Positions 1 to 64,000 of a DNA stretch of 64,000 nucleotides are shown here, in pieces. The notes below the pieces were generated by a model that was not told where the DNA came from, did no database searches, and was given only the letters and a program-made list of their open reading frames with translations. The stretch is from contig CALXBW010000004.1 in NCBI GenBank assembly GCA_944386645.1, forward strand, positions 11,256 through 75,255, written 5' to 3'. The position numbers and the translations under genes were made by a program. Each line of letters opens with the position of its first letter. Position 1 is the stretch's first letter. The stretch is from an uncultured Clostridia bacterium. GTDB lineage: Bacteria; Bacillota; Clostridia; TANB77; CAG-508.

Positions 1-1500
1 ATAGATAAAAAATATATAGAAGATTCGATTGTAAATTTAAGAACAAAAAAGCAAATAGTTTTGGAAAAAAGAGAAGATGTAGATTGGGTTTATTTATATA
101 AAGCATATAAAGCAGAAGAAAACATTGCTGAAAAATTACTAACTTTACTTAAAAGTAAAAATGTTAAGAAAATTGATAATATAAAAGAAAAATTGGAGAA
201 ACAAGAAAAACAATATAATATACAGTTATCTGAAAAGCAAAAAGAAGCAATTGAGTTAGTTAATAATAATAATGTTTGTGTTATAACTGGTGGACCAGGT
301 ACAGGAAAAACAACTATAATAAAAAATATAATAGATATTTATAAGACAAAAAAGTTAAAAGTAATTTTATGTGCACCAACAGGAAGAGCTGCTAAAAGAA
401 TGAAAGAGGCAACTAATGAAGAAGCAAAAACTATACATAGATTACTTGAAATAGGCAAAATAGAAGAAGATAGAAATAGTATGGTTGAGTATGATGTAGC
501 TCCAATAGATGCGGATGTTATAATAATTGATGAGATGTCAATGGTAGATACATATATAATGAATTATTTAGTAAAAGCAATTTATAGAGGAACAAAATTA
601 ATATTAGTGGGAGATGAAAATCAATTACCATCTGTTGGTCCAGGGACTGTATTAAAAGACATAATAGATTCTAAAAAAATTCCTACAATATGTTTAAATA
701 AAATTTTTAGGCAAGCTGCAAAAAGTCAGATAGTATTAAATGCTCATAATGTAAATAATGGAAAAGATTTTGTAAAAAAAGAAGATATGAATTCTGATAT
801 TAAGGAAGATTTTTTCTATATAAATGAATCAAATCAGGAAAAAATATTAAATCATGTTCTCACACTTTCTAAAAATAAATTAAAAATGTCTGGTAGTGAA
901 GATTTTTATAATAATATACAAGTGTTAACTCCGACTAAAAAAGGATTAGTTGGAACTAGAGAGCTTAATAAAAGACTACAAGAAGTATTAAACCCTCCAT
1001 CTGAAAGCAAAAAAGAGAAAAAATATGGTGAGGTAGTTTTCAGAGAGGGAGATAAAATAATGCAAATAAAAAATAACTATGATATTTTTTGGGAGAAAAG
1101 GACTGGAAATTACGAATCTGGAACTGGTATTTTTAATGGTGAAATGGGAATTATAGAAAATATTGATGAAGAATCAAAACAAGTAAAGATATTATTTGAT
1201 GATGATAAAATTGTATGGTATACATATTCTGACTTAGAGCAGATTGAACATTCATATAGTATAACTATTCATAAATCACAAGGAAGTGAGTTTGATGTAG
1301 CAATAATAGTAATTCCAAAAGCTTATCAAATGTTATTAACCAGAAATTTACTATATACAGGATTGACAAGAGCAAAAAAAATGCTTATATTAATTGGAGG
1401 GAAAGAAACCATAAATTTTATGATTCAAAATGCAAAAATAAAACAAAGAAATACTGGTTTGAAATTTAAATTACAAAATAGTTTATTAAATAATTTTTAG
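1..1500 (+). CDS. recD2: ATP-dependent RecD2-like helicase, C-terminal ~500 aa. The 5' end is truncated by the window: the reading frame is open from base 1.
   Basis: Walker A GGPGTGKTT, VILCAPTGRAAKRM and IIIDEMSMVD (helicase motifs I, Ia, II), and a C-terminal SH3/UvrD-like region IHKSQGSEFD. The frame of ORF 61..1500 stays open back to position 1. Confidence 0.85.
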   Translation: MDKKYIEDSIVNLRTKKQIVLEKREDVDWVYLYKAYKAEENIAEKLLTLLKSKNVKKIDNIKEKLEKQEKQYNIQLSEKQKEAIELVNNNNVCVITGGPGTGKTTIIKNIIDIYKTKKLKVILCAPTGRAAKRMKEATNEEAKTIHRLLEIGKIEEDRNSMVEYDVAPIDADVIIIDEMSMVDTYIMNYLVKAIYRGTKLILVGDENQLPSVGPGTVLKDIIDSKKIPTICLNKIFRQAAKSQIVLNAHNVNNGKDFVKKEDMNSDIKEDFFYINESNQEKILNHVLTLSKNKLKMSGSEDFYNNIQVLTPTKKGLVGTRELNKRLQEVLNPPSESKKEKKYGEVVFREGDKIMQIKNNYDIFWEKRTGNYESGTGIFNGEMGIIENIDEESKQVKILFDDDKIVWYTYSDLEQIEHSYSITIHKSQGSEFDVAIIVIPKAYQMLLTRNLLYTGLTRAKKMLILIGGKETINFMIQNAKIKQRNTGLKFKLQNSLLNNF

Positions 1501-1535
1501 TAAACTGTAGATATGGGGGCATAAAGGAGAATAAA

Positions 1536-2177
1536 TTGTATAACTTTTTGAATTTATGTTATCCAAATGTATGTGGTATTTGTGAGAAAATAAGTAATGA
1601 ATATATATGCAATAAGTGTAGATTAAAAATAAAACAGTATACTAAGTCAATTATAAACGAATTTGATAATGCAAAATATTTTAATACTCATGCATATATG
1701 TTTGCATATGATGGAATTATAAGAATGAAAATTATAAAATATAAATTTTTAAATTCACCCTATTTATATAAATTTTTTTCAAATATTATTTTAAATGATT
1801 TAAAATTAGTAGATTATATTAGAAGTTTTGATGTTATAATTCCAGTACCAATACATAAAAAAAGAAAGAAAAAAAGGGGATATAATCAATCTGAATTAAT
1901 AGCAAAAGAAATAGCAAAAAGATTAGAAGTTCAATTACAGTTAAATGTATTATATAAAAATGTAAATAATTCACCACAAAGTACTTTAAATCAAGAACAA
2001 AGAAAATATAATGCAAAGGGTGTATATATATTAAAAAATGAGAAATTAATAAAGAATAAAAATATATTAATTTTTGATGATATTTATACAACTGGTAATA
2101 CTGTAAATGAGTGTAGTAAGATAATAAGAAATGCACAAGTTAATAATGTTGGAGTATTAACACTAGCAAAAGATTAA
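1536..2177 (+). CDS. comFC: ComF-family competence protein (phosphoribosyltransferase domain)
   Basis: N-terminal Cys pairs CxxC...CxxC. PRTase motif ILIFDDIYTTGNT near the C-terminus. It sits directly downstream of recD2, as in many Firmicutes. Confidence 0.8.
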   Translation: MYNFLNLCYPNVCGICEKISNEYICNKCRLKIKQYTKSIINEFDNAKYFNTHAYMFAYDGIIRMKIIKYKFLNSPYLYKFFSNIILNDLKLVDYIRSFDVIIPVPIHKKRKKKRGYNQSELIAKEIAKRLEVQLQLNVLYKNVNNSPQSTLNQEQRKYNAKGVYILKNEKLIKNKNILIFDDIYTTGNTVNECSKIIRNAQVNNVGVLTLAKD

Positions 2178-2189
2178 AAGGAGAGATAA

Positions 2190-4175
2190 ATGGAAGATTT
2201 AGTAGAAAGTATATTAGATTATGTAAGAGCAGATTATACAGATTATGCAATTATGATAAATGGAGAATGGGGAAGTGGAAAGACATATTTTTGGAATAAT
2301 AAAGTAAGAAATAAAATTGAATCTTTAAGATTAAACGGAAAACAGTATACAACAATATATATGTCTTTATATGGAATATCAAATTTAGAGGATATAAGTA
2401 AAAAAATTTTTATAGAAACTACTCAATTAATGGATAAGAATCTAAAAAGATATATGTATGCACATAATCAACTAACTATTCCTGAGTATGCAAAAACTGG
2501 ATTAGATATGGCCAATTTTTTTGGAGTTACAAAAAATGGTGATAGAGTAGATTATGAGCAGTTTTTTACAACTGATGATAAAGTATTATGTTTCGATGAT
2601 TTGGAAAGAGCAAATGTTGATGTTATAGATATATTAGGATATATTAATAATTTTGTTGAGCATGACCATATAAAAACTATAATAATTTGTAATGAAAAAG
2701 AGTTGTCAAATAAATTAAAAAGTTCTAATCTTGAAATGAAAACTTTTATTGCAACATATTTATTAGATAAAGAAGGAGATTTATCTAAGACAGATAAACC
2801 AATGGTTGAAAAAATTAGAGACAAAATAGAATATGTATTTGATAAAGCAAATGATTATGAAAGAATAAAAGAAAAATTAATAGGTGAGACTTTTGAATAT
2901 GTTCCAGAATTTGCTTATATTATTGATGGTTTATTGATGCGTTATTCAAAAGATGAAGATTTAATAAGATTTTTAAAGGAAAATTCACAATTATTGGTTT
3001 CAACATTTAATAAAAGTGGTACAAGAAACTTAAGAATTTTAAAACATGCATTAAATGATTTTAAAAAAATATTTGATATGGTTAATAAATATTACCCAAA
3101 TACAAATTATAAAGTTTTAAAAACTATGCTTATATTTACAATTGCTATTTCATTTGAAATAAAAGCAGGAAAAATTACAAAAAATAAATTTATAAATATT
3201 GAGAATAATGAAGAATATAAAGCGATACTTGTATCATCAAGAGTTTTAATGGATAATAGACAATTCTATATTAAAGAATTTGATAATAACTATTATTACA
3301 ATTTTAAAGCAGAATATAGATTTTTTAAATTTATTGAAATATATGTAAGAACTAGAATATTTGATATGAAGGTATTTAAAAGAGATATGGAAGTTATAAT
3401 AAATACAATAGATACTGATAAATTACCAGGTTATAAAAGATTATTAACAGAAGAATACTGGAAGATTTCTGATGAACAGTTTAATGGGGTCATTGAAGAA
3501 GTTGTAGACGATGTAAAAAATGGAAGAATTGGTCTAATTGATGTTGTAAAATTATATGTATATTTTAATTATTTTTCTAAAAGAAAATTAATAGACTATG
3601 ATACTAAAAGTATAAAAAATCTTTTCTTAAATGGAATGAATATATCTGCTTTAACTTCTGAATATTGTGACGATGCAGATGAACAATTAAGTCAAATAGG
3701 TATAGGTGAAATAACTCCAGATATGCAAGATGTATTTGATCATTTTGAAAATATAAATAAAACATTAAAAGATAAAATGTATGCACAAAATGCAGAAGAT
3801 CTATTTAAATGTATTCCAATGAAAATGGAGATGTTTTATACGAAGTTTGAAAAATACATGGAAATACCAATATTCAAATATTATGATGCATATCAAATAT
3901 TCCAGAGAATATCATGTGCTAATAATGAAGATATAGTTTCTATAAGAGAGTGTTTGATGAAAAGAGCAAAAAAATATACGAAAGAGTTAGAGCCAGAAAT
4001 TGAAAATTTAACAAAATTAAAAAATATAATAGATACTTATTTAGCTGGAAAAGATATAGGTATAAAAATAGTAATGTTACAAGAATTTTCAAATGATTTA
4101 GATACTATATTAAAAATATATAAAAATGAGCCTACATTAGAAGGAATGCAAATACAAAGTAGTAACGTTGAATAA
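2190..4175 (+). CDS. KAP-family P-loop NTPase (661 aa)
   Basis: Exact KAP Walker A signature INGEWGSGKTYFW (G-x-W-G-x-GKT) near the N-terminus and a downstream LCFDDLER Walker B-like motif. The long C-terminal region has no other recognisable domain. Confidence 0.75.
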   Translation: MEDLVESILDYVRADYTDYAIMINGEWGSGKTYFWNNKVRNKIESLRLNGKQYTTIYMSLYGISNLEDISKKIFIETTQLMDKNLKRYMYAHNQLTIPEYAKTGLDMANFFGVTKNGDRVDYEQFFTTDDKVLCFDDLERANVDVIDILGYINNFVEHDHIKTIIICNEKELSNKLKSSNLEMKTFIATYLLDKEGDLSKTDKPMVEKIRDKIEYVFDKANDYERIKEKLIGETFEYVPEFAYIIDGLLMRYSKDEDLIRFLKENSQLLVSTFNKSGTRNLRILKHALNDFKKIFDMVNKYYPNTNYKVLKTMLIFTIAISFEIKAGKITKNKFINIENNEEYKAILVSSRVLMDNRQFYIKEFDNNYYYNFKAEYRFFKFIEIYVRTRIFDMKVFKRDMEVIINTIDTDKLPGYKRLLTEEYWKISDEQFNGVIEEVVDDVKNGRIGLIDVVKLYVYFNYFSKRKLIDYDTKSIKNLFLNGMNISALTSEYCDDADEQLSQIGIGEITPDMQDVFDHFENINKTLKDKMYAQNAEDLFKCIPMKMEMFYTKFEKYMEIPIFKYYDAYQIFQRISCANNEDIVSIRECLMKRAKKYTKELEPEIENLTKLKNIIDTYLAGKDIGIKIVMLQEFSNDLDTILKIYKNEPTLEGMQIQSSNVE

Positions 4176-4180
4176 AACTC

Positions 4181-4300
4181 ACAAGTGCATTTATATATTT
4201 TAGAAAAATATAACAGTAGAAATGTATGGGAAAACATCGTTTGCCCAAACTCCAAGGAGCCATTCAAAAAACTTACAAAAAATTAATATATTATTTTATC
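4181..4300. repeat. Copy 1 of a ~120 bp direct repeat, in the KAP-to-amidase intergenic region
   Basis: Aligns with 4471..4587 over acaagtgcatWtatatatt..agaaaaatataacagtagaaatgta, followed by a conserved 9 bp hairpin (tGGGaAAAC atc GTTTgCCCa). Confidence 0.8.
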
Positions 4301-4470
4301 GGTCTCACATTCTTCGTAAGTATGAGCTTACGATGTACAACTACTTCGACTGTCAAAAATAATATATTAATTTTTTTTTGACTAAGCCTAGATAAAAAGT
4401 AAAAAACTATTCACTCTTCACTATTCATTATTAATTATTCATTGCAATCAAAGATTGCGGACATAACATT

Positions 4471-4587
4471 ACAAGTGCATATATATTAGAAAAATATAAC
4501 AGTAGAAATGTAGGGGCAAACATTGTTCGCCCGCTCAACAAGGATCTACTAAAAAACATTTAACAAAAATAATATATTTATTTTTAA
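4471..4587. repeat. Copy 2 of the ~120 bp direct repeat
   Basis: Second copy 290 bp downstream of copy 1. Its hairpin is gGGGcAAAC att GTTcGCCCg, with changes relative to copy 1 that keep the hairpin paired. Confidence 0.8.
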
Positions 4588-4605
4588 CTGTACGAGAGTA
4601 TGATT

Positions 4606-4633
4606 TTAAAAATTGTTTACATTGAAAATTTTT
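4606..4633 (+). promoter_or_regulatory. Sigma-A-like promoter TTTACA-N16-TGaTATAAT upstream of the amidase gene
   Basis: The -35 TTTACA (4606-4611) and extended -10 TGaTATAAT (4625-4633) were read directly. An RBS aaaaggagaagtg precedes the ATG at 4672. Confidence 0.5.
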
Positions 4634-4671
4634 ATGATATAATGTAAAAAAATTAAAAAAGGAGAAGTGAA

Positions 4672-6207
4672 ATGAAAAGAAAAATTTTTATAAGTACATT
4701 AATATGTTTAATTGTTTTAGTAATGTCAACTAATGTACATGCATTAAAACTTGTTTTAGATGCTGGACATGGAGGTTCTGATTCAGGAGCAATTTATAAT
4801 GGAGTTTATGAAAAAAATATTAATCTTAGAATTGCTTTGAATTTGAGAGAATATTTAAGTGATTATGAAAATGTAGAAGTTATATTAACAAGAGATAATG
4901 ATACTTTTGCAGAAGTTTTTGATAAAGCTATGGTAGCGAGAATAAATTCTGCAGATTTATTTATTAGTTTACATACAAATGATACAGAAGGAACAGGAAA
5001 TGGTGCTGAAGCTTTTGTTTCTGCAAATACTAGTTTACCAAAATACAATGAACAAACTACAGCTTTAGCTAATAAAATATTACAAAATCTTTCAGCTTTA
5101 GGTTTAGAAAATAGAGGTGTAAAAACAAAACAAATAAGAACAGAAAATGGAGATTTTTATTATAGAAACCCTGATGGAACAACTGCTGATGCTGATTGGT
5201 ATGGTATTATAAGATATGCAATGAGAGGCTGCAAGATGGACTATGGTGAAATAATATATGGGCAATATAATGATATAAGAGATGGAAGCGGAGTTCCTAC
5301 TATTTTAGTTGAACATTGTTTTATTAATGGTGATTTTGAATATATAAATTCAGAAGAAGACCTAAGAAAATTAGCAGAAGCTGATGGAAAGGCTATAGTT
5401 GACTATTATGGATTAAAGAAAAAATCTGTAGATACAAATATAAGTTTAACTGCAAATAGTACAGATATAAATTCTGGAGATCAAGTAACAGTAAATGTTA
5501 ATTCATCAACTGCATTAGGAGCTTATGAAGTTTCTATAGTAGATGATGGTGGATTAAATTTTGTTACAAGTTCTGGACAAGAAGGTAGTGGAGGACAATT
5601 AATAACTGGTTCATCAACATCAGGAGTAAATGATTTAGCTACATTTACTTTCGAAGCTCCTGATACAACTTTAGATAAGACATATAATGTTAAAATAAAA
5701 GTTTCAAAAATGGAGACACCAAATAATAATCCAGTATATGAAAAAGAAGCAACTATTACTATAAATGCTAAAGGTAGAGAAGCAAAAACACAATTTGTTG
5801 GTGAAATTAAAAATGAGAAATTACCTAATACAGGTTTAGGTTTTTTATTAGGAAATAAATCTGATATATTAGATGGTAGTGATTTAAAAGCCACATACTC
5901 TGATAGCATTATAGAGAAAGATGGAACAGAAATTACAGAAAATACACAATTTGTAACAGGCGATATTGTTGATATTGATGGTACAAATTATATACTTATA
6001 ATATATGGTGATGGAAATAAAGATGGAAAAATAAGTATATTAGATACATCAACAGTAATATCTGAAATACGTGGAAAAAAGCAATTAGATGATGTTCAAA
6101 AAATTGCACTTGATGTGACAAAAGAAGGAAAAATAAGCGTTTTGGATTCAACAAAAATAATTAACGTAATTAGAGGAAAAAGTGAGTTTTTATCATTGCT
6201 AAATTAA
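4672..6207 (+). CDS. Secreted N-acetylmuramoyl-L-alanine amidase (Amidase_3) with an internal LPNTG and a C-terminal dockerin-like repeat pair
   Basis: Signal peptide. LVLDAGHGGSDSGA (Amidase_3 zinc-binding motif). Internal KLPNTG. Two C-terminal repeats, GDGNKDGKISILDTSTVISEIRGKK and DVTKEGKISVLDSTKIINVIRGK, resemble dockerin Ca-binding segments. Confidence 0.7.
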   Translation: MKRKIFISTLICLIVLVMSTNVHALKLVLDAGHGGSDSGAIYNGVYEKNINLRIALNLREYLSDYENVEVILTRDNDTFAEVFDKAMVARINSADLFISLHTNDTEGTGNGAEAFVSANTSLPKYNEQTTALANKILQNLSALGLENRGVKTKQIRTENGDFYYRNPDGTTADADWYGIIRYAMRGCKMDYGEIIYGQYNDIRDGSGVPTILVEHCFINGDFEYINSEEDLRKLAEADGKAIVDYYGLKKKSVDTNISLTANSTDINSGDQVTVNVNSSTALGAYEVSIVDDGGLNFVTSSGQEGSGGQLITGSSTSGVNDLATFTFEAPDTTLDKTYNVKIKVSKMETPNNNPVYEKEATITINAKGREAKTQFVGEIKNEKLPNTGLGFLLGNKSDILDGSDLKATYSDSIIEKDGTEITENTQFVTGDIVDIDGTNYILIIYGDGNKDGKISILDTSTVISEIRGKKQLDDVQKIALDVTKEGKISVLDSTKIINVIRGKSEFLSLLN

Positions 6208-6278
6208 TATACTTGACAAATACTAAAATTTAGTATAGAAATATAGTAAATAAAAGGAGGTGAAGGAGAGGGTTTTAG

Positions 6279-6938
6279 GTGAGTAAAAAAAATTTCAACA
6301 CAGGTAGAAGAGCTAAAAAAAGCAATAGAAAAAAAATTGCAATAAAAATATATTTTGTTATAATTGTTATTTTTGTTATAATAACAGGAATGGTAATTGC
6401 AAGTAATAAAAAAGATGATAACAAAGAAAATAATATAGCACAAAAGGCATATAGTGAAAGTCAAACAAATGTAAGTAATTTAACAGATATTAAAGAAGTA
6501 AAAAAACAAGATGAAGTAGTATCTGTTAGCGATATGCCAAAAAAAATAGGAAATTATGAAGTGATAGGAAAAATTGTAATAGATAGTATAGATGTAGAAA
6601 AATATATATTAAATAGAACTACTATAAATTCATTAGATTTATCTGTAACAAAGTTTACAGGGCCTGAAATAAATGAGGTAGGCAATTTTTGTATAACAGG
6701 ACATAATTATAAAAATATTTTTAAAAGATTAAAAGAATTAGAGATAGGTGATGAATTTTATTTAGTAGGTACAGATGGTAGAAGGGTTTATTATAAAATA
6801 TATGATAAATATTCTATTAATCCAGAAAATGAAGAATGTTTAAATCAAGAAACAGGAGGAAAAAGAGAAGTAACATTAATTACTTGCGATCCTGGTGCTG
6901 TAACAAGATTAATAATAAAAGCAGAAGAGAAAATTTAG
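6279..6938 (+). CDS. Sortase (class A/D-like transpeptidase), GTG start
   Basis: N-terminal TM anchor. Catalytic His (FCITGHN), Cys (TLITCDP) and Arg (TRLIIK) motifs. Confidence 0.8.
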   Translation: MSKKNFNTGRRAKKSNRKKIAIKIYFVIIVIFVIITGMVIASNKKDDNKENNIAQKAYSESQTNVSNLTDIKEVKKQDEVVSVSDMPKKIGNYEVIGKIVIDSIDVEKYILNRTTINSLDLSVTKFTGPEINEVGNFCITGHNYKNIFKRLKELEIGDEFYLVGTDGRRVYYKIYDKYSINPENEECLNQETGGKREVTLITCDPGAVTRLIIKAEEKI

Positions 6939-6950
6939 GAGGAAATAAAA

Positions 6951-7673
6951 ATGAAAAAAACTTTAATAGGATTTATAATAATGGTTGTAGCAATGTTTAT
7001 GGCCTTATCAGGAGCTGTTAATGCTGCAACAAAGATGACTGTAGAAGGAGCAAAAAATGTTGAAGTGGGAGATGAAATAACATTAACTGTTAAATTCCCA
7101 GAAGCATTTGGATATCAATTTACTGTTAATTTTGATGATACAAAATTAGAATATTTAGGTACACTTGAAGCTGTTAATAATGGATCATTTACAGTAGCTT
7201 TTCAATCAACAGGAGATGAAAGATTTACATCTTATGATTTAAAATTTAAAGCTTTGGAAAAAGGTGATGTTAATATTACAATTTCTGATTTAGAATTTGT
7301 AAGTGAAGATGTAGAATTAATAGATGTTGAAGCACCAGATCCAATAACATTTTCAATTACAGAACCAGTAACTGATCCAGAACCAACACCTGATCCAGAT
7401 GAAAATACAACAGGTGATGAAAATAACACAGCTGGAGATAATACAACTGGAGATGAAAACAATATAGGAGATAACAATACAACAACAGATGATGAAAATG
7501 GAAATGTTGCTGGAAATACAGATAACGGAAATACAAATAAAGAAGATAATGGAGATGAAACAATTACTTCACTAAAAGATGCAAAAACAGGTTTTGATAT
7601 AATGTATGTTGCTTACTTATTAATGGCTATAGTAGTAGCTGCAGTAATTGTTAAGGTTTCAAAAAGAAAATAA
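6951..7673 (+). CDS. Surface protein with a cohesin-like beta-sandwich domain and a C-terminal membrane anchor with a charged tail
   Basis: Signal peptide ...SGAVNAATK. Central domain GDEITLTVKF...FTVNFDDTKLEYLG...GDVNITISD, resembling type-I cohesin. Acidic TGDENN repeats. C-terminal hydrophobic segment plus KVSKRK tail. No canonical LPXTG (KDAKTG precedes the anchor). Confidence 0.5.
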   Translation: MKKTLIGFIIMVVAMFMALSGAVNAATKMTVEGAKNVEVGDEITLTVKFPEAFGYQFTVNFDDTKLEYLGTLEAVNNGSFTVAFQSTGDERFTSYDLKFKALEKGDVNITISDLEFVSEDVELIDVEAPDPITFSITEPVTDPEPTPDPDENTTGDENNTAGDNTTGDENNIGDNNTTTDDENGNVAGNTDNGNTNKEDNGDETITSLKDAKTGFDIMYVAYLLMAIVVAAVIVKVSKRK

Positions 7674-7960
7674 GAAATAATATAAATTTATAAAAGAGGT
7701 CATATAAACTATAAAAAGTTTAATGACCTCTTACTTGTTGTAAAAATAATTATTTTTTACATTTAACAAATCACTACGTTTTAAAAGAAAACTTATATAT
7801 TTAATCGGAGAGAAGGAAGTTTTCAAGAAACTGCGATTTGTCTATAATTTAGAATAAATAGAAAGAATTAATCTTTCATAATTTTACCTTTTAAAATTAA
7901 TATAAATAAACTAAATTCATATCATAAAAATTAAAAGATAAAATTTAATTTTGAGCATAA

Positions 7961-8143
7961 CTATTTTTGAACATTTCTATTTGCAATTTCAATAGCCTTT
8001 GTAACTATATTACCACAAGTTTTAGAAGGTACATTACTCCATCCACCATCAGCTTTAACTTGTTCATATACTCCTAGCTCTTTTGCTATTTCTTCTTTTA
8101 ATGCTTCAGACATTATGCTCTTCTTAGTTGAATTATTAGCCAT
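7961..8143 (-). CDS. Small acid-soluble spore protein, alpha/beta type
   Basis: A 60 aa protein with the diagnostic alpha/beta-type SASP core EIAKELGV...GG..NV.SKTCGNIVTKAIEIA. Confidence 0.85.
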   Translation of the reverse strand: MANNSTKKSIMSEALKEEIAKELGVYEQVKADGGWSNVPSKTCGNIVTKAIEIANRNVQK

Positions 8144-8415
8144 CAGGTAAAAACCTCCTCAGAGAAGAAAAGTAGTATTTCAAAGAAATTAAAAAAATTA
8201 TTAAGTATACTTAAATAAATATAAAATATAAAGAAATACTAAATATAATATATAATAAGTAAACTTGAAAATAAAATTTTAATTTCTTTAATATTATTAT
8301 GAGCAAAAAAACAAAAAATATTTATAGATAAATTTGCCAAAAAAAAATTAAATAGTTTACAATGAAATAAAAATGTGTTTTAATAATATTATTATGTAAG
8401 GGGAGATGATTACTT

Positions 8416-19351: not shown

Positions 19352-19582
19352 ATGAAAGAAATATTAGAAAGTATAATAAAAAATTTGGTAGAAAATAAAG
19401 ATGAAGTATCTATAAATGAAATTCAAGGTGAAAAATCTATTATTTTTGAAGTTAAAGTTGCTGAAAGTGATATGGGTAAAATAATAGGAAAACAAGGTAG
19501 AGTAGCAAAAGCTATAAGAACAATTATTAAAGCACTTGCTTCTAAAGAAGAAAAAAGAGTTACAATAGAATTTATTGGTTAA
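19352..19582 (+). CDS. KH-domain RNA-binding protein (YlqC family)
   Basis: A 76 aa protein with GKIIGKQGRVAKAIRTI (GxxG KH motif) in the conserved position between rpsP and rimM. Confidence 0.85.
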   Translation: MKEILESIIKNLVENKDEVSINEIQGEKSIIFEVKVAESDMGKIIGKQGRVAKAIRTIIKALASKEEKRVTIEFIG

Positions 19583-19588
19583 TTAATT

Positions 19589-20098
19589 ATGAAGGATTAT
19601 TTAGAAATAGGTCAAATTGTTAATACACATGGATTAAAAGGATATATTAAAGTTGTTCCATTTACTGATAGTATTAGTAGATTTGAAGAATTAACAAAAA
19701 TATATATTCAATACAAAAAAGAACTAATAGAATTTAAAATTGAAAAAGTCAAGTATTTAAAAAAATTAGTTACCTTAAAATTATATGGAATTAATCATAT
19801 TAATGAAGCTGAAAAATATAAAAATTGTTATATTTTTATAAAAAGAGAAGATGCAAAGAAATTAGAAGATGATACATATTTCATTGCAGATTTAATAGGG
19901 CTAGAAGTATATGATGAAACTAATAAATTAATAGGTAAGTTAAATGATATATATAATACTGGAAGTAACGATATATATGTTGTAAATTCTGATGATGGAA
20001 AACAAATATTATTTCCTTCATTAAAAAGTGTTATAAAGCAAATTGATATTAAAAATGGAAAAATAATAGTTGATGTAAATGGAGGAATTTATAATTAA
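19589..20098 (+). CDS. rimM: Ribosome maturation factor RimM
   Basis: GQIVNTHGLKGYIKV N-terminal motif and a PRC-barrel C-terminus. Operon position. Confidence 0.85.
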   Translation: MKDYLEIGQIVNTHGLKGYIKVVPFTDSISRFEELTKIYIQYKKELIEFKIEKVKYLKKLVTLKLYGINHINEAEKYKNCYIFIKREDAKKLEDDTYFIADLIGLEVYDETNKLIGKLNDIYNTGSNDIYVVNSDDGKQILFPSLKSVIKQIDIKNGKIIVDVNGGIYN

Positions 20099-20823
20099 TG
20101 AAATTCAATATATTAACACTTTTTCCAGAAATGTTTATTCCTTTAAATTATAGTATTTTAGGCAGAGCAATTAATAATGATATTATAAAAATAAATACTA
20201 TAAACATTAGAGATTTTTCAGAAGATAAGCATAAAAAAGTAGATGATACACCATATGGCGGAGGAGCTGGTATGGTAATGAGAGCTGATGTTGTTTATAA
20301 TGCTTATTCTTCAATAAAAACACCTGGAAAAGTTATTTATATGTCTCCAAGAGGAAGAAAATTATCTAATTCTGTAATAAAAGATATAGTAAACAAAGAA
20401 GAAAATATTACAATATTGTGTGGACATTATGAAGGCATAGATGAAAGAGTTATAGAAGAAATTGTTGATGAAGAAATTTCAATTGGTGATTATGTTTTAA
20501 CAGGTGGAGAATTACCAGCAATGGTTTTTATAGATGCTATATCAAGGTATATTGATGGAGTTATAAATAAGAAATCTGTAGAAGAAGAATCTTTTTCAAA
20601 TGGTTTGCTAGAATATCCACAATATACAAGACCAGAAATATTTTTAAATAAAAAAGTACCAGAAGTTTTATTAAGTGGACACCACAGGAATATTGAAATA
20701 TGGAGAAGAAAAGAATCTTTAAGAATTACATTATTACATAGACCAGATTTAATCCATAATTTAGTATTGTCTGAGGATGATAAAAAATATTTAGAAGAAT
20801 TAAGAAATACAAATAAAAGTTAA
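20098..20823 (+). CDS. trmD: tRNA (guanine37-N1)-methyltransferase TrmD
   Basis: [13 protein letters not shown]... and [13 protein letters not shown] motifs. Confidence 0.9.
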
Positions 20824-20849
20824 TTTTATTTGGAAGGAGGAAATATATA

Positions 20850-21368
20850 ATGGACATTATAAAGTCAATTGAACATGAACAATTAAAAGATAAGATTCCT
20901 TACTTAAAAGTAGGAGATACAGTTAGAGTTCATGTAAGAATAAAAGAAGGTAACAGGGAAAGAATTCAAGTATTTGAAGGAATAATTATTAAAAAACAAG
21001 GTGGAGGATTAAATGAAACATTTACAGTAAGAAGAATTTCTTATGGAGTAGGTGTAGAAAAAACATTTTTACTTCACGCACCATCAACAGAAAAAGTTGA
21101 AGTAGTTAGAGTAGGTAAAGCAAGAAGAGCAAAATTATACTATTTAAGAGATAGAGTAGGTAAAGCTGCTAAGACTAAAGAAAAAGTTGGTGCAAGAATT
21201 GAAACTAAGGAATTAGTTTTGAAAGAGAATTTAGAAAATAAAGAAGAAGAAATTAAAGAGGAACCTGTTACAAAAGTAACTGAAACAATGGATACTGTAA
21301 AAGAAGAAGTTGTTGAAGTTGTAAAAGAAGAGACACCAGTAAAAGAAGAAAATAAAGAAAGTAAATAA
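20850..21368 (+). CDS. rplS: 50S ribosomal protein L19 with a ~55 aa E/K/V-rich C-terminal extension
   Basis: The L19 core runs to ...[18 protein letters not shown] low-complexity acidic tail, [42 protein letters not shown], follows it. Confidence 0.85.
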
Positions 21369-21375
21369 TAAAAAT

Positions 21376-21415
21376 AAAAATGGATATAAGCATTATATCC
21401 ATTTTTATTTTTATT
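21376..21415 (+). terminator. Rho-independent terminator after rplS
   Basis: aaaAATGGATATAagcatTATATCCATTtttatttttattt, stem plus T-run. Confidence 0.7.
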
Positions 21416-21430
21416 TAAAGAAATCATTTA

Positions 21431-21581
21431 AGAAAAACCTAATGTATTTTTTATTTGTAACTCCCAGCATCGCACAGTCTGTAAAATATAATGTTAAAGG
21501 AAGTTATAATTATTTATAACAGACTGTTGGCTCGCTGGTCCCCACGAATTGTTACTTCATAAAAAGTACATTAGGTTTTTC
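21431..21581. repeat. Dispersed palindromic element, copy A (151 bp, with a ~35 nt insertion in its central loop)
   Basis: gaaaaacctaATGTAttttttatttGTAACtcccagcatcgcACAGTCTGT...ACAGACTGTtggctcgctggtccccacgaattGTTACttcataaaaagTACATtaggtttttc. Shares the core with copies at 29381, 46196 and 51527. Confidence 0.85.
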
Positions 21582-21601
21582 TGTAAGCATATAAATCTGT
21601 T

Positions 21602-23995
21602 TTATTCAAAAATCTTACTTTTTTCTGCATAGCTTTTAAGTTTTTCATATACAAGATAATTAATGCTTCCTGCAGGGAATGTTCCATCTTTATTTTTTTT
21701 GCCAGCTGGAACACCAGTTAATAATTCTATACCTTCATCTATAGTATTAATTGCATAGATATGGAAGTCACCATTTTTAACAGATTCTATTATTTCATCT
21801 GATAAATGAAGGTTTCTAACATTTTGTATTGGTATTATTACACCATGTTTTTTATTGAAACCACGCATTTTGCATATTTGGTAAAATCCTTCTATTTTCT
21901 CATTTACTCCGCCAATTGGTTGTATTTTACCTTTTTGATTAACAGAACCTGTAACAGCAAGTGATTGATTAATTGGAATGCCTGATAAACTAGATAATAG
22001 GGCATAGGCTTCTGTACTAGAAGCACTGTCTCCATCTACACCATTATATAATTGTTCAAAGCAAAGACTAGCTGTTAGTGAAAGAGGGAAGTCTTGAGCA
22101 AATTTTTCTCCTAAATATCCTGTAAGTATTAATACACCTTTTGAATGTGAAGGACCAGATATTTCAATTTCTCTTTCTATATTTGTTATGCCTGATTTTC
22201 CAAGATAAGTGTTAGCTGTTATTTTAGATGGTTTTCCGAATGAATAATCTCCTATAGTAATAATAGTTAATCCGTTAATTTGTCCAACCTCATAACCATC
22301 TGTTGATATTAATAAAGTATTCTCTTTAATCATTTCTAAATATCTTGAATCATATTTCTTTATTCTTTCAACTCTTTGATCTAAAGCTTTTTGTATAAAC
22401 TCTTTTGTTATTATTTTCTTTTTAGCCATTTTAGCCCATGTAGAAGATTCTGCAACAATCTGACTAATTTCATTAAATTTAGTAGATATTTTATCTTTAT
22501 CATCTGCAAGTCTTGAAGCAAATTCAACTATTTTAGCCATAGCTTCTTTATCTAAGTCTAAAATTTCAGAATTCTTACAGTAATTACCTATAAATTGTGA
22601 TAGCTTTTGAATATTTTCATCTGTTTTTGGAGCATCTTCTTCAAATTCTACTTTAACTTTAAATAATTTACTAAAGTCTTCATCTAAAGAAAGAAGAGTA
22701 TAATACATATTTGCATCTCCAATTAATATAACTTTAACATTTAATGGTATAGGTTCAGGTTTTAGAGAAACTAATACCATTGAAGATCTTTGATCAATAG
22801 AGTTTTCTATATTTAATAATTTAACGCTCAATGATTTTTTTAATGCTTCATAACAACCAGGATTTGCAATCAAATCTTTAGCTTGGAATATAATATATCC
22901 ACCATTTGCTTTATGAAGCAAGCCAGGCTTTAACATGGTATAATCAGTTTTTAATGCACCAAATTGATTTTCATATTCTAATTTTCCGAATATATTATTA
23001 TAAGAATAGTTTGTATCCATTATTACAGGTGCACCTTCTAAGCCACTATTATCTATGAATAAATTTACTTTATAATTATTCCATGGTGCTTTATTATCAG
23101 TTTTTTGCATATTCATATTTCTAACATTTTTTTCTGCAATTTCATCTTGAGTAAAATATGAAATGTTTTTTAATATATCTTTTTTTATATTTTCAAGAAA
23201 TTTATTTATTTTTTTGTTCCTTTTGAAAATTGTTTTAACAGTATTTATATGAAGATTTATAGTAAGTAAAGCTATATTAGATTGCCATTCATCTATTTTT
23301 TTATCGGCTTCTTTTTCAATAGCTTTAATTTCGTTTATAGCTTCATATATTTGTTGTTGTACGATATTAGATTTTTCTTCAAATTCTTGTCTTACAGCTT
23401 CATCTAGATTATTAAATTCTTCTTCTTCTATTGTTTTACCATTAAGAACTGGCATCATGTATATACCATTTTGAGCAGTTTTAACCTGGAAACCATGTTT
23501 TATAGATTTTTCATTTAATTTGGTTAATAACAAATCTCTCTTTTCTTCAAATTCTTGTCTTATTAATTGTTTTTCTTTTTCAAAATCTTCATTGTCAAAA
23601 GTTCTTTTTATATCTAGTCTTACATCTTTTATAAAATCATCCATTGTTTTCTTAAATAATTTACCTTGTCCAGCTGGGAAAGAGATAGCAATTGGTTCAT
23701 TAGGGTCATCAAAATTATATATATAACACCAATCATTAGGAATTTTTTTCTTTTTAGAAACTGTTTCTAAATAATTTTTTGTATACATTGTTTTTCCAAC
23801 ACCAGTTGGTCCCTCAACAAATATGTTATATCCTTTTACTTCTACTTGTACACCAAATTGTAATGCATTTATTCCTCTATCTTGTCCATATATAGTATTG
23901 TATTCTTTTATGTCTGCTGTTGTATTAAATTTAAAGATATTGGGATCGCATACATCTTTTAATTGTTTGTAATTTAATTCTAGTGAATTTTTCAT
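21602..23995 (-). CDS. Lon-like ATP-dependent protease (AAA+ ATPase plus S16 peptidase domain, COG1067 type)
   Basis: Walker A GPTGVGKT. C-terminal Lon proteolytic domain with GPSHSKGV...DGDSASS...catalytic Ser/Lys region (SGIPINQSLAVTGSVNQKGKIQPIGGVNEKIEG). Confidence 0.75.
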   Translation of the reverse strand: MKNSLELNYKQLKDVCDPNIFKFNTTADIKEYNTIYGQDRGINALQFGVQVEVKGYNIFVEGPTGVGKTMYTKNYLETVSKKKKIPNDWCYIYNFDDPNEPIAISFPAGQGKLFKKTMDDFIKDVRLDIKRTFDNEDFEKEKQLIRQEFEEKRDLLLTKLNEKSIKHGFQVKTAQNGIYMMPVLNGKTIEEEEFNNLDEAVRQEFEEKSNIVQQQIYEAINEIKAIEKEADKKIDEWQSNIALLTINLHINTVKTIFKRNKKINKFLENIKKDILKNISYFTQDEIAEKNVRNMNMQKTDNKAPWNNYKVNLFIDNSGLEGAPVIMDTNYSYNNIFGKLEYENQFGALKTDYTMLKPGLLHKANGGYIIFQAKDLIANPGCYEALKKSLSVKLLNIENSIDQRSSMVLVSLKPEPIPLNVKVILIGDANMYYTLLSLDEDFSKLFKVKVEFEEDAPKTDENIQKLSQFIGNYCKNSEILDLDKEAMAKIVEFASRLADDKDKISTKFNEISQIVAESSTWAKMAKKKIITKEFIQKALDQRVERIKKYDSRYLEMIKENTLLISTDGYEVGQINGLTIITIGDYSFGKPSKITANTYLGKSGITNIEREIEISGPSHSKGVLILTGYLGEKFAQDFPLSLTASLCFEQLYNGVDGDSASSTEAYALLSSLSGIPINQSLAVTGSVNQKGKIQPIGGVNEKIEGFYQICKMRGFNKKHGVIIPIQNVRNLHLSDEIIESVKNGDFHIYAINTIDEGIELLTGVPAGKKNKDGTFPAGSINYLVYEKLKSYAEKSKIFE

Positions 23996-24015
23996 TAGTT
24001 TTCCTCCTTAAAATT

Positions 24016-24534
24016 TTATTTATTGTTAAGGTCTAGAGTCATAATAATAGCATTCTCGTCTAAACCATAATAATTTTTTCTTAATCCTACTTTTTTAAAA
24101 CCAGATTTTAAGTATAAATTAATGGCTGGTAAATTTTTGTCATTTACTTCTAAAGTTATAGATTTCATATTTTTGATATTTCTTCCTATTTTAATAAGAT
24201 GTTCCAATATTACATTTCCTATACCTAATTTTCTGAAATTTTTTTTAACTACTATGTTAGTAATATGAACATCATCAACTGCTTTCCAAATACCACCAAA
24301 GCCAACAATATTGTCTTCTAGTTTGGCAATAATATAGTAAGAATTTTCGTTTTTTAGTTCTTCTTTAAAAACATTATAGTTCCAAAAATCGTCAAATTCA
24401 TCTTGTAGTACAGATTTTATTGAGTCTAAATCATCAATAGACATCTTATCTATAATAATATTATTTTTCATTTTTTTCAAGCATCCTCTCAGCTTGAGAT
24501 TTTCTAAGATATATAGGCAATAATTCATCTGCAT
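24016..24534 (-). CDS. rimI: Ribosomal-protein-alanine N-acetyltransferase RimI (GNAT)
   Basis: GNAT acetyl-CoA motif RKLGIGNVIL. Operon with tsaB/tsaE and overlapping the tsaB stop. Confidence 0.75.
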   Translation of the reverse strand: MQMNYCLYILENLKLRGCLKKMKNNIIIDKMSIDDLDSIKSVLQDEFDDFWNYNVFKEELKNENSYYIIAKLEDNIVGFGGIWKAVDDVHITNIVVKKNFRKLGIGNVILEHLIKIGRNIKNMKSITLEVNDKNLPAINLYLKSGFKKVGLRKNYYGLDENAIIMTLDLNNK

Positions 24535-25147
24535 TGCAATATTCTTTTTTTTCTATTTTTTTCCTAGATGCTACTAATACTTTAGAAGATAGCAAATCAT
24601 TTTGCTCATGAAAAATAGCTTTAGACGACAATTTTTCTATAATCTTTTCTTTATTTACTATAGCACCATTTCCAACAAAAGTTATTTTATTATCTAAATT
24701 AGATAAATAGTTTAAAGCCTCATCAATATGTTCTGCTTTTAAATCTTGTATTGGTAAATGATTTTTATCAAATGTACAATAATATATGTTTTCATTTCTT
24801 GCATCTATCATACTACAAATTAATCCATCAGAAATATTTACATTATATGAAAGTGCTTGTAAAGAAGAGATAGGGGCAATAGGTATATTATGTACTTCTG
24901 AAATAGCTTTTATTGTAGCTATTCCTATTCTAATTCCAGTAAAAGAACCTGGTCCAACATCACAAGCTAAATAACTGATATCTTTTAAGGAATAATTTGT
25001 AGTTTTTAATAATTTATCTATTAATGGCATTAAATTTTCAGAATGTGTTTTAGCATCATTAATACTTAATTCTTTAATAATAGTATTTTCATTTCCAAGA
25101 CTCACTGAACATATATTAGTTGATGTACTTATACTAAGAATTACCAT
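24461..25147 (-). CDS. tsaB: tRNA threonylcarbamoyladenosine biosynthesis protein TsaB (YeaZ)
   Basis: MVILSISTST...ICSVSL N-terminus typical of the inactive Kae1/TsaD paralog. Confidence 0.8.
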   Translation of the reverse strand: MVILSISTSTNICSVSLGNENTIIKELSINDAKTHSENLMPLIDKLLKTTNYSLKDISYLACDVGPGSFTGIRIGIATIKAISEVHNIPIAPISSLQALSYNVNISDGLICSMIDARNENIYYCTFDKNHLPIQDLKAEHIDEALNYLSNLDNKITFVGNGAIVNKEKIIEKLSSKAIFHEQNDLLSSKVLVASRKKIEKKEYCNADELLPIYLRKSQAERMLEKNEK

Positions 25148-25607
25148 TTAAAACTACCTCCATTATATTTTTGAATCTATCACTATTTGCATAAATGTTT
25201 AAAATTCTCTTATCTAGGTTATTAGGATCTCTTTCAAAAGTTATTTTTAAAAAATTTTTAGGTAAAATACTTTCTATTAATTCACCCCATTCAATAATGC
25301 ATATACCATTATCAAAATATTCGTCTCCACCTAATGCGTAAAACTCGTCTATATCAGCTAATCTATATACATCAAAATGATAGATATTTGTATTATTAGG
25401 TGCATTATATTCATTTACAATAGTAAATGTTGGGCTTGAAATTTCTGTATCAAGTGAAAAAAATTTAAGTATTCCTTGAGTGAATTTTGTTTTTCCAGAA
25501 CCTAAATCACCACTTAATATTATAATATCACCATTTTGTAAATAACTTGCTAATTTACAAGCAAAATTAATTGTATCATTTTCATTTTGTGAAACATATT
25601 TAAACAT
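25134..25607 (-). CDS. tsaE: tRNA t6A ATPase TsaE (YjeE)
   Basis: Walker A GDLGSGKTKFTQGI. ~155 aa. Confidence 0.85.
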   Translation of the reverse strand: MFKYVSQNENDTINFACKLASYLQNGDIIILSGDLGSGKTKFTQGILKFFSLDTEISSPTFTIVNEYNAPNNTNIYHFDVYRLADIDEFYALGGDEYFDNGICIIEWGELIESILPKNFLKITFERDPNNLDKRILNIYANSDRFKNIMEVVLNGNS

Positions 25608-25756
25608 ATAAAAACCTCACAGTAATTATTTAATATTATTGATAAAATTCAAAGTTAATTTTATATTAGTACTAATTATTTGTAAATATGTTTTGATAAA
25701 AAATTAGAGTAATTTCAAAAATAAAGTATTTATATATTTTAGTAAAAATTTTGTAG

Positions 25757-25775
25757 GGGAGAACAGTGTTCTCCC
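25757..25775. promoter_or_regulatory. Perfect GC-rich palindrome GGGAGAAC-agt-GTTCTCCC in the divergent intergenic region
   Basis: Read directly. The 8 bp arms stand out in 25% GC DNA, and no T-run follows on either strand, so this is a candidate operator rather than a terminator. Confidence 0.3.
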
Positions 25776-25935
25776 GTTCTGCAAAGAGATTGCTTAAAAA
25801 ACATAAAATCTAAACCTAATTAAATATAAGTACAGCTTATATTTATAATAAGTATAAATAATTTGATATTTACATAAAAATAAAGTATAATATATTTAGT
25901 TACAGAATTATGTAAAATTTAAAGGAGTGTAAAAA

Positions 25936-26415
25936 ATGATTAAAGTGACAAAATACAATGTGACAGAAATTATCAGAGAAAGGATGGCTAAGGTTACAAT
26001 TCTCAAACACAGTGAAGCAGATAGTTATGATTCTGATTTAATTGTAGATGGAAATCCCGAAAGTAAAATTGATAAAAACTTAATTTTCGTTGACGTCTCA
26101 GATGATGAGACATGCCTAGTTGCTCGAAAAATTTGGGAATATAATTCAAAAATAAAATTAAAATCTCTATCATTGCCAATAAGTGACATGTGTCGAGAAA
26201 GTACTTATTATCCACTCTCTGTAGATGACTATCTTGAGGGCTATACTACAGTTGAAAGCCTGAGAAATGAAATAAGGAGAAGGATTAATTGTGTAATAAA
26301 AATCTTGAACTTTATGTCGAAAAACAATATATATGCGATGATATACGAAGTATTCGTATATATAAAGGCAGTGGTCGAAAACTATGATAATTTATTAAAG
26401 ATTAAATTAATTTAA
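25936..26415 (+). CDS. Hypothetical protein (159 aa)
   Basis: ORF with RBS aaggagtg. No recognisable motif. A terminator follows. Confidence 0.45.
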   Translation: MIKVTKYNVTEIIRERMAKVTILKHSEADSYDSDLIVDGNPESKIDKNLIFVDVSDDETCLVARKIWEYNSKIKLKSLSLPISDMCRESTYYPLSVDDYLEGYTTVESLRNEIRRRINCVIKILNFMSKNNIYAMIYEVFVYIKAVVENYDNLLKIKLI

Positions 26416-26423
26416 GTACACTC

Positions 26424-26461
26424 AAGCCCCTAGCTAGAATTAGCTGGGGGATTTCTTTTTG
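26424..26461 (+). terminator. Rho-independent terminator
   Basis: AGCCCCTAGCTagaatTAGCTGGGGGatttcttttt. Confidence 0.7.
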
Positions 26462-26516
26462 CCTAAAAAATAGTATATAAAATAAACAATTGCAAAAAAT
26501 AAAATTGGTGGTTAAT

Positions 26517-26774
26517 ATGAAAATTTCATGTATTAAATCAAATAAAGATAAAAAAAGTTTTAAATTTGCAGAATTGTTAGGAATAGATGTATATAGTATT
26601 GAAAGATTAGACGATGTAGATAATGTTTTAGATGAACTTGTAAATAACAAATGTAAGACTATTTTCATTTCAAATGAATTAGCAGGCTTTTCACAAAAAA
26701 TTATGAAGGAATACTATAATGATAAAGATGTAAATATTATTATATCTAAAAGTAAAAGAATATATGATGATTAA
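26517..26774 (+). CDS. Small hypothetical protein with weak V-type ATPase subunit F-like features
   Basis: MKISCIKSNKD...ELLGIDVYSIERLDDVDNVLDEL....IFISNELAG resembles the AtpF/NtpG Rossmann-like pattern. The start was chosen at the ATG 8 nt after ggtgg. Confidence 0.3.
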   Translation: MKISCIKSNKDKKSFKFAELLGIDVYSIERLDDVDNVLDELVNNKCKTIFISNELAGFSQKIMKEYYNDKDVNIIISKSKRIYDD

Positions 26775-26806
26775 TATGCATATACTTTAACAAATGGAGG
26801 AGATAT

Positions 26807-27352
26807 ATGGCAGAAAAAAATAATTTATATAATACATTTGTAGAAGATTTTGCTAGAGTAATATGTCAGCAAACTGCAGGGAAAGAGTATTCTAATATAA
26901 TTTTTTTGTGTATAGGAACAGATAGAATAACAGGTGATACATTTGGACCTTTAGTTGGATATAAATTAGATATATTATTTAGAGATACTAATAGAATTAA
27001 TGTAATAGGAAATTTATCAGAACCTGTATGCTGTAATAATATAGATAGTGTTTTAAATAATATAAATGAACAATTTAGAAATCCTTTTATTGTTGCTATA
27101 GATTCAGCTTTATCTATAGTGTCTGATAATATTGGGAGAATAACAGTATCTGAAGGAGGACTATGTATAGGTAGTGGTCTTGATAAAAATAATGTACATA
27201 TTGGTGACATGAATATTAAAGGTATAGTAGGAAGAGATACAAGAAAACCTATACAGAATTTTAGAATATTACAAAATACTTCATTAAATTTGGTCATGAG
27301 ATTGGCAGATACTGTTTCTAAAGGAATATATCGTACAATAAATTTTAAATAA
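26807..27352 (+). CDS. yyaC: Spore protease YyaC family (DUF1256/TIGR02841)
   Basis: IIFLCIGTDRITGDTFGPLVGYKL matches the YyaC/GPR-like core VCIGTDRSTGDxLGPLVG. Confidence 0.75.
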   Translation: MAEKNNLYNTFVEDFARVICQQTAGKEYSNIIFLCIGTDRITGDTFGPLVGYKLDILFRDTNRINVIGNLSEPVCCNNIDSVLNNINEQFRNPFIVAIDSALSIVSDNIGRITVSEGGLCIGSGLDKNNVHIGDMNIKGIVGRDTRKPIQNFRILQNTSLNLVMRLADTVSKGIYRTINFK

Positions 27353-27416
27353 TTGAATAAGATTATATTTTCTGGAAAAGCTTTATATATAATGTAACAT
27401 TTTCCAGGAGGTATTT

Positions 27417-27746
27417 ATGGAAATTAGTAATCTAAGAAATATGGTAATATTAAAAAATTTACCATCTAATATAGTGGAAGAAGCTATTGTTGTATTAAAA
27501 GAGAATCAGAAAATAAAGAAAAAAGAGTATATAGACAATGGTAAGAAGAGTTCAGAAATTCAAAAAGATGATAGAGAGTATATAGTTAATGAGGCTAGAT
27601 TAGTTATATCTGATTGTATAAATAATTTAGAAAAAAAGAATAAAAAGCCAGATAATCAAATTCAAAAAAAGTATAAAAGAATCCAATATATAAATTATGC
27701 ATTGATTGGTGTATGTTTTTTACAATTTATAATTTGGCTTATATAG
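27417..27746 (+). CDS. Hypothetical protein with a C-terminal TM segment (109 aa)
   Basis: ORF with RBS ccaggaggt. Lys-rich with a hydrophobic C-terminus. Confidence 0.4.
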   Translation: MEISNLRNMVILKNLPSNIVEEAIVVLKENQKIKKKEYIDNGKKSSEIQKDDREYIVNEARLVISDCINNLEKKNKKPDNQIQKKYKRIQYINYALIGVCFLQFIIWLI

Positions 27747-27825
27747 ATATTAAAAAAATGTAAATAATAAATTTTATATTTTATTATTTACATTTTTTTT
27801 GAAAATTAAGATATTAAATTAAATA

Positions 27826-29250
27826 CTAAGCTGCTGTTGTCGTTGGTGTTGTGACATTTTTGGTATTTCTTGTTTTGTAAAATGCAAAGATTGCTACTAG
27901 AACTGCAACAACTGATATACAAGCTGATGCTATAAATGAAACATTTATACCATGTATTAAAGCAAATTGTGCTCCTTGATCTGCAACTGCACTTGTTGCA
28001 CTAGATTGTATAGTAACAAATATTGCAGTACCTATAGAACCTGCAACTTGCCTTAAAGTATTGTTTGAGGCTGTTGCATCTGGAATTGATTTGTTTGCTA
28101 CAGAGTTTAATCCCCAAGTTGTAATTGGCATTAAAGCCATAGAAACTCCAAACATACGTATTGCATAAATTATGCAAATATATACAATTGATGTATCTGG
28201 TCCTAGTTGCATTAATGCAAATGTTGATAATGCCATTATTGATAATCCTGTAATTACTAATTTTTGTGGTCCATATTTATCAAATAATCTTCCTGTTATA
28301 GGACTCATAACACCCATTATGATTGCACCTGGTAATAATAATAATCCAGATTCAATTGCAGAAAATCCTCTTCCTGTTTGCATATATATTGGTAATAACA
28401 TTTCTGTTGCAATCATAGATGAAAATACAATCATAGATACTAAGCATGAATATACAAATACTTTGTTTTTAAATACTCTAAGATTTAATAAAGGTTTTTC
28501 TAATTTTAATTGTCTTATTACAAATAGAACTAGAATGATAGCACCAATTAATATACTACCTATTATTAACATATTAGCCCATCCTGTAGAACCAGCTTCG
28601 CTGAATCCATACAATAATAATGTAAATCCTAAAGTTGATAATATTACAGAAGGAATATCTAATTTATGTTCTTCTTTTTCGCCAACATTTATTAAGCTGA
28701 AATATGCAAATATGATATCTATTATTGCAATAGGTATTATTAAATAGAATAATGCATGCCAACTAAAAGCATCTGTTATAACTCCTGAAAGAGTAGGCCC
28801 AATAGCTGGAGCAAATGCAATTATTATACCAACAGTTCCCATTGCACTACCTCTATTTTCTTTAGGGAAAATGTCTATTAATGTGTTCATTGTAAGTGGC
28901 ATTAATATACCTGCACCTGCAGCTTGGAACACTCTAGCTATAAGTAAAAATGTAAAATTAGGTGAAATAGCTGCAATTATTGTACCAACTGTAAATATTG
29001 ACATAGATGCAATATACAATTGTCTAGTTGTAAATCTGTTAATTAGATATGCAGAAATAGGTATCATGATAGCATTTGTTAGCATAAAGATAGTAGTTAA
29101 CCATTGAGCTACATTTGTCTCGATATTAAAATCTTCCATTATTTTAGGGACTGCTGCTGATAGTAAAGTTTGATTTAAAATTGCAACAAAAGTACCTACT
29201 AACATAACAGAAATAAGCATAATTTTTTTCTTATCTTTTACTCCTCCCAT
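27826..29250 (-). CDS. MFS transporter, DHA2 (EmrB/QacA-like) 14-TM drug:H+ antiporter family
   Basis: 474 aa and ~14 hydrophobic segments. MFS motif-A-like GRLFDKYGPQK. Confidence 0.75.
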   Translation of the reverse strand: MGGVKDKKKIMLISVMLVGTFVAILNQTLLSAAVPKIMEDFNIETNVAQWLTTIFMLTNAIMIPISAYLINRFTTRQLYIASMSIFTVGTIIAAISPNFTFLLIARVFQAAGAGILMPLTMNTLIDIFPKENRGSAMGTVGIIIAFAPAIGPTLSGVITDAFSWHALFYLIIPIAIIDIIFAYFSLINVGEKEEHKLDIPSVILSTLGFTLLLYGFSEAGSTGWANMLIIGSILIGAIILVLFVIRQLKLEKPLLNLRVFKNKVFVYSCLVSMIVFSSMIATEMLLPIYMQTGRGFSAIESGLLLLPGAIIMGVMSPITGRLFDKYGPQKLVITGLSIMALSTFALMQLGPDTSIVYICIIYAIRMFGVSMALMPITTWGLNSVANKSIPDATASNNTLRQVAGSIGTAIFVTIQSSATSAVADQGAQFALIHGINVSFIASACISVVAVLVAIFAFYKTRNTKNVTTPTTTAA

Positions 29251-29380
29251 TATAAAATCCTCCTCTCAAAAAAACATTTTTATTTATTAGCAACCTAACT
29301 ATTATACAATACCATTTTTTAATTGTCAATATAATTAGACACCTAAATAATAATTTTTTATTTTATATATTTAATTAATC

Positions 29381-29527
29381 AAAAATTTAATGTATTTTTT
29401 ATTTGTAACTCCCAGCGTCGCACAGTCTGTAAAATAAAAGAGAAAGTAATAAAAAATTATCTAAACAGACTGTAAGCTTGCTGGTCCCCACGAATTGTTA
29501 CTTCATAAAAAGTACATTAAATTTTTT
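29381..29527. repeat. Dispersed palindromic element, copy B
   Basis: aaaaatttaATGTAttttttatttGTAACtcccagcgtcgcACAGTCTGT...ACAGACTGTaagcttgctggtccccacgaattGTTACttcataaaaagTACATtaaattttttt. Lies in the divergent region between the MFS gene and the M23 peptidase gene. Confidence 0.85.
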
Positions 29528-29625
29528 TAAATATATACAATTAGAAATTGAAATACATGTATCATAAAAAATTTTTTATAACATATATTAGCAATATAGA
29601 TTACGAAGGAAGAGGTGTTATTATT

Positions 29626-30492
29626 ATGGTAGATAAAGCAGCAAATTATGAAGAAAGAATCAGAAGGGCAGAAGAAATATATAATAGAAGGCGAAACAAT
29701 ATAAGAACAAATGATTATGCAACTTTAAATATATCAGGGAAAAAGGATATTAAATTATTTAAGAGAATGTTTATACAAATTATAATTTGTTTAGCAATTT
29801 ATTTTGGAGTTTATATTATACAAAATAATAATTATATATTTTCAGAGAGCTTTATAAGTAAAACAAAAGAGATATTATCATATGATATTAATGTTAGTAA
29901 TTTAACAGAGGGGGTATTACAGTACATAAATAATATAAAAGATGTGCAATCAATGATTCCAGAGCAGTACAGAGAAAAAGATGAAATAAAAATTGATAGT
30001 ACATTAAATAACCAAGCTTTAATGTTAATTGAAGAACCACTTTATACTAATGAAGCAAGTAGTTTAAGCCAAGTTGAAGAAGATGCAAAATTTATAAAGG
30101 AAAACTATTCTCTTATAAAACCTGTAGAAGGAGTTGTAAGTTCAGGTTTTGGTTCTAGAAATCCTACAACACCAACTGTTCCTAAATATCATACAGGTAT
30201 AGATATTGCAAATGTTATTGGAACAAAAATAATTGCTGCTATGGAGGGAGAAGTGACTCAAGTATCATCAGTAGGAGCATATGGAAATCATTTAAGAATA
30301 AAAAATGGAGAAATTGTTACTTTGTATGCACATTGTAGCAAGATATATGTTAAAGAGGGGGATAAAATAAGTCAGGGACAAGAAATAGCTGAAGTGGGGG
30401 ATACAGGAAATGTAACAGGTCCACATTTACATTTCGAAATAAGAAGAAATAATGAATTTGTTGATCCAGCTTATGTAATTGATTTTGAATAA
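29626..30492 (+). CDS. Membrane-anchored M23 (LytM) peptidase, SpoIVFA/SpoIIQ-like
   Basis: N-terminal TM. C-terminal M23 domain with HTGIDIA...GNHLRI...GPHLHFEI (intact HxxxD and HxH zinc ligands). Start reassigned to the ATG at 29626, preceded by ggaagaggtg. Confidence 0.7.
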   Translation: MVDKAANYEERIRRAEEIYNRRRNNIRTNDYATLNISGKKDIKLFKRMFIQIIICLAIYFGVYIIQNNNYIFSESFISKTKEILSYDINVSNLTEGVLQYINNIKDVQSMIPEQYREKDEIKIDSTLNNQALMLIEEPLYTNEASSLSQVEEDAKFIKENYSLIKPVEGVVSSGFGSRNPTTPTVPKYHTGIDIANVIGTKIIAAMEGEVTQVSSVGAYGNHLRIKNGEIVTLYAHCSKIYVKEGDKISQGQEIAEVGDTGNVTGPHLHFEIRRNNEFVDPAYVIDFE

Positions 30493-30498
30493 GATAGG

Positions 30499-31158
30499 AT
30501 GGAGACCAATATGCAAATAAAAGTGAATTTACAAATATTTATATTTATAATAATATTTTTATTAACAAATCAAATATTATTATATGCTATATTAATGCTA
30601 TTTGCATTTATACATGAAATTGGACATTTATTAGCAGGACTTATACTAAAGTTAAAGCCAAATCTTATAAGAATAACACCATTTGGTTTGTCAATTACAT
30701 TTGAAGGATATGGAGAAAAAGTACATAATAATATTAATAAAAAAAGATTACTTATTGCTTTAGCTGGGCCATTAACAAATATAATATTAGTAATTATATT
30801 TATGTTGATACCAGATTGGAATTTTATTGTAAGTAAAGAAATTTTAGTATATTCTAATTTGCTTATTGCTATGTTTAATTTAATGCCTATATATCCATTA
30901 GATGGAGGAAGAATATTAGAAAGTATTTTAAAATATAAAATGAATAATATAAAATCAGTTGAGATTACAAACAAAGTATCAAATTTGTTGGCAATTATAC
31001 TTACTATATTAGCTAGTATATTTGTATTTTATATTAAAAATATAGCTGTATTTTTTGTGATTTTATACTTATGGTATTTAATTGTTAAAGAGAATGAGAG
31101 GTTTAGATTACTGAAAAAAGCATATAATGTAATAGAAAATAAATATAATATGTGTTGA
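30499..31158 (+). CDS. M50 site-2 metalloprotease, SpoIVFB-like, without a CBS domain
   Basis: HEIGH zinc motif inside a TM helix, PFGL and NLMPIYPLDGGRIL (LDG motif). 6-TM topology. Only 219 aa. The true start may be the ATG at 30511. Confidence 0.7.
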   Translation: METNMQIKVNLQIFIFIIIFLLTNQILLYAILMLFAFIHEIGHLLAGLILKLKPNLIRITPFGLSITFEGYGEKVHNNINKKRLLIALAGPLTNIILVIIFMLIPDWNFIVSKEILVYSNLLIAMFNLMPIYPLDGGRILESILKYKMNNIKSVEITNKVSNLLAIILTILASIFVFYIKNIAVFFVILYLWYLIVKENERFRLLKKAYNVIENKYNMC

Positions 31159-31211
31159 AAATTAATTAAATTAATAGTAAACTAAAGAAAATAGTTGGAG
31201 GGTGATTACAT

Positions 31212-31613
31212 ATGAAAAAGAATAAGAAATTATTAATTGGACTTATAATAGCTGTAGTTGTAGTAATTGGTGGAATATTAATATATAAAGGAGTAAATAA
31301 TGCACGTTTAGATAGTTTTTATAATGATTTAAAAACTTTAGGAGATAAAGTTTCATATTATTATGATGAATATGGGGGAATTCCTGTAAAAGAAGAGTAT
31401 ACTGGTTCAGAAAATTTTAAAGCTCAAAAGAATGAAAGTGATAGTAATACTTACTATATTATAGATACTAATTCGTTAGAAGATTTAAATTTAAAAAATG
31501 AGGTTACAGGTGAGGGAGAAGATGTATATATCATAAATGATATTTCTCATACTATTTATTATGCAAAAGGGATAAGTGTTGAGGGAAAGATGTATTATAC
31601 TTTACCTAAATAA
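31212..31613 (+). CDS. Hypothetical membrane-anchored protein (133 aa)
   Basis: N-terminal TM (LLIGLIIAVVVVIGGILIY). No known domain. Confidence 0.45.
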   Translation: MKKNKKLLIGLIIAVVVVIGGILIYKGVNNARLDSFYNDLKTLGDKVSYYYDEYGGIPVKEEYTGSENFKAQKNESDSNTYYIIDTNSLEDLNLKNEVTGEGEDVYIINDISHTIYYAKGISVEGKMYYTLPK

Positions 31614-31703
31614 TATTTTACAGTTTAAATTAATCACATAATAATTGACTATTTATCAAAAATATGATATATTAACATAAAATCGTTATTAGGAGTGAGA
31701 AAT

Positions 31704-31934
31704 ATGATCGAGAAAAAATACTGGATGAAACTTGTAGAACGGTTAAAAAGAGACAAAAAAAGGACTCTTGCAGCTTTGGTACTGTTAATGTACCGAAGAG
31801 ATAAAAAAGGTAAAAGGTTTTTGGAAGTACAGGATAAGTATGTTACTGCAATCAGACCATACCGTAAGAGTGAAGGCGTTTTTCTTGATTTTCGGTGTTC
31901 ATATAAAGATGGATATCGAAGAATATTCTGGTAA
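31704..31934 (+). CDS. Small basic hypothetical protein (76 aa)
   Basis: RBS aggagtg, then ATG at 31704. K/R-rich (MIEKKYWMKLVERLKRDKKR...). Local GC is higher than in the flanking DNA. Confidence 0.4.
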   Translation: MIEKKYWMKLVERLKRDKKRTLAALVLLMYRRDKKGKRFLEVQDKYVTAIRPYRKSEGVFLDFRCSYKDGYRRIFW

Positions 31935-31981
31935 AATAGGTTAAATAACCTAAAACATATTATGTAAATTTACAAAAAATA

Positions 31982-32010
31982 TTGACAAATTGTATTTTAC
32001 ATAATATAAT
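31982..32010 (+). promoter_or_regulatory. Sigma-A-type promoter TTGACA-N17-TATAAT
   Basis: Read directly upstream of the ORF at 32043. Confidence 0.45.
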
Positions 32011-32042
32011 AATTAAGTGTTAATTTTTATAGCTTTTGAACA

Positions 32043-32297
32043 ATGGAGGATGACATTATGATGAATAAGTTAGAAAAAGAAAAAATTTTTTCTGAAATGA
32101 AACAAAAAGCGAGAGAAAAAAAGAGGCTGATGATTGAAATAGAGCTTTGCCAAATGCAAAGGTCATTATTAGAAAAAAAAGAAGACTTTTATCTTTTAAG
32201 AATAACTGAATTTCCAGATATTTTGGAAATTGCAAAAGTAGGATTCTTAAAATACGATTATTACGACCGTTACTATACAAAGGTAACATTGGCATAA
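32043..32297 (+). CDS. Hypothetical protein (84 aa)
   Basis: ORF with RBS aatggagga. A perfect bidirectional terminator follows it. Confidence 0.4.
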   Translation: MEDDIMMNKLEKEKIFSEMKQKAREKKRLMIEIELCQMQRSLLEKKEDFYLLRITEFPDILEIAKVGFLKYDYYDRYYTKVTLA

Positions 32298-32299
32298 TA

Positions 32300-32338
32300 A
32301 CAAAAAATATCACTTGCATTGCAAGTGATATTTTTTGT
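32300..32338. terminator. Bidirectional rho-independent terminator (shared by the 84 aa gene and nrdD)
   Basis: aaaaaATATCACTTGCAttGCAAGTGATATttttttg. Confidence 0.8.
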
Positions 32339-32353
32339 TATTATAAAGTATAA

Positions 32354-34699
32354 TTAAAATTTATTAGGAATTCTATCTTTTAATTCTGAAATTTTAGGAC
32401 TACACCATCTATTAGTATTTCCAACCAAATATGAAGTTATTTTTCTTATTCTTTCAAAAGGTATATCACCTTCGGTTCTTCCACAGCCAGGACAAATTTT
32501 ATCTATATTGCCAACATAACCACATACTGGATCTCTGTCTATACCATGATTTATGGAACCATAACCAATATTAGCTTCTTTCATTATTCTTATTAATTTT
32601 TCAAAAGATTCTACATTATCTATATTATCTTCATCTAATTCAATATAACTAAAATGACCACCATTTGTGAGTTTATGATATGGAGCTTCTAATTTTATCT
32701 TATCTATAGCAGATATATTATAATATACAGGAACATGAAAAGAATTAGTGTAGTAATCTCTGTCTGTAATTCCAGGTAGTATACCAAAAATAGTTTTATC
32801 TATACTTGTAAATCTTCCAGATAAATTTTCAGCAGGGGTAGCAATTAGGGTAAAATTTAAATTATATTTTTTAGAAAATTCATCTGTTTTATTTCTCATA
32901 AAAGTTATTATTTTAATTCCTAATTCTTGTGCTTCATTACTCTCTCCATGATGTTTACCAATAAGAGCTTTTAGGCATTCTGCAAGTCCAATAAAGCCTA
33001 TACTTAAAGTTCCTTGTTTTAAAACTTTCCTAATTTTATCATCTGATTTAATTTTTTCACTATCAATCCATACAGAATTACCTATTAAGAATGGAAAGTT
33101 ATATGCGTGTTTGTTTGATTGTATTTCAAATCTTTCAATTAGTTGATTTTTTACTAAGTCCATTTTTGAATTTAAATCATTGAAAAATCCATCTATGTCA
33201 GGCGAAGTGTTAGTTATTATACCATGTTTAATACCTAGTCTTGGGAGATTAATACTAGTAAAAGATAAATTTCCTCTACCACTAACTATTTCTTTATCAT
33301 CTGATACAAAATTATCTATTACACGTGTACCACAACCAACATAGGATATTTCTGTATTTATATTATCTTTATCATAGTATTTTTTATTAAAATCTGAATC
33401 AATAAAGCAAAAGTTAGGAAATAATTTTTCAGAAGAAACTTGGCATGCTAGTTTAAATAAATCGTAATTAGGGTCATTTTCATTATAATTTATTCCTTCT
33501 TTTACTTTAAAAATAGAAACAGGGTATATAGCAGGCTCTCCTTTACCCAAACCATTTTGTGTTGCAAGTAAAAAGTTTTTGGTTATTAAACGACCTTCAG
33601 GAGATGTGTCTGTTCCAAAATTAACTGTAGAAAATGGAACTTGTGCACCTGCTCTTGAATGCATTGTATTTAAATTATATATAAAGCTTTCCATAGCTTG
33701 ATATGTTAATTTATTAGTTTTATCTAATGCAGATTTATATGCATATCTAAATAATCTTTCAACTTCTTCAGATTCTCTTGAAAACTTATAAAATATACTA
33801 ATATCAAAATTTATAGAATTTAGTTTTGTTATTTCACGTTCTATACTATTTATAGCAACAAATTTTTCAAAATTGCTAAATGATAGTAAGTCATATAAAA
33901 CATTTCTAAATTGTTTCTTAAATGTTTTTAATACTCCTGGAGCCATGTAAAAATCAAAATAAGGTATACTTTGACCTCCGTGTTGGTCATTTTGATTTAA
34001 CTGTATAATAATAGCTGCAATGGAACTGTATGATTGTATATCTTGAGGCTCTCTAAGAAAACCATAATTAGTATAAAAACCATTATTAAAAAGTTTATTT
34101 AAATCTATCTGACATGTTGTTGTCGTTCCCATAGGCATGTAATCTAAATCATGTATATGAATATCTCCACTGTCATGTGCATCTGCATAATCTTTTTTCA
34201 TAAGGTATGCTTTAGAGAATTCTCTAGAAACTGTACTACCAAATTCATATAGTGTTCCCATAGAACAATTTATATTCATATTTGATTCTACCTTACGTTC
34301 AAAATCATCTGAAGTAGATTTTAGTCCTAAATTTTCAAGTGATTTTAAAAATTTATGTAGTTTTTTCTCATCTATAAATGATTCTCTTGATTGAGCTCTT
34401 GTTAATCTATATTTTGAAAAAGATTCATATACATCTAGATAACCATTATTTATAAGCTCTTGTTCTATAATATCTTGTATTTCTTCAATTTTTATTCTAT
34501 CTTGTTTTAATTTAGAAATTCTATCTATTACACAGTTATATATGGCGTTGCTGTCTTTTGGTGAGTATTTTGGTGGGTTTGTAGTAGAATGTTCTAAATT
34601 TATACTATCAAAGCCTTTTTTTATTGCCATTGCAATTTTTGTACCATCAAATTCAACTTTTTTACCATTTCTTTTTATTACAGACATATTTATATTCAT
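32354..34699 (-). CDS. nrdD: Anaerobic ribonucleoside-triphosphate reductase NrdD (class III RNR)
   Basis: N-terminal ATP-cone (VIKRNGKKVEFDGTKI). C-terminal Zn-ribbon CPGCG and glycyl-radical region RDPVCGYVG. The RBS ggagg precedes the second ATG (MNINMSV), so the start is 34699, not 34711. Confidence 0.85.
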   Translation of the reverse strand: MNINMSVIKRNGKKVEFDGTKIAMAIKKGFDSINLEHSTTNPPKYSPKDSNAIYNCVIDRISKLKQDRIKIEEIQDIIEQELINNGYLDVYESFSKYRLTRAQSRESFIDEKKLHKFLKSLENLGLKSTSDDFERKVESNMNINCSMGTLYEFGSTVSREFSKAYLMKKDYADAHDSGDIHIHDLDYMPMGTTTTCQIDLNKLFNNGFYTNYGFLREPQDIQSYSSIAAIIIQLNQNDQHGGQSIPYFDFYMAPGVLKTFKKQFRNVLYDLLSFSNFEKFVAINSIEREITKLNSINFDISIFYKFSRESEEVERLFRYAYKSALDKTNKLTYQAMESFIYNLNTMHSRAGAQVPFSTVNFGTDTSPEGRLITKNFLLATQNGLGKGEPAIYPVSIFKVKEGINYNENDPNYDLFKLACQVSSEKLFPNFCFIDSDFNKKYYDKDNINTEISYVGCGTRVIDNFVSDDKEIVSGRGNLSFTSINLPRLGIKHGIITNTSPDIDGFFNDLNSKMDLVKNQLIERFEIQSNKHAYNFPFLIGNSVWIDSEKIKSDDKIRKVLKQGTLSIGFIGLAECLKALIGKHHGESNEAQELGIKIITFMRNKTDEFSKKYNLNFTLIATPAENLSGRFTSIDKTIFGILPGITDRDYYTNSFHVPVYYNISAIDKIKLEAPYHKLTNGGHFSYIELDEDNIDNVESFEKLIRIMKEANIGYGSINHGIDRDPVCGYVGNIDKICPGCGRTEGDIPFERIRKITSYLVGNTNRWCSPKISELKDRIPNKF

Positions 34700-34871
34700 A
34701 TCAACCTCCATTTGAGCTGATTTTGCTCTAACAAAAATTTATTAAATAATTTGTTTTTCACACTATAACTTTAATATATATTATTATATAAAAAATGATA
34801 AAGTCAAGAAAATACGTAAAAAGGTATACATAAATAATAAAAATATGGTATAATATCAATGTTTAAAAGGG

Positions 34872-36419
34872 GTGATTAAAATTTTTTTGAAAAAAAACTG
34901 GAAATTTATTTTAGGATTGTTAGTAGCAGTAATATCAATGCTTATTATTTGTATATATAAACTAAGCATTACTAAAGAAGATTTATCAAATATAGAATTA
35001 ATTGGATTTGTTGTATCTGCTGTTGTTGTTACATCAATAGTGATATGGTTATCTATACATATATATAAGAAAAAAGATTTGACACAGGAGAAAATATTTT
35101 TATATACAATACCAATTATTTGTATAATGTTTATGATATTTATGCCTATGTATAAAAGCCATGATGAACATGCACATTGGCATAGAATATATGAAATATC
35201 AACTGGAAATTTAACAACTAATGTTAATGAAAATGGTGATGTATATTCAATTTTACCTAAGAGTGTTGTTATTCCAGATTGGGAGTTTATGAATTATACA
35301 GAAGTATTAAATCAATTAGATGATAGAATAGATAACAATGATACAACAAATGATGTATATATAATAACTTCTACGGTATATTCTCCAATACAATATGCTC
35401 ATGAAGCTTTGGCAATTGCAATTGCTAGAATATTTATTAAGATTCCAATAGTATTAGCATATATTGGACGATTTGCAAATTTAATTGTTTGTTTAGTATT
35501 AATGTATTTTGCAATTAAGAAGATGCCATTTGGAAAGAATATATTGTTATGCATAGCATATATACCTATTCTTATTGAGGGGATATCTTCAATGTCTGGA
35601 GATGGACTTACTTTTGCTATTTCACTATTCTATTTAGCTTATATATTAAATTTAACTTTTAATTCTAAAATTGAAAAAATACAATTAAAAGATAAAATAG
35701 CTTTATTAGTTACTTCTATAGTTGTTGCATCATGTAAAATAGTATATTTACCTTTTATAGGACTTATGTTGTTACTACCAAAAGAGAAACTGGGAGGCAA
35801 AAAAGAGAAAATAAAGTTAATAGCAATTGTATGGGGGGTAGCTGTTTTAACAAGTTTAATTTGGCTTGCATATTCAGGTAGATATTTAGGTGGACTTTCT
35901 GGATTGGCTGGTTCAGCTCCAAGTGTTCAAATAATGAAATTTATATTTAATCCATTTGATTTTATACAAGCATTTTTATACAATTTAGAAATTAATGGTG
36001 GAAAATATTTAACTGAAATGTTTGGATCAGCAATTGGTTGGTTTGATTTTGTTAAACTAGTTTCTATTGCACCATATACTTTGTTTGTTATGTATATTGT
36101 AACATTATTATTTGATAATAGTGTAAAAAATAAATTTAATTTATTCCAAAAGGTTATATTAACTTTAGTGATTTTAGCTGTAATTGCATTAATATTTGTA
36201 AGCTTATATATTCAATGGACTAAACCAGACAGTCAAGGAATTGATGGTATACAAGGAAGATACTTTATTCCATTATTACCAGCAGCAGGACTTTTAATTG
36301 GAAGTATAGTAAAAAATAAGAGTGAATATAATGAAATAAATATGGCAAAGGGAATATCAATTATAGGATTAGTTATACATTTACAATTAATGCTAACTAT
36401 TTATATATGTAATATATAA
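34872..36419 (+). CDS. Polytopic integral membrane protein (515 aa, >=12 TM; possible DUF2142/YfhO-like glycosyltransferase family)
   Basis: Hydropathy only. No catalytic motif recognised. Confidence 0.4.
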   Translation: MIKIFLKKNWKFILGLLVAVISMLIICIYKLSITKEDLSNIELIGFVVSAVVVTSIVIWLSIHIYKKKDLTQEKIFLYTIPIICIMFMIFMPMYKSHDEHAHWHRIYEISTGNLTTNVNENGDVYSILPKSVVIPDWEFMNYTEVLNQLDDRIDNNDTTNDVYIITSTVYSPIQYAHEALAIAIARIFIKIPIVLAYIGRFANLIVCLVLMYFAIKKMPFGKNILLCIAYIPILIEGISSMSGDGLTFAISLFYLAYILNLTFNSKIEKIQLKDKIALLVTSIVVASCKIVYLPFIGLMLLLPKEKLGGKKEKIKLIAIVWGVAVLTSLIWLAYSGRYLGGLSGLAGSAPSVQIMKFIFNPFDFIQAFLYNLEINGGKYLTEMFGSAIGWFDFVKLVSIAPYTLFVMYIVTLLFDNSVKNKFNLFQKVILTLVILAVIALIFVSLYIQWTKPDSQGIDGIQGRYFIPLLPAAGLLIGSIVKNKSEYNEINMAKGISIIGLVIHLQLMLTIYICNI

Positions 36420-36445
36420 GGAGAATAAAATAGATATAATTTTTG

Positions 36446-36498
36446 AAAGCAGGATAAGAACTAGTACGTAAAAATACTAGTTCTTATCCTGCTTTATT
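36446..36498. terminator. Long perfect-hairpin bidirectional terminator overlapping the spoIIID stop
   Basis: AAAGCAGGATAAGAACTAGTAcgtaaaaaTACTAGTTCTTATCCTGCTTT, a 21 bp stem. Confidence 0.75.
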
Positions 36499-36747
36499 GA
36501 TTTTACTATATTTCATTTTTGTTGCCATTCCTCCTCTAATGTGTCTTTCGGCTTTATTTTCATTTAAAATATTTCGTACTTCAAGAGCTAAAGATTTATT
36601 TATTTTAAGCAGTCTTTTGCTTACATCCATATGTACAGTTGATTTGGATATTCCAAATTTTTTAGCAGCTCCGCGAACTGTTTCTTTATTATCTATAATA
36701 TAATGAGCCAGTTTCACTGCACGTTCTTCTATTGATATTTTACGCAT
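36484..36747 (-). CDS. spoIIID: Stage III sporulation protein D (SpoIIID) transcription regulator
   Basis: MRKISIEERAVKLAHYIIDNKETVRGAAKKFGISKSTVHMDVSKRL...RGGMATKMKY is closely parallel to B. subtilis SpoIIID (HTH plus the C-terminal RGGxATKxKY). Start at the ATG after gggggtt. Confidence 0.9.
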   Translation of the reverse strand: MRKISIEERAVKLAHYIIDNKETVRGAAKKFGISKSTVHMDVSKRLLKINKSLALEVRNILNENKAERHIRGGMATKMKYSKINKAG

Positions 36748-36918
36748 ATTGAAAACCCCCATTTTGAATACTCTTGTTTAATTGTATTCTGTTTAAGGGA
36801 TTAATATGTTAGATAATGAAAATAATATGATTTATACTATAAAATATATGATTATTTAATTGACTTTTTAAATATGTTTACATATAATTAATTAAACAAA
36901 TGAAGGAGATAATAAAAA

Positions 36919-38076
36919 ATGGCCAATTATGTATATAGAGCGGTATTAGAAAACTACAGTAAAGAAGAAGGAATAAAATGTAAAGAAAAAGATTCTGATA
37001 AATCTTTAAGTTATCATGTTAATTTTGGAAGTAAAAAGAATGTGAAAACAAAATATATATCTACTAGTAAAAAAATAGGAATTGCTGCATATAAATATGC
37101 AATAGGTAAAGTTAATGAAAACAGAATTAAAAGATCAAAAATAGTATTAATAGATTTAGATAAATTACCAAAAGAACAAAAATATTATGACTTAACAGAT
37201 GAAACTGTATTAAAAGAACAAAAAATTAGTCGTATGTCGAAAAATTATTGTAAATCAGATGCAGAAGTTACAATAGAAGGAGATATAGGACCTGAATGTG
37301 TAAAAGAAATACCACCAATGTTAGTAGATATTTTGTTTGCACTTGAGAGTTCTGGTAATGCAAATAAAATGTTCTATGATATGTTATTAGACAGAGTGGC
37401 TGAAGGTGATATGGAACTAGATAAAATAATTGAAAAATGTAAATTTAATAAATTAGAGCAAAATTTTATTAAATCATATTATACAGATATGAATCAATTA
37501 GAAGAAACAGCTAAACAAATACTGCCTGAGATGTTGGATGAGAAAAAAGAAGATAATAGAGAGTTTATAGCAAATTGTATAAGAACACAGATAATAAAAA
37601 ATGTTGTAGCATCACAATTACATAGAGATTTAAAATATTATACAGGTCCATTAGAAGGAAAATTAAATTCTCATTATAGAACAGAAAAAGATAGAGTGAA
37701 AAAAGATTGTTATTATTTTAATGATTATTTATCAATAAAAGTAAATAATGATGATATGATAAAACTACCAAATGGAATTAATTATGAAGTTGGTAAGAAA
37801 AATGAAGTTAAAACATTGCAGTTAATAGAAGCGCATTTAACTAAAGAAAATTTTGAAACTCCATCAATACCACGTGATAAAGACAATAGATATAAATCAT
37901 TTGAAGGAATAAGAATAGAAATTGATAAAAAAAGAGTAAAAGATAATAATGAAATAAATTTAGATGATATAAAAAGTACATTAAAAATAGGAAATGCAAA
38001 AGAGAGAAAAGAAGTAGATAATTATATTCAAAGACAAATGCAAAGACAAAGAGGAGCGCGCGAAAGAGGGGAATAA
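36919..38076 (+). CDS. Hypothetical protein A of an uncharacterised four-gene cassette (385 aa)
   Basis: Lys/Glu-rich. N-terminal region contains YVYR...YISTSKK. No confidently recognised domain. Translationally coupled to the next ORF (taaAATG). Confidence 0.45.
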   Translation: MANYVYRAVLENYSKEEGIKCKEKDSDKSLSYHVNFGSKKNVKTKYISTSKKIGIAAYKYAIGKVNENRIKRSKIVLIDLDKLPKEQKYYDLTDETVLKEQKISRMSKNYCKSDAEVTIEGDIGPECVKEIPPMLVDILFALESSGNANKMFYDMLLDRVAEGDMELDKIIEKCKFNKLEQNFIKSYYTDMNQLEETAKQILPEMLDEKKEDNREFIANCIRTQIIKNVVASQLHRDLKYYTGPLEGKLNSHYRTEKDRVKKDCYYFNDYLSIKVNNDDMIKLPNGINYEVGKKNEVKTLQLIEAHLTKENFETPSIPRDKDNRYKSFEGIRIEIDKKRVKDNNEINLDDIKSTLKIGNAKERKEVDNYIQRQMQRQRGARERGE

Positions 38077-38077
38077 A

Positions 38078-38524
38078 ATGAATGTGTATACAAATGAAGA
38101 TTACAGTAAAGCATATTCAGAAGTATTAGAAGTTTTAAGATATATACCAAAAGTAGATTTAGTAAAAATACCAAAAGATGAGATAATGTTTTATATAAAA
38201 AATATGGACAATAAACATAATTACAAATACAATTTTAATAAACCATTTGAAGATCAAAAATTAATGAGATTAAGTAAAATAATTATATCAAATATTTATA
38301 TAAAGTATTTAGCAAAAAATAAAGAAGAATTATTAGAAAATGAAAGAAAAGAAATTCTGAAGTTAGAAGAAGAAAATAGAAAAATATATAACACAGATAA
38401 TATATTTAGAAATAAGAATTTAGATATTGAAAAAGATGAAAATAATAGTTTGATTGTTATAGAAAAACAAGGATTTTTTAGGAAAATAATAGATAAAATT
38501 AGGAGATTGTTCAAGTTGACATAA
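38078..38524 (+). CDS. Hypothetical protein B (148 aa)
   Basis: The start is 2 nt after the stop of gene A. No motif recognised. Confidence 0.45.
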   Translation: MNVYTNEDYSKAYSEVLEVLRYIPKVDLVKIPKDEIMFYIKNMDNKHNYKYNFNKPFEDQKLMRLSKIIISNIYIKYLAKNKEELLENERKEILKLEEENRKIYNTDNIFRNKNLDIEKDENNSLIVIEKQGFFRKIIDKIRRLFKLT

Positions 38525-38600
38525 AAACCAAAATATGGTATAATATTTAAGTAAAAATTTTTATTAAAAAATTAATTGATTTTGAGGAGGAATCCGAAAG

Positions 38601-38894
38601 ATGAATATTAAAGAAATTATTTATGGTGACGAAGGTGTTTTAAATCGTTTTAGAAATGGAGATTATACCATTTCTAATGAGGAGAAAAGCACAATATTAG
38701 ATTTTGCTAGAAAAGTAAATTCTGGTGTCAAAGAGGGAAATTTAAACCCTCAGGACTTTGCTCTTTACAGTGAGTTAATGTATTTTTTTATACATTATTC
38801 TAAAGAGGTTGATGGAGTAGAAGAACTTCTTGATGAGATTTATGGGGAAGTTCAAGATGGATTAGATTTTGATTACAATGAGGAGGATGAATAA
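38601..38894 (+). CDS. Hypothetical acidic protein C (97 aa)
   Basis: RBS gaggagg. C-terminal acidic tail DGLDFDYNEEDE. GC is higher than for genes A and B. Confidence 0.45.
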   Translation: MNIKEIIYGDEGVLNRFRNGDYTISNEEKSTILDFARKVNSGVKEGNLNPQDFALYSELMYFFIHYSKEVDGVEELLDEIYGEVQDGLDFDYNEEDE

Positions 38895-38898
38895 TAAT

Positions 38899-39543
38899 AT
38901 GGCGACACGTCCATCATGGAGAATAGTAAAAACGGATAACTTTATCAAAATTGTAAAAAATCACTTTGAATTTAAATTTAATCCAGGTTTTTCTGTTACT
39001 CAAAAACGGAAAAATGTAGTTGCTTTACACCAAGCAATTGGTGATAAAGCATTAGAGGTTTCAACTAAATCTGATCTGAAACTCGGAAGAATGTTAAGTG
39101 CATTCAATTTAAGAATCAACGGAATACCACTTGAGTGTGTATTCCAATCTGCTAAGGTTTATCAATATGGAGGACCTTATAAAGACCTCTTAAATGTGTC
39201 TCCAAAAGATGCTAAAAGAGATGAGCGTCACAAGAGTTCAGGAAAATTAATCTACTTCGAATATGAAGGAAAAAGATTTCCTCTTGAACCAAAAACATTC
39301 TTTTATGACTTTATTTATATAAAGGCTGTAAAAGAGTGTATTCCTTTGGAGGAGGTAAAAGATATAGTTCAGTATTCGCATTTTTCGGATATTGAATTCA
39401 ATCCTAAAAAATCAATTAACTGCCAAGCTAAAAGCGTTGCTATAATTAAAGCAATGCTGATGGTATTTGGCGAAGTTCCTCATATCAATGATATTGAGGA
39501 ATTTAAAAAATTTTACAAAGTAATTCAGGCAGAAAATGCTTGA
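38899..39543 (+). CDS. Hypothetical protein D (214 aa)
   Basis: Start reassigned to the ATG at 38899 (RBS gaggagga 10 nt upstream). Contains YQYGGPYKDLL and FYDFIYIKAV. ~35% GC against the ~25% background. A strong terminator follows it. Confidence 0.45.
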   Translation: MATRPSWRIVKTDNFIKIVKNHFEFKFNPGFSVTQKRKNVVALHQAIGDKALEVSTKSDLKLGRMLSAFNLRINGIPLECVFQSAKVYQYGGPYKDLLNVSPKDAKRDERHKSSGKLIYFEYEGKRFPLEPKTFFYDFIYIKAVKECIPLEEVKDIVQYSHFSDIEFNPKKSINCQAKSVAIIKAMLMVFGEVPHINDIEEFKKFYKVIQAENA

Positions 39544-50387: not shown

Positions 50388-51485
50388 TTGATTATTGATA
50401 TGGGCTATTTAAGTAAAGTGTTTAAAAGAATAATTTTATTATTACTTAGTATACTCTTACTTTTTTTAGTTGTTAAATTGTCTATATTCTATATGCCATT
50501 TTTAATAGCTTTTATAATAGCAAGTTTAATAGAACCTATAATAAGGTTTGTAAAAAAACATACAAAACTACAAAGAAAAACATCAGCAATAATAGTATTA
50601 ATAACAGTGTCTACTATCATAATAGGAATAATTGCGTGGGGGATAACTGTTTTAATATCAGAATCGTCGGAATTGTTGCAATCATTAAACATATATACAG
50701 ATAAAATATATAATTTATTTCAATCTTTTATAGGAAATATAAATTTTGAAAGATTTAATATACCATCAGAAGTTACACAATTATTACAAAACTCAACAAG
50801 CGATGTGCTTTCTGTTGTATCAAATGGTTTAAAAGGAATTTTAAATTCGATAATACAAGTAATAACATCATTACCAACAATAGGAATATATGTAGTTGTA
50901 ACATTACTTGCAACATATTTTATATGTGCAGATAGATTATATATATTAGATCAAATAGAACACCATTTTCCTAAAAAATGGGTAAAAAAATTAACACTTC
51001 ATTTAAAAAGACTGTTATCGAGCTTAGGAAATTATTTAAAAGCAGAGGCAATACTTGCAATTATAGCATTTTTTCAGATATTAATAGGTTTATATATACT
51101 TCAGAAAATGGGAATGAATGTACAATATCCTTTACTTGTAGCAATAGGAATTGGTTTTGTTGATGCACTCCCAATATTAGGTTCAGGTACAATTTTGGTA
51201 CCATGGGCATTTATATCAGCTATTAATGGTGATATAAGATTAGCAATAGGATTATTAATAATTTTTGCCATATTATCTGTTGTCAGACAATTCTTAGAAC
51301 CTAAAATAGTTAGCAAAAAAATAGGAATACATCCTATCTTTACATTAATTGCAATGTATACAGGATTTAAAGTAATAGGAATATTGGGTTTATTAATTGG
51401 ACCAATTGCAATGATTATAATAAAAAATTTATATGGAACTTTAATTGATAAAGGTGTTGTAAAAAGTATTTTCGAAAGAAAGTAA
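50388..51485 (+). CDS. ytvI: AI-2E (PerM) family transporter, sporulation membrane protein YtvI-like
   Basis: 365 aa, 8 TM, size and topology match the AI-2E family. TTG start after ggaggtaagg. Confidence 0.6.
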   Translation: MIIDMGYLSKVFKRIILLLLSILLLFLVVKLSIFYMPFLIAFIIASLIEPIIRFVKKHTKLQRKTSAIIVLITVSTIIIGIIAWGITVLISESSELLQSLNIYTDKIYNLFQSFIGNINFERFNIPSEVTQLLQNSTSDVLSVVSNGLKGILNSIIQVITSLPTIGIYVVVTLLATYFICADRLYILDQIEHHFPKKWVKKLTLHLKRLLSSLGNYLKAEAILAIIAFFQILIGLYILQKMGMNVQYPLLVAIGIGFVDALPILGSGTILVPWAFISAINGDIRLAIGLLIIFAILSVVRQFLEPKIVSKKIGIHPIFTLIAMYTGFKVIGILGLLIGPIAMIIIKNLYGTLIDKGVVKSIFERK

Positions 51486-51526
51486 TATCTAGAAAATTAA
51501 TGTTACAGCTTAATAAAAGTAATATA

Positions 51527-51643
51527 AAAAAATTAAATATAACTTTTTATTTGTAACTCCCAGCATCGCACAGTCTGTAAAACAGACTGTAAGCTTGCTG
51601 GTCCCCACGAATTGTTACTTCATAAAAAGTATATTTAATTTTT
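51527..51643. repeat. Dispersed palindromic element, copy D (minimal form; central hairpin loop is only aaa)
   Basis: aaaaaattaaATATAactttttatttGTAACtcccagcatcgcACAGTCTGTaaaACAGACTGTaagcttgctggtccccacgaattGTTACttcataaaaagTATATttaattttttt. Confidence 0.85.
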
Positions 51644-51677
51644 TTAATTATAGGAAATCTCTTTTTTTACCACAACA

Positions 51678-52238
51678 TTAATTTCTAGATATTAATACAG
51701 AAGTAGGAACATATGTATCATCAGGAGGATATACAAATTCTGTTTTTGGTTTATCAATATTTTTTATAGATTCAATCTCTATTACAGGTATTTCGCCATG
51801 ATAATTTCCTTTTGTTATTTTACCTGTTATTTCAACCCATGTTTTATCTTGAAAGTTTTTTGCTTGAGAATATTTACATAAAAAACCTACAACAAGAGTT
51901 TGATTATTTGAATCTATAATCATATCTCTTGCAAGCACAAATTCTTCACTTGAAAAATCCTGTACACGATAAATATAACCACTAAATTTAATTGATTGAC
52001 CTATATATGTATCAATATTTTCATGAACAGCTTTTAATACATTAGTATAATTTTCAGGAGAGATATTTGCAATATGTTCGTTTGGCAAGCAAGTGTCTAC
52101 ATCACTTTTAGAACTTAAAGCAGAACTAAATATTTTAAATGCAGATATAGAAAAGAATATTATAAGTATAATAACAATAATAAAAAAGATAATTTTGAAA
52201 ATTTTTGATTTATTTAAATTAAAATTATATACAAACAT
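51678..52238 (-). CDS. Hypothetical N-terminally anchored extracytoplasmic protein (186 aa)
   Basis: N-terminal TM, then a soluble domain. No motif recognised. Confidence 0.45.
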   Translation of the reverse strand: MFVYNFNLNKSKIFKIIFFIIVIILIIFFSISAFKIFSSALSSKSDVDTCLPNEHIANISPENYTNVLKAVHENIDTYIGQSIKFSGYIYRVQDFSSEEFVLARDMIIDSNNQTLVVGFLCKYSQAKNFQDKTWVEITGKITKGNYHGEIPVIEIESIKNIDKPKTEFVYPPDDTYVPTSVLISRN

Positions 52239-52404
52239 TAAAATCCTCCAATCAAAAAAGTATCGTTTATAAATAATATGAGGAAATTTATATAATATGT
52301 ATATTTAATATAAATATTAAGTTTTATGTGTAGAACAAATCAGAAAGTATGGTTTTCATATTGCATGAAAAAGCTGTACTAACATATGTTAGTACAGCTA
52401 GGAG

Positions 52405-52722
52405 TTAATTTATTTTTTTTATTTTTTTTATTCTTTTATCAATGAGTGCAATTGCACTTATGAGAATGAATAACATCATTAATAAAAGAATAACGAAAGC
52501 AACAGCCATAAACATATGTATACTATTTACGACTGCAAAGGTCTCTAAGATATTTGGAAGACCTAATAGTTCAAACAATATCTTATTTGTCAATAAAAAC
52601 AAACAAGATAATAAAATTAAGCAAATAATTGTATATACGTACATATACAATTTGTATTTCCGGATAGTACGTTGTTTCTGATTATTTCTCATTTTTTTTG
52701 CCTCCTTTAAATTTAAAAACAC
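52405..52722 (-). CDS. Small hydrophobic protein (105 aa, 2-3 TM)
   Basis: ORF with TM segments. It is one of three tandem small membrane-protein genes on the minus strand. Confidence 0.4.
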   Translation of the reverse strand: MFLNLKEAKKMRNNQKQRTIRKYKLYMYVYTIICLILLSCLFLLTNKILFELLGLPNILETFAVVNSIHMFMAVAFVILLLMMLFILISAIALIDKRIKKIKKIN

Positions 52723-52994
52723 TTAAAATAGAGTTTGTAAATTTCTCTAATAACTCCAATTAAAATAATTGAAGCAATTAAAGAAAATACAAATAAACAA
52801 ATTGAAAATGTAGCATTTATATCTAAAATGTGTATACTATATGGTTGAAAACCATACCCTATAATATTTGCCATGTAGCAAAATATTATAGGCAAAAAAA
52901 TAAATGCTAACAATAAAAAGTAAAAAAACAACCAGAAATCTACGAATTGATTAGGTACTAGTTTCCGAATAATTTTGCTATACATGATGAACAA
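52713..52994 (-). CDS. Small hydrophobic protein (93 aa)
   Basis: ORF with TM segments. Confidence 0.4.
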   Translation of the reverse strand: MFIMYSKIIRKLVPNQFVDFWLFFYFLLLAFIFLPIIFCYMANIIGYGFQPYSIHILDINATFSICLFVFSLIASIILIGVIREIYKLYFKCF

Positions 52995-53076
52995 CTCCTT
53001 TAAAAAATATTATGTAAATATTATACTATTTTTTTATAATAAAATCAAGGATTACATAAAAAGAAGTTGACATTTG

Positions 53077-53349
53077 TCAACTTCTTTCTTCGATTTTTTC
53101 TTTTAAGGATATTAATTTATTAAAATAAACTAATAACAAAACAAACAAAGGTATGCTTAGAGCAATATAAATTGGCATGATATTGCCTTCTATTAACTGT
53201 ATTAGATAGTTTTGCAAGTTTATTGCGGCAATATAATAAGCAATATTGCATAGGACGAACATAAAAGAAATAAAAGCAGTTAATAGTAAAAGTGGAAAAA
53301 TTATTAAGATACGATTGTTTATTTTTTCTATAACTTTCGAGGATTTCAT
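53077..53349 (-). CDS. Small hydrophobic protein (90 aa)
   Basis: ORF with TM segments and RBS ggagag. Confidence 0.4.
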   Translation of the reverse strand: MKSSKVIEKINNRILIIFPLLLLTAFISFMFVLCNIAYYIAAINLQNYLIQLIEGNIMPIYIALSIPLFVLLLVYFNKLISLKEKIEERS

Positions 53350-53642
53350 TTGAAATCTCTCCTTTCATAATAATATGTAATTAACATAATTATAACACTA
53401 TTATAGAAAAATATCAAATTGTAACCCAATTTGCAGCATACGATTTTGATATAATAATATTGAATAAATTTTTCTTTCATATAACTTGCATAATTTTACA
53501 AATATACTTGATATTTACATAATGATATGATATAATATGAAACGTTATCAAGGTTAAAGACCTGATTACATTATAAAATAAAGCAGTGAAAAAGCAAGTA
53601 GGAATAAAATTATTCATACACTATCATGAAAGGAGATTAACT

Positions 53643-54536
53643 ATGAATAGCAACAGCCTTAATCAAGAAAACCAGATGTTAACAGAAAATCGGAGTGGAA
53701 TCATAACACATCCAAGAGAAATAATGGACTTAAGAGAATTGTTTGTTATTTTAACCTACAGTTGCAATGGAAATTGCGAGTATTGCATCGAAAGAAATGT
53801 TCATCAAAAAGGAATGATTAGTGATGAAAATTTCGAAAAAGCAATAACTTTTGCCAAAGAAAAAGGTTTAACAACCATTTTTTTACACGGTGGCGAACCT
53901 TCTATGCATCCTAATATTGTTAGCTATGCTAAAAAAGCTAAAGATGCAGGATTTTTGGTAAAGATGTTTACAAATGGTATTGCCATTGATAAAATTAGGC
54001 AATTGGATGGTATCCTTGACGAGATTATCTTCTCGTATAGAGGCAAATACTCATTGCATAATCAAAAAGAATGGAAGACACCTTTGTCTCTGCAGGTACT
54101 TGTGATGCAGGATGAATTTCCAACATTAGAAGATTTGAGAGCATTTATTGTTGAAAAAAGTGCTACGGGTATGAAACTTAGAATTCATACTTTAAATCCA
54201 GTAAATCAGTATTCGTATGAGCATCAATATGTTTCCTATCTTGAGGATATGTTTATGGAACTTCCTGATGATGAGATTTTTTGTGCAAGTAATAAAGTTA
54301 TGTTAGCATATGAAGGTGTTGGAATTCGCTTGACGAATAAATCCTTAAATCCTTCTCATCTTAAATATAGCATGACTCCATCTGGTGAAATTCAGACTAA
54401 TTTTAAGAGACACTTTGAGGAAATTGTAAAGAATGACACAATGGAAACGCTATTACAAAAATCTTATGAAAAGTTAATGAGGTTGAGAGAAGATAAGAGT
54501 CTTGTTACTCTTGATAAAGTGTTAGGTTTTTACTAG
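53643..54536 (+). CDS. Radical SAM domain protein (297 aa, single CX3CX2C cluster, no SPASM/twitch Cys)
   Basis: YSCNGNCEYC (CX3CX2C) and a LHGGEP SAM-binding glycine motif. Start chosen at the ATG after aaaggagat. Clearly higher GC than the neighbouring DNA. Confidence 0.75.
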   Translation: MNSNSLNQENQMLTENRSGIITHPREIMDLRELFVILTYSCNGNCEYCIERNVHQKGMISDENFEKAITFAKEKGLTTIFLHGGEPSMHPNIVSYAKKAKDAGFLVKMFTNGIAIDKIRQLDGILDEIIFSYRGKYSLHNQKEWKTPLSLQVLVMQDEFPTLEDLRAFIVEKSATGMKLRIHTLNPVNQYSYEHQYVSYLEDMFMELPDDEIFCASNKVMLAYEGVGIRLTNKSLNPSHLKYSMTPSGEIQTNFKRHFEEIVKNDTMETLLQKSYEKLMRLREDKSLVTLDKVLGFY

Positions 54537-54581
54537 TGACTTAACACTTATTTGAAATAATGAAAGGATGATATAACGAAA

Positions 54582-55115
54582 ATGAGAAAGAAGTATACAA
54601 GTAAAACATACTTGCGAGGGGTTTCTGATTGGGATTTTATTATTCAAAAGCGAAAATCAGAAAATTATTATGTAAGTATAAAAAAAGTAAATGAAATTGA
54701 TAAACCTTTTATTGTTGATATGTCAGGACAGAGTATTGTATATATTGATAATGGTTACTATATATTAGAATTTACACCATTAGAACAATTTTACAATGTA
54801 AGGGTATTTCTAAATAAGAACGCAGATGTAATAGGATATTATTTTGATATAAGTCGAGGAAATGGCGTAGAAGAAAATATACCCTATTATGATGATCTGT
54901 ATTTGGATATTATTTATTGTCCGGCAGATAATAATTTTATAGTAGTTGATGACAAAGATGAATTATTAGATGCATTGAGTGCTGGAAAAATAACAAGGAA
55001 AGAATTTGATTTGGCAGAAGATGTGTGTTCAAAATTACTCGAAGAAATTCAGACAAATAGAAACATATTTATTAATATGAATAAAAAGGAATTGATTCAG
55101 AGATATTTTAGATAA
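54582..55115 (+). CDS. DUF402 protein (FomD / Ntdp-like nucleotide phosphohydrolase family)
   Basis: IGYYFDISRG...IPYYDDLYLDIIYCPADNNFIVVDDKDELLDA matches the DUF402 signature seen in S. aureus Ntdp and FomD (YYxNIS...YIDYDLDIxVYPNG...LLDEDE). Confidence 0.6.
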   Translation: MRKKYTSKTYLRGVSDWDFIIQKRKSENYYVSIKKVNEIDKPFIVDMSGQSIVYIDNGYYILEFTPLEQFYNVRVFLNKNADVIGYYFDISRGNGVEENIPYYDDLYLDIIYCPADNNFIVVDDKDELLDALSAGKITRKEFDLAEDVCSKLLEEIQTNRNIFINMNKKELIQRYFR

Positions 55116-55199
55116 AAAAATCTTACAAGAACACAATTCTCCTTATGAACTAGCTTTAAAAAAACATAGTTAATACTGTAAAAAGACTATTGGTAATAT

Positions 55200-55560
55200 A
55201 TACTAATAGTCTTTTTATGCATGTGCGACAGGCATGTCGTTTAGCTAATCGGTGAAAGTCCGTAGTGGAGGTAGATATCACCAACCACATAGAGAAGCAC
55301 AAGCTATCCATCGTGAGGTGGAAGTGGAGAAAGTGTGTATCAAAATATAAATGATAAAATAAGAATGTATGAAAAATCGAAAATAACGATGTACAAAAAC
55401 TTGTGCTTATTGAGAAGAAACTAGGGTTAAAAGTAAATGCGGAGAAAAGTAAAGTAACGAGACCAACACAGACAAAATATCTAGGGTTCATATTTAATAT
55501 AAATTGAACCGCCACTTATGACAACCGCTTGAGTGGTGGTGTGAGATGGGAGAAACACAT
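55200..55560 (+). mobile_element. Degraded group II intron fragment (5' GUGCG-like end plus a short remnant of the intron-encoded reverse transcriptase)
   Basis: GTGCGAC at 55222. The in-frame peptide LIEKKLGLKVNAEKSKVTRPTQTKYLGFIFNIN* at ~55400-55508 matches RT domain 6/7 of group II IEPs (LNxEKTKIT...FLGF). GC is elevated. No intact ORF or domain V was seen. Confidence 0.5.
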
Positions 55561-55696
55561 TAAGTGTTATCCTCTACTCGATTTAATGAATTAATTATAA
55601 ATATTAATTTCATATCATTGACTTTTTAATGCTTTTTTTGTATTATTTTAGAAAATAGAAATAAAATATTTCTATAAAAATGTGGAGGAAAATTTT

Positions 55697-56569
55697 ATGA
55701 TTGATTTACATATACATACAGTGTATTCAGATGGAGACAAAACTGTAGAAGAAATATTAAAAATGTGTGAAGAAAAAAATATAGAATATATATCAATAAC
55801 AGACCATGATACATGTAAACAATACCAAGATGAAATACTAAAAAACAATACAATATTTAGTGGTAGAATTATAAAAGGCTCAGAATTACATGCAATGTTT
55901 CAAAATGAAAGTATTGAAATATTAGCTTACAATATTAATACAGATATAATCGATAAATGGTGTAAAAAATACTATTCTAATGAAATATTAAAGGAACAGC
56001 AAGGAATATTATATCAAAGATTATTAGATATATGTCAGAAACATGGACTTATATATGATGAGAATAAAATAAAAAAACCAACAAAAGTATATAAATACGT
56101 GGAAAATCCAATTTATGAAGAGTTACTTAGGCACCATGAAAATCATAGGATATTAGGAGAATTTGCAAAATCATTTAATATATTTTTTAGAAATGGATTA
56201 GCAAATCCAGAAAGTAGTTATTTCATGAATTATGCAGAATTTAGACCACAATATAAAGAAGTGATTGATAATGTTCATAAGGCAGGAGGAAAAGCATTTT
56301 TAGCACATCCATTTGAATATAGATTTAGAGATATTATTAATTTTATAGATGATTTAAGAAAAGAAGCTGAGTTGGATGGAATAGAATGTTATCACCCATC
56401 ATCTGAAAAAGATAATAGGAAAGATATTTTAGTAGAGTATGCAAGGAAGAATGGATTGTTTATTAGTGGAGGAAGTGATTATCACGGAAGAATTAAACCA
56501 GATATAGATATAGGAATAGGTAGAGGAAATCTAAATATAACAAAGGAAATAATAGAAGCATGGGTATAA
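55697..56569 (+). CDS. PHP-domain metal-dependent phosphoesterase (TrpH/YciV-like)
   Basis: MIDLHIHTVYSDG...ISITDHDT is the canonical PHP motif I/II. 291 aa. Confidence 0.7.
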   Translation: MIDLHIHTVYSDGDKTVEEILKMCEEKNIEYISITDHDTCKQYQDEILKNNTIFSGRIIKGSELHAMFQNESIEILAYNINTDIIDKWCKKYYSNEILKEQQGILYQRLLDICQKHGLIYDENKIKKPTKVYKYVENPIYEELLRHHENHRILGEFAKSFNIFFRNGLANPESSYFMNYAEFRPQYKEVIDNVHKAGGKAFLAHPFEYRFRDIINFIDDLRKEAELDGIECYHPSSEKDNRKDILVEYARKNGLFISGGSDYHGRIKPDIDIGIGRGNLNITKEIIEAWV

Positions 56570-56956
56570 AATATAGTGTTTTTTCATATATTGAAAATTT
56601 TATTAAATAATCAAAAAAACAAAGAAAATTTGATTAAATAATTTTGATTTTATTAATAATATAATAAAAATTGTTAATTATATTATCATAAATTTTTTAT
56701 ATAACAAATACAATTTTAATTTACTAAAATTAAGGACTTTTCGTTAATATTAATCAAGTAATTTGCGGAAGAACCATTCTTATTTTACTATTTATATTTT
56801 TTATCAAAAAATATAACAGAGTTTTTAAAACAAAGAATCCAACTCTTATCGAGCTGAATTTTTTGTTTCTTGGGTTTCTACTTTAGGACACCCTCATTTA
56901 TCTGGTCTGAACAGTAATATCAAATTTTGATTTTTCTGCAAAATTAAATAAAAAAT

Positions 56957-56984
56957 ATTGACAAATGACCATCATAATATATAA
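56957..56984 (+). promoter_or_regulatory. Sigma-A-type promoter TTGACA-N16-TATAAT upstream of glgP
   Basis: Read directly. Perfect consensus hexamers. Confidence 0.5.
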
Positions 56985-57036
56985 TTAGTATGTTAAACAT
57001 GAAGATAAAAGGTTAATATACAGAGGAGGAAAATTT

Positions 57037-59604
57037 ATGTATGTATTTAACAGAATAACTGTTAATCCACAATTACCAAAAAGGATAAATAGGTTAGATG
57101 AAATATCAAATAATTTATGGTGGTCTTGGAATACAGACTTTTTGGAATTATTTAAACAAATAGACAAAAATTTATGGTATGAAGTTGGTAGAAATCCTGT
57201 AAAATTTTTAAAATTGGTTAGTCAAGAAAGATTAGAAGAATTAGCAGAAGATGCAGATTTTTTAAAGAAATATGATAAAAGTGTTTCAGATTTCGATAAT
57301 TATATGCATAGTACTAATACATGGTATGATAATAAATATCCAAATACAAGAGATAAAAATCTAATAGCATATTTTTCTGCTGAATATGGATTAGATGAGA
57401 TAATACCAATATATTCAGGAGGTCTTGGAATACTTTCAGGTGATCATTTAAAATCTGCAAGTGACCTAGGTATTCCTCTTGTTGGTGTTGGATTGCTATA
57501 TAAAAATGGATATTTTGATCAAAAGATTAATGAATATGGAATACAAAAATCTGATTATCAAAACTTAGATATAACTAATTTACCAATTACACCTGTTCAT
57601 AATGAGAAAGGTGAAGATTTATTAGTTTCAGTTAAGTTTTATGGTGAGGAAGTATTTGTTAAAGTATGGCAAATAAATGTTGGAAGAGTTAAATTATATT
57701 TAATGGATTCTGATATACCTAAAAATAGAAAAGAATATAGAGAAACAACTTTAAAATTATATGGTGGAGATAAAGAAACAAGAATAAGACAAGAAATTAT
57801 TTTAGGAATAGGTGGAGCAAGATTATTAAGTAAATTAAATTTAAAGCCAACTATATATCACATGAACGAGGGACATTCATCATTTTTGACTTTGGAATTA
57901 ATGAGAAAAACAATGGAAGATAGACAAGTATCTTTTAATATAGCAAGAGATATTGTTTCAGCAAAAACTGTATTTACAACACATACTCCAGTTCCTGCGG
58001 GAAATGATATTTTTGATATACAATTAATAGATAAATATTTTGGAGAATTTTGGGGTAAATTAGGTATTCCAAGGGATAGATTTTTAAGATTAGGAATGAA
58101 ATGTAGAGAAGGATTAGAACCTGGATTTAATATGGGAATACTTGCATTAAAAATTTCTGGAAAGAAAAATGGTGTTAGTAAGTTACATTGTGAGGTATCT
58201 AAAGAATTATTTGGTGAGATATGGTCAAATATAGCTACAAAAGAGGCACCTATTACATATGTTACAAATGGAGTTCATACTTGTTCATGGTTAGCACCAA
58301 ATATAAAGAGATTATATAATAAATATTTAGTTCCTTATTGGCAAGATAATATACAATTAGAATCTACTTGGAAAAATATAAAAAGTATTCCAGATGAAGA
58401 GTTATGGGAGGCACATAACGAGAGAAAAGTAAAGCTAATGGAATTAGTTAAGCAAAATGAAATAAGCAGATTAAAAAATACAGGAATAAGCTATGAAACA
58501 TTAAAAGAAATAGTTTCAAATTTTAATCCAGATGCATTAACTATTGGATTTGCAAGAAGATTTGCCACATATAAAAGAGCAAATTTGATATTTAAAAACA
58601 TAGAAAGAATAACAGAAATATGTAATGATAAGGACAAACCAGTTCAATTTGTATTTGCAGGTAAGGCGCATCCTGCAGATAAAGAAGGACAAGATCTAAT
58701 TAAATATATACATGAGATTTCAATGGTTCCTCAATTCAAAGGAAAAATATTTATACTAGAAAACTATAATATAGAAATGGCAAGATATTTGGTAAGTGGT
58801 GTAGATGTATGGCTTAATAATCCAAGACGACCAATGGAGGCATCTGGTACTAGTGGACAAAAAGCATCAATAAATGGTGTAGTTAATTTCAGTATTTTAG
58901 ATGGTTGGTGGGCAGAAGGATATAATGGAAAAAATGGATGGGCTATAGGCTCAAATAAAGAATATTCTTCATATGAAGAACAAGATATAGCTGATAGTAA
59001 TAGTATATATGATATATTAGAAAATGAAATAATTCCAGCATATTATAATAGAGATGATAAAGGTTTACCAAGAGAATGGATAAGATATATGAAAAGCTCT
59101 ATAGAATCTAATGCAGGAAGATTTAGTACAGCAAGAATGCTTGTTGATTATATGGAAAAATTATATATGCCTTTATATGACTTATCAACTAAATATTTTT
59201 CAAATTTAGATACAATTTCAGATTTTAATCAATGGAAAAGAGATTTAAAATTAAATTGGAACGATATTGAAATTACACAGTTTGATAATGTAAATAATAA
59301 AAAATTAGATGCTGGAAACACAATTGAAGTAAATTGCCAAGTTAAATTGCCTAATATATCAGTAGAAAGTATAGAAGTTGAAGCATATTTTGGAAAAATT
59401 ATGGATAATGGTACTTTAGATGAAGTAAAAATTATACCGATGAAACTTATAAAATCAGATGAAAATGAAAAAAGATATACATATAAAGCAAAGATAGAGT
59501 TGACAACAGGTGGTGAATACGGGTATACTTTTAGAGTAGTTCCTAAACATTATATGTTATTAGACCAACAAAATTTGAATTTAGTAAAATGGATAACTAA
59601 ATAA
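57037..59604 (+). CDS. glgP: Alpha-glucan (glycogen/maltodextrin) phosphorylase, GT35 family
   Basis: 855 aa. Alpha-glucan phosphorylase family region NGVVNFSILDGWWAEGY and the PLP-binding Lys region EASGTSGQKASINGV. Confidence 0.8.
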   Translation: MYVFNRITVNPQLPKRINRLDEISNNLWWSWNTDFLELFKQIDKNLWYEVGRNPVKFLKLVSQERLEELAEDADFLKKYDKSVSDFDNYMHSTNTWYDNKYPNTRDKNLIAYFSAEYGLDEIIPIYSGGLGILSGDHLKSASDLGIPLVGVGLLYKNGYFDQKINEYGIQKSDYQNLDITNLPITPVHNEKGEDLLVSVKFYGEEVFVKVWQINVGRVKLYLMDSDIPKNRKEYRETTLKLYGGDKETRIRQEIILGIGGARLLSKLNLKPTIYHMNEGHSSFLTLELMRKTMEDRQVSFNIARDIVSAKTVFTTHTPVPAGNDIFDIQLIDKYFGEFWGKLGIPRDRFLRLGMKCREGLEPGFNMGILALKISGKKNGVSKLHCEVSKELFGEIWSNIATKEAPITYVTNGVHTCSWLAPNIKRLYNKYLVPYWQDNIQLESTWKNIKSIPDEELWEAHNERKVKLMELVKQNEISRLKNTGISYETLKEIVSNFNPDALTIGFARRFATYKRANLIFKNIERITEICNDKDKPVQFVFAGKAHPADKEGQDLIKYIHEISMVPQFKGKIFILENYNIEMARYLVSGVDVWLNNPRRPMEASGTSGQKASINGVVNFSILDGWWAEGYNGKNGWAIGSNKEYSSYEEQDIADSNSIYDILENEIIPAYYNRDDKGLPREWIRYMKSSIESNAGRFSTARMLVDYMEKLYMPLYDLSTKYFSNLDTISDFNQWKRDLKLNWNDIEITQFDNVNNKKLDAGNTIEVNCQVKLPNISVESIEVEAYFGKIMDNGTLDEVKIIPMKLIKSDENEKRYTYKAKIELTTGGEYGYTFRVVPKHYMLLDQQNLNLVKWITK

Positions 59605-59629
59605 TATTTAAAAGGAGAGATTGATTAGT

Positions 59630-64000: not shown

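What the first reader, a model, noticed from the sequence alone, without database searches (positions are those of the whole stretch)
2190..4175. Standalone KAP-family NTPase after recD2-comFC: a candidate abortive-infection or defence gene
The 661 aa protein has the exact KAP signature INGEWGSGKTYFW. Nothing else of known function is fused or adjacent. The founding prokaryotic KAP NTPase, F-plasmid PifA, mediates phage T7 exclusion, so solitary KAP NTPases are plausible defence or abortive-infection effectors. The recD2-comFC junction is otherwise a conserved housekeeping context. The gene is immediately followed by an unusual ~500 bp repeat-containing non-coding region (see the next finding).
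Basis: partly seen in the sequence, partly recalled or inferred. Interest (0 to 1): 0.6.

Follow-up and report, generated by a model that had tools for sequence, protein, structure and literature searches.

The report
Clade-fixed KAP ATPase behind recD2-comFC
A 661-residue KAP-type ATPase gene that looks like a mobile phage-defence candidate is in fact a fixed, very strongly conserved third gene of the recD2-comFC DNA-handling operon across a whole clade of gut Clostridia. It is therefore either a domesticated immune gene or an unrecognised partner of the DNA-uptake machinery, not a variable abortive-infection insert.

Summary
The ORF (2190..4175, +, 661 aa) and its P-loop motif are real. It passes Pfam KAP_NTPase and matches PADLOC candidate family PDC-S49 and phrog_4740 over its full length. 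It is not standalone. It starts 12 nt after comFC with its own RBS. In 80 species-level genomes anchored on ComFC, a homologue lies directly downstream in 70 of 79 informative loci: 65 intact, 5 contig-cut, 5 decayed, 4 absent. It is more conserved than its neighbours: 66-83% identity against 36-55% for ComFC and 55-73% for RecD2. Its dN/dS is 0.018 against 0.073 for MetRS. It co-diverges with RecD2 (r=0.81). It stays in the operon whichever partner is lost. Relatives at 28-36% identity lie in a B. cereus defence island, next to an integrase and a Tn7-like transposon, on Bacillus plasmids and on prophages, never beside comFC. On a tree the operon-linked genes form one short-branched clade nested among these mobile relatives, which implies one ancient capture followed by fixation. 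The protein is a soluble AAA+/STAND-like NTPase (weakly RdrA-like) joined to an all-alpha C-terminal solenoid with no recognisable effector. The family-level link to defence stands.

The parts
1..1500 (+). 3' part of recD2 (SF1B helicase). The gene runs off the window's 5' end. The start at 61 in the ORF list is a listing artefact.
   Evidence: Frame 1 is open from base 1. NCBIfam equivalog TIGR01448 scores 566 bits against a cutoff of 500. Pfam finds AAA_19, AAA_30, SH3_13 and UvrD_C_2.
1536..2177 (+). comFC-like gene: ComF-family protein with an N-terminal Cys4 zinc ribbon and a PRTase domain, 213 aa
   Evidence: Pfam Pribosyltran, DZR_2 and PRTase_3. TIGR00201 comF covers profile positions 1-190 of 190 at E=7e-33, but 114 bits is below the cutoff of 233. 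Sources name its homologues 'ComF family protein'.
2178..2189 (+). 12-nt comFC-KAP spacer carrying the RBS AAGGAGAG (2178-2185); no terminator
   Evidence: Sequence. No terminator-like site and no above-chance promoter in 1-4800. The gap is 13-100 nt in most of the 70 related loci.
2190..4175 (+). KAP-family / PDC-S49-type P-loop NTPase gene, 661 aa
   Evidence: Across 61 species, 274 of 661 positions are at least 97% conserved. dN/dS is 0.018.
2262..2285 (+). Walker A motif GEWGSGKT (aa 25-32)
   Evidence: G25, W27, G28, S29, G30, K31 and T32 are invariant in the 53-sequence family alignment, which includes relatives at about 33% identity.
2463..2567 (+). Low-confidence insert in the NTPase domain (aa 92-126) containing the conserved IPEYAKTGLDMANFFG. 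It is not hydrophobic enough to be a TM helix.
   Evidence: pLDDT is below 50 for residues 92-126. E99 and K102 are invariant or nearly invariant. The maximum 19-residue Kyte-Doolittle value is 1.42, at residue 309.
2583..2609 (+). Walker B motif VLCFDDLER (aa 132-140), followed by the invariant block ANVDVIDILGYINNFVEHDHIKTIIICNEKEL
   Evidence: D136, D137, L138, E139 and R140 are invariant across the family. The block is essentially invariant across 61 species.
2907..4124 (+). C-terminal all-alpha solenoid (about aa 240-645). It has no recognisable catalytic fold, and its distal third evolves 3-5 times faster than the N-terminal 400 aa.
   Evidence: Stand-alone model with pLDDT 87. No PDB match; best E=0.13 with TM below 0.25. 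dN/dS for aa 401-645 is 0.019-0.15, against 0.006-0.05 for aa 1-400.

Best explanation
The gene is the third cistron of a vertically inherited recD2-comFC-kap operon in a deep clade of low-GC, small-genome gut Clostridia. It descends from one ancient capture of a mobile PDC-S49/KAP 'defence-candidate' gene, which then became fixed and slowed down in evolution. The points so far are shown. The protein is a soluble, TM-less P-loop NTPase of the AAA+/STAND-like KAP type with intact Walker A and B motifs, joined to a non-catalytic alpha-solenoid. The following steps are inferred. It acts as an ATP-driven oligomeric switch whose solenoid binds a partner or ligand. In this clade that activity has been recruited to the ssDNA-handling module it is co-expressed with: RecD2, a 5'-3' ssDNA helicase, and ComFC, the cytoplasmic ssDNA-binding partner of the ComEC import channel. 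It would serve as a gatekeeper or regulator of incoming or processed DNA, not as a free-standing, fast-evolving anti-phage toxin. Its function is important but not essential, because about 10% of lineages have lost it.
For: Operon: the gap to comFC is 12 nt, the gene has its own RBS, and no terminator intervenes. Synteny: it lies directly after comFC in 70 of 79 species-level genomes and in 70 of 80 metagenome loci. The genes further downstream differ from lineage to lineage. The gene remains when recD2 is gone (L009-12) and when comFC is gone (L147, L148, L157, L132: recD2 directly followed by KAP). Vertical descent: KAP and RecD2 distances correlate at r=0.81, Mantel p about 0.001. GC content shows no anomaly. 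Constraint: identity is 66-83% against 36-55% for ComFC and 55-73% for RecD2. dN/dS is 0.018 overall and 0.006 for aa 1-400, against 0.053 for RecD2, 0.073 for MetRS and 0.21 for ComFC at unsaturated dS. Across 61 species, 274 of 661 positions are at least 97% conserved. Single origin: all operon-linked sequences form one short-branched clade nested among unlinked relatives from mobile contexts (contexts). Fold: the N-terminal module resembles RdrA, ORC, RFC and ClpC. The solenoid has no match. There is no TM helix. ComFC role: it forms an ssDNA-import complex with ComEC and ComFA in Firmicutes (PMC12663950, PMC9005727).
Against: There is no direct evidence of any physical or functional interaction with ComFC or RecD2. 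Operon linkage could merely reflect use of a shared promoter. The protein scores as well against PDC-S49 as its mobile relatives do, 255 bits against 250-301 bits. All family-invariant residues are retained, so the ancestral activity, possibly defence, may be unchanged. Nine of 79 lineages lost or degraded the gene while keeping comFC, and some kept KAP without comFC, so there is no strict co-dependence. It could not be checked whether these genomes have comFA, comEC or dprA, or whether they are transformable.
Confidence: 0.5

Rival explanations
1. The gene is still a bona fide single-gene anti-phage system (PDC-S49 type, like the KAP-plus-unknown-domain defences shown experimentally). It happens to be fixed as core innate immunity in this clade. 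The position behind comFC only supplies constitutive transcription.
For: Full-length matches to PADLOC PDC-S49 and phrog_4740. Its score against PDC-S49 equals that of relatives from defence islands, plasmids and prophages. KAP NTPases fused to uncharacterised C-terminal regions, including ones from gut metagenomes, protect E. faecalis against phages and require Walker B (PMC13552941). The conserved engine with a faster-evolving distal C-terminus resembles an NLR-like sensor. The gene is dispensable in about 10% of lineages.
Against: A dN/dS of 0.018, lower than an aminoacyl-tRNA synthetase, together with order-scale positional fixation and co-divergence with RecD2, is atypical of defence genes, which are usually patchy and fast-evolving. 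There is no defence island here. No clade member was found on viral contigs. Unlike EF_KAP it has no TM helices (PMC13552941).
Confidence: 0.3
2. It is a housekeeping NTPase with a role unrelated to DNA uptake or immunity, for example in sporulation, the cell envelope or protein-complex assembly. The operon position is a historical accident preserved by promoter dependence.
For: The constraint is of housekeeping strength. Neighbours in various lineages include spoVT, spoIIAA-AB-sigF, an amidase and a sortase. The helical scaffold has no nucleic-acid-binding signature.
Against: The downstream neighbours change between lineages, whereas recD2 and comFC are the only persistent partners. All other family members are in mobile or defence contexts. 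The gene has been lost repeatedly.
Confidence: 0.12
3. One reading: a solitary, variably present, recently acquired abortive-infection or defence gene inserted at a housekeeping junction.
For: KAP family membership and the PifA precedent. A PADLOC candidate hit. A repeat-rich spacer lies downstream.
Against: The gene is present at the same position in 70 of 79 species, is monophyletic and co-diverges with RecD2, and has native GC content. The downstream repeat is a strain-level indel of about 235 nt that is absent from sister strains which carry the same gene. The experimentally studied EF_KAP was reported not to act by abortive infection (PMC13552941).
Confidence: 0.03

Closest known systems
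PADLOC 'phage defence candidate' PDC-S49 (models PDLC05029-31)
   Same: Full-length profile match (aa 11-642, E=2.9e-76). It has the same length of about 620-690 aa and the same two-part architecture. Relatives in B. cereus, Paenibacillus and C. estertheticum match equally well and sit in defence or mobile contexts.
   Different: PDC-S49 is a single-gene candidate inferred from embedding in defence islands, and no paper in the searched library mentions it by name. The window gene is operon-embedded, clade-fixed and hyper-conserved, with no defence island nearby.
EF_KAP and gut-metagenome KAP P-loop NTPase defence proteins (PMC13552941, PLoS Biol 2026)
   Same: A single polypeptide with an N-terminal KAP NTPase and an uncharacterised C-terminal region of about 320-420 aa with no structural match. 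Intact Walker motifs. Origin in gut Firmicutes.
   Different: EF_KAP is modelled with two TM helices and was found next to small serine recombinases. The window protein has no TM helix and has a housekeeping operon context. Sequence relatedness to those proteins was not tested because their sequences were not retrieved.
PifA of the F plasmid (founding prokaryotic KAP NTPase, phage T7 exclusion)
   Same: KAP-family P-loop domain (Pfam PF07693).
   Different: Only the N-terminal region of about 175 aa finds enterobacterial plasmid or phage-plasmid relatives, at about 23-30% identity. The C-terminal domain is unrelated. The gene is chromosomal and fixed, not plasmid-borne.
RdrA, the ring-forming ATPase of the RADAR defence system (PDB 8hr8)
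   Same: Best solved-structure match to the full-length model (Foldseek E=9e-4). Both are an AAA+/STAND-like NTPase with helical extensions, which suggests assembly into an oligomeric ring.
   Different: The TM-score is only about 0.3 and identity is 10-14%. There is no RdrB-type deaminase partner nearby, and the C-terminal domain differs.
ComFA-ComFC module of the Firmicute DNA-uptake complex (PMC12663950)
   Same: An NTPase gene in one operon with comFC. ComFC normally works with a dedicated ATPase.
   Different: ComFA is a DEAD-box-type ssDNA translocase encoded upstream of comFC. The window protein is a KAP-type switch NTPase encoded downstream, and RecD2 occupies the upstream helicase position. 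No evidence shows that it replaces ComFA.

Membership tests
KAP family P-loop NTPase (Pfam PF07693) | Profile score above the Pfam gathering threshold | tested here: met
   32.3 bits against a cutoff of 20, E=8e-8. Only profile positions 6-202 of 293 align in the window protein. The 48%-identity relative P0243 aligns to positions 10-290 of 293.
KAP family P-loop NTPase (Pfam PF07693) | Intact Walker A (GxxGxGKT) and Walker B (hhhhDDLxR) motifs | tested here: met
   GEWGSGKT (aa 25-32) and VLCFDDLER (aa 132-140) are invariant across the 53-sequence family alignment and across 61 species.
KAP family P-loop NTPase (Pfam PF07693) | Transmembrane helices inserted in the P-loop domain. This is typical of many prokaryotic KAP NTPases (established knowledge, Aravind et al. 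2004) and is seen in EF_KAP (PMC13552941). | tested here: not met
   The maximum 19-residue Kyte-Doolittle hydropathy is 1.42. The equivalent insert (aa 92-126) is polar, conserved and of low pLDDT. This feature is common but not strictly defining.
PADLOC PDC-S49 candidate defence system | Full-length match to the PDC-S49 HMMs | tested here: met
   PDLC05031 E=2.9e-76, aa 11-642 to profile positions 16-614 of 624. The score is comparable to that of mobile relatives.
PADLOC PDC-S49 candidate defence system | Accessory, patchy distribution with embedding in a defence island or mobile element | tested here: not met
   Present at a fixed position in 70 of 79 species. Housekeeping neighbours. Co-divergence with RecD2. 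The feature is met only by the relatives at 28-36% identity.
PADLOC PDC-S49 candidate defence system | Confers phage resistance | not testable with these tools
   Requires a phage challenge. No paper in the library mentions PDC-S49.
Abortive-infection system | Infection-triggered death or growth arrest of the host cell mediated by a toxic effector | not testable with these tools
   No recognisable toxin or effector domain. EF_KAP was reported not to act by abortive infection (PMC13552941).
RADAR (RdrA-RdrB) | RdrA-like ATPase paired with an RdrB adenosine deaminase gene | tested here: not met
   Fold similarity is weak (TM about 0.3). No deaminase-like neighbour in the window or in related loci.
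comF competence operon (comFA-comFC type) | NTPase partner is a DEAD-box/SF2 ComFA helicase | tested here: not met
   The protein is a KAP P-loop NTPase, not SF2. The helicase in the operon is RecD2, an SF1B enzyme.
Core (clade-conserved, vertically inherited) gene | Present at an orthologous position in most species of the clade, co-diverging with neighbours, under purifying selection | tested here: met
   70 of 79 loci. r=0.81 with RecD2. dN/dS 0.018. The losses are nested within KAP-positive lineages.

The most novel reading that the evidence does not exclude
A defence-type KAP/PDC-S49 NTPase has been domesticated into a new, clade-specific component of the ssDNA uptake and processing machinery. 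It would be a physical partner or gatekeeper of ComFC and RecD2, for example licensing, timing or policing DNA that enters through ComEC. That would make recD2-comFC-kap a previously unrecognised three-gene DNA-handling module in uncultured gut Clostridia.
Probability: 0.25. Interest if true: 0.8.

Novelty: new variant of a known kind. Interest (0 to 1): 0.55.

Why it matters
Defence-prediction tools such as PADLOC would label this gene a phage-defence candidate in every genome of an abundant gut clade. The evidence here shows that it behaves like a core operon gene under stronger constraint than a tRNA synthetase. That is a caution for defence-system censuses of MAGs. It is also a clean natural example of an immune-type NTPase family splitting into a mobile lineage and a fixed, slow-evolving one. 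If the fixed form works with ComFC and RecD2, it would add a new player to natural transformation and ssDNA processing in Firmicutes that lack the classical comFA-comFC arrangement. If it is still an immune gene, it would be an unusually ancient, order-wide 'core immunity' gene.

Tried and rejected
- Rfam scan of 1-12000 found nothing relevant to the gene or to the downstream repeats.
- NCBIfam has no model for the KAP protein.
- A profile search of solved-structure sequences gave only coiled-coil noise.
- Foldseek with the C-terminal domain alone gave no significant match.
- A search for fused effector domains in family members, including the 818-aa P0287 with its N-terminal extension, found only KAP_NTPase.
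- A viral-contig scan with the window protein found no relative.
- Literature searches found nothing for 'PDC-S49' and nothing linking KAP with RecD2 or ComF.
- The terminator scan found no canonical terminator in 1-4800.
- I considered that the ComF-like PRTase is itself a defence PRTase of the ShosT, PsyrT or retron III-A type. I rejected this because its PADLOC scores (at most 48 bits) are well below its comF score (114 bits, full profile coverage), it has the ComF zinc ribbon, and sources annotate it as ComF family.
- I considered that the downstream repeat region marks a mobile-element boundary. I rejected this because sister strains with the same gene lack the extra segment of about 235 nt.
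- I could not test whether clade genomes encode comFA, comEC or dprA, because the genome and metagenome scan quotas were already spent on the synteny tests.
Full report
OBSERVATION. The ORF is real. It spans 2190..4175 on the + strand, starts with ATG and encodes 661 aa beginning MEDLVESILDYVRADYTDYAIMINGEWGSGKTYFW. An AAGGAGAG ribosome-binding site lies at 2178-2185, and the gene starts only 12 nt after the stop codon of the upstream gene. Pfam KAP_NTPase (PF07693) is matched above its gathering score (32.3 against 20 bits, E=8e-8), although only residues 6-179 align. NCBIfam has no model for the protein. The upstream genes are a true RecD2 helicase and a ComF-family protein. RecD2 matches the NCBIfam equivalog TIGR01448 at 566 bits for the window fragment and 813 bits for a full-length relative. 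The gene runs off the window's 5' end, and frame 1 is open from base 1. The ComF-family protein has a zinc ribbon and a PRTase domain. It covers the whole TIGR00201 profile but scores 114 bits, below the strict cutoff of 233. GC content over the gene (0.20-0.25) is the same as in the flanks.

WHAT FAMILY IT IS. The strongest library hits are full-length. PADLOC's 'phage defence candidate' PDC-S49 matches at E=2.9e-76 over aa 11-642. phrog_4740, of unknown function, matches at E=1e-66. An exhaustive search of 1.84 billion representatives found 5,734 relatives at E<=1e-3. These include many proteins of the same length (about 600-690 aa) down to about 25% identity. The Walker A motif (G25-T32), the Walker B motif (D136, D137, L138, E139, R140) and a set of other residues (Y223, K227, E228, K229, R282, S321, Y368, N579) are invariant even between relatives at about 33% identity. 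So the whole family probably shares one biochemical activity.

THE KEY RESULT: IT IS NOT STANDALONE. Homologues at 83%, 79% and 78% identity, from three different lineages, all lie 10-20 nt downstream of a ComF-like gene of 213-224 aa. The genes further downstream differ in each lineage: PALP plus RF-1; an unknown 600-aa gene plus spoVT and recG; a hexapeptide transferase plus spoIIAA-AB-sigF. In one lineage recD2 is not upstream at all. I then anchored a scan of one genome per species on ComFC instead of on KAP. It returned 80 loci from 80 uncultured gut Clostridia, including Clostridium sp. CAG:273, CAG:389, CAG:793 and 26_21. A KAP homologue lies directly after comFC in 70 of the 79 loci with room downstream. 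Of these, 65 are intact ORFs and 5 are cut by contig ends. Five more are disrupted or decayed (frameshifts in L026 and L073, an in-frame stop in L044, a truncation in L043, a remnant in L066). Four have no KAP homologue within 8 kb downstream. Every locus that lacks or has degraded the gene has KAP-positive nearest neighbours by ComFC or RecD2 similarity. For example, L091's ComFC is 80% identical to those of L072 and L087, and L026's RecD2 is 93% identical to that of L057. These are therefore independent secondary losses. Among 80 metagenome loci found with a KAP profile, 70 have comFC immediately upstream. Four have recD2 immediately upstream with no comFC between (L132, L147, L148, L157; in L157 the recD2-KAP gap is 44 nt). 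Only three are unlinked or have recD2 several kb away. The KAP gene thus stays with this operon whichever partner is lost.

CONSTRAINT AND DESCENT. Within the same loci KAP is 66-83% identical to the window protein, ComFC 36-55% and RecD2 55-73%. Across 61 species, 274 of 661 positions are at least 97% conserved, including the entire stretch CFDDLERANVDVIDILGYINNFVEHDHIKTIIICNEKEL. I compared the window with a sister strain at unsaturated synonymous divergence (dS 0.2-0.7). There dN/dS is 0.018 for KAP (0.006 for aa 1-400 and 0.019 for aa 401-645). It is 0.053 for RecD2, 0.073 for MetRS, 0.11-0.30 for the amidase, sortase and surface-protein genes, and 0.21 for ComFC. The ranking is the same in three more distant comparisons. 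KAP and RecD2 pairwise distances over 84 loci correlate at r=0.81 (Mantel p about 0.001), and KAP evolves at 0.64 times the RecD2 rate. This is vertical co-divergence under very strong purifying selection.

THE REST OF THE FAMILY IS MOBILE. None of the full-length relatives at 28-36% identity is next to comFC or recD2. In B. cereus the gene sits between three DDE transposases and a block of DUF8371, HNH and HamA-plus-helicase (Hachiman) genes. In Paenibacillus chitinolyticus it lies in an integrase-flanked variable region. In C. estertheticum it is followed by an integrase, a protein kinase and Tn7-like tnsABC-tniQ genes. Others lie on Bacillus plasmids (8 records with at least 80% coverage), on Bacillus phage PHBA67-T (28% identity over 97% of the query) and on about ten IMG/VR contigs. 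No member of the operon-linked clade was found on viral contigs. In a neighbour-joining tree of 69 sequences, all operon-linked genes form one short-branched clade. That clade includes a basal group at 45-49% identity, in which some members follow recD2 and a few have become unlinked. It is nested among long-branched relatives from mobile contexts, and the Tn7-adjacent C. estertheticum gene is the nearest outgroup. The simplest history is a single capture downstream of recD2-comFC in the clade ancestor, followed by fixation and a rate slowdown.

ANATOMY AND LIKELY MECHANISM. AlphaFold2 with a 53-sequence alignment gives a usable model (pLDDT 81). The N-terminal part is a P-loop alpha/beta core with a polar, conserved, low-confidence insert (aa 92-126, IPEYAKTGLDMANFFG). 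Many prokaryotic KAP NTPases carry TM helices at that position, but here no segment reaches TM-grade hydrophobicity. The rest (aa 240-645) is all-helical. The best solved-structure match is RdrA, the heptameric ATPase of RADAR, followed by ORC4, RFC and ClpC (E about 1e-3 to 1e-1, TM about 0.3). This indicates a generic ring-forming AAA+/STAND-like module. The C-terminal 426 aa modelled alone are confident (pLDDT 87) but match nothing (best E=0.13). They carry no nuclease, HEPN, TIR, SIR2 or other effector signature, and no family member shows a fused effector. I therefore infer an ATP-driven oligomeric switch whose solenoid binds a partner or ligand. Because the distal third evolves 3-5 times faster than the engine, it is the likely specificity element.

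INTERPRETATION. It is shown that the gene is a clade-fixed, co-transcribed-looking member of the recD2-comFC operon, derived from a mobile defence-candidate family. Its function is inferred. I rate at 0.5 the reading that it has been functionally integrated with the ssDNA-handling proteins it is expressed with. ComFC is the cytoplasmic ssDNA-binding partner of the ComEC channel and normally works with an ATPase, ComFA (PMC12663950, PMC9005727). comFA-comFC operons are widespread (PMC12448109), yet here the helicase position is held by RecD2. The main rival (0.3) is that the gene is still a single-gene anti-phage system that happens to be core. This is supported by the equal PDC-S49 scores of fixed and mobile members. 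It is also supported by experiments showing that KAP NTPases with uncharacterised C-terminal regions defend E. faecalis in a Walker-B-dependent, non-abortive manner (PMC13552941). PADLOC-type hits to genes present in every strain have precedent: PD-T4-6 occurs in every S. thermophilus strain listed in Table 3 of PMC11514479.

CONTEXT CHECKS. The rest of the window is housekeeping. It encodes an amidase with a dockerin domain, a sortase, MetRS, ffh, rimM, trmD, rplS, LonC, tsaBE, NrdD, a PBP, UvrA, cmk and a Mur ligase. The one exception is a DarT1-associated NADAR antitoxin hit at about 39 kb. The repeat-rich spacer after the gene is a strain-level feature. Sister strains with a 98%-identical KAP have one repeat unit and a 304-nt spacer. 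The window has an extra segment of about 235 nt carrying a second 105-nt repeat copy and a perfect 21-nt inverted repeat.

VERDICT. The KAP and defence-family assignment is supported. The locus is best described as a new, domesticated or fixed variant of a known candidate family. No paper in the searched library describes the recD2-comFC-KAP linkage.

Noticed in passing
window 4176-4671: The spacer after the KAP stop holds a 105-nt direct repeat (4193-4297 and 4479-4583, 79% identity) and a perfect 21-nt inverted repeat (4277-4297 and 4356-4376). Sister strains L180 and L181 have only one unit and a 304-nt spacer, so the window carries a strain-specific extra segment of about 235 nt. There is no Rfam match and no other copy in the 64-kb window.
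   Followed up: partly
window 36919-39543: The ORF 38869..39543 (224 aa) is a strong DarT1-associated NADAR antitoxin (PF22397, E=1e-67). It is preceded by a 385-aa ORF (weak DUF7587 hit) and a 148-aa ORF with no Pfam hit. This may be a DarT-NADAR toxin-antitoxin or defence module, and it is the only defence-like element seen in the parts of the window that were annotated (bases 1 to about 50,000; ORFs beyond that were not scanned).
   Followed up: no
L180:5084-7310 and L181:5083-7309: In two independent assemblies of the sister strain, recD2 is called as two ORFs (158 + 567 aa). A frame change occurs after '...LEKFRHWYIKL*'. This could be a real frameshift, a pseudogene or a shared assembly artefact. 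The window starts downstream of this point, so its state there is unknown.
   Followed up: partly
L072:8639-9250 and L087:8639-9305: In two related species a small extra ORF (90-117 aa, no similarity noted) lies between comFC and the KAP gene, giving a gap of about 610-670 nt. The KAP ORF there appears to have an N-terminal extension of about 20-30 aa. Their close relative L091 (ComFC 80% identical) has lost the KAP gene altogether.
   Followed up: no
L173:7460-19881 (B. cereus CM129586.1): The 36%-identity KAP relative sits in an apparent defence island. It is flanked by three tandem DDE transposases and an HTH gene on one side and by a 273-aa unknown, DUF8371, an HNH protein and HamA plus a 1110-aa helicase (Hachiman) on the other. 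The unknowns there may be further candidates.
   Followed up: no
window 1536-2177 (ComFC): ComFC gives weak PADLOC hits to the PRTase toxins ShosT (E=4e-13) and PsyrT (E=3e-11), and to retron PRTase_III-A. The helicase-plus-PRTase pairing (RecD2-ComFC, ComFA-ComFC) may parallel a helicase-PRTase architecture in PsyrT. That architecture is recalled from memory; the hit here covers only PsyrT profile positions 594-683. If correct, it hints at an evolutionary link between competence proteins and defence modules.
   Followed up: no
window 4672-7673: Immediately downstream lies a cell-surface cluster: an Amidase_3 protein with a C-terminal dockerin domain, a sortase, and a 240-aa Asn/Thr/Asp-rich protein with a C-terminal membrane anchor. 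These genes evolve fast (dN/dS 0.11-0.30) and are absent from this position in more distant relatives.
   Followed up: no

What the first reader, a model, noticed from the sequence alone, without database searches (positions are those of the whole stretch)
4672..7673. Three-gene surface module: amidase with dockerin-like tail, sortase, and an anchored cohesin-like protein
Gene 1 (4672..6207) is a secreted Amidase_3 peptidoglycan hydrolase. Its C-terminus has two 23-aa segments that look like dockerin Ca-binding repeats (GDGNKDGKISILDTSTV, DVTKEGKISVLDSTKI). Gene 2 (6279..6938) is a sortase (TLITC). Gene 3 (6951..7673) is a secreted protein with a cohesin-like beta-sandwich domain, acidic TGDENN repeats, and a C-terminal hydrophobic anchor plus KVSKRK tail. 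Together they suggest a mini cohesin-dockerin system that tethers a cell-wall amidase (autolysin) to the cell surface, a non-cellulosomal use of cohesin/dockerin pairing.
Basis: partly seen in the sequence, partly recalled or inferred. Interest (0 to 1): 0.55.

Follow-up and report, generated by a model that had tools for sequence, protein, structure and literature searches.

The report
Sortase-anchored cohesin docking a wall amidase
A three-gene operon in a low-GC gut Clostridia-like bacterium encodes a secreted cell-wall amidase ending in a dockerin, a dedicated sortase, and a small wall-anchored cohesin protein, so it most likely forms a minimal, non-cellulosomal docking system that holds the amidase on the cell surface; the principle is already known from rumen and gut ruminococci.

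Summary
Gene 1 (4672-6207) has Amidase_3 and Dockerin_1 above Pfam thresholds, and gene 2 (6279-6938) is a sortase. Gene 3 (6951-7673) misses Pfam Cohesin directly but is a divergent short cohesin: family profile vs PDB E 6e-11 to 3e-4, and an AlphaFold model matches the C. perfringens NagJ cohesin (TM 0.72).

Comparative data support a functional unit. The amidase-sortase-cohesin order recurs in at least four other lineages, usually followed by one or two ~1140-aa dockerin proteins. Dockerins within one genome resemble each other more than their orthologues do. An adjacent sortase was seen in every locus examined whose anchor has a non-LPXTG signal, and in none of three with canonical signals.

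- The sorting signal is non-canonical, L-K-[DES]-[AT]-K-T-G-F-D, conserved in 21 protein clusters.
- A conserved ~55-aa segment precedes every dockerin (X-Doc-like).
- This species' amidase carries a ~130-aa insertion, a second cohesin-like module ending in LPNTG.

Binding itself is inferred, not shown. Closest precedents are ScaE with its X-Doc clients (including an NlpC/P60 protein) in R. flavefaciens and Sca2 in R. bromii. Verdict: new variant of a known kind, moderate interest.

The parts
4616..4643 (+). Promoter-like site (TTTACA-16-TGnTATAAT, 11/12 matches), 29 nt upstream of gene 1
   Evidence: It is the best-scoring site in the region, but such matches are common in 25% GC DNA, so this is only suggestive.
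4672..6207 (+). Gene 1: secreted N-acetylmuramoyl-L-alanine amidase with an inserted cohesin-like module, an X segment and a C-terminal dockerin (511 aa)
4672..4743 (+). Gene 1 signal peptide (MKRK..., hydrophobic core, VHA|L)
   Evidence: Read from the sequence. The N-terminus is conserved in orthologues. No signal-peptide predictor was run.
4753..5397 (+). Amidase_3 catalytic domain. H33, E47, H101 and E214 are invariant in 5 orthologues. It contains a ~45-aa insertion relative to the Pfam model.
   Evidence: Pfam E 3.1e-34; PDB amidases Cwp6 and CwlV at E 1e-16 to 1e-15; invariant columns. Assigning these residues as the Zn and catalytic residues rests on general knowledge of the family.
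5434..5838 (+). Lineage-specific insertion: a second cohesin-like beta-sandwich (aa ~255-370), a short linker and an LPNTG pentapeptide (nt 5821-5835)
   Evidence: Absent from the orthologues of L005, L010, L013 and L016. hhalign to the cohesin family profile gives probability 90.6%, E 1.3e-6. The AF2 model has pLDDT 82-95. The top Foldseek hit is 2w1n, with 2xdh and 3l8q also listed, but many generic Ig hits are mixed in.
5836..6003 (+). Conserved ~55-aa pre-dockerin segment ('X-like': LGFLLG...TGDIVDIDGTNYILIIYGD)
   Evidence: Conserved in all 10 amidase and large-protein dockerin dyads. No PDB sequence match. The structure model is not interpretable.
6004..6168 (+). Dockerin_1 module with two F-hand loops, DGNKDGKISILD (6010-6045) and DVTKEGKISVLD (6112-6147)
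   Evidence: Pfam 34.5 bits against cut-off 22.9. The X-Doc profile hits only dockerins in PDB (4uyq, 2ccl, 5m2o and others).
6279..6938 (+). Gene 2: membrane-anchored sortase (TM 6336-6401; catalytic domain 6573-6929; His in ITGHNY 6693-6710; TLITC 6873-6887; Arg in VTRLI 6900-6914)
   Evidence: Pfam Sortase E 1.5e-21. TIGR01076 passes, but no class-specific NCBIfam cut-off is met. Nearest PDB entries are class A and class C sortases at E 3e-8 and weaker. The orthologue in L005 matches at E 6.5e-76.
6951..7673 (+). Gene 3: ScaE-like monovalent anchoring protein (240 aa)
6951..7025 (+). Gene 3 signal peptide (MKKT..., VNA|A)
   Evidence: Read from the sequence. Conserved across the family.
7029..7370 (+). 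Short (~115 aa) cohesin module
   Evidence: Profile A1 against PDB: 3l8q at 6e-11 and the NagJ cohesin at 4e-7, aligned end to end. AF2 pLDDT 86-96. Foldseek 2jh2 at E 1.3e-8, TM 0.72, rmsd 2.3 A, plus 6kgf and 2xdh.
7371..7568 (+). Disordered D/E/N/T/G-rich linker (66 aa; TGDENN at 7410-7427 and 7446-7463); its length varies between strains
   Evidence: pLDDT below 50. Composition. Variants of 236 and 220 aa exist.
7572..7670 (+). Non-canonical cell-wall sorting signal: LKDAKTG (7572-7592), hydrophobic helix FDIMY...VKV (7593-7658), SKRK tail (7659-7670)
   Evidence: The motif L-K-[DES]-[AT]-K-[TL]-G-F-D-[AI]-[MI]-Y is conserved in 21 clusters. Distant family members have LPQTG, IPQTG, LPNTG or MPQAG at the same place. 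It is the only sorting-signal-like C-terminus in the window.
7694..7732 (+). Strong hairpin about 20 nt after the gene 3 stop; a probable terminator between the convergent gene 3 and SASP gene
   Evidence: The folded 136-nt stretch 7665-7800, which contains this hairpin, has MFE -26.8 kcal/mol and z -5.4 against shuffles. It was not picked up by the simple terminator scan.

Best explanation
The three genes form one operon that builds a minimal cohesin-dockerin display system on a Gram-positive wall.

Proposed mechanism:
1. Gene 3 is secreted and retained by its C-terminal helix and SKRK tail.
2. The adjacent, specialised sortase (gene 2) cleaves it within the non-canonical signal LKDAKT|G and links it covalently to peptidoglycan.
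3. Its ~66-residue acidic disordered linker spans the wall and presents a single short cohesin at the outer face.
4. The secreted amidase (gene 1) has no classical wall-binding domain (no SH3, LysM, CWB2, SPOR or choline-binding repeats). It is captured through Ca2+-dependent binding of its C-terminal X-dockerin dyad to that cohesin.
5. A peptidoglycan amidase is thereby held at the outer surface of the producer's own wall, for wall turnover or daughter-cell separation.

In related species the same anchor also docks one or two ~1140-aa dockerin-bearing surface proteins encoded just downstream. The anchor is therefore a general docking station, and the window's species keeps only the amidase client in the locus.

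Shown here: domain identities, operon-like organisation, conserved synteny, the conserved variant signal, and within-genome dockerin similarity.
Inferred: sortase cleavage at the variant motif, cohesin-dockerin binding and its specificity, and the target of the amidase.
For: Domain identities: Amidase_3 and Dockerin_1 above Pfam cut-offs, Sortase, and gene 3 cohesin by transitive homology, profile versus PDB and predicted fold.

Operon: same strand, gaps of 72 and 12 nt, RBS before each gene, promoter-like site upstream, hairpin downstream.

Synteny: amidase(-Doc), sortase and cohesin-anchor appear in the same order in the same species and in diverged lineages. These are L005 (33% identity for gene 3), L010-12, L013-15 and L016-17. 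Further Dockerin_1 proteins lie immediately downstream.

Variations on the theme: in L006 the sortase-cohesin pair follows two LRR proteins with dockerin-like tails. In L007 and L019 a dockerin protein directly precedes a cohesin protein.

Shared partner: the L005 amidase dockerin and the L005 large-protein dockerin are 52% identical, against 26-40% to orthologous dockerins of other genomes.

Dedicated sortase: it is present next to all anchors with non-LPXTG signals that were examined and absent next to three anchors with canonical signals. Gene 3 is the only sorting-signal-bearing ORF in the window.

Amidase anchoring: no other wall-binding domain is detectable in the amidase.

Precedent: the sortase-anchored ScaE cohesin binds X-Doc proteins, including an NlpC/P60 protein (PMC3573020). 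R. bromii Sca2 is described as a general surface anchor (PMC4611034).
Against:
- Gene 3 does not reach the Pfam Cohesin threshold by itself. It is ~25 residues shorter than canonical cohesins, so its dockerin-binding face is unverified.
- The second Ca loop of the dockerin (DVTKEGKISVLD) departs from the canonical D-x-[DN]-x-[DN] pattern.
- In L010 and L013 the amidase's second repeat is degenerate, and Pfam does not report a dockerin there.
- The window's amidase contains its own cohesin-like module, which is an alternative partner.
- Only 64 kb of the genome is visible, so other cohesins and dockerins may exist elsewhere.
- Cleavage of a [DES][AT]KTG motif by a sortase has no tested precedent that I could cite.
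Confidence: 0.65

Rival explanations
1. Same hardware, different target. The surface-docked amidase is a weapon or foraging enzyme that lyses neighbouring bacteria or processes exogenous peptidoglycan fragments (a minimal 'lyticome'), rather than an autolysin acting on the producer's own wall.
For: Dockerin-bearing lysozymes and DD-carboxypeptidases in rumen metagenomes were interpreted this way (PMC6487960). The 'lyticome' concept is stated in PMC6403190. The long wall-spanning linker puts the enzyme at or beyond the outer wall face. The organism appears in many metagenome samples from dense communities, and one relative is in a sample named 'Hadza'.
Against: There is a single amidase and no accompanying muramidase or endopeptidase in the locus. 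The locus is chromosomal and syntenic among housekeeping genes, with no immunity gene evident. Amidase_3 enzymes with signal peptides in Firmicutes are typically autolysins (general knowledge).
Confidence: 0.15
2. The amidase's dockerin does not bind gene 3. It binds the amidase's own inserted cohesin-like module, in cis or between molecules to form chains, or it binds a cohesin encoded elsewhere. Gene 3 then displays other dockerin proteins.
For: The window's amidase carries a cohesin-like module. R. bromii Amy4/Sca1 has a cohesin plus a dockerin in one enzyme (PMC4611034). In relatives, large dockerin proteins lie next to the anchor and could be its true clients.
Against: Amidase orthologues in four other lineages lack the insert yet keep the X-Doc and the position directly upstream of the sortase and anchor. 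Amidase and large-protein dockerins of one genome are alike, which suggests one shared receptor. No other cohesin or dockerin is present in the 64-kb window. The fold assignment for the insert is not specific.
Confidence: 0.12
3. Co-location without pairing. The dockerin-like tail is only a Ca2+-binding stabilising or wall-binding module. Gene 3 is a sortase-anchored adhesin with an Ig-like or cohesin-like fold that binds something else, such as a host or dietary ligand. The genes cluster only because all act at the envelope.
For: Many non-cellulosomal dockerin-like and cohesin-like modules have no demonstrated partner (general knowledge; Peer et al. 2009 as cited in PMC3821032). Gene 3 misses the Pfam Cohesin cut-off. 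The L006 cargo tails have lost the Ca-ligand pattern.
Against: The recurrent adjacency of dockerin-bearing genes to cohesin anchors in independent lineages, and the within-genome convergence of dockerin sequences, are hard to explain without a shared receptor. The closest structures are bona fide dockerin-binding cohesins.
Confidence: 0.08

Closest known systems
ScaE anchoring scaffoldin with X-Doc clients (ScaB, CttA, RflaF_05439) of Ruminococcus flavefaciens
   Same: Both are small secreted proteins with one cohesin and a C-terminal sortase signal that are fixed covalently to the wall. Clients carry an extra module directly before the dockerin (X-Doc). One client, RflaF_05439, is made of NlpC/P60 cell-wall-hydrolase-like modules (PMC3573020).
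   Different: - There is no sca cluster, no multi-cohesin scaffoldin and no dockerin-bearing glycoside hydrolase in the window.
- The sortase is encoded inside the operon.
- The sorting signal is LK[DES][AT]KTG, not LPXTG.
- The cohesin is ~115 aa and its nearest structure is the C. perfringens NagJ type, not ScaE.
- The client is an Amidase_3 enzyme.
- The X segment has no detectable sequence similarity to solved X modules.
Sca2 of Ruminococcus bromii (amylosome surface anchor)
   Same: It has one cohesin and a predicted sortase signal. It binds dockerins of several unrelated proteins including peptidases, and was proposed as a general surface-anchoring device in a human gut Firmicute (PMC4611034).
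   Different: Sca2 is 534 aa and works in a starch-degrading context with amylase clients. No dedicated adjacent sortase and no amidase client have been described for it.
Non-cellulosomal cohesin-dockerin pair NagJ (GH84C) / NagH (mu-toxin) of Clostridium perfringens
   Same: It is the closest match to gene 3 in both sequence and structure (2jh2, 2o4e, 2ozn, 2w1n). It is a cohesin-dockerin pair used outside cellulose degradation in a low-GC Clostridium (refs in PMC3821032).
   Different: There the modules join two secreted glycoside hydrolases into a toxin complex. No sortase-anchored cohesin and no peptidoglycan hydrolase are involved.
Dockerin-bearing cell-wall hydrolases ('lyticome' idea; lysozyme in the R. 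champanellensis cellulosome)
   Same: A peptidoglycan-degrading catalytic module is fused to a dockerin and recruited by a scaffoldin cohesin (PMC6403190 citing Morais 2016 and Bensoussan 2017; PMC6487960).
   Different: Those enzymes are lysozymes or carboxypeptidases embedded in large cellulosome systems. Here the enzyme is an Amidase_3 in a self-contained three-gene cassette with its own anchor and sortase.
Dedicated sortase-substrate pairs (for example class D/SrtD LPxTA(TN), class E LAXTG, C. difficile SrtB (S/P)PXTG)
   Same: A sortase gene sits next to its single substrate, which carries a variant pentapeptide (general knowledge; NCBIfam model names).
   Different: Gene 2 meets none of the class-specific NCBIfam cut-offs; the best is class C at 59 bits against 160. 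As far as I could find, the motif [DES][AT]KTG followed by the invariant FD.MY has not been described.

Membership tests
Dockerin type I (Pfam PF00404) | Profile match above the curated gathering score | tested here: met
   34.5 bits against 22.9, E 2.3e-8, aa 445-499 covering profile positions 1-55 of 57. The X-Doc profile hits only dockerins at the top of the PDB list.
Dockerin type I (Pfam PF00404) | Duplicated ~22-residue segment, each with a 12-residue EF-hand-like Ca2+ loop (D-x-[DN]-x-[DN]-G-x-[IV]-x-x-x-D) followed by a helix | tested here: met
   Loop 1, DGNKDGKISILD, is canonical. Loop 2, DVTKEGKISVLD, has T and E at positions 3 and 5. The repeats are 13/23 identical. Ca2+ binding itself was not tested.
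Dockerin type I (Pfam PF00404) | Binds a cognate cohesin | not testable with these tools
   Only a monomer structure predictor was available. The support is indirect: synteny and within-genome dockerin similarity.
Cohesin (Pfam PF00963) | Profile match above the gathering score (24.1 bits) | tested here: not met
   Gene 3 gives no PF00963 hit at E <= 1. The orthologue in L006 passes (35.9 bits) and the one in L005 is just below (21.2 bits). Relatives P0022, P0028, P0034 and P0036 pass.
Cohesin (Pfam PF00963) | Homology to solved cohesins by profile search | tested here: met
   The 19-sequence family profile has only cohesins as its top 20 PDB hits (3l8q at 6e-11; NagJ 2o4e at 3.9e-7, aligned over profile positions 9-124). 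Gene 3 on its own hits only the NagJ cohesin, at E 2e-3.
Cohesin (Pfam PF00963) | Flattened jelly-roll beta-sandwich fold matching cohesin structures | tested here: met
   AF2 pLDDT 86-96 for aa 30-140. Foldseek top hits: 2jh2 (E 1.3e-8, TM 0.72, rmsd 2.3 A), 2w1n, 6kgf/6kge, 2xdh. The module is ~25 residues shorter than canonical cohesins.
Sortase (PF04203 / TIGR01076) | Profile match and the catalytic His / TLxTC Cys / Arg triad | tested here: met
   Pfam 76.9 bits and TIGR01076 51.4 bits against 39.35. The ITGHNY, TLITC and VTRLI motifs are present.
Sortase classes A-F (NCBIfam class models) | Score above a class-specific cut-off | tested here: not met
   Best scores: class C 59 against 160; SrtD 46.8 against 140; class E 42.6 against 160; class D 36.7 against 165. 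The class is left unassigned.
LPXTG cell-wall sorting signal | LPXTG pentapeptide, ~15-20 hydrophobic residues, then a positively charged tail at the C-terminus | tested here: inconclusive
   The hydrophobic helix and SKRK tail are present, but the pentapeptide is DAKTG, within LKDAKTG. The motif is conserved in 21 clusters. Distant homologues have LPQTG, IPQTG or LPNTG at the same position. Cleavage was not tested.
ScaE-type monovalent anchoring scaffoldin | Signal peptide + single cohesin + sortase signal, serving X-Doc clients | tested here: met
   The architecture is shown. The clients carry a conserved pre-dockerin segment. Binding was not tested.
ScaE-type monovalent anchoring scaffoldin | Member of a sca-type cellulosome gene cluster (ScaA/B/C, CttA) anchoring glycoside hydrolases | tested here: not met
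   No other cohesin, dockerin or scaffoldin ORF is in the window. The neighbours are a helicase, a PRTase, a KAP NTPase, a SASP and MetG. It is therefore filed as an analogue, not as ScaE.
Amidase_3 (N-acetylmuramoyl-L-alanine amidase) | Profile match plus conserved Zn ligands (His, Glu, His) and catalytic Glu | tested here: met
   Pfam E 3.1e-34. H33, E47, H101 and E214 are invariant among 5 orthologues. The mapping to Zn and catalytic roles is by motif (DAGHGG, SLH, VEH) from general knowledge. It is not CwlD or AmiA/B/C; those NCBIfam scores are far below cut-off.

The most novel reading that the evidence does not exclude
The cassette may define an orthogonal wall-display system. In this reading, a new sortase specificity class recognises [DES][AT]KTG-FD.MY instead of LPXTG. 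It installs a dedicated cohesin 'socket' that replaces classical wall-binding domains as the way a Gram-positive bacterium positions an autolysin at the outer face of its wall.

In this species the amidase has additionally captured a cohesin + LPNTG fragment. It could therefore either act as an adaptor that recruits further dockerin proteins, or be processed at the internal LPNTG by a housekeeping sortase and become covalently wall-bound while shedding its X-Doc.
Probability: 0.15. Interest if true: 0.7.

Novelty: new variant of a known kind. Interest (0 to 1): 0.45.

Why it matters
If the pairing is real, this is about the smallest natural cohesin-dockerin system known: one enzyme, one anchor and one sortase in 3 kb, in an uncultured bacterium that recurs in many metagenome assemblies.

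- It would show that cohesin-dockerin docking is used as a general surface-retention mechanism for peptidoglycan hydrolases, in place of SH3, LysM or CWB2-type wall-binding domains. That adds a concrete, testable case to the 'lyticome' and non-cellulosomal dockerin discussion.
- The strictly conserved non-LPXTG signal, paired with its own sortase, is a candidate for a new and possibly orthogonal sortase-substrate pair. That would be of practical interest for sortase-mediated ligation and surface display.
- Scientifically it extends a known principle (ScaE/X-Doc, R. bromii Sca2) rather than revealing a new one.

Tried and rejected
1. Direct Pfam and NCBIfam annotation of gene 3 gave nothing usable. 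The word-indexed homology search found only 3 near-identical proteins. The exhaustive search was needed.
2. Several top hits of that search are giant SprB, WD40 or repeat proteins with many short matched stretches (P0004-P0021). I treated them as compositional or repeat noise and left them out of the profile. Only single-stretch, near full-length matches were used.
The permitted MSA covers only the insert, so the X-Doc part of model 2 (pLDDT below 50) was not interpreted.
4. Cohesin-dockerin co-folding was not possible, because there is no multimer tool.
5. The metagenome scan with the anchor alignment returned one short locus (L018).
6. The last homology search, on the amidase tail, returned only 3 fragments.
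7. Prophage endolysin was rejected. The amidase has a signal peptide, there are no phage genes nearby, and the context is syntenic chromosomal.
8. CwlD or germination amidase was rejected (TIGR02883 58.9 bits against 221.55), despite the adjacent SASP gene.
9. A class C pilus sortase was rejected. The class cut-off is not met, the only hydrophobic segment identified is N-terminal, and no pilin-like gene lies between or beside the three genes in the window's ORF list.
10. The organism could not be named. Related GTDB records are labelled Lachnospiraceae or Clostridium sp. MAGs, but the window's own species was not recovered there.
11. Rfam found no RNA family anywhere in the window.

Full report
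1. WHAT IS THERE

The window is 23-29% GC per 2-kb window throughout and is chromosomal. Its genes include a RecD2-like helicase, a ComF-like phosphoribosyltransferase, a KAP NTPase, MetG and a class A PBP.

The gaps are 72 and 12 nt, and each gene has a GGAG/GGAGG ribosome-binding site. The best promoter-like site of the region lies 29 nt upstream of gene 1. A strong hairpin lies ~20 nt after the gene 3 stop (7694-7732; the folded stretch 7665-7800 scores z = -5.4). An operon is the natural reading, but it is inferred.

2. DOMAIN IDENTITIES

Gene 1. Pfam finds Amidase_3 (aa 28-242, E 3.1e-34) and Dockerin_1 (aa 445-499, 34.5 bits against a gathering score of 22.9). The nearest solved amidases are C. 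difficile Cwp6 and CwlV. H33, E47, H101 and E214 are invariant among five orthologues. By the family's known motifs these are the Zn ligands and the catalytic Glu; that mapping is general knowledge, not tested here. The two dockerin loops are DGNKDGKISILD (canonical) and DVTKEGKISVLD (T and E at positions 3 and 5). The repeats are 13/23 identical. No classical wall-binding domain is detected.

Gene 2. It matches Pfam Sortase (E 1.5e-21) and TIGR01076. It has an N-terminal TM segment and the His, TLITC and Arg motifs. It meets none of NCBIfam's class-specific cut-offs. Its nearest solved relatives are class A and class C enzymes at only E ~1e-8.

Gene 3. The assignment nevertheless holds:
- (a) phmmer against all PDB chains returns only four entries. 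All four are the cohesin of C. perfringens NagJ (E ~2e-3).
- (b) An exhaustive HMMER search of 1.84 billion representatives found 51 relatives. Among those that match over the full domain, P0022, P0028, P0034 and P0036 carry PF00963 above threshold at the aligned position. So does the syntenic orthologue in L006 (35.9 bits).
- (c) A 19-sequence profile of the family (A1) has cohesins as all of its top 20 PDB hits (ScaB 3l8q at 6e-11; NagJ at 4e-7, end to end).
- (d) An AlphaFold2 model built on 33 family members is confident over aa 30-140 (pLDDT 86-96). Its best Foldseek matches are 2jh2 (NagJ cohesin, E 1.3e-8, TM 0.72, rmsd 2.3 A), 2w1n, the C. acetobutylicum CohA2-dockerin complexes and the A. 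fulgidus non-cellulosomal cohesin.

The module is short, ~115 aa.

(i) The C-terminus of gene 3 is a sorting signal, but a non-canonical one. Twenty-one protein clusters of 195-240 aa share L-K-[DES]-[AT]-K-[TL]-G-F-D-[AI]-[MI]-Y, followed by a hydrophobic stretch and a KRK-type tail. More distant members of the same small-cohesin family have LPQTG, IPQTG, LPNTG or MPQAG at that position.

(ii) Every dockerin in these loci is preceded by a conserved ~55-aa segment (...F.L....D..TG.D......TGD.V.IDG..Y..IIYGD). This is an X-Doc-like dyad. The segment has no sequence match in the PDB.

(iii) The window's amidase contains a ~130-aa insertion (aa ~255-388) that orthologues in four other lineages lack; they have a Pro/Thr/Glu linker there. 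The insertion matches the cohesin family profile (hhalign 90.6%, E 1.3e-6) and aligns along the whole domain. It is modelled confidently as a beta-sandwich (pLDDT 82-95). It ends in a canonical LPNTG (aa 384-388), which is the only LPXTG in the window. Its Foldseek list is led by a cohesin-containing structure, and 2xdh and 3l8q also appear. However, generic Ig-like folds are mixed in, and the MSA itself was made of cohesins. 'Cohesin-like' is therefore probable, not proven. It looks like an in-frame capture of a cohesin-plus-LPXTG fragment from an anchor-type gene.

4. COMPARATIVE EVIDENCE FOR A FUNCTIONAL UNIT

The exact gene 3 protein occurs in ~190 blocks of public assemblies, on contigs up to 182 kb. 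All four places shown have the same arrangement.

In diverged relatives (gene 3 identity ~30-40%) the same order recurs: RecD2, PRTase, KAP NTPase, amidase(-Doc), sortase, cohesin anchor, then SASP and MetG. One or two additional ~1140-1400-aa proteins are inserted after the anchor. These carry a signal peptide followed by an N-terminal X-Doc (L005; L010-L017).

Two further loci show variations:
- In L006 a sortase-cohesin pair (signal IPQAG) follows two LRR proteins. Their C-termini are duplicated dockerin-like segments that have lost the Ca-ligand pattern.
- In L007 and L019 a dockerin protein directly precedes a cohesin protein.

Two correlations go beyond adjacency:
- Dockerins of different proteins in one genome are more alike than orthologous dockerins in different genomes (L005: 52% against 26-40%). 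This is what a shared, co-evolving receptor would produce.
- An adjacent sortase is present for every anchor with a non-LPXTG signal that I examined. It is absent for three anchors with canonical signals (P0093, P0100, P0091). This argues that gene 2 is a specialised enzyme for gene 3.

Within the window there is no other cohesin, dockerin, sortase, amidase or sorting-signal protein.

5. MOST LIKELY MECHANISM (confidence ~0.65)

- Gene 3 is exported and retained by its C-terminal helix and charged tail.
- Gene 2 cleaves it at the variant signal and attaches it to peptidoglycan.
- The acidic linker spans the wall and exposes one cohesin.
- The secreted amidase docks to that cohesin through its X-Doc in a Ca2+-dependent way.
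- This provides the wall retention that SH3, LysM or CWB2 domains give other Firmicute autolysins. It would place the enzyme at the outer, older wall layers.

Shown: domains, organisation, conservation and the correlations above. Inferred: cleavage, binding, specificity and the target wall.

Rivals:
- The enzyme targets other bacteria ('lyticome', 0.15).
- The dockerin binds the amidase's own insert or a distant cohesin, and gene 3 serves other clients (0.12).
- Mere co-location without pairing (0.08).

6. COMPARISON WITH WHAT IS KNOWN

The principle is established.
- R. flavefaciens ScaE is a sortase-anchored single cohesin that binds X-Doc proteins. These include RflaF_05439, which consists of NlpC/P60 wall-hydrolase-like modules (PMC3573020).
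- R. bromii Sca2 is a sortase-signal cohesin proposed as a general surface anchor (PMC4611034).
- C. perfringens uses cohesin-dockerin outside cellulosomes (references in PMC3821032).
- Dockerin-bearing lysozymes and carboxypeptidases, and the word 'lyticome', are already in the literature (PMC6403190, PMC6487960).
- I found no paper that links a dockerin to an Amidase_3 enzyme. Four papers contain both terms and none describes such a fusion.

What is different here:
- the self-contained three-gene cassette with its own sortase;
- the conserved non-LPXTG signal;
- the Amidase_3 client;
- the short NagJ-like cohesin;
- the absence of any cellulosomal context;
- in this species, the second cohesin-like module with LPNTG inside the amidase.

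It works like ScaE/X-Doc. It is not a member of the sca cellulosome system, because that defining context was tested and not met.

7. VERDICT

Novelty: a new variant of a known kind. Interest 0.45: a neat, experimentally tractable minimal system with a possibly new sortase specificity, but not a surprise to specialists in cellulosome or sortase biology.

Noticed in passing
window 5434-5838 (gene 1 aa ~255-388): The amidase carries a ~130-aa lineage-specific insertion absent from all orthologues examined. It is a cohesin-like beta-sandwich ending in a canonical LPNTG, placed immediately before the conserved X segment. It looks like an in-frame capture of part of an LPXTG-anchored cohesin gene. 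Whether the internal LPNTG is ever cleaved is unknown.
   Followed up: partly
window 7572-7670; P0054-P0074, P0022, P0033, P0048: A non-LPXTG sorting signal, L-K-[DES]-[AT]-K-[TL]-G-F-D-[AI]-[MI]-Y, is strictly conserved in 21 protein clusters. In every locus examined it was accompanied by an adjacent sortase that fits no NCBIfam sortase class. This is a candidate new sortase-substrate specificity.
   Followed up: partly
L005 8735-12340; L010 9780-13202 and 13478-16909(-); L013 9781-14001; L016 9469-12900: Relatives encode one or two 1140-1406-aa proteins right after the cohesin anchor. Each has a signal peptide, an N-terminal X-Doc and fn3-like regions. These genes are absent from the window, where the SASP gene follows gene 3 directly. 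Their function is unknown.
   Followed up: partly
L006 1778-4243 and 4259-6682: Two LRR surface proteins lie upstream of a sortase-cohesin pair. They end in a duplicated dockerin-like tail (YGDVTGSGSPGSKDALAIVK...EPTSSDALAIIK) that has lost the Ca2+-ligand pattern and is not detected by Pfam. This may be a Ca-independent dockerin derivative.
   Followed up: no
L010 6607-7869; L013 6563-7870 (amidase orthologues): The second dockerin repeat of these amidases is degenerate (AQTRNSDTLNIMDAV), and Pfam reports no dockerin for them. The large proteins in the same loci keep two good repeats. This hints at single-site binding for the amidase in those species.
   Followed up: no
window 5100-5290 (gene 1 aa ~150-205): The Amidase_3 domain spans 215 residues against 172 profile positions. 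A ~45-aa insertion (…DWYGIIRYAMRGCKMDYG…) is highly conserved among orthologues. It could be a regulatory or auto-inhibitory element like those of AmiB/AmiC, but this was not examined.
   Followed up: no
window 7371-7568: The length of the acidic gene 3 linker varies between strains (240, 236 and 220 aa variants; P0002, P0003). This is consistent with repeat slippage in the TGDENN-type region.
   Followed up: no
window 61-4175 and 7961-9993: The cassette is always embedded in the same housekeeping context: RecD2-like helicase, ComF-like PRTase, a 661-aa KAP-family P-loop NTPase directly upstream, and an alpha/beta-type SASP (minus strand) and MetG downstream. The constant KAP NTPase neighbour is unexplained.
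   Followed up: partly
window 1-64000: Rfam (gathering thresholds) found no RNA family on either strand of the whole 64-kb window. There is not even a T-box or other leader upstream of metG (8144-8415).
   Followed up: no
window 36919-38076: A 385-aa ORF matches only DUF7587 (E 3e-7). It is a gene of unknown function in otherwise housekeeping surroundings.
   Followed up: no

What the first reader, a model, noticed from the sequence alone, without database searches (positions are those of the whole stretch)
53586..55115. Higher-GC islet with a minimal radical SAM enzyme plus a DUF402 (FomD/Ntdp-like) nucleotide phosphohydrolase
The rSAM protein (53643..54536, CNGNCEYC, GGEP, no auxiliary-cluster Cys) is followed 45 bp later by a DUF402 protein whose motif YYDDLYLDIIYCP...LLDA matches the nucleoside di/triphosphatase / CMP-conjugate hydrolase family (FomD, Ntdp). 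In fosfomycin biosynthesis a radical SAM enzyme (Fom3) modifies a cytidylylated intermediate and the DUF402 enzyme FomD then removes CMP. Prokaryotic viperins, also minimal rSAMs, convert NTPs to chain-terminating ddhNTPs. An rSAM plus nucleotide-hydrolase pair in a GC-shifted islet beside an intron remnant is a plausible two-gene module for making or processing a modified nucleotide, whether for antiviral, signalling or antibiotic-like use. I cannot assign the rSAM to a known subfamily from sequence alone.
Basis: partly seen in the sequence, partly recalled or inferred. Interest (0 to 1): 0.7.

Follow-up and report, generated by a model that had tools for sequence, protein, structure and literature searches.

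The report
Radical SAM plus nucleotide-hydrolase cassette
A small iron-sulfur radical enzyme that fits no curated family is kept next to a nucleotide-phosphate-cleaving enzyme in many gut bacteria, which points to an unknown pathway that makes or processes a modified nucleotide.

Summary
Window 53643..54536 encodes an intact 297-aa radical SAM (rSAM) protein with one CX3CX2C cluster and no auxiliary-cluster cysteines. A 177-aa DUF402 protein follows 45 bp later. A strong promoter-like site and a strong hairpin terminator bracket the two genes.

The rSAM reaches no curated family threshold (viperin 44 of 180 bits, MoaA 39 of 284, QueE 33 of 260). It belongs to a very small family: 16 representatives at E<1e-30 among 1.84 billion proteins. 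Members come from gut Clostridia and Bacilli.

The pairing is conserved. DUF402 lies next to the rSAM in 26 of 28 informative non-redundant loci, in at least four gene orders, and the two proteins diverge in parallel. Relatives add a NUDIX hydrolase, a small HAD phosphatase (nucleotidase-like) or a GNAT domain fused to DUF402. In the window's clade a PHP phosphoesterase travels in the same roughly 3-kb block, flanked elsewhere by relaxases or serine recombinases.

Best reading: the rSAM modifies a nucleotide or nucleotide-linked metabolite, and the hydrolases strip its phosphates. Substrate, chemistry and biological role are inferred only. I found no paper describing the pairing. It is neither a viperin nor a Fom3/FomD system.

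The parts
53508..53536 (+). Promoter-like site for the rSAM-DUF402 operon (TTGATA, 17-nt spacer, TATAAT, with an extended TG)
   Evidence: 11 of 12 consensus matches, the best + strand site in 53000..56000. It lies about 105 bp upstream of ATG 53643. This is a consensus match only; no transcription data exist.
53643..54536 (+). Radical SAM enzyme, 297 aa, with a single 4Fe-4S/SAM site (C41 N G N C45 E Y C48; GGEP at 83-86; TNG at 110-112). It belongs to a small family that fits no curated model.
54582..55115 (+). DUF402-fold protein, 177 aa, predicted two-metal nucleotide phosphohydrolase (invariant D89, D104, D105, D109, D124, E127)
   Evidence: Pfam DUF402 45.4 bits. AF2 pLDDT 94.8. All nine significant Foldseek PDB hits are DUF402 proteins: RNase W, SC4828, Sa1684/Ntdp, FomD and 2p12. 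Acidic residues were mapped on the RNase W alignment and on the active-site description in PMC11602121.
55178..55218 (+). Intrinsic-terminator-like hairpin with a U-tail that ends the rSAM-DUF402 transcription unit
   Evidence: 18-bp stem, -19.9 kcal/mol, z = -7.7 against shuffles. The sequence is conserved in related loci (query positions 24-100 at 75-92% identity).
55682..56569 (+). PHP-domain phosphoesterase, 295 aa (TrpH/YciV, RNase RNM or nucleoside-bisphosphate-phosphatase-like). Probable third member of the block in this clade only.
   Evidence: Pfam PHP 35.5 bits. NCBIfam RNase RNM 89.5 and pNp phosphatase 70.9 bits, both far below cut-off. It lies inside the DNA-homology block 53479..56630 shared with L001-L004 and L059-L074, whose flanks are unrelated. 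Functional linkage is inferred. It has its own promoter-like site (55618-55646) and ordinary GC3.
53479..56630 (+). Extent of the conserved rSAM-DUF402-PHP block (minus the 358-bp insertion at 55223..55580). It occurs in different genomic contexts in relatives.
   Evidence: blastn homology to L001 (96%) covers 53479-55222 and 55581-56630. Homology to L002, L003 and L061-L066 (83-85%) covers 53494-55215 and 55581-56574/56616. Homology to L004 (77-79%) covers 53626-56570. No protein or DNA similarity exists beyond these limits.

Best explanation
This is a self-contained nucleotide-modification cassette. The small single-cluster radical SAM enzyme uses a 5'-deoxyadenosyl radical to alter a nucleotide, most likely at the sugar of an NTP or NDP. 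That is what its nearest structural relatives do (viperin, MoaA, AbmM, BlsE). The DUF402 enzyme, a two-metal phosphoanhydride hydrolase, then converts the tri- or diphosphate to the monophosphate. In relatives a NUDIX hydrolase does the same job in parallel, and a small HAD phosphatase takes the monophosphate on to the free nucleoside. In the window's clade a PHP phosphoesterase may fill that last role. The output would be a dephosphorylated modified nucleoside or nucleotide. The hydrolases would both mature it and keep the toxic triphosphate form low in the producer.

Shown: the genes are intact. The pairing is conserved, co-inherited and rearranged without being separated. The folds and catalytic motifs are present. 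The partner set consists of nucleotide-type hydrolases.

Inferred: the substrate class, the order of the steps, the chemistry and the biological role.
For: 1. Pairing. DUF402 lies within about 50-220 bp of the rSAM, or about 700-970 bp away with NUDIX in between. This holds in 26 of 28 informative clusters at 90% identity. The gene orders are R>D, D>R, D<NUDIX< divergent from R, HAD>D>R and GNAT-DUF402>R.
2. Order flips between close relatives. The window is R>D, while L126 at 78% identity is D>R.
3. R and D pairwise identities co-vary: Mantel r 0.89, with 0 of 5000 permutations as high.
4. The partners have intact catalytic motifs or domain matches:
   - NUDIX PF00293 at E 4e-18, with a canonical Nudix box.
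   - The HAD protein has invariant DMDGT, S, K and DD motifs. It gives weak NT5C hits in 11 of 11 members and HAD_PNKP at 1.9e-6.
   - A GNAT-DUF402 fusion.
   - PHP.
5. A DUF402 paralogue without the rSAM sits with NUDIX, GNAT and a UMPH-1 pyrimidine 5'-nucleotidase.
6. The DUF402 keeps the acidic residues of the two-metal phosphatase site. It has DEDEL where RNase W has DKEKL.
8. The family conserves many basic and polar residues in the C-terminal half (R133, K218, R229, K233, H239, K241, N185, Q189, Q195, Y192, Y199). This fits an anionic, polar substrate (inference).
9. One lineage shows frameshifts in the rSAM, NUDIX and HAD genes together (L018, L081, L082, L106).
Against: - There are no biochemical data, and no characterised homologue reaches any curated threshold.
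- The HAD assignment to nucleotidases is weak. The best NT5C E-value is 0.0027, and that HAD family also occurs widely without the module.
- The DUF402 subfamily also occurs without the rSAM.
- Phosphohydrolases could act before rather than after the rSAM.
- No transporter, kinase, regulator or riboswitch recurs nearby to indicate export or a ligand.
- In the window a terminator separates PHP from the operon, and PHP has native-like codon composition.
Confidence: 0.45

Rival explanations
1. Nucleotidyl-handle chemistry, following the logic of fosfomycin synthesis. The rSAM acts on a small molecule or sugar carried as an NDP-X or CMP-X conjugate. DUF402 and/or NUDIX then cleave off the nucleotide (NDP-X to NMP plus X-P). 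The HAD phosphatase removes the remaining phosphate, and GNAT acetylates an amino group on X.
For: FomD, a DUF402 enzyme, removes CMP from the product of an rSAM step (PMC9088020; PMC11602121). NUDIX enzymes by definition cleave nucleoside-diphosphate-X. A distant full-length relative of the rSAM (P0194, E 1e-46) is fused to an N-terminal sugar-phosphate nucleotidyltransferase domain, PF00483. The GNAT fusion recalls amino-sugar pathways such as PseH/PseG (my own knowledge).
Against: No nucleotidyltransferase occurs in any of the roughly 28 core-family neighbourhoods. The rSAM has no cobalamin domain, so it is not Fom3-like. The window's DUF402 does not hit the NCBIfam FomD model at all, and fused relatives reach only 19-21 of 320 bits. 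The HAD partner looks more like nucleotidases or PNKP than sugar phosphatases.
Confidence: 0.15
2. A viperin-like anti-phage or anti-mobile-element system. The rSAM makes a chain-terminating or otherwise toxic nucleotide analogue. The hydrolases limit self-toxicity or drain the NTP pool.
For: The best PADLOC hits are the pVip models (54.4 and 50.9 bits). hhalign gives 98.5% probability to an annotated archaeal pVip over the core. The rSAM is the strongest GC3 outlier in the window. The R-D-PHP block sits in different contexts, next to Mob_Pre relaxases or large serine recombinases. An AbiEii gene lies nearby in L125. The family is small and patchily distributed.
Against: The NCBIfam viperin model scores 44.1 bits against a cut-off of 180, over model positions 8-114 only. 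The C-terminal half does not align. In my knowledge, known pVips associate with nucleotide kinases, not with hydrolases that would destroy a triphosphate product. Several loci lie between ordinary housekeeping genes. No copies occur in phage or IMG/VR collections.
Confidence: 0.12
3. An RNA-end processing or RNA-modification cassette. NUDIX would act as an RppH-like 5' pyrophosphohydrolase, DUF402 as an RNase W-like nuclease or 5' phosphatase, HAD as a PNKP-like 3' phosphatase, and PHP as an RNase RNM-like exonuclease. The rSAM would modify an RNA nucleotide.
For: DUF402 is the catalytic RNase domain of archaeal RNase W (PMC11602121), and RNase W entries are the top Foldseek and PDB sequence hits. 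Two HAD members hit HAD_PNKP at E 1.9e-6, and gene calls in L120-L122 carry the same weak label. PHP's best NCBIfam hit is RNase RNM. NUDIX weakly hits RNA pyrophosphohydrolase models.
Against: The DUF402 here keeps the full acidic two-metal site, which RNase W has lost. No RNA-binding domain (S1, THUMP, PUA, TRAM) is present in the rSAM or its partners. All the RNA-related hits are far below curated cut-offs.
Confidence: 0.08
4. The rSAM is a maturase or activase that post-translationally modifies the DUF402 protein. Alternatively, the two are merely neighbours with no shared pathway.
Against: DUF402 proteins of the same subfamily exist without the rSAM. According to PMC11602121, characterised DUF402 enzymes are active without any reported modification. 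The rSAM has no SPASM, twitch or RRE elements. Chance adjacency is excluded by 26 of 28 loci, several gene orders and parallel divergence.
Confidence: 0.06

Closest known systems
Viperin / prokaryotic viperins (pVip; NCBIfam NF038283)
   Different: Only residues 36-132 align. The score is 44 of 180 bits on the curated model. The C-terminal substrate-binding half is unrelated. The partners are phosphohydrolases, not kinases. No antiviral evidence exists.
Fom3 / FomD step of fosfomycin biosynthesis
   Same: An rSAM step is followed by a DUF402-fold hydrolase that cleaves a nucleotide phosphoanhydride. The DUF402 fold is confirmed here.
   Different: Fom3 is a cobalamin-dependent class B rSAM (my own knowledge), and no B12 domain is present here. 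The window's DUF402 is 11-12% identical to FomD and does not hit the FomD model. No cytidylyltransferase or phosphonate genes lie nearby.
Ntdp (S. aureus Sa1684) and SC4828, the DUF402 nucleoside tri/diphosphatases
   Same: Same fold (Foldseek probability 1.0 to 7d8g and 3cbt). The acidic metal-binding residues are conserved.
   Different: About 16% identity, and no sequence-level PDB hit. This is a distinct subfamily with a dedicated rSAM partner.
OxsB / OxsA (oxetanocin A) and PolH / PolJ (nikkomycin and polyoxin): rSAM plus phosphohydrolase pairs in nucleoside antibiotic synthesis (my own knowledge, not tested here)
   Same: The logic is the same. An rSAM rearranges a phosphorylated nucleoside, and a dedicated phosphohydrolase releases the dephosphorylated product.
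   Different: The enzyme families differ. OxsB is B12-dependent, and OxsA is an HD-domain enzyme. No sequence relationship was shown here, and the hosts are gut Clostridia and Bacilli rather than Bacillus or Streptomyces producers.
AbmM, BlsE and MoaA (nucleotide- or nucleoside-acting rSAMs with solved structures)
   Different: Similarity covers only the first 100-125 residues at sequence level. The curated MoaA and BlsE models score 38-42 bits against cut-offs of 284-400. There is no MoaA-type C-terminal cluster.

Membership tests
Radical SAM superfamily (PF04055) | CX3CX2C cluster motif, the GGE SAM-binding motif, and a Pfam score above the gathering threshold | tested here: met
Viperin / pVip (NF038283) | Whole-protein score at or above the curated cut-off (180 bits), with the alignment covering the C-terminal nucleotide-binding half | tested here: not met
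   44.1 bits, over model positions 8-114 only. hhalign to an annotated pVip aligns only 96 columns, residues 36-132.
Viperin / pVip (NF038283) | Converts an NTP to a 3'-deoxy-3',4'-didehydro-NTP | not testable with these tools
   This needs an enzyme assay.
MoaA (TIGR02666 / TIGR02668) | Curated cut-off reached, and a C-terminal three-cysteine auxiliary 4Fe-4S cluster that binds GTP | tested here: not met
   39.4 of 284 bits and 42.1 of 325 bits. Only one cysteine (C214) lies outside the SAM cluster, and it is not invariant.
QueE (TIGR03963) | Curated cut-off reached | tested here: not met
SPASM / twitch rSAM maturases | A C-terminal cysteine-rich auxiliary-cluster domain (PF13186) | tested here: not met
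   No SPASM hit and no conserved extra cysteines. Curated SPASM-family models score 23-60 bits against cut-offs of 265-650.
Fom3-type class B rSAM methyltransferase | An N-terminal cobalamin-binding domain | tested here: not met
   The protein is 297 aa with only Radical_SAM and Fer4_12 Pfam matches. The cluster motif starts at residue 41.
DUF402 (PF04167) phosphohydrolase fold | A Pfam score above the gathering threshold, and the 12-strand barrel plus C-terminal helices fold | tested here: met
   45.4 bits against 23.9. AF2 pLDDT is 94.8. All nine significant Foldseek PDB hits are DUF402 proteins.
DUF402 (PF04167) phosphohydrolase fold | Acidic ligands for two metal ions (equivalents of PfRNase W D420, D424 and D437, plus the third Asp that RNase W lacks) | tested here: met
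   D105, D109, D124 and E125/E127 are invariant or nearly so. They were mapped through the profile alignment to 8wo8 and the description in PMC11602121. That alignment is weak (E 0.07), so the residue mapping is provisional.
FomD equivalog (NF049998) | Curated cut-off of 320 bits | tested here: not met
   The window protein gives no hit at E<=0.01. Fused relatives reach 18.7-20.7 bits.
Ntdp-type nucleoside tri/diphosphatase activity | Hydrolysis of NTP or NDP to NMP | not testable with these tools
   This needs an enzyme assay. Only fold and motif conservation are shown.
Conserved gene module (operational definition) | Adjacency kept across distant members and across changes in gene order | tested here: met
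   26 of 28 informative clusters, in at least four architectures. Mantel r is 0.89.

The most novel reading that the evidence does not exclude
Prevalent small-genome gut Firmicutes carry a mobile cassette with two parts. A radical SAM enzyme, unrelated at family level to viperin, turns an ordinary nucleotide into a chemically new nucleoside or nucleotide, for example a dehydrated, rearranged or deoxygenated sugar. Dedicated DUF402, NUDIX, HAD or PHP hydrolases then release it as a free antimetabolite, signal or antiviral agent in the gut.
Probability: 0.3. Interest if true: 0.8.

Novelty: new variant of a known kind. Interest (0 to 1): 0.6.

Why it matters
Radical SAM enzymes that act on nucleotides have repeatedly yielded new chemistry and bioactive molecules. 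Examples from my own knowledge are ddhCTP from viperin, oxetanocin and the albomycin thiosugar.

This family fits no curated model, and I found no paper on the pairing. It is tiny in sequence space, yet one member cluster was seen on at least 1000 contigs in public assemblies. It also comes with a ready-made hypothesis: its obligate partners are nucleotide phosphohydrolases.

That makes it directly testable with two to four small soluble proteins and a panel of NTPs. If the product is a new nucleoside analogue made by common gut commensals, it would bear on microbe-microbe, microbe-phage and possibly microbe-host interactions. It would also give the DUF402 family a first defined physiological partner outside fosfomycin synthesis.

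Tried and rejected
- Curated family assignment failed. Every one of the 47 NCBIfam hits is far below its cut-off and covers only the first 100 or so residues.
- PDB sequence searches were uninformative. The rSAM matched only the generic core. DUF402 gave only weak RNase W hits, even at E<=10.
- Rfam found no riboswitch or leader, either in window 50000-58000 or next to the module in 13 related loci.
- Phage origin was tested and rejected. There are no family members in IMG/VR or INPHARED. BFVD structural hits are generic rSAMs.
- The plasmid collection holds only a distant (31%) rSAM on Vibrio megaplasmids. It sits among hypothetical genes with no DUF402.
- Contexts of distant relatives (P0192, P0197, P0199, P0194) lie on short contigs and told me little beyond the nucleotidyltransferase fusion.
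- A flank survey of 60 neighbouring proteins found no recurrent transporter, kinase or regulator. It found only housekeeping genes plus relaxases and recombinases.
- P0068, an apparent rSAM-DUF402 fusion, is a deletion chimera or pseudogene, not a Rosetta-stone fusion.
- A 26-nt imperfect direct repeat lies at the block edges (53458-53483 and 56565-56590, 77% identity). It is not distinguishable from chance in this AT-rich DNA.
Full report
**1. What is there**

The window is about 26% G+C. Its closest relatives at this locus are uncultured gut Clostridium MAGs. L001 is 96-97% identical, and the Clostridium sp. CAG:571 group is about 89% identical at protein level.

- The rSAM ORF runs 53586..54536. 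The real start is ATG 53643. It has a GAAAGGAGA ribosome-binding site just upstream, and close homologues are exactly 297 aa.
- The DUF402 ORF is 54582..55115, 45 bp after the rSAM stop.
- A near-consensus promoter-like site (TTGATA-17-TATAAT with TG, 11 of 12 matches) lies at 53508-53536.
- An 18-bp hairpin with a U-tail lies at 55178-55218 (-19.9 kcal/mol, z = -7.7). The two genes therefore look like a bicistronic operon.

**2. The radical SAM protein**

- Pfam sees only the generic Radical_SAM and Fer4_12 domains, over residues 35-142.
- All 47 NCBIfam hits are far below their curated cut-offs and cover only the first 100 or so residues. Examples are the tungsten-cofactor maturase at 60 of 380 bits, viperin at 44 of 180, MoaA at 39-42 of 284-325, BlsE at 38 of 400 and QueE at 33 of 260.
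- A search of 5.8 billion proteins returned only 68 hits.
- An exhaustive profile search of 1.84 billion representatives gave 16 with E<1e-30. The family is very small.
- Alignments show invariant C41, C45, C48, GGEP and TNG, plus a well-conserved C-terminal half (TLNPVNQ, NKSLNPxHxKYSMxPDG). There is no conserved extra cysteine set.
- The AlphaFold model is confident (pLDDT 91.8). It shows a partial (beta/alpha)6 barrel, then a small beta-sheet and helices.
- Profile-to-PDB hits (AbmM, BlsE, PqqE, viperin, MoaA) and an hhalign to an annotated archaeal pVip (98.5% probability) cover only residues 17-132.

The protein therefore sits in the MoaA / viperin / BlsE / SPASM-like region of the superfamily, but it is a member of none of those families.

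**3. The DUF402 protein**

- Pfam DUF402 scores 45.4 bits. The model has pLDDT 94.8.
- All nine significant Foldseek PDB hits are DUF402 proteins: RNase W, SC4828, Sa1684/Ntdp, FomD and 2p12, at 11-22% identity.
- It is about equally distant from all of them. Sequence searches of the PDB reach only RNase W, and only weakly.
- I mapped residues through that alignment and the active-site description in PMC11602121. The invariant D105, D109 and D124 match the metal ligands. The DEDEL segment keeps acidic residues where RNase W has DKEKL.
- The protein thus looks like the two-metal phosphatases rather than the RNase. This mapping is provisional.

**4. Is the pairing conserved?**

I collected loci from one scan of species-representative genomes, one metagenome scan and several exact look-ups. 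The family rSAMs fall into 30 clusters at 90% identity, and 28 of them have enough flanking sequence to judge. DUF402 is adjacent in 26. The exceptions are L015 and L025.

| Architecture | Loci |
|---|---|
| rSAM>DUF402 | window, L004, L073, L011 |
| DUF402>rSAM | L005, L019, L125/L126 |
| DUF402<NUDIX< divergent from rSAM>, often with a convergent HAD gene | L006-L010, L027, L077, L096 |
| HAD>DUF402>rSAM | L016, L076, L100, L120 |
| GNAT-DUF402 fusion>rSAM | L014, L017 |
| HAD>GNAT-DUF402 fusion>rSAM | L012, L103 |

- Gene order flips even between close relatives. The window is R>D, while L126 at 78% identity is D>R.
- Pairwise identities of the two proteins co-vary (Mantel r 0.89, 0 of 5000 permutations).
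- One lineage (L018, L081, L082, L106) carries frameshifts in the HAD, NUDIX and rSAM genes. This suggests the module decays as a unit.
- The association is asymmetric. DUF402 of this subfamily can occur without the rSAM (L123/L124). There it sits with a MutT-like NUDIX, a GNAT and a UMPH-1 pyrimidine 5'-nucleotidase.
- The HAD family is also widespread on its own.
- More distant rSAM relatives (31-37% identity) lack DUF402 neighbours. One of them (P0194) is fused to a nucleotidyltransferase domain.

**5. The partners**

- NUDIX proteins have a canonical Nudix box.
- The protein of about 164 aa that I called c5 has invariant DMDGT, S, K and DD motifs of the HAD superfamily. Its database hits are weak but consistent: Pfam NT5C in 11 of 11 members, HAD_PNKP at E 1.9e-6 in two, and PHROG deoxyribonucleotidase and polynucleotide kinase families.
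- The window has none of these extra partners.
- Its clade does keep a PHP phosphoesterase directly downstream. PHP's best matches, all sub-threshold, are RNase RNM and 3',5'-nucleoside bisphosphate phosphatase.

**6. Island status**

- The rSAM has the highest GC3 of 43 long ORFs in the window (0.278 against a mean of 0.123, sd 0.049). DUF402 is mildly raised (0.181), and PHP is ordinary (0.136).
- DNA homology between the window and related loci covers exactly 53479/53494 to 56574/56630. That span is promoter, rSAM, DUF402, terminator and PHP. Homology stops there even in the 96%-identical L001.
- In those loci the flanks carry Mob_Pre relaxases (L002-L004, L060-L066) or large serine recombinases (L001, L026, also L007, L023, L125).
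- No such gene is found in the 64-kb window.
- The block therefore behaves as a small cargo unit that has changed context. Other architectures lie between ordinary housekeeping genes.

**7. Interpretation**

The shown facts are these. The rSAM is intact and fits no curated family. Its near-obligate partner is a DUF402-fold two-metal hydrolase. Its accessory partners are all enzymes that cleave nucleotide phosphates, plus a GNAT in some lineages.

The most economical reading has two steps. The rSAM alters a nucleotide or a nucleotide-linked metabolite. The hydrolases then take the product down to the monophosphate or the free nucleoside. That both matures the product and protects the producer. 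In my own knowledge this is the logic of OxsB/OxsA and PolH/PolJ, and in a different form of Fom3/FomD.

The following are all inferred, and I give the general model 0.45:
- the order of the steps;
- the substrate, with the UMPH-1 neighbour as a weak hint towards pyrimidines;
- the chemistry;
- the biological role (antimetabolite, antiviral, signal or detoxification).

The rivals are:
- nucleotidyl-handle removal, 0.15;
- a pVip-like defence role, 0.12;
- RNA-end processing, 0.08;
- a maturase of DUF402, or unrelated neighbours, 0.06.

**8. Novelty**

Full-text searches found no paper that links DUF402 with a radical SAM enzyme apart from the fosfomycin review, and none that describes this family. 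Public sources call members only 'radical SAM domain protein' or 'organic radical activating enzyme'.

I class it as a new variant of a known kind: an rSAM-centred nucleotide-processing cassette built from an undescribed rSAM family and a previously unreported DUF402 partnership.

Interest is 0.6. The evidence for a module is strong and the hypothesis is directly testable, but no function has been demonstrated.

Noticed in passing
window 55223..55580: A 358-bp insertion relative to the 96%-identical locus L001 lies immediately after the operon's terminator hairpin. It starts GTGCG and holds an RT-like peptide fragment. Rfam gives only a sub-threshold group-II-D1D4-4 match (14.7 bits, gathering 49). 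Insertion just downstream of a terminator is the known habit of class C group II introns (my own knowledge), so this looks like a decayed or deleted intron.
   Followed up: partly
window 53479..56630; L001-L004, L026, L060-L070: The rSAM-DUF402-PHP block is a discrete DNA-homology unit whose flanks differ between genomes. In relatives the flanks carry Mob_Pre relaxases or large serine recombinases, which suggests carriage on integrated mobilizable elements. An imperfect 26-nt direct repeat lies at the block edges in the window (53458-53483 and 56565-56590), but it may be chance.
   Followed up: partly
L018, L081, L082, L106: In one species-level lineage the HAD gene (4 of 4 assemblies), the NUDIX gene (3 of 4) and the rSAM gene (2 of 4) carry frameshifts, while DUF402 stays as one piece. 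This is apparent co-decay of the module. L111 and L112 show even more fragmentation, which may be assembly error.
   Followed up: partly
L123 4511..6869 and L124: A DUF402 paralogue (54% identical to the window's) has no rSAM within 5 kb. It is flanked by a MutT-like NUDIX, a GNAT and a UMPH-1 pyrimidine 5'-nucleotidase, beside a PLD-nuclease/helicase (DUF3427) gene. This may be a nucleotide-sanitising or defence-associated set.
   Followed up: no
L050 933..2336 (protein P0194): A distant full-length relative of the rSAM (E 1e-46 to the family profile) is fused to an N-terminal sugar-phosphate nucleotidyltransferase domain (PF00483). The contig is too short to show neighbours.
   Followed up: partly
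L012, L014, L017, L021, L101, L103: DUF402 is fused to an N-terminal GNAT acetyltransferase domain (Acetyltransf_1 and Acetyltransf_3) in several lineages. This implies an acetylatable amine on the substrate or product, or a self-resistance step.
   Followed up: partly
L128-L130 7001..7495: Close homologues (54%) of the module's HAD phosphatase are common in other gut bacteria without the rSAM or DUF402. One was seen on 136 contigs, including a 1.7-Mb one. There the gene sits between a RarA/MgsA-like ATPase and the Ogt and Tag DNA-repair genes.
   Followed up: no
window 52405..53349 (- strand): Three tandem small ORFs (105, 93 and 90 aa) with predicted membrane-like sequences and no family match lie just upstream of the block. 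They are not conserved in any related locus.
   Followed up: no
window 25936..26412, 38869..39540, 61205..61882: Three other ORFs have unusually high GC3 (0.277, 0.246 and 0.226 against a mean of 0.123). They may be further foreign or highly expressed genes.
   Followed up: no
L127 7956..8690 (Vibrio parahaemolyticus megaplasmid NZ_CP062152.1): A 244-aa 'radical SAM protein', 31.6% identical over residues 33-256, lies in a long run of small hypothetical genes on 0.9-Mb Vibrio plasmids. It has no DUF402 nearby. It shows that the wider mini-rSAM superfamily reaches Proteobacteria.
   Followed up: partly
L025 5998..8465: One of the two loci without DUF402 (a MAG labelled Rickettsiales) instead has the family rSAM followed by a 203-aa protein and a second, different 341-aa rSAM.
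   Followed up: no
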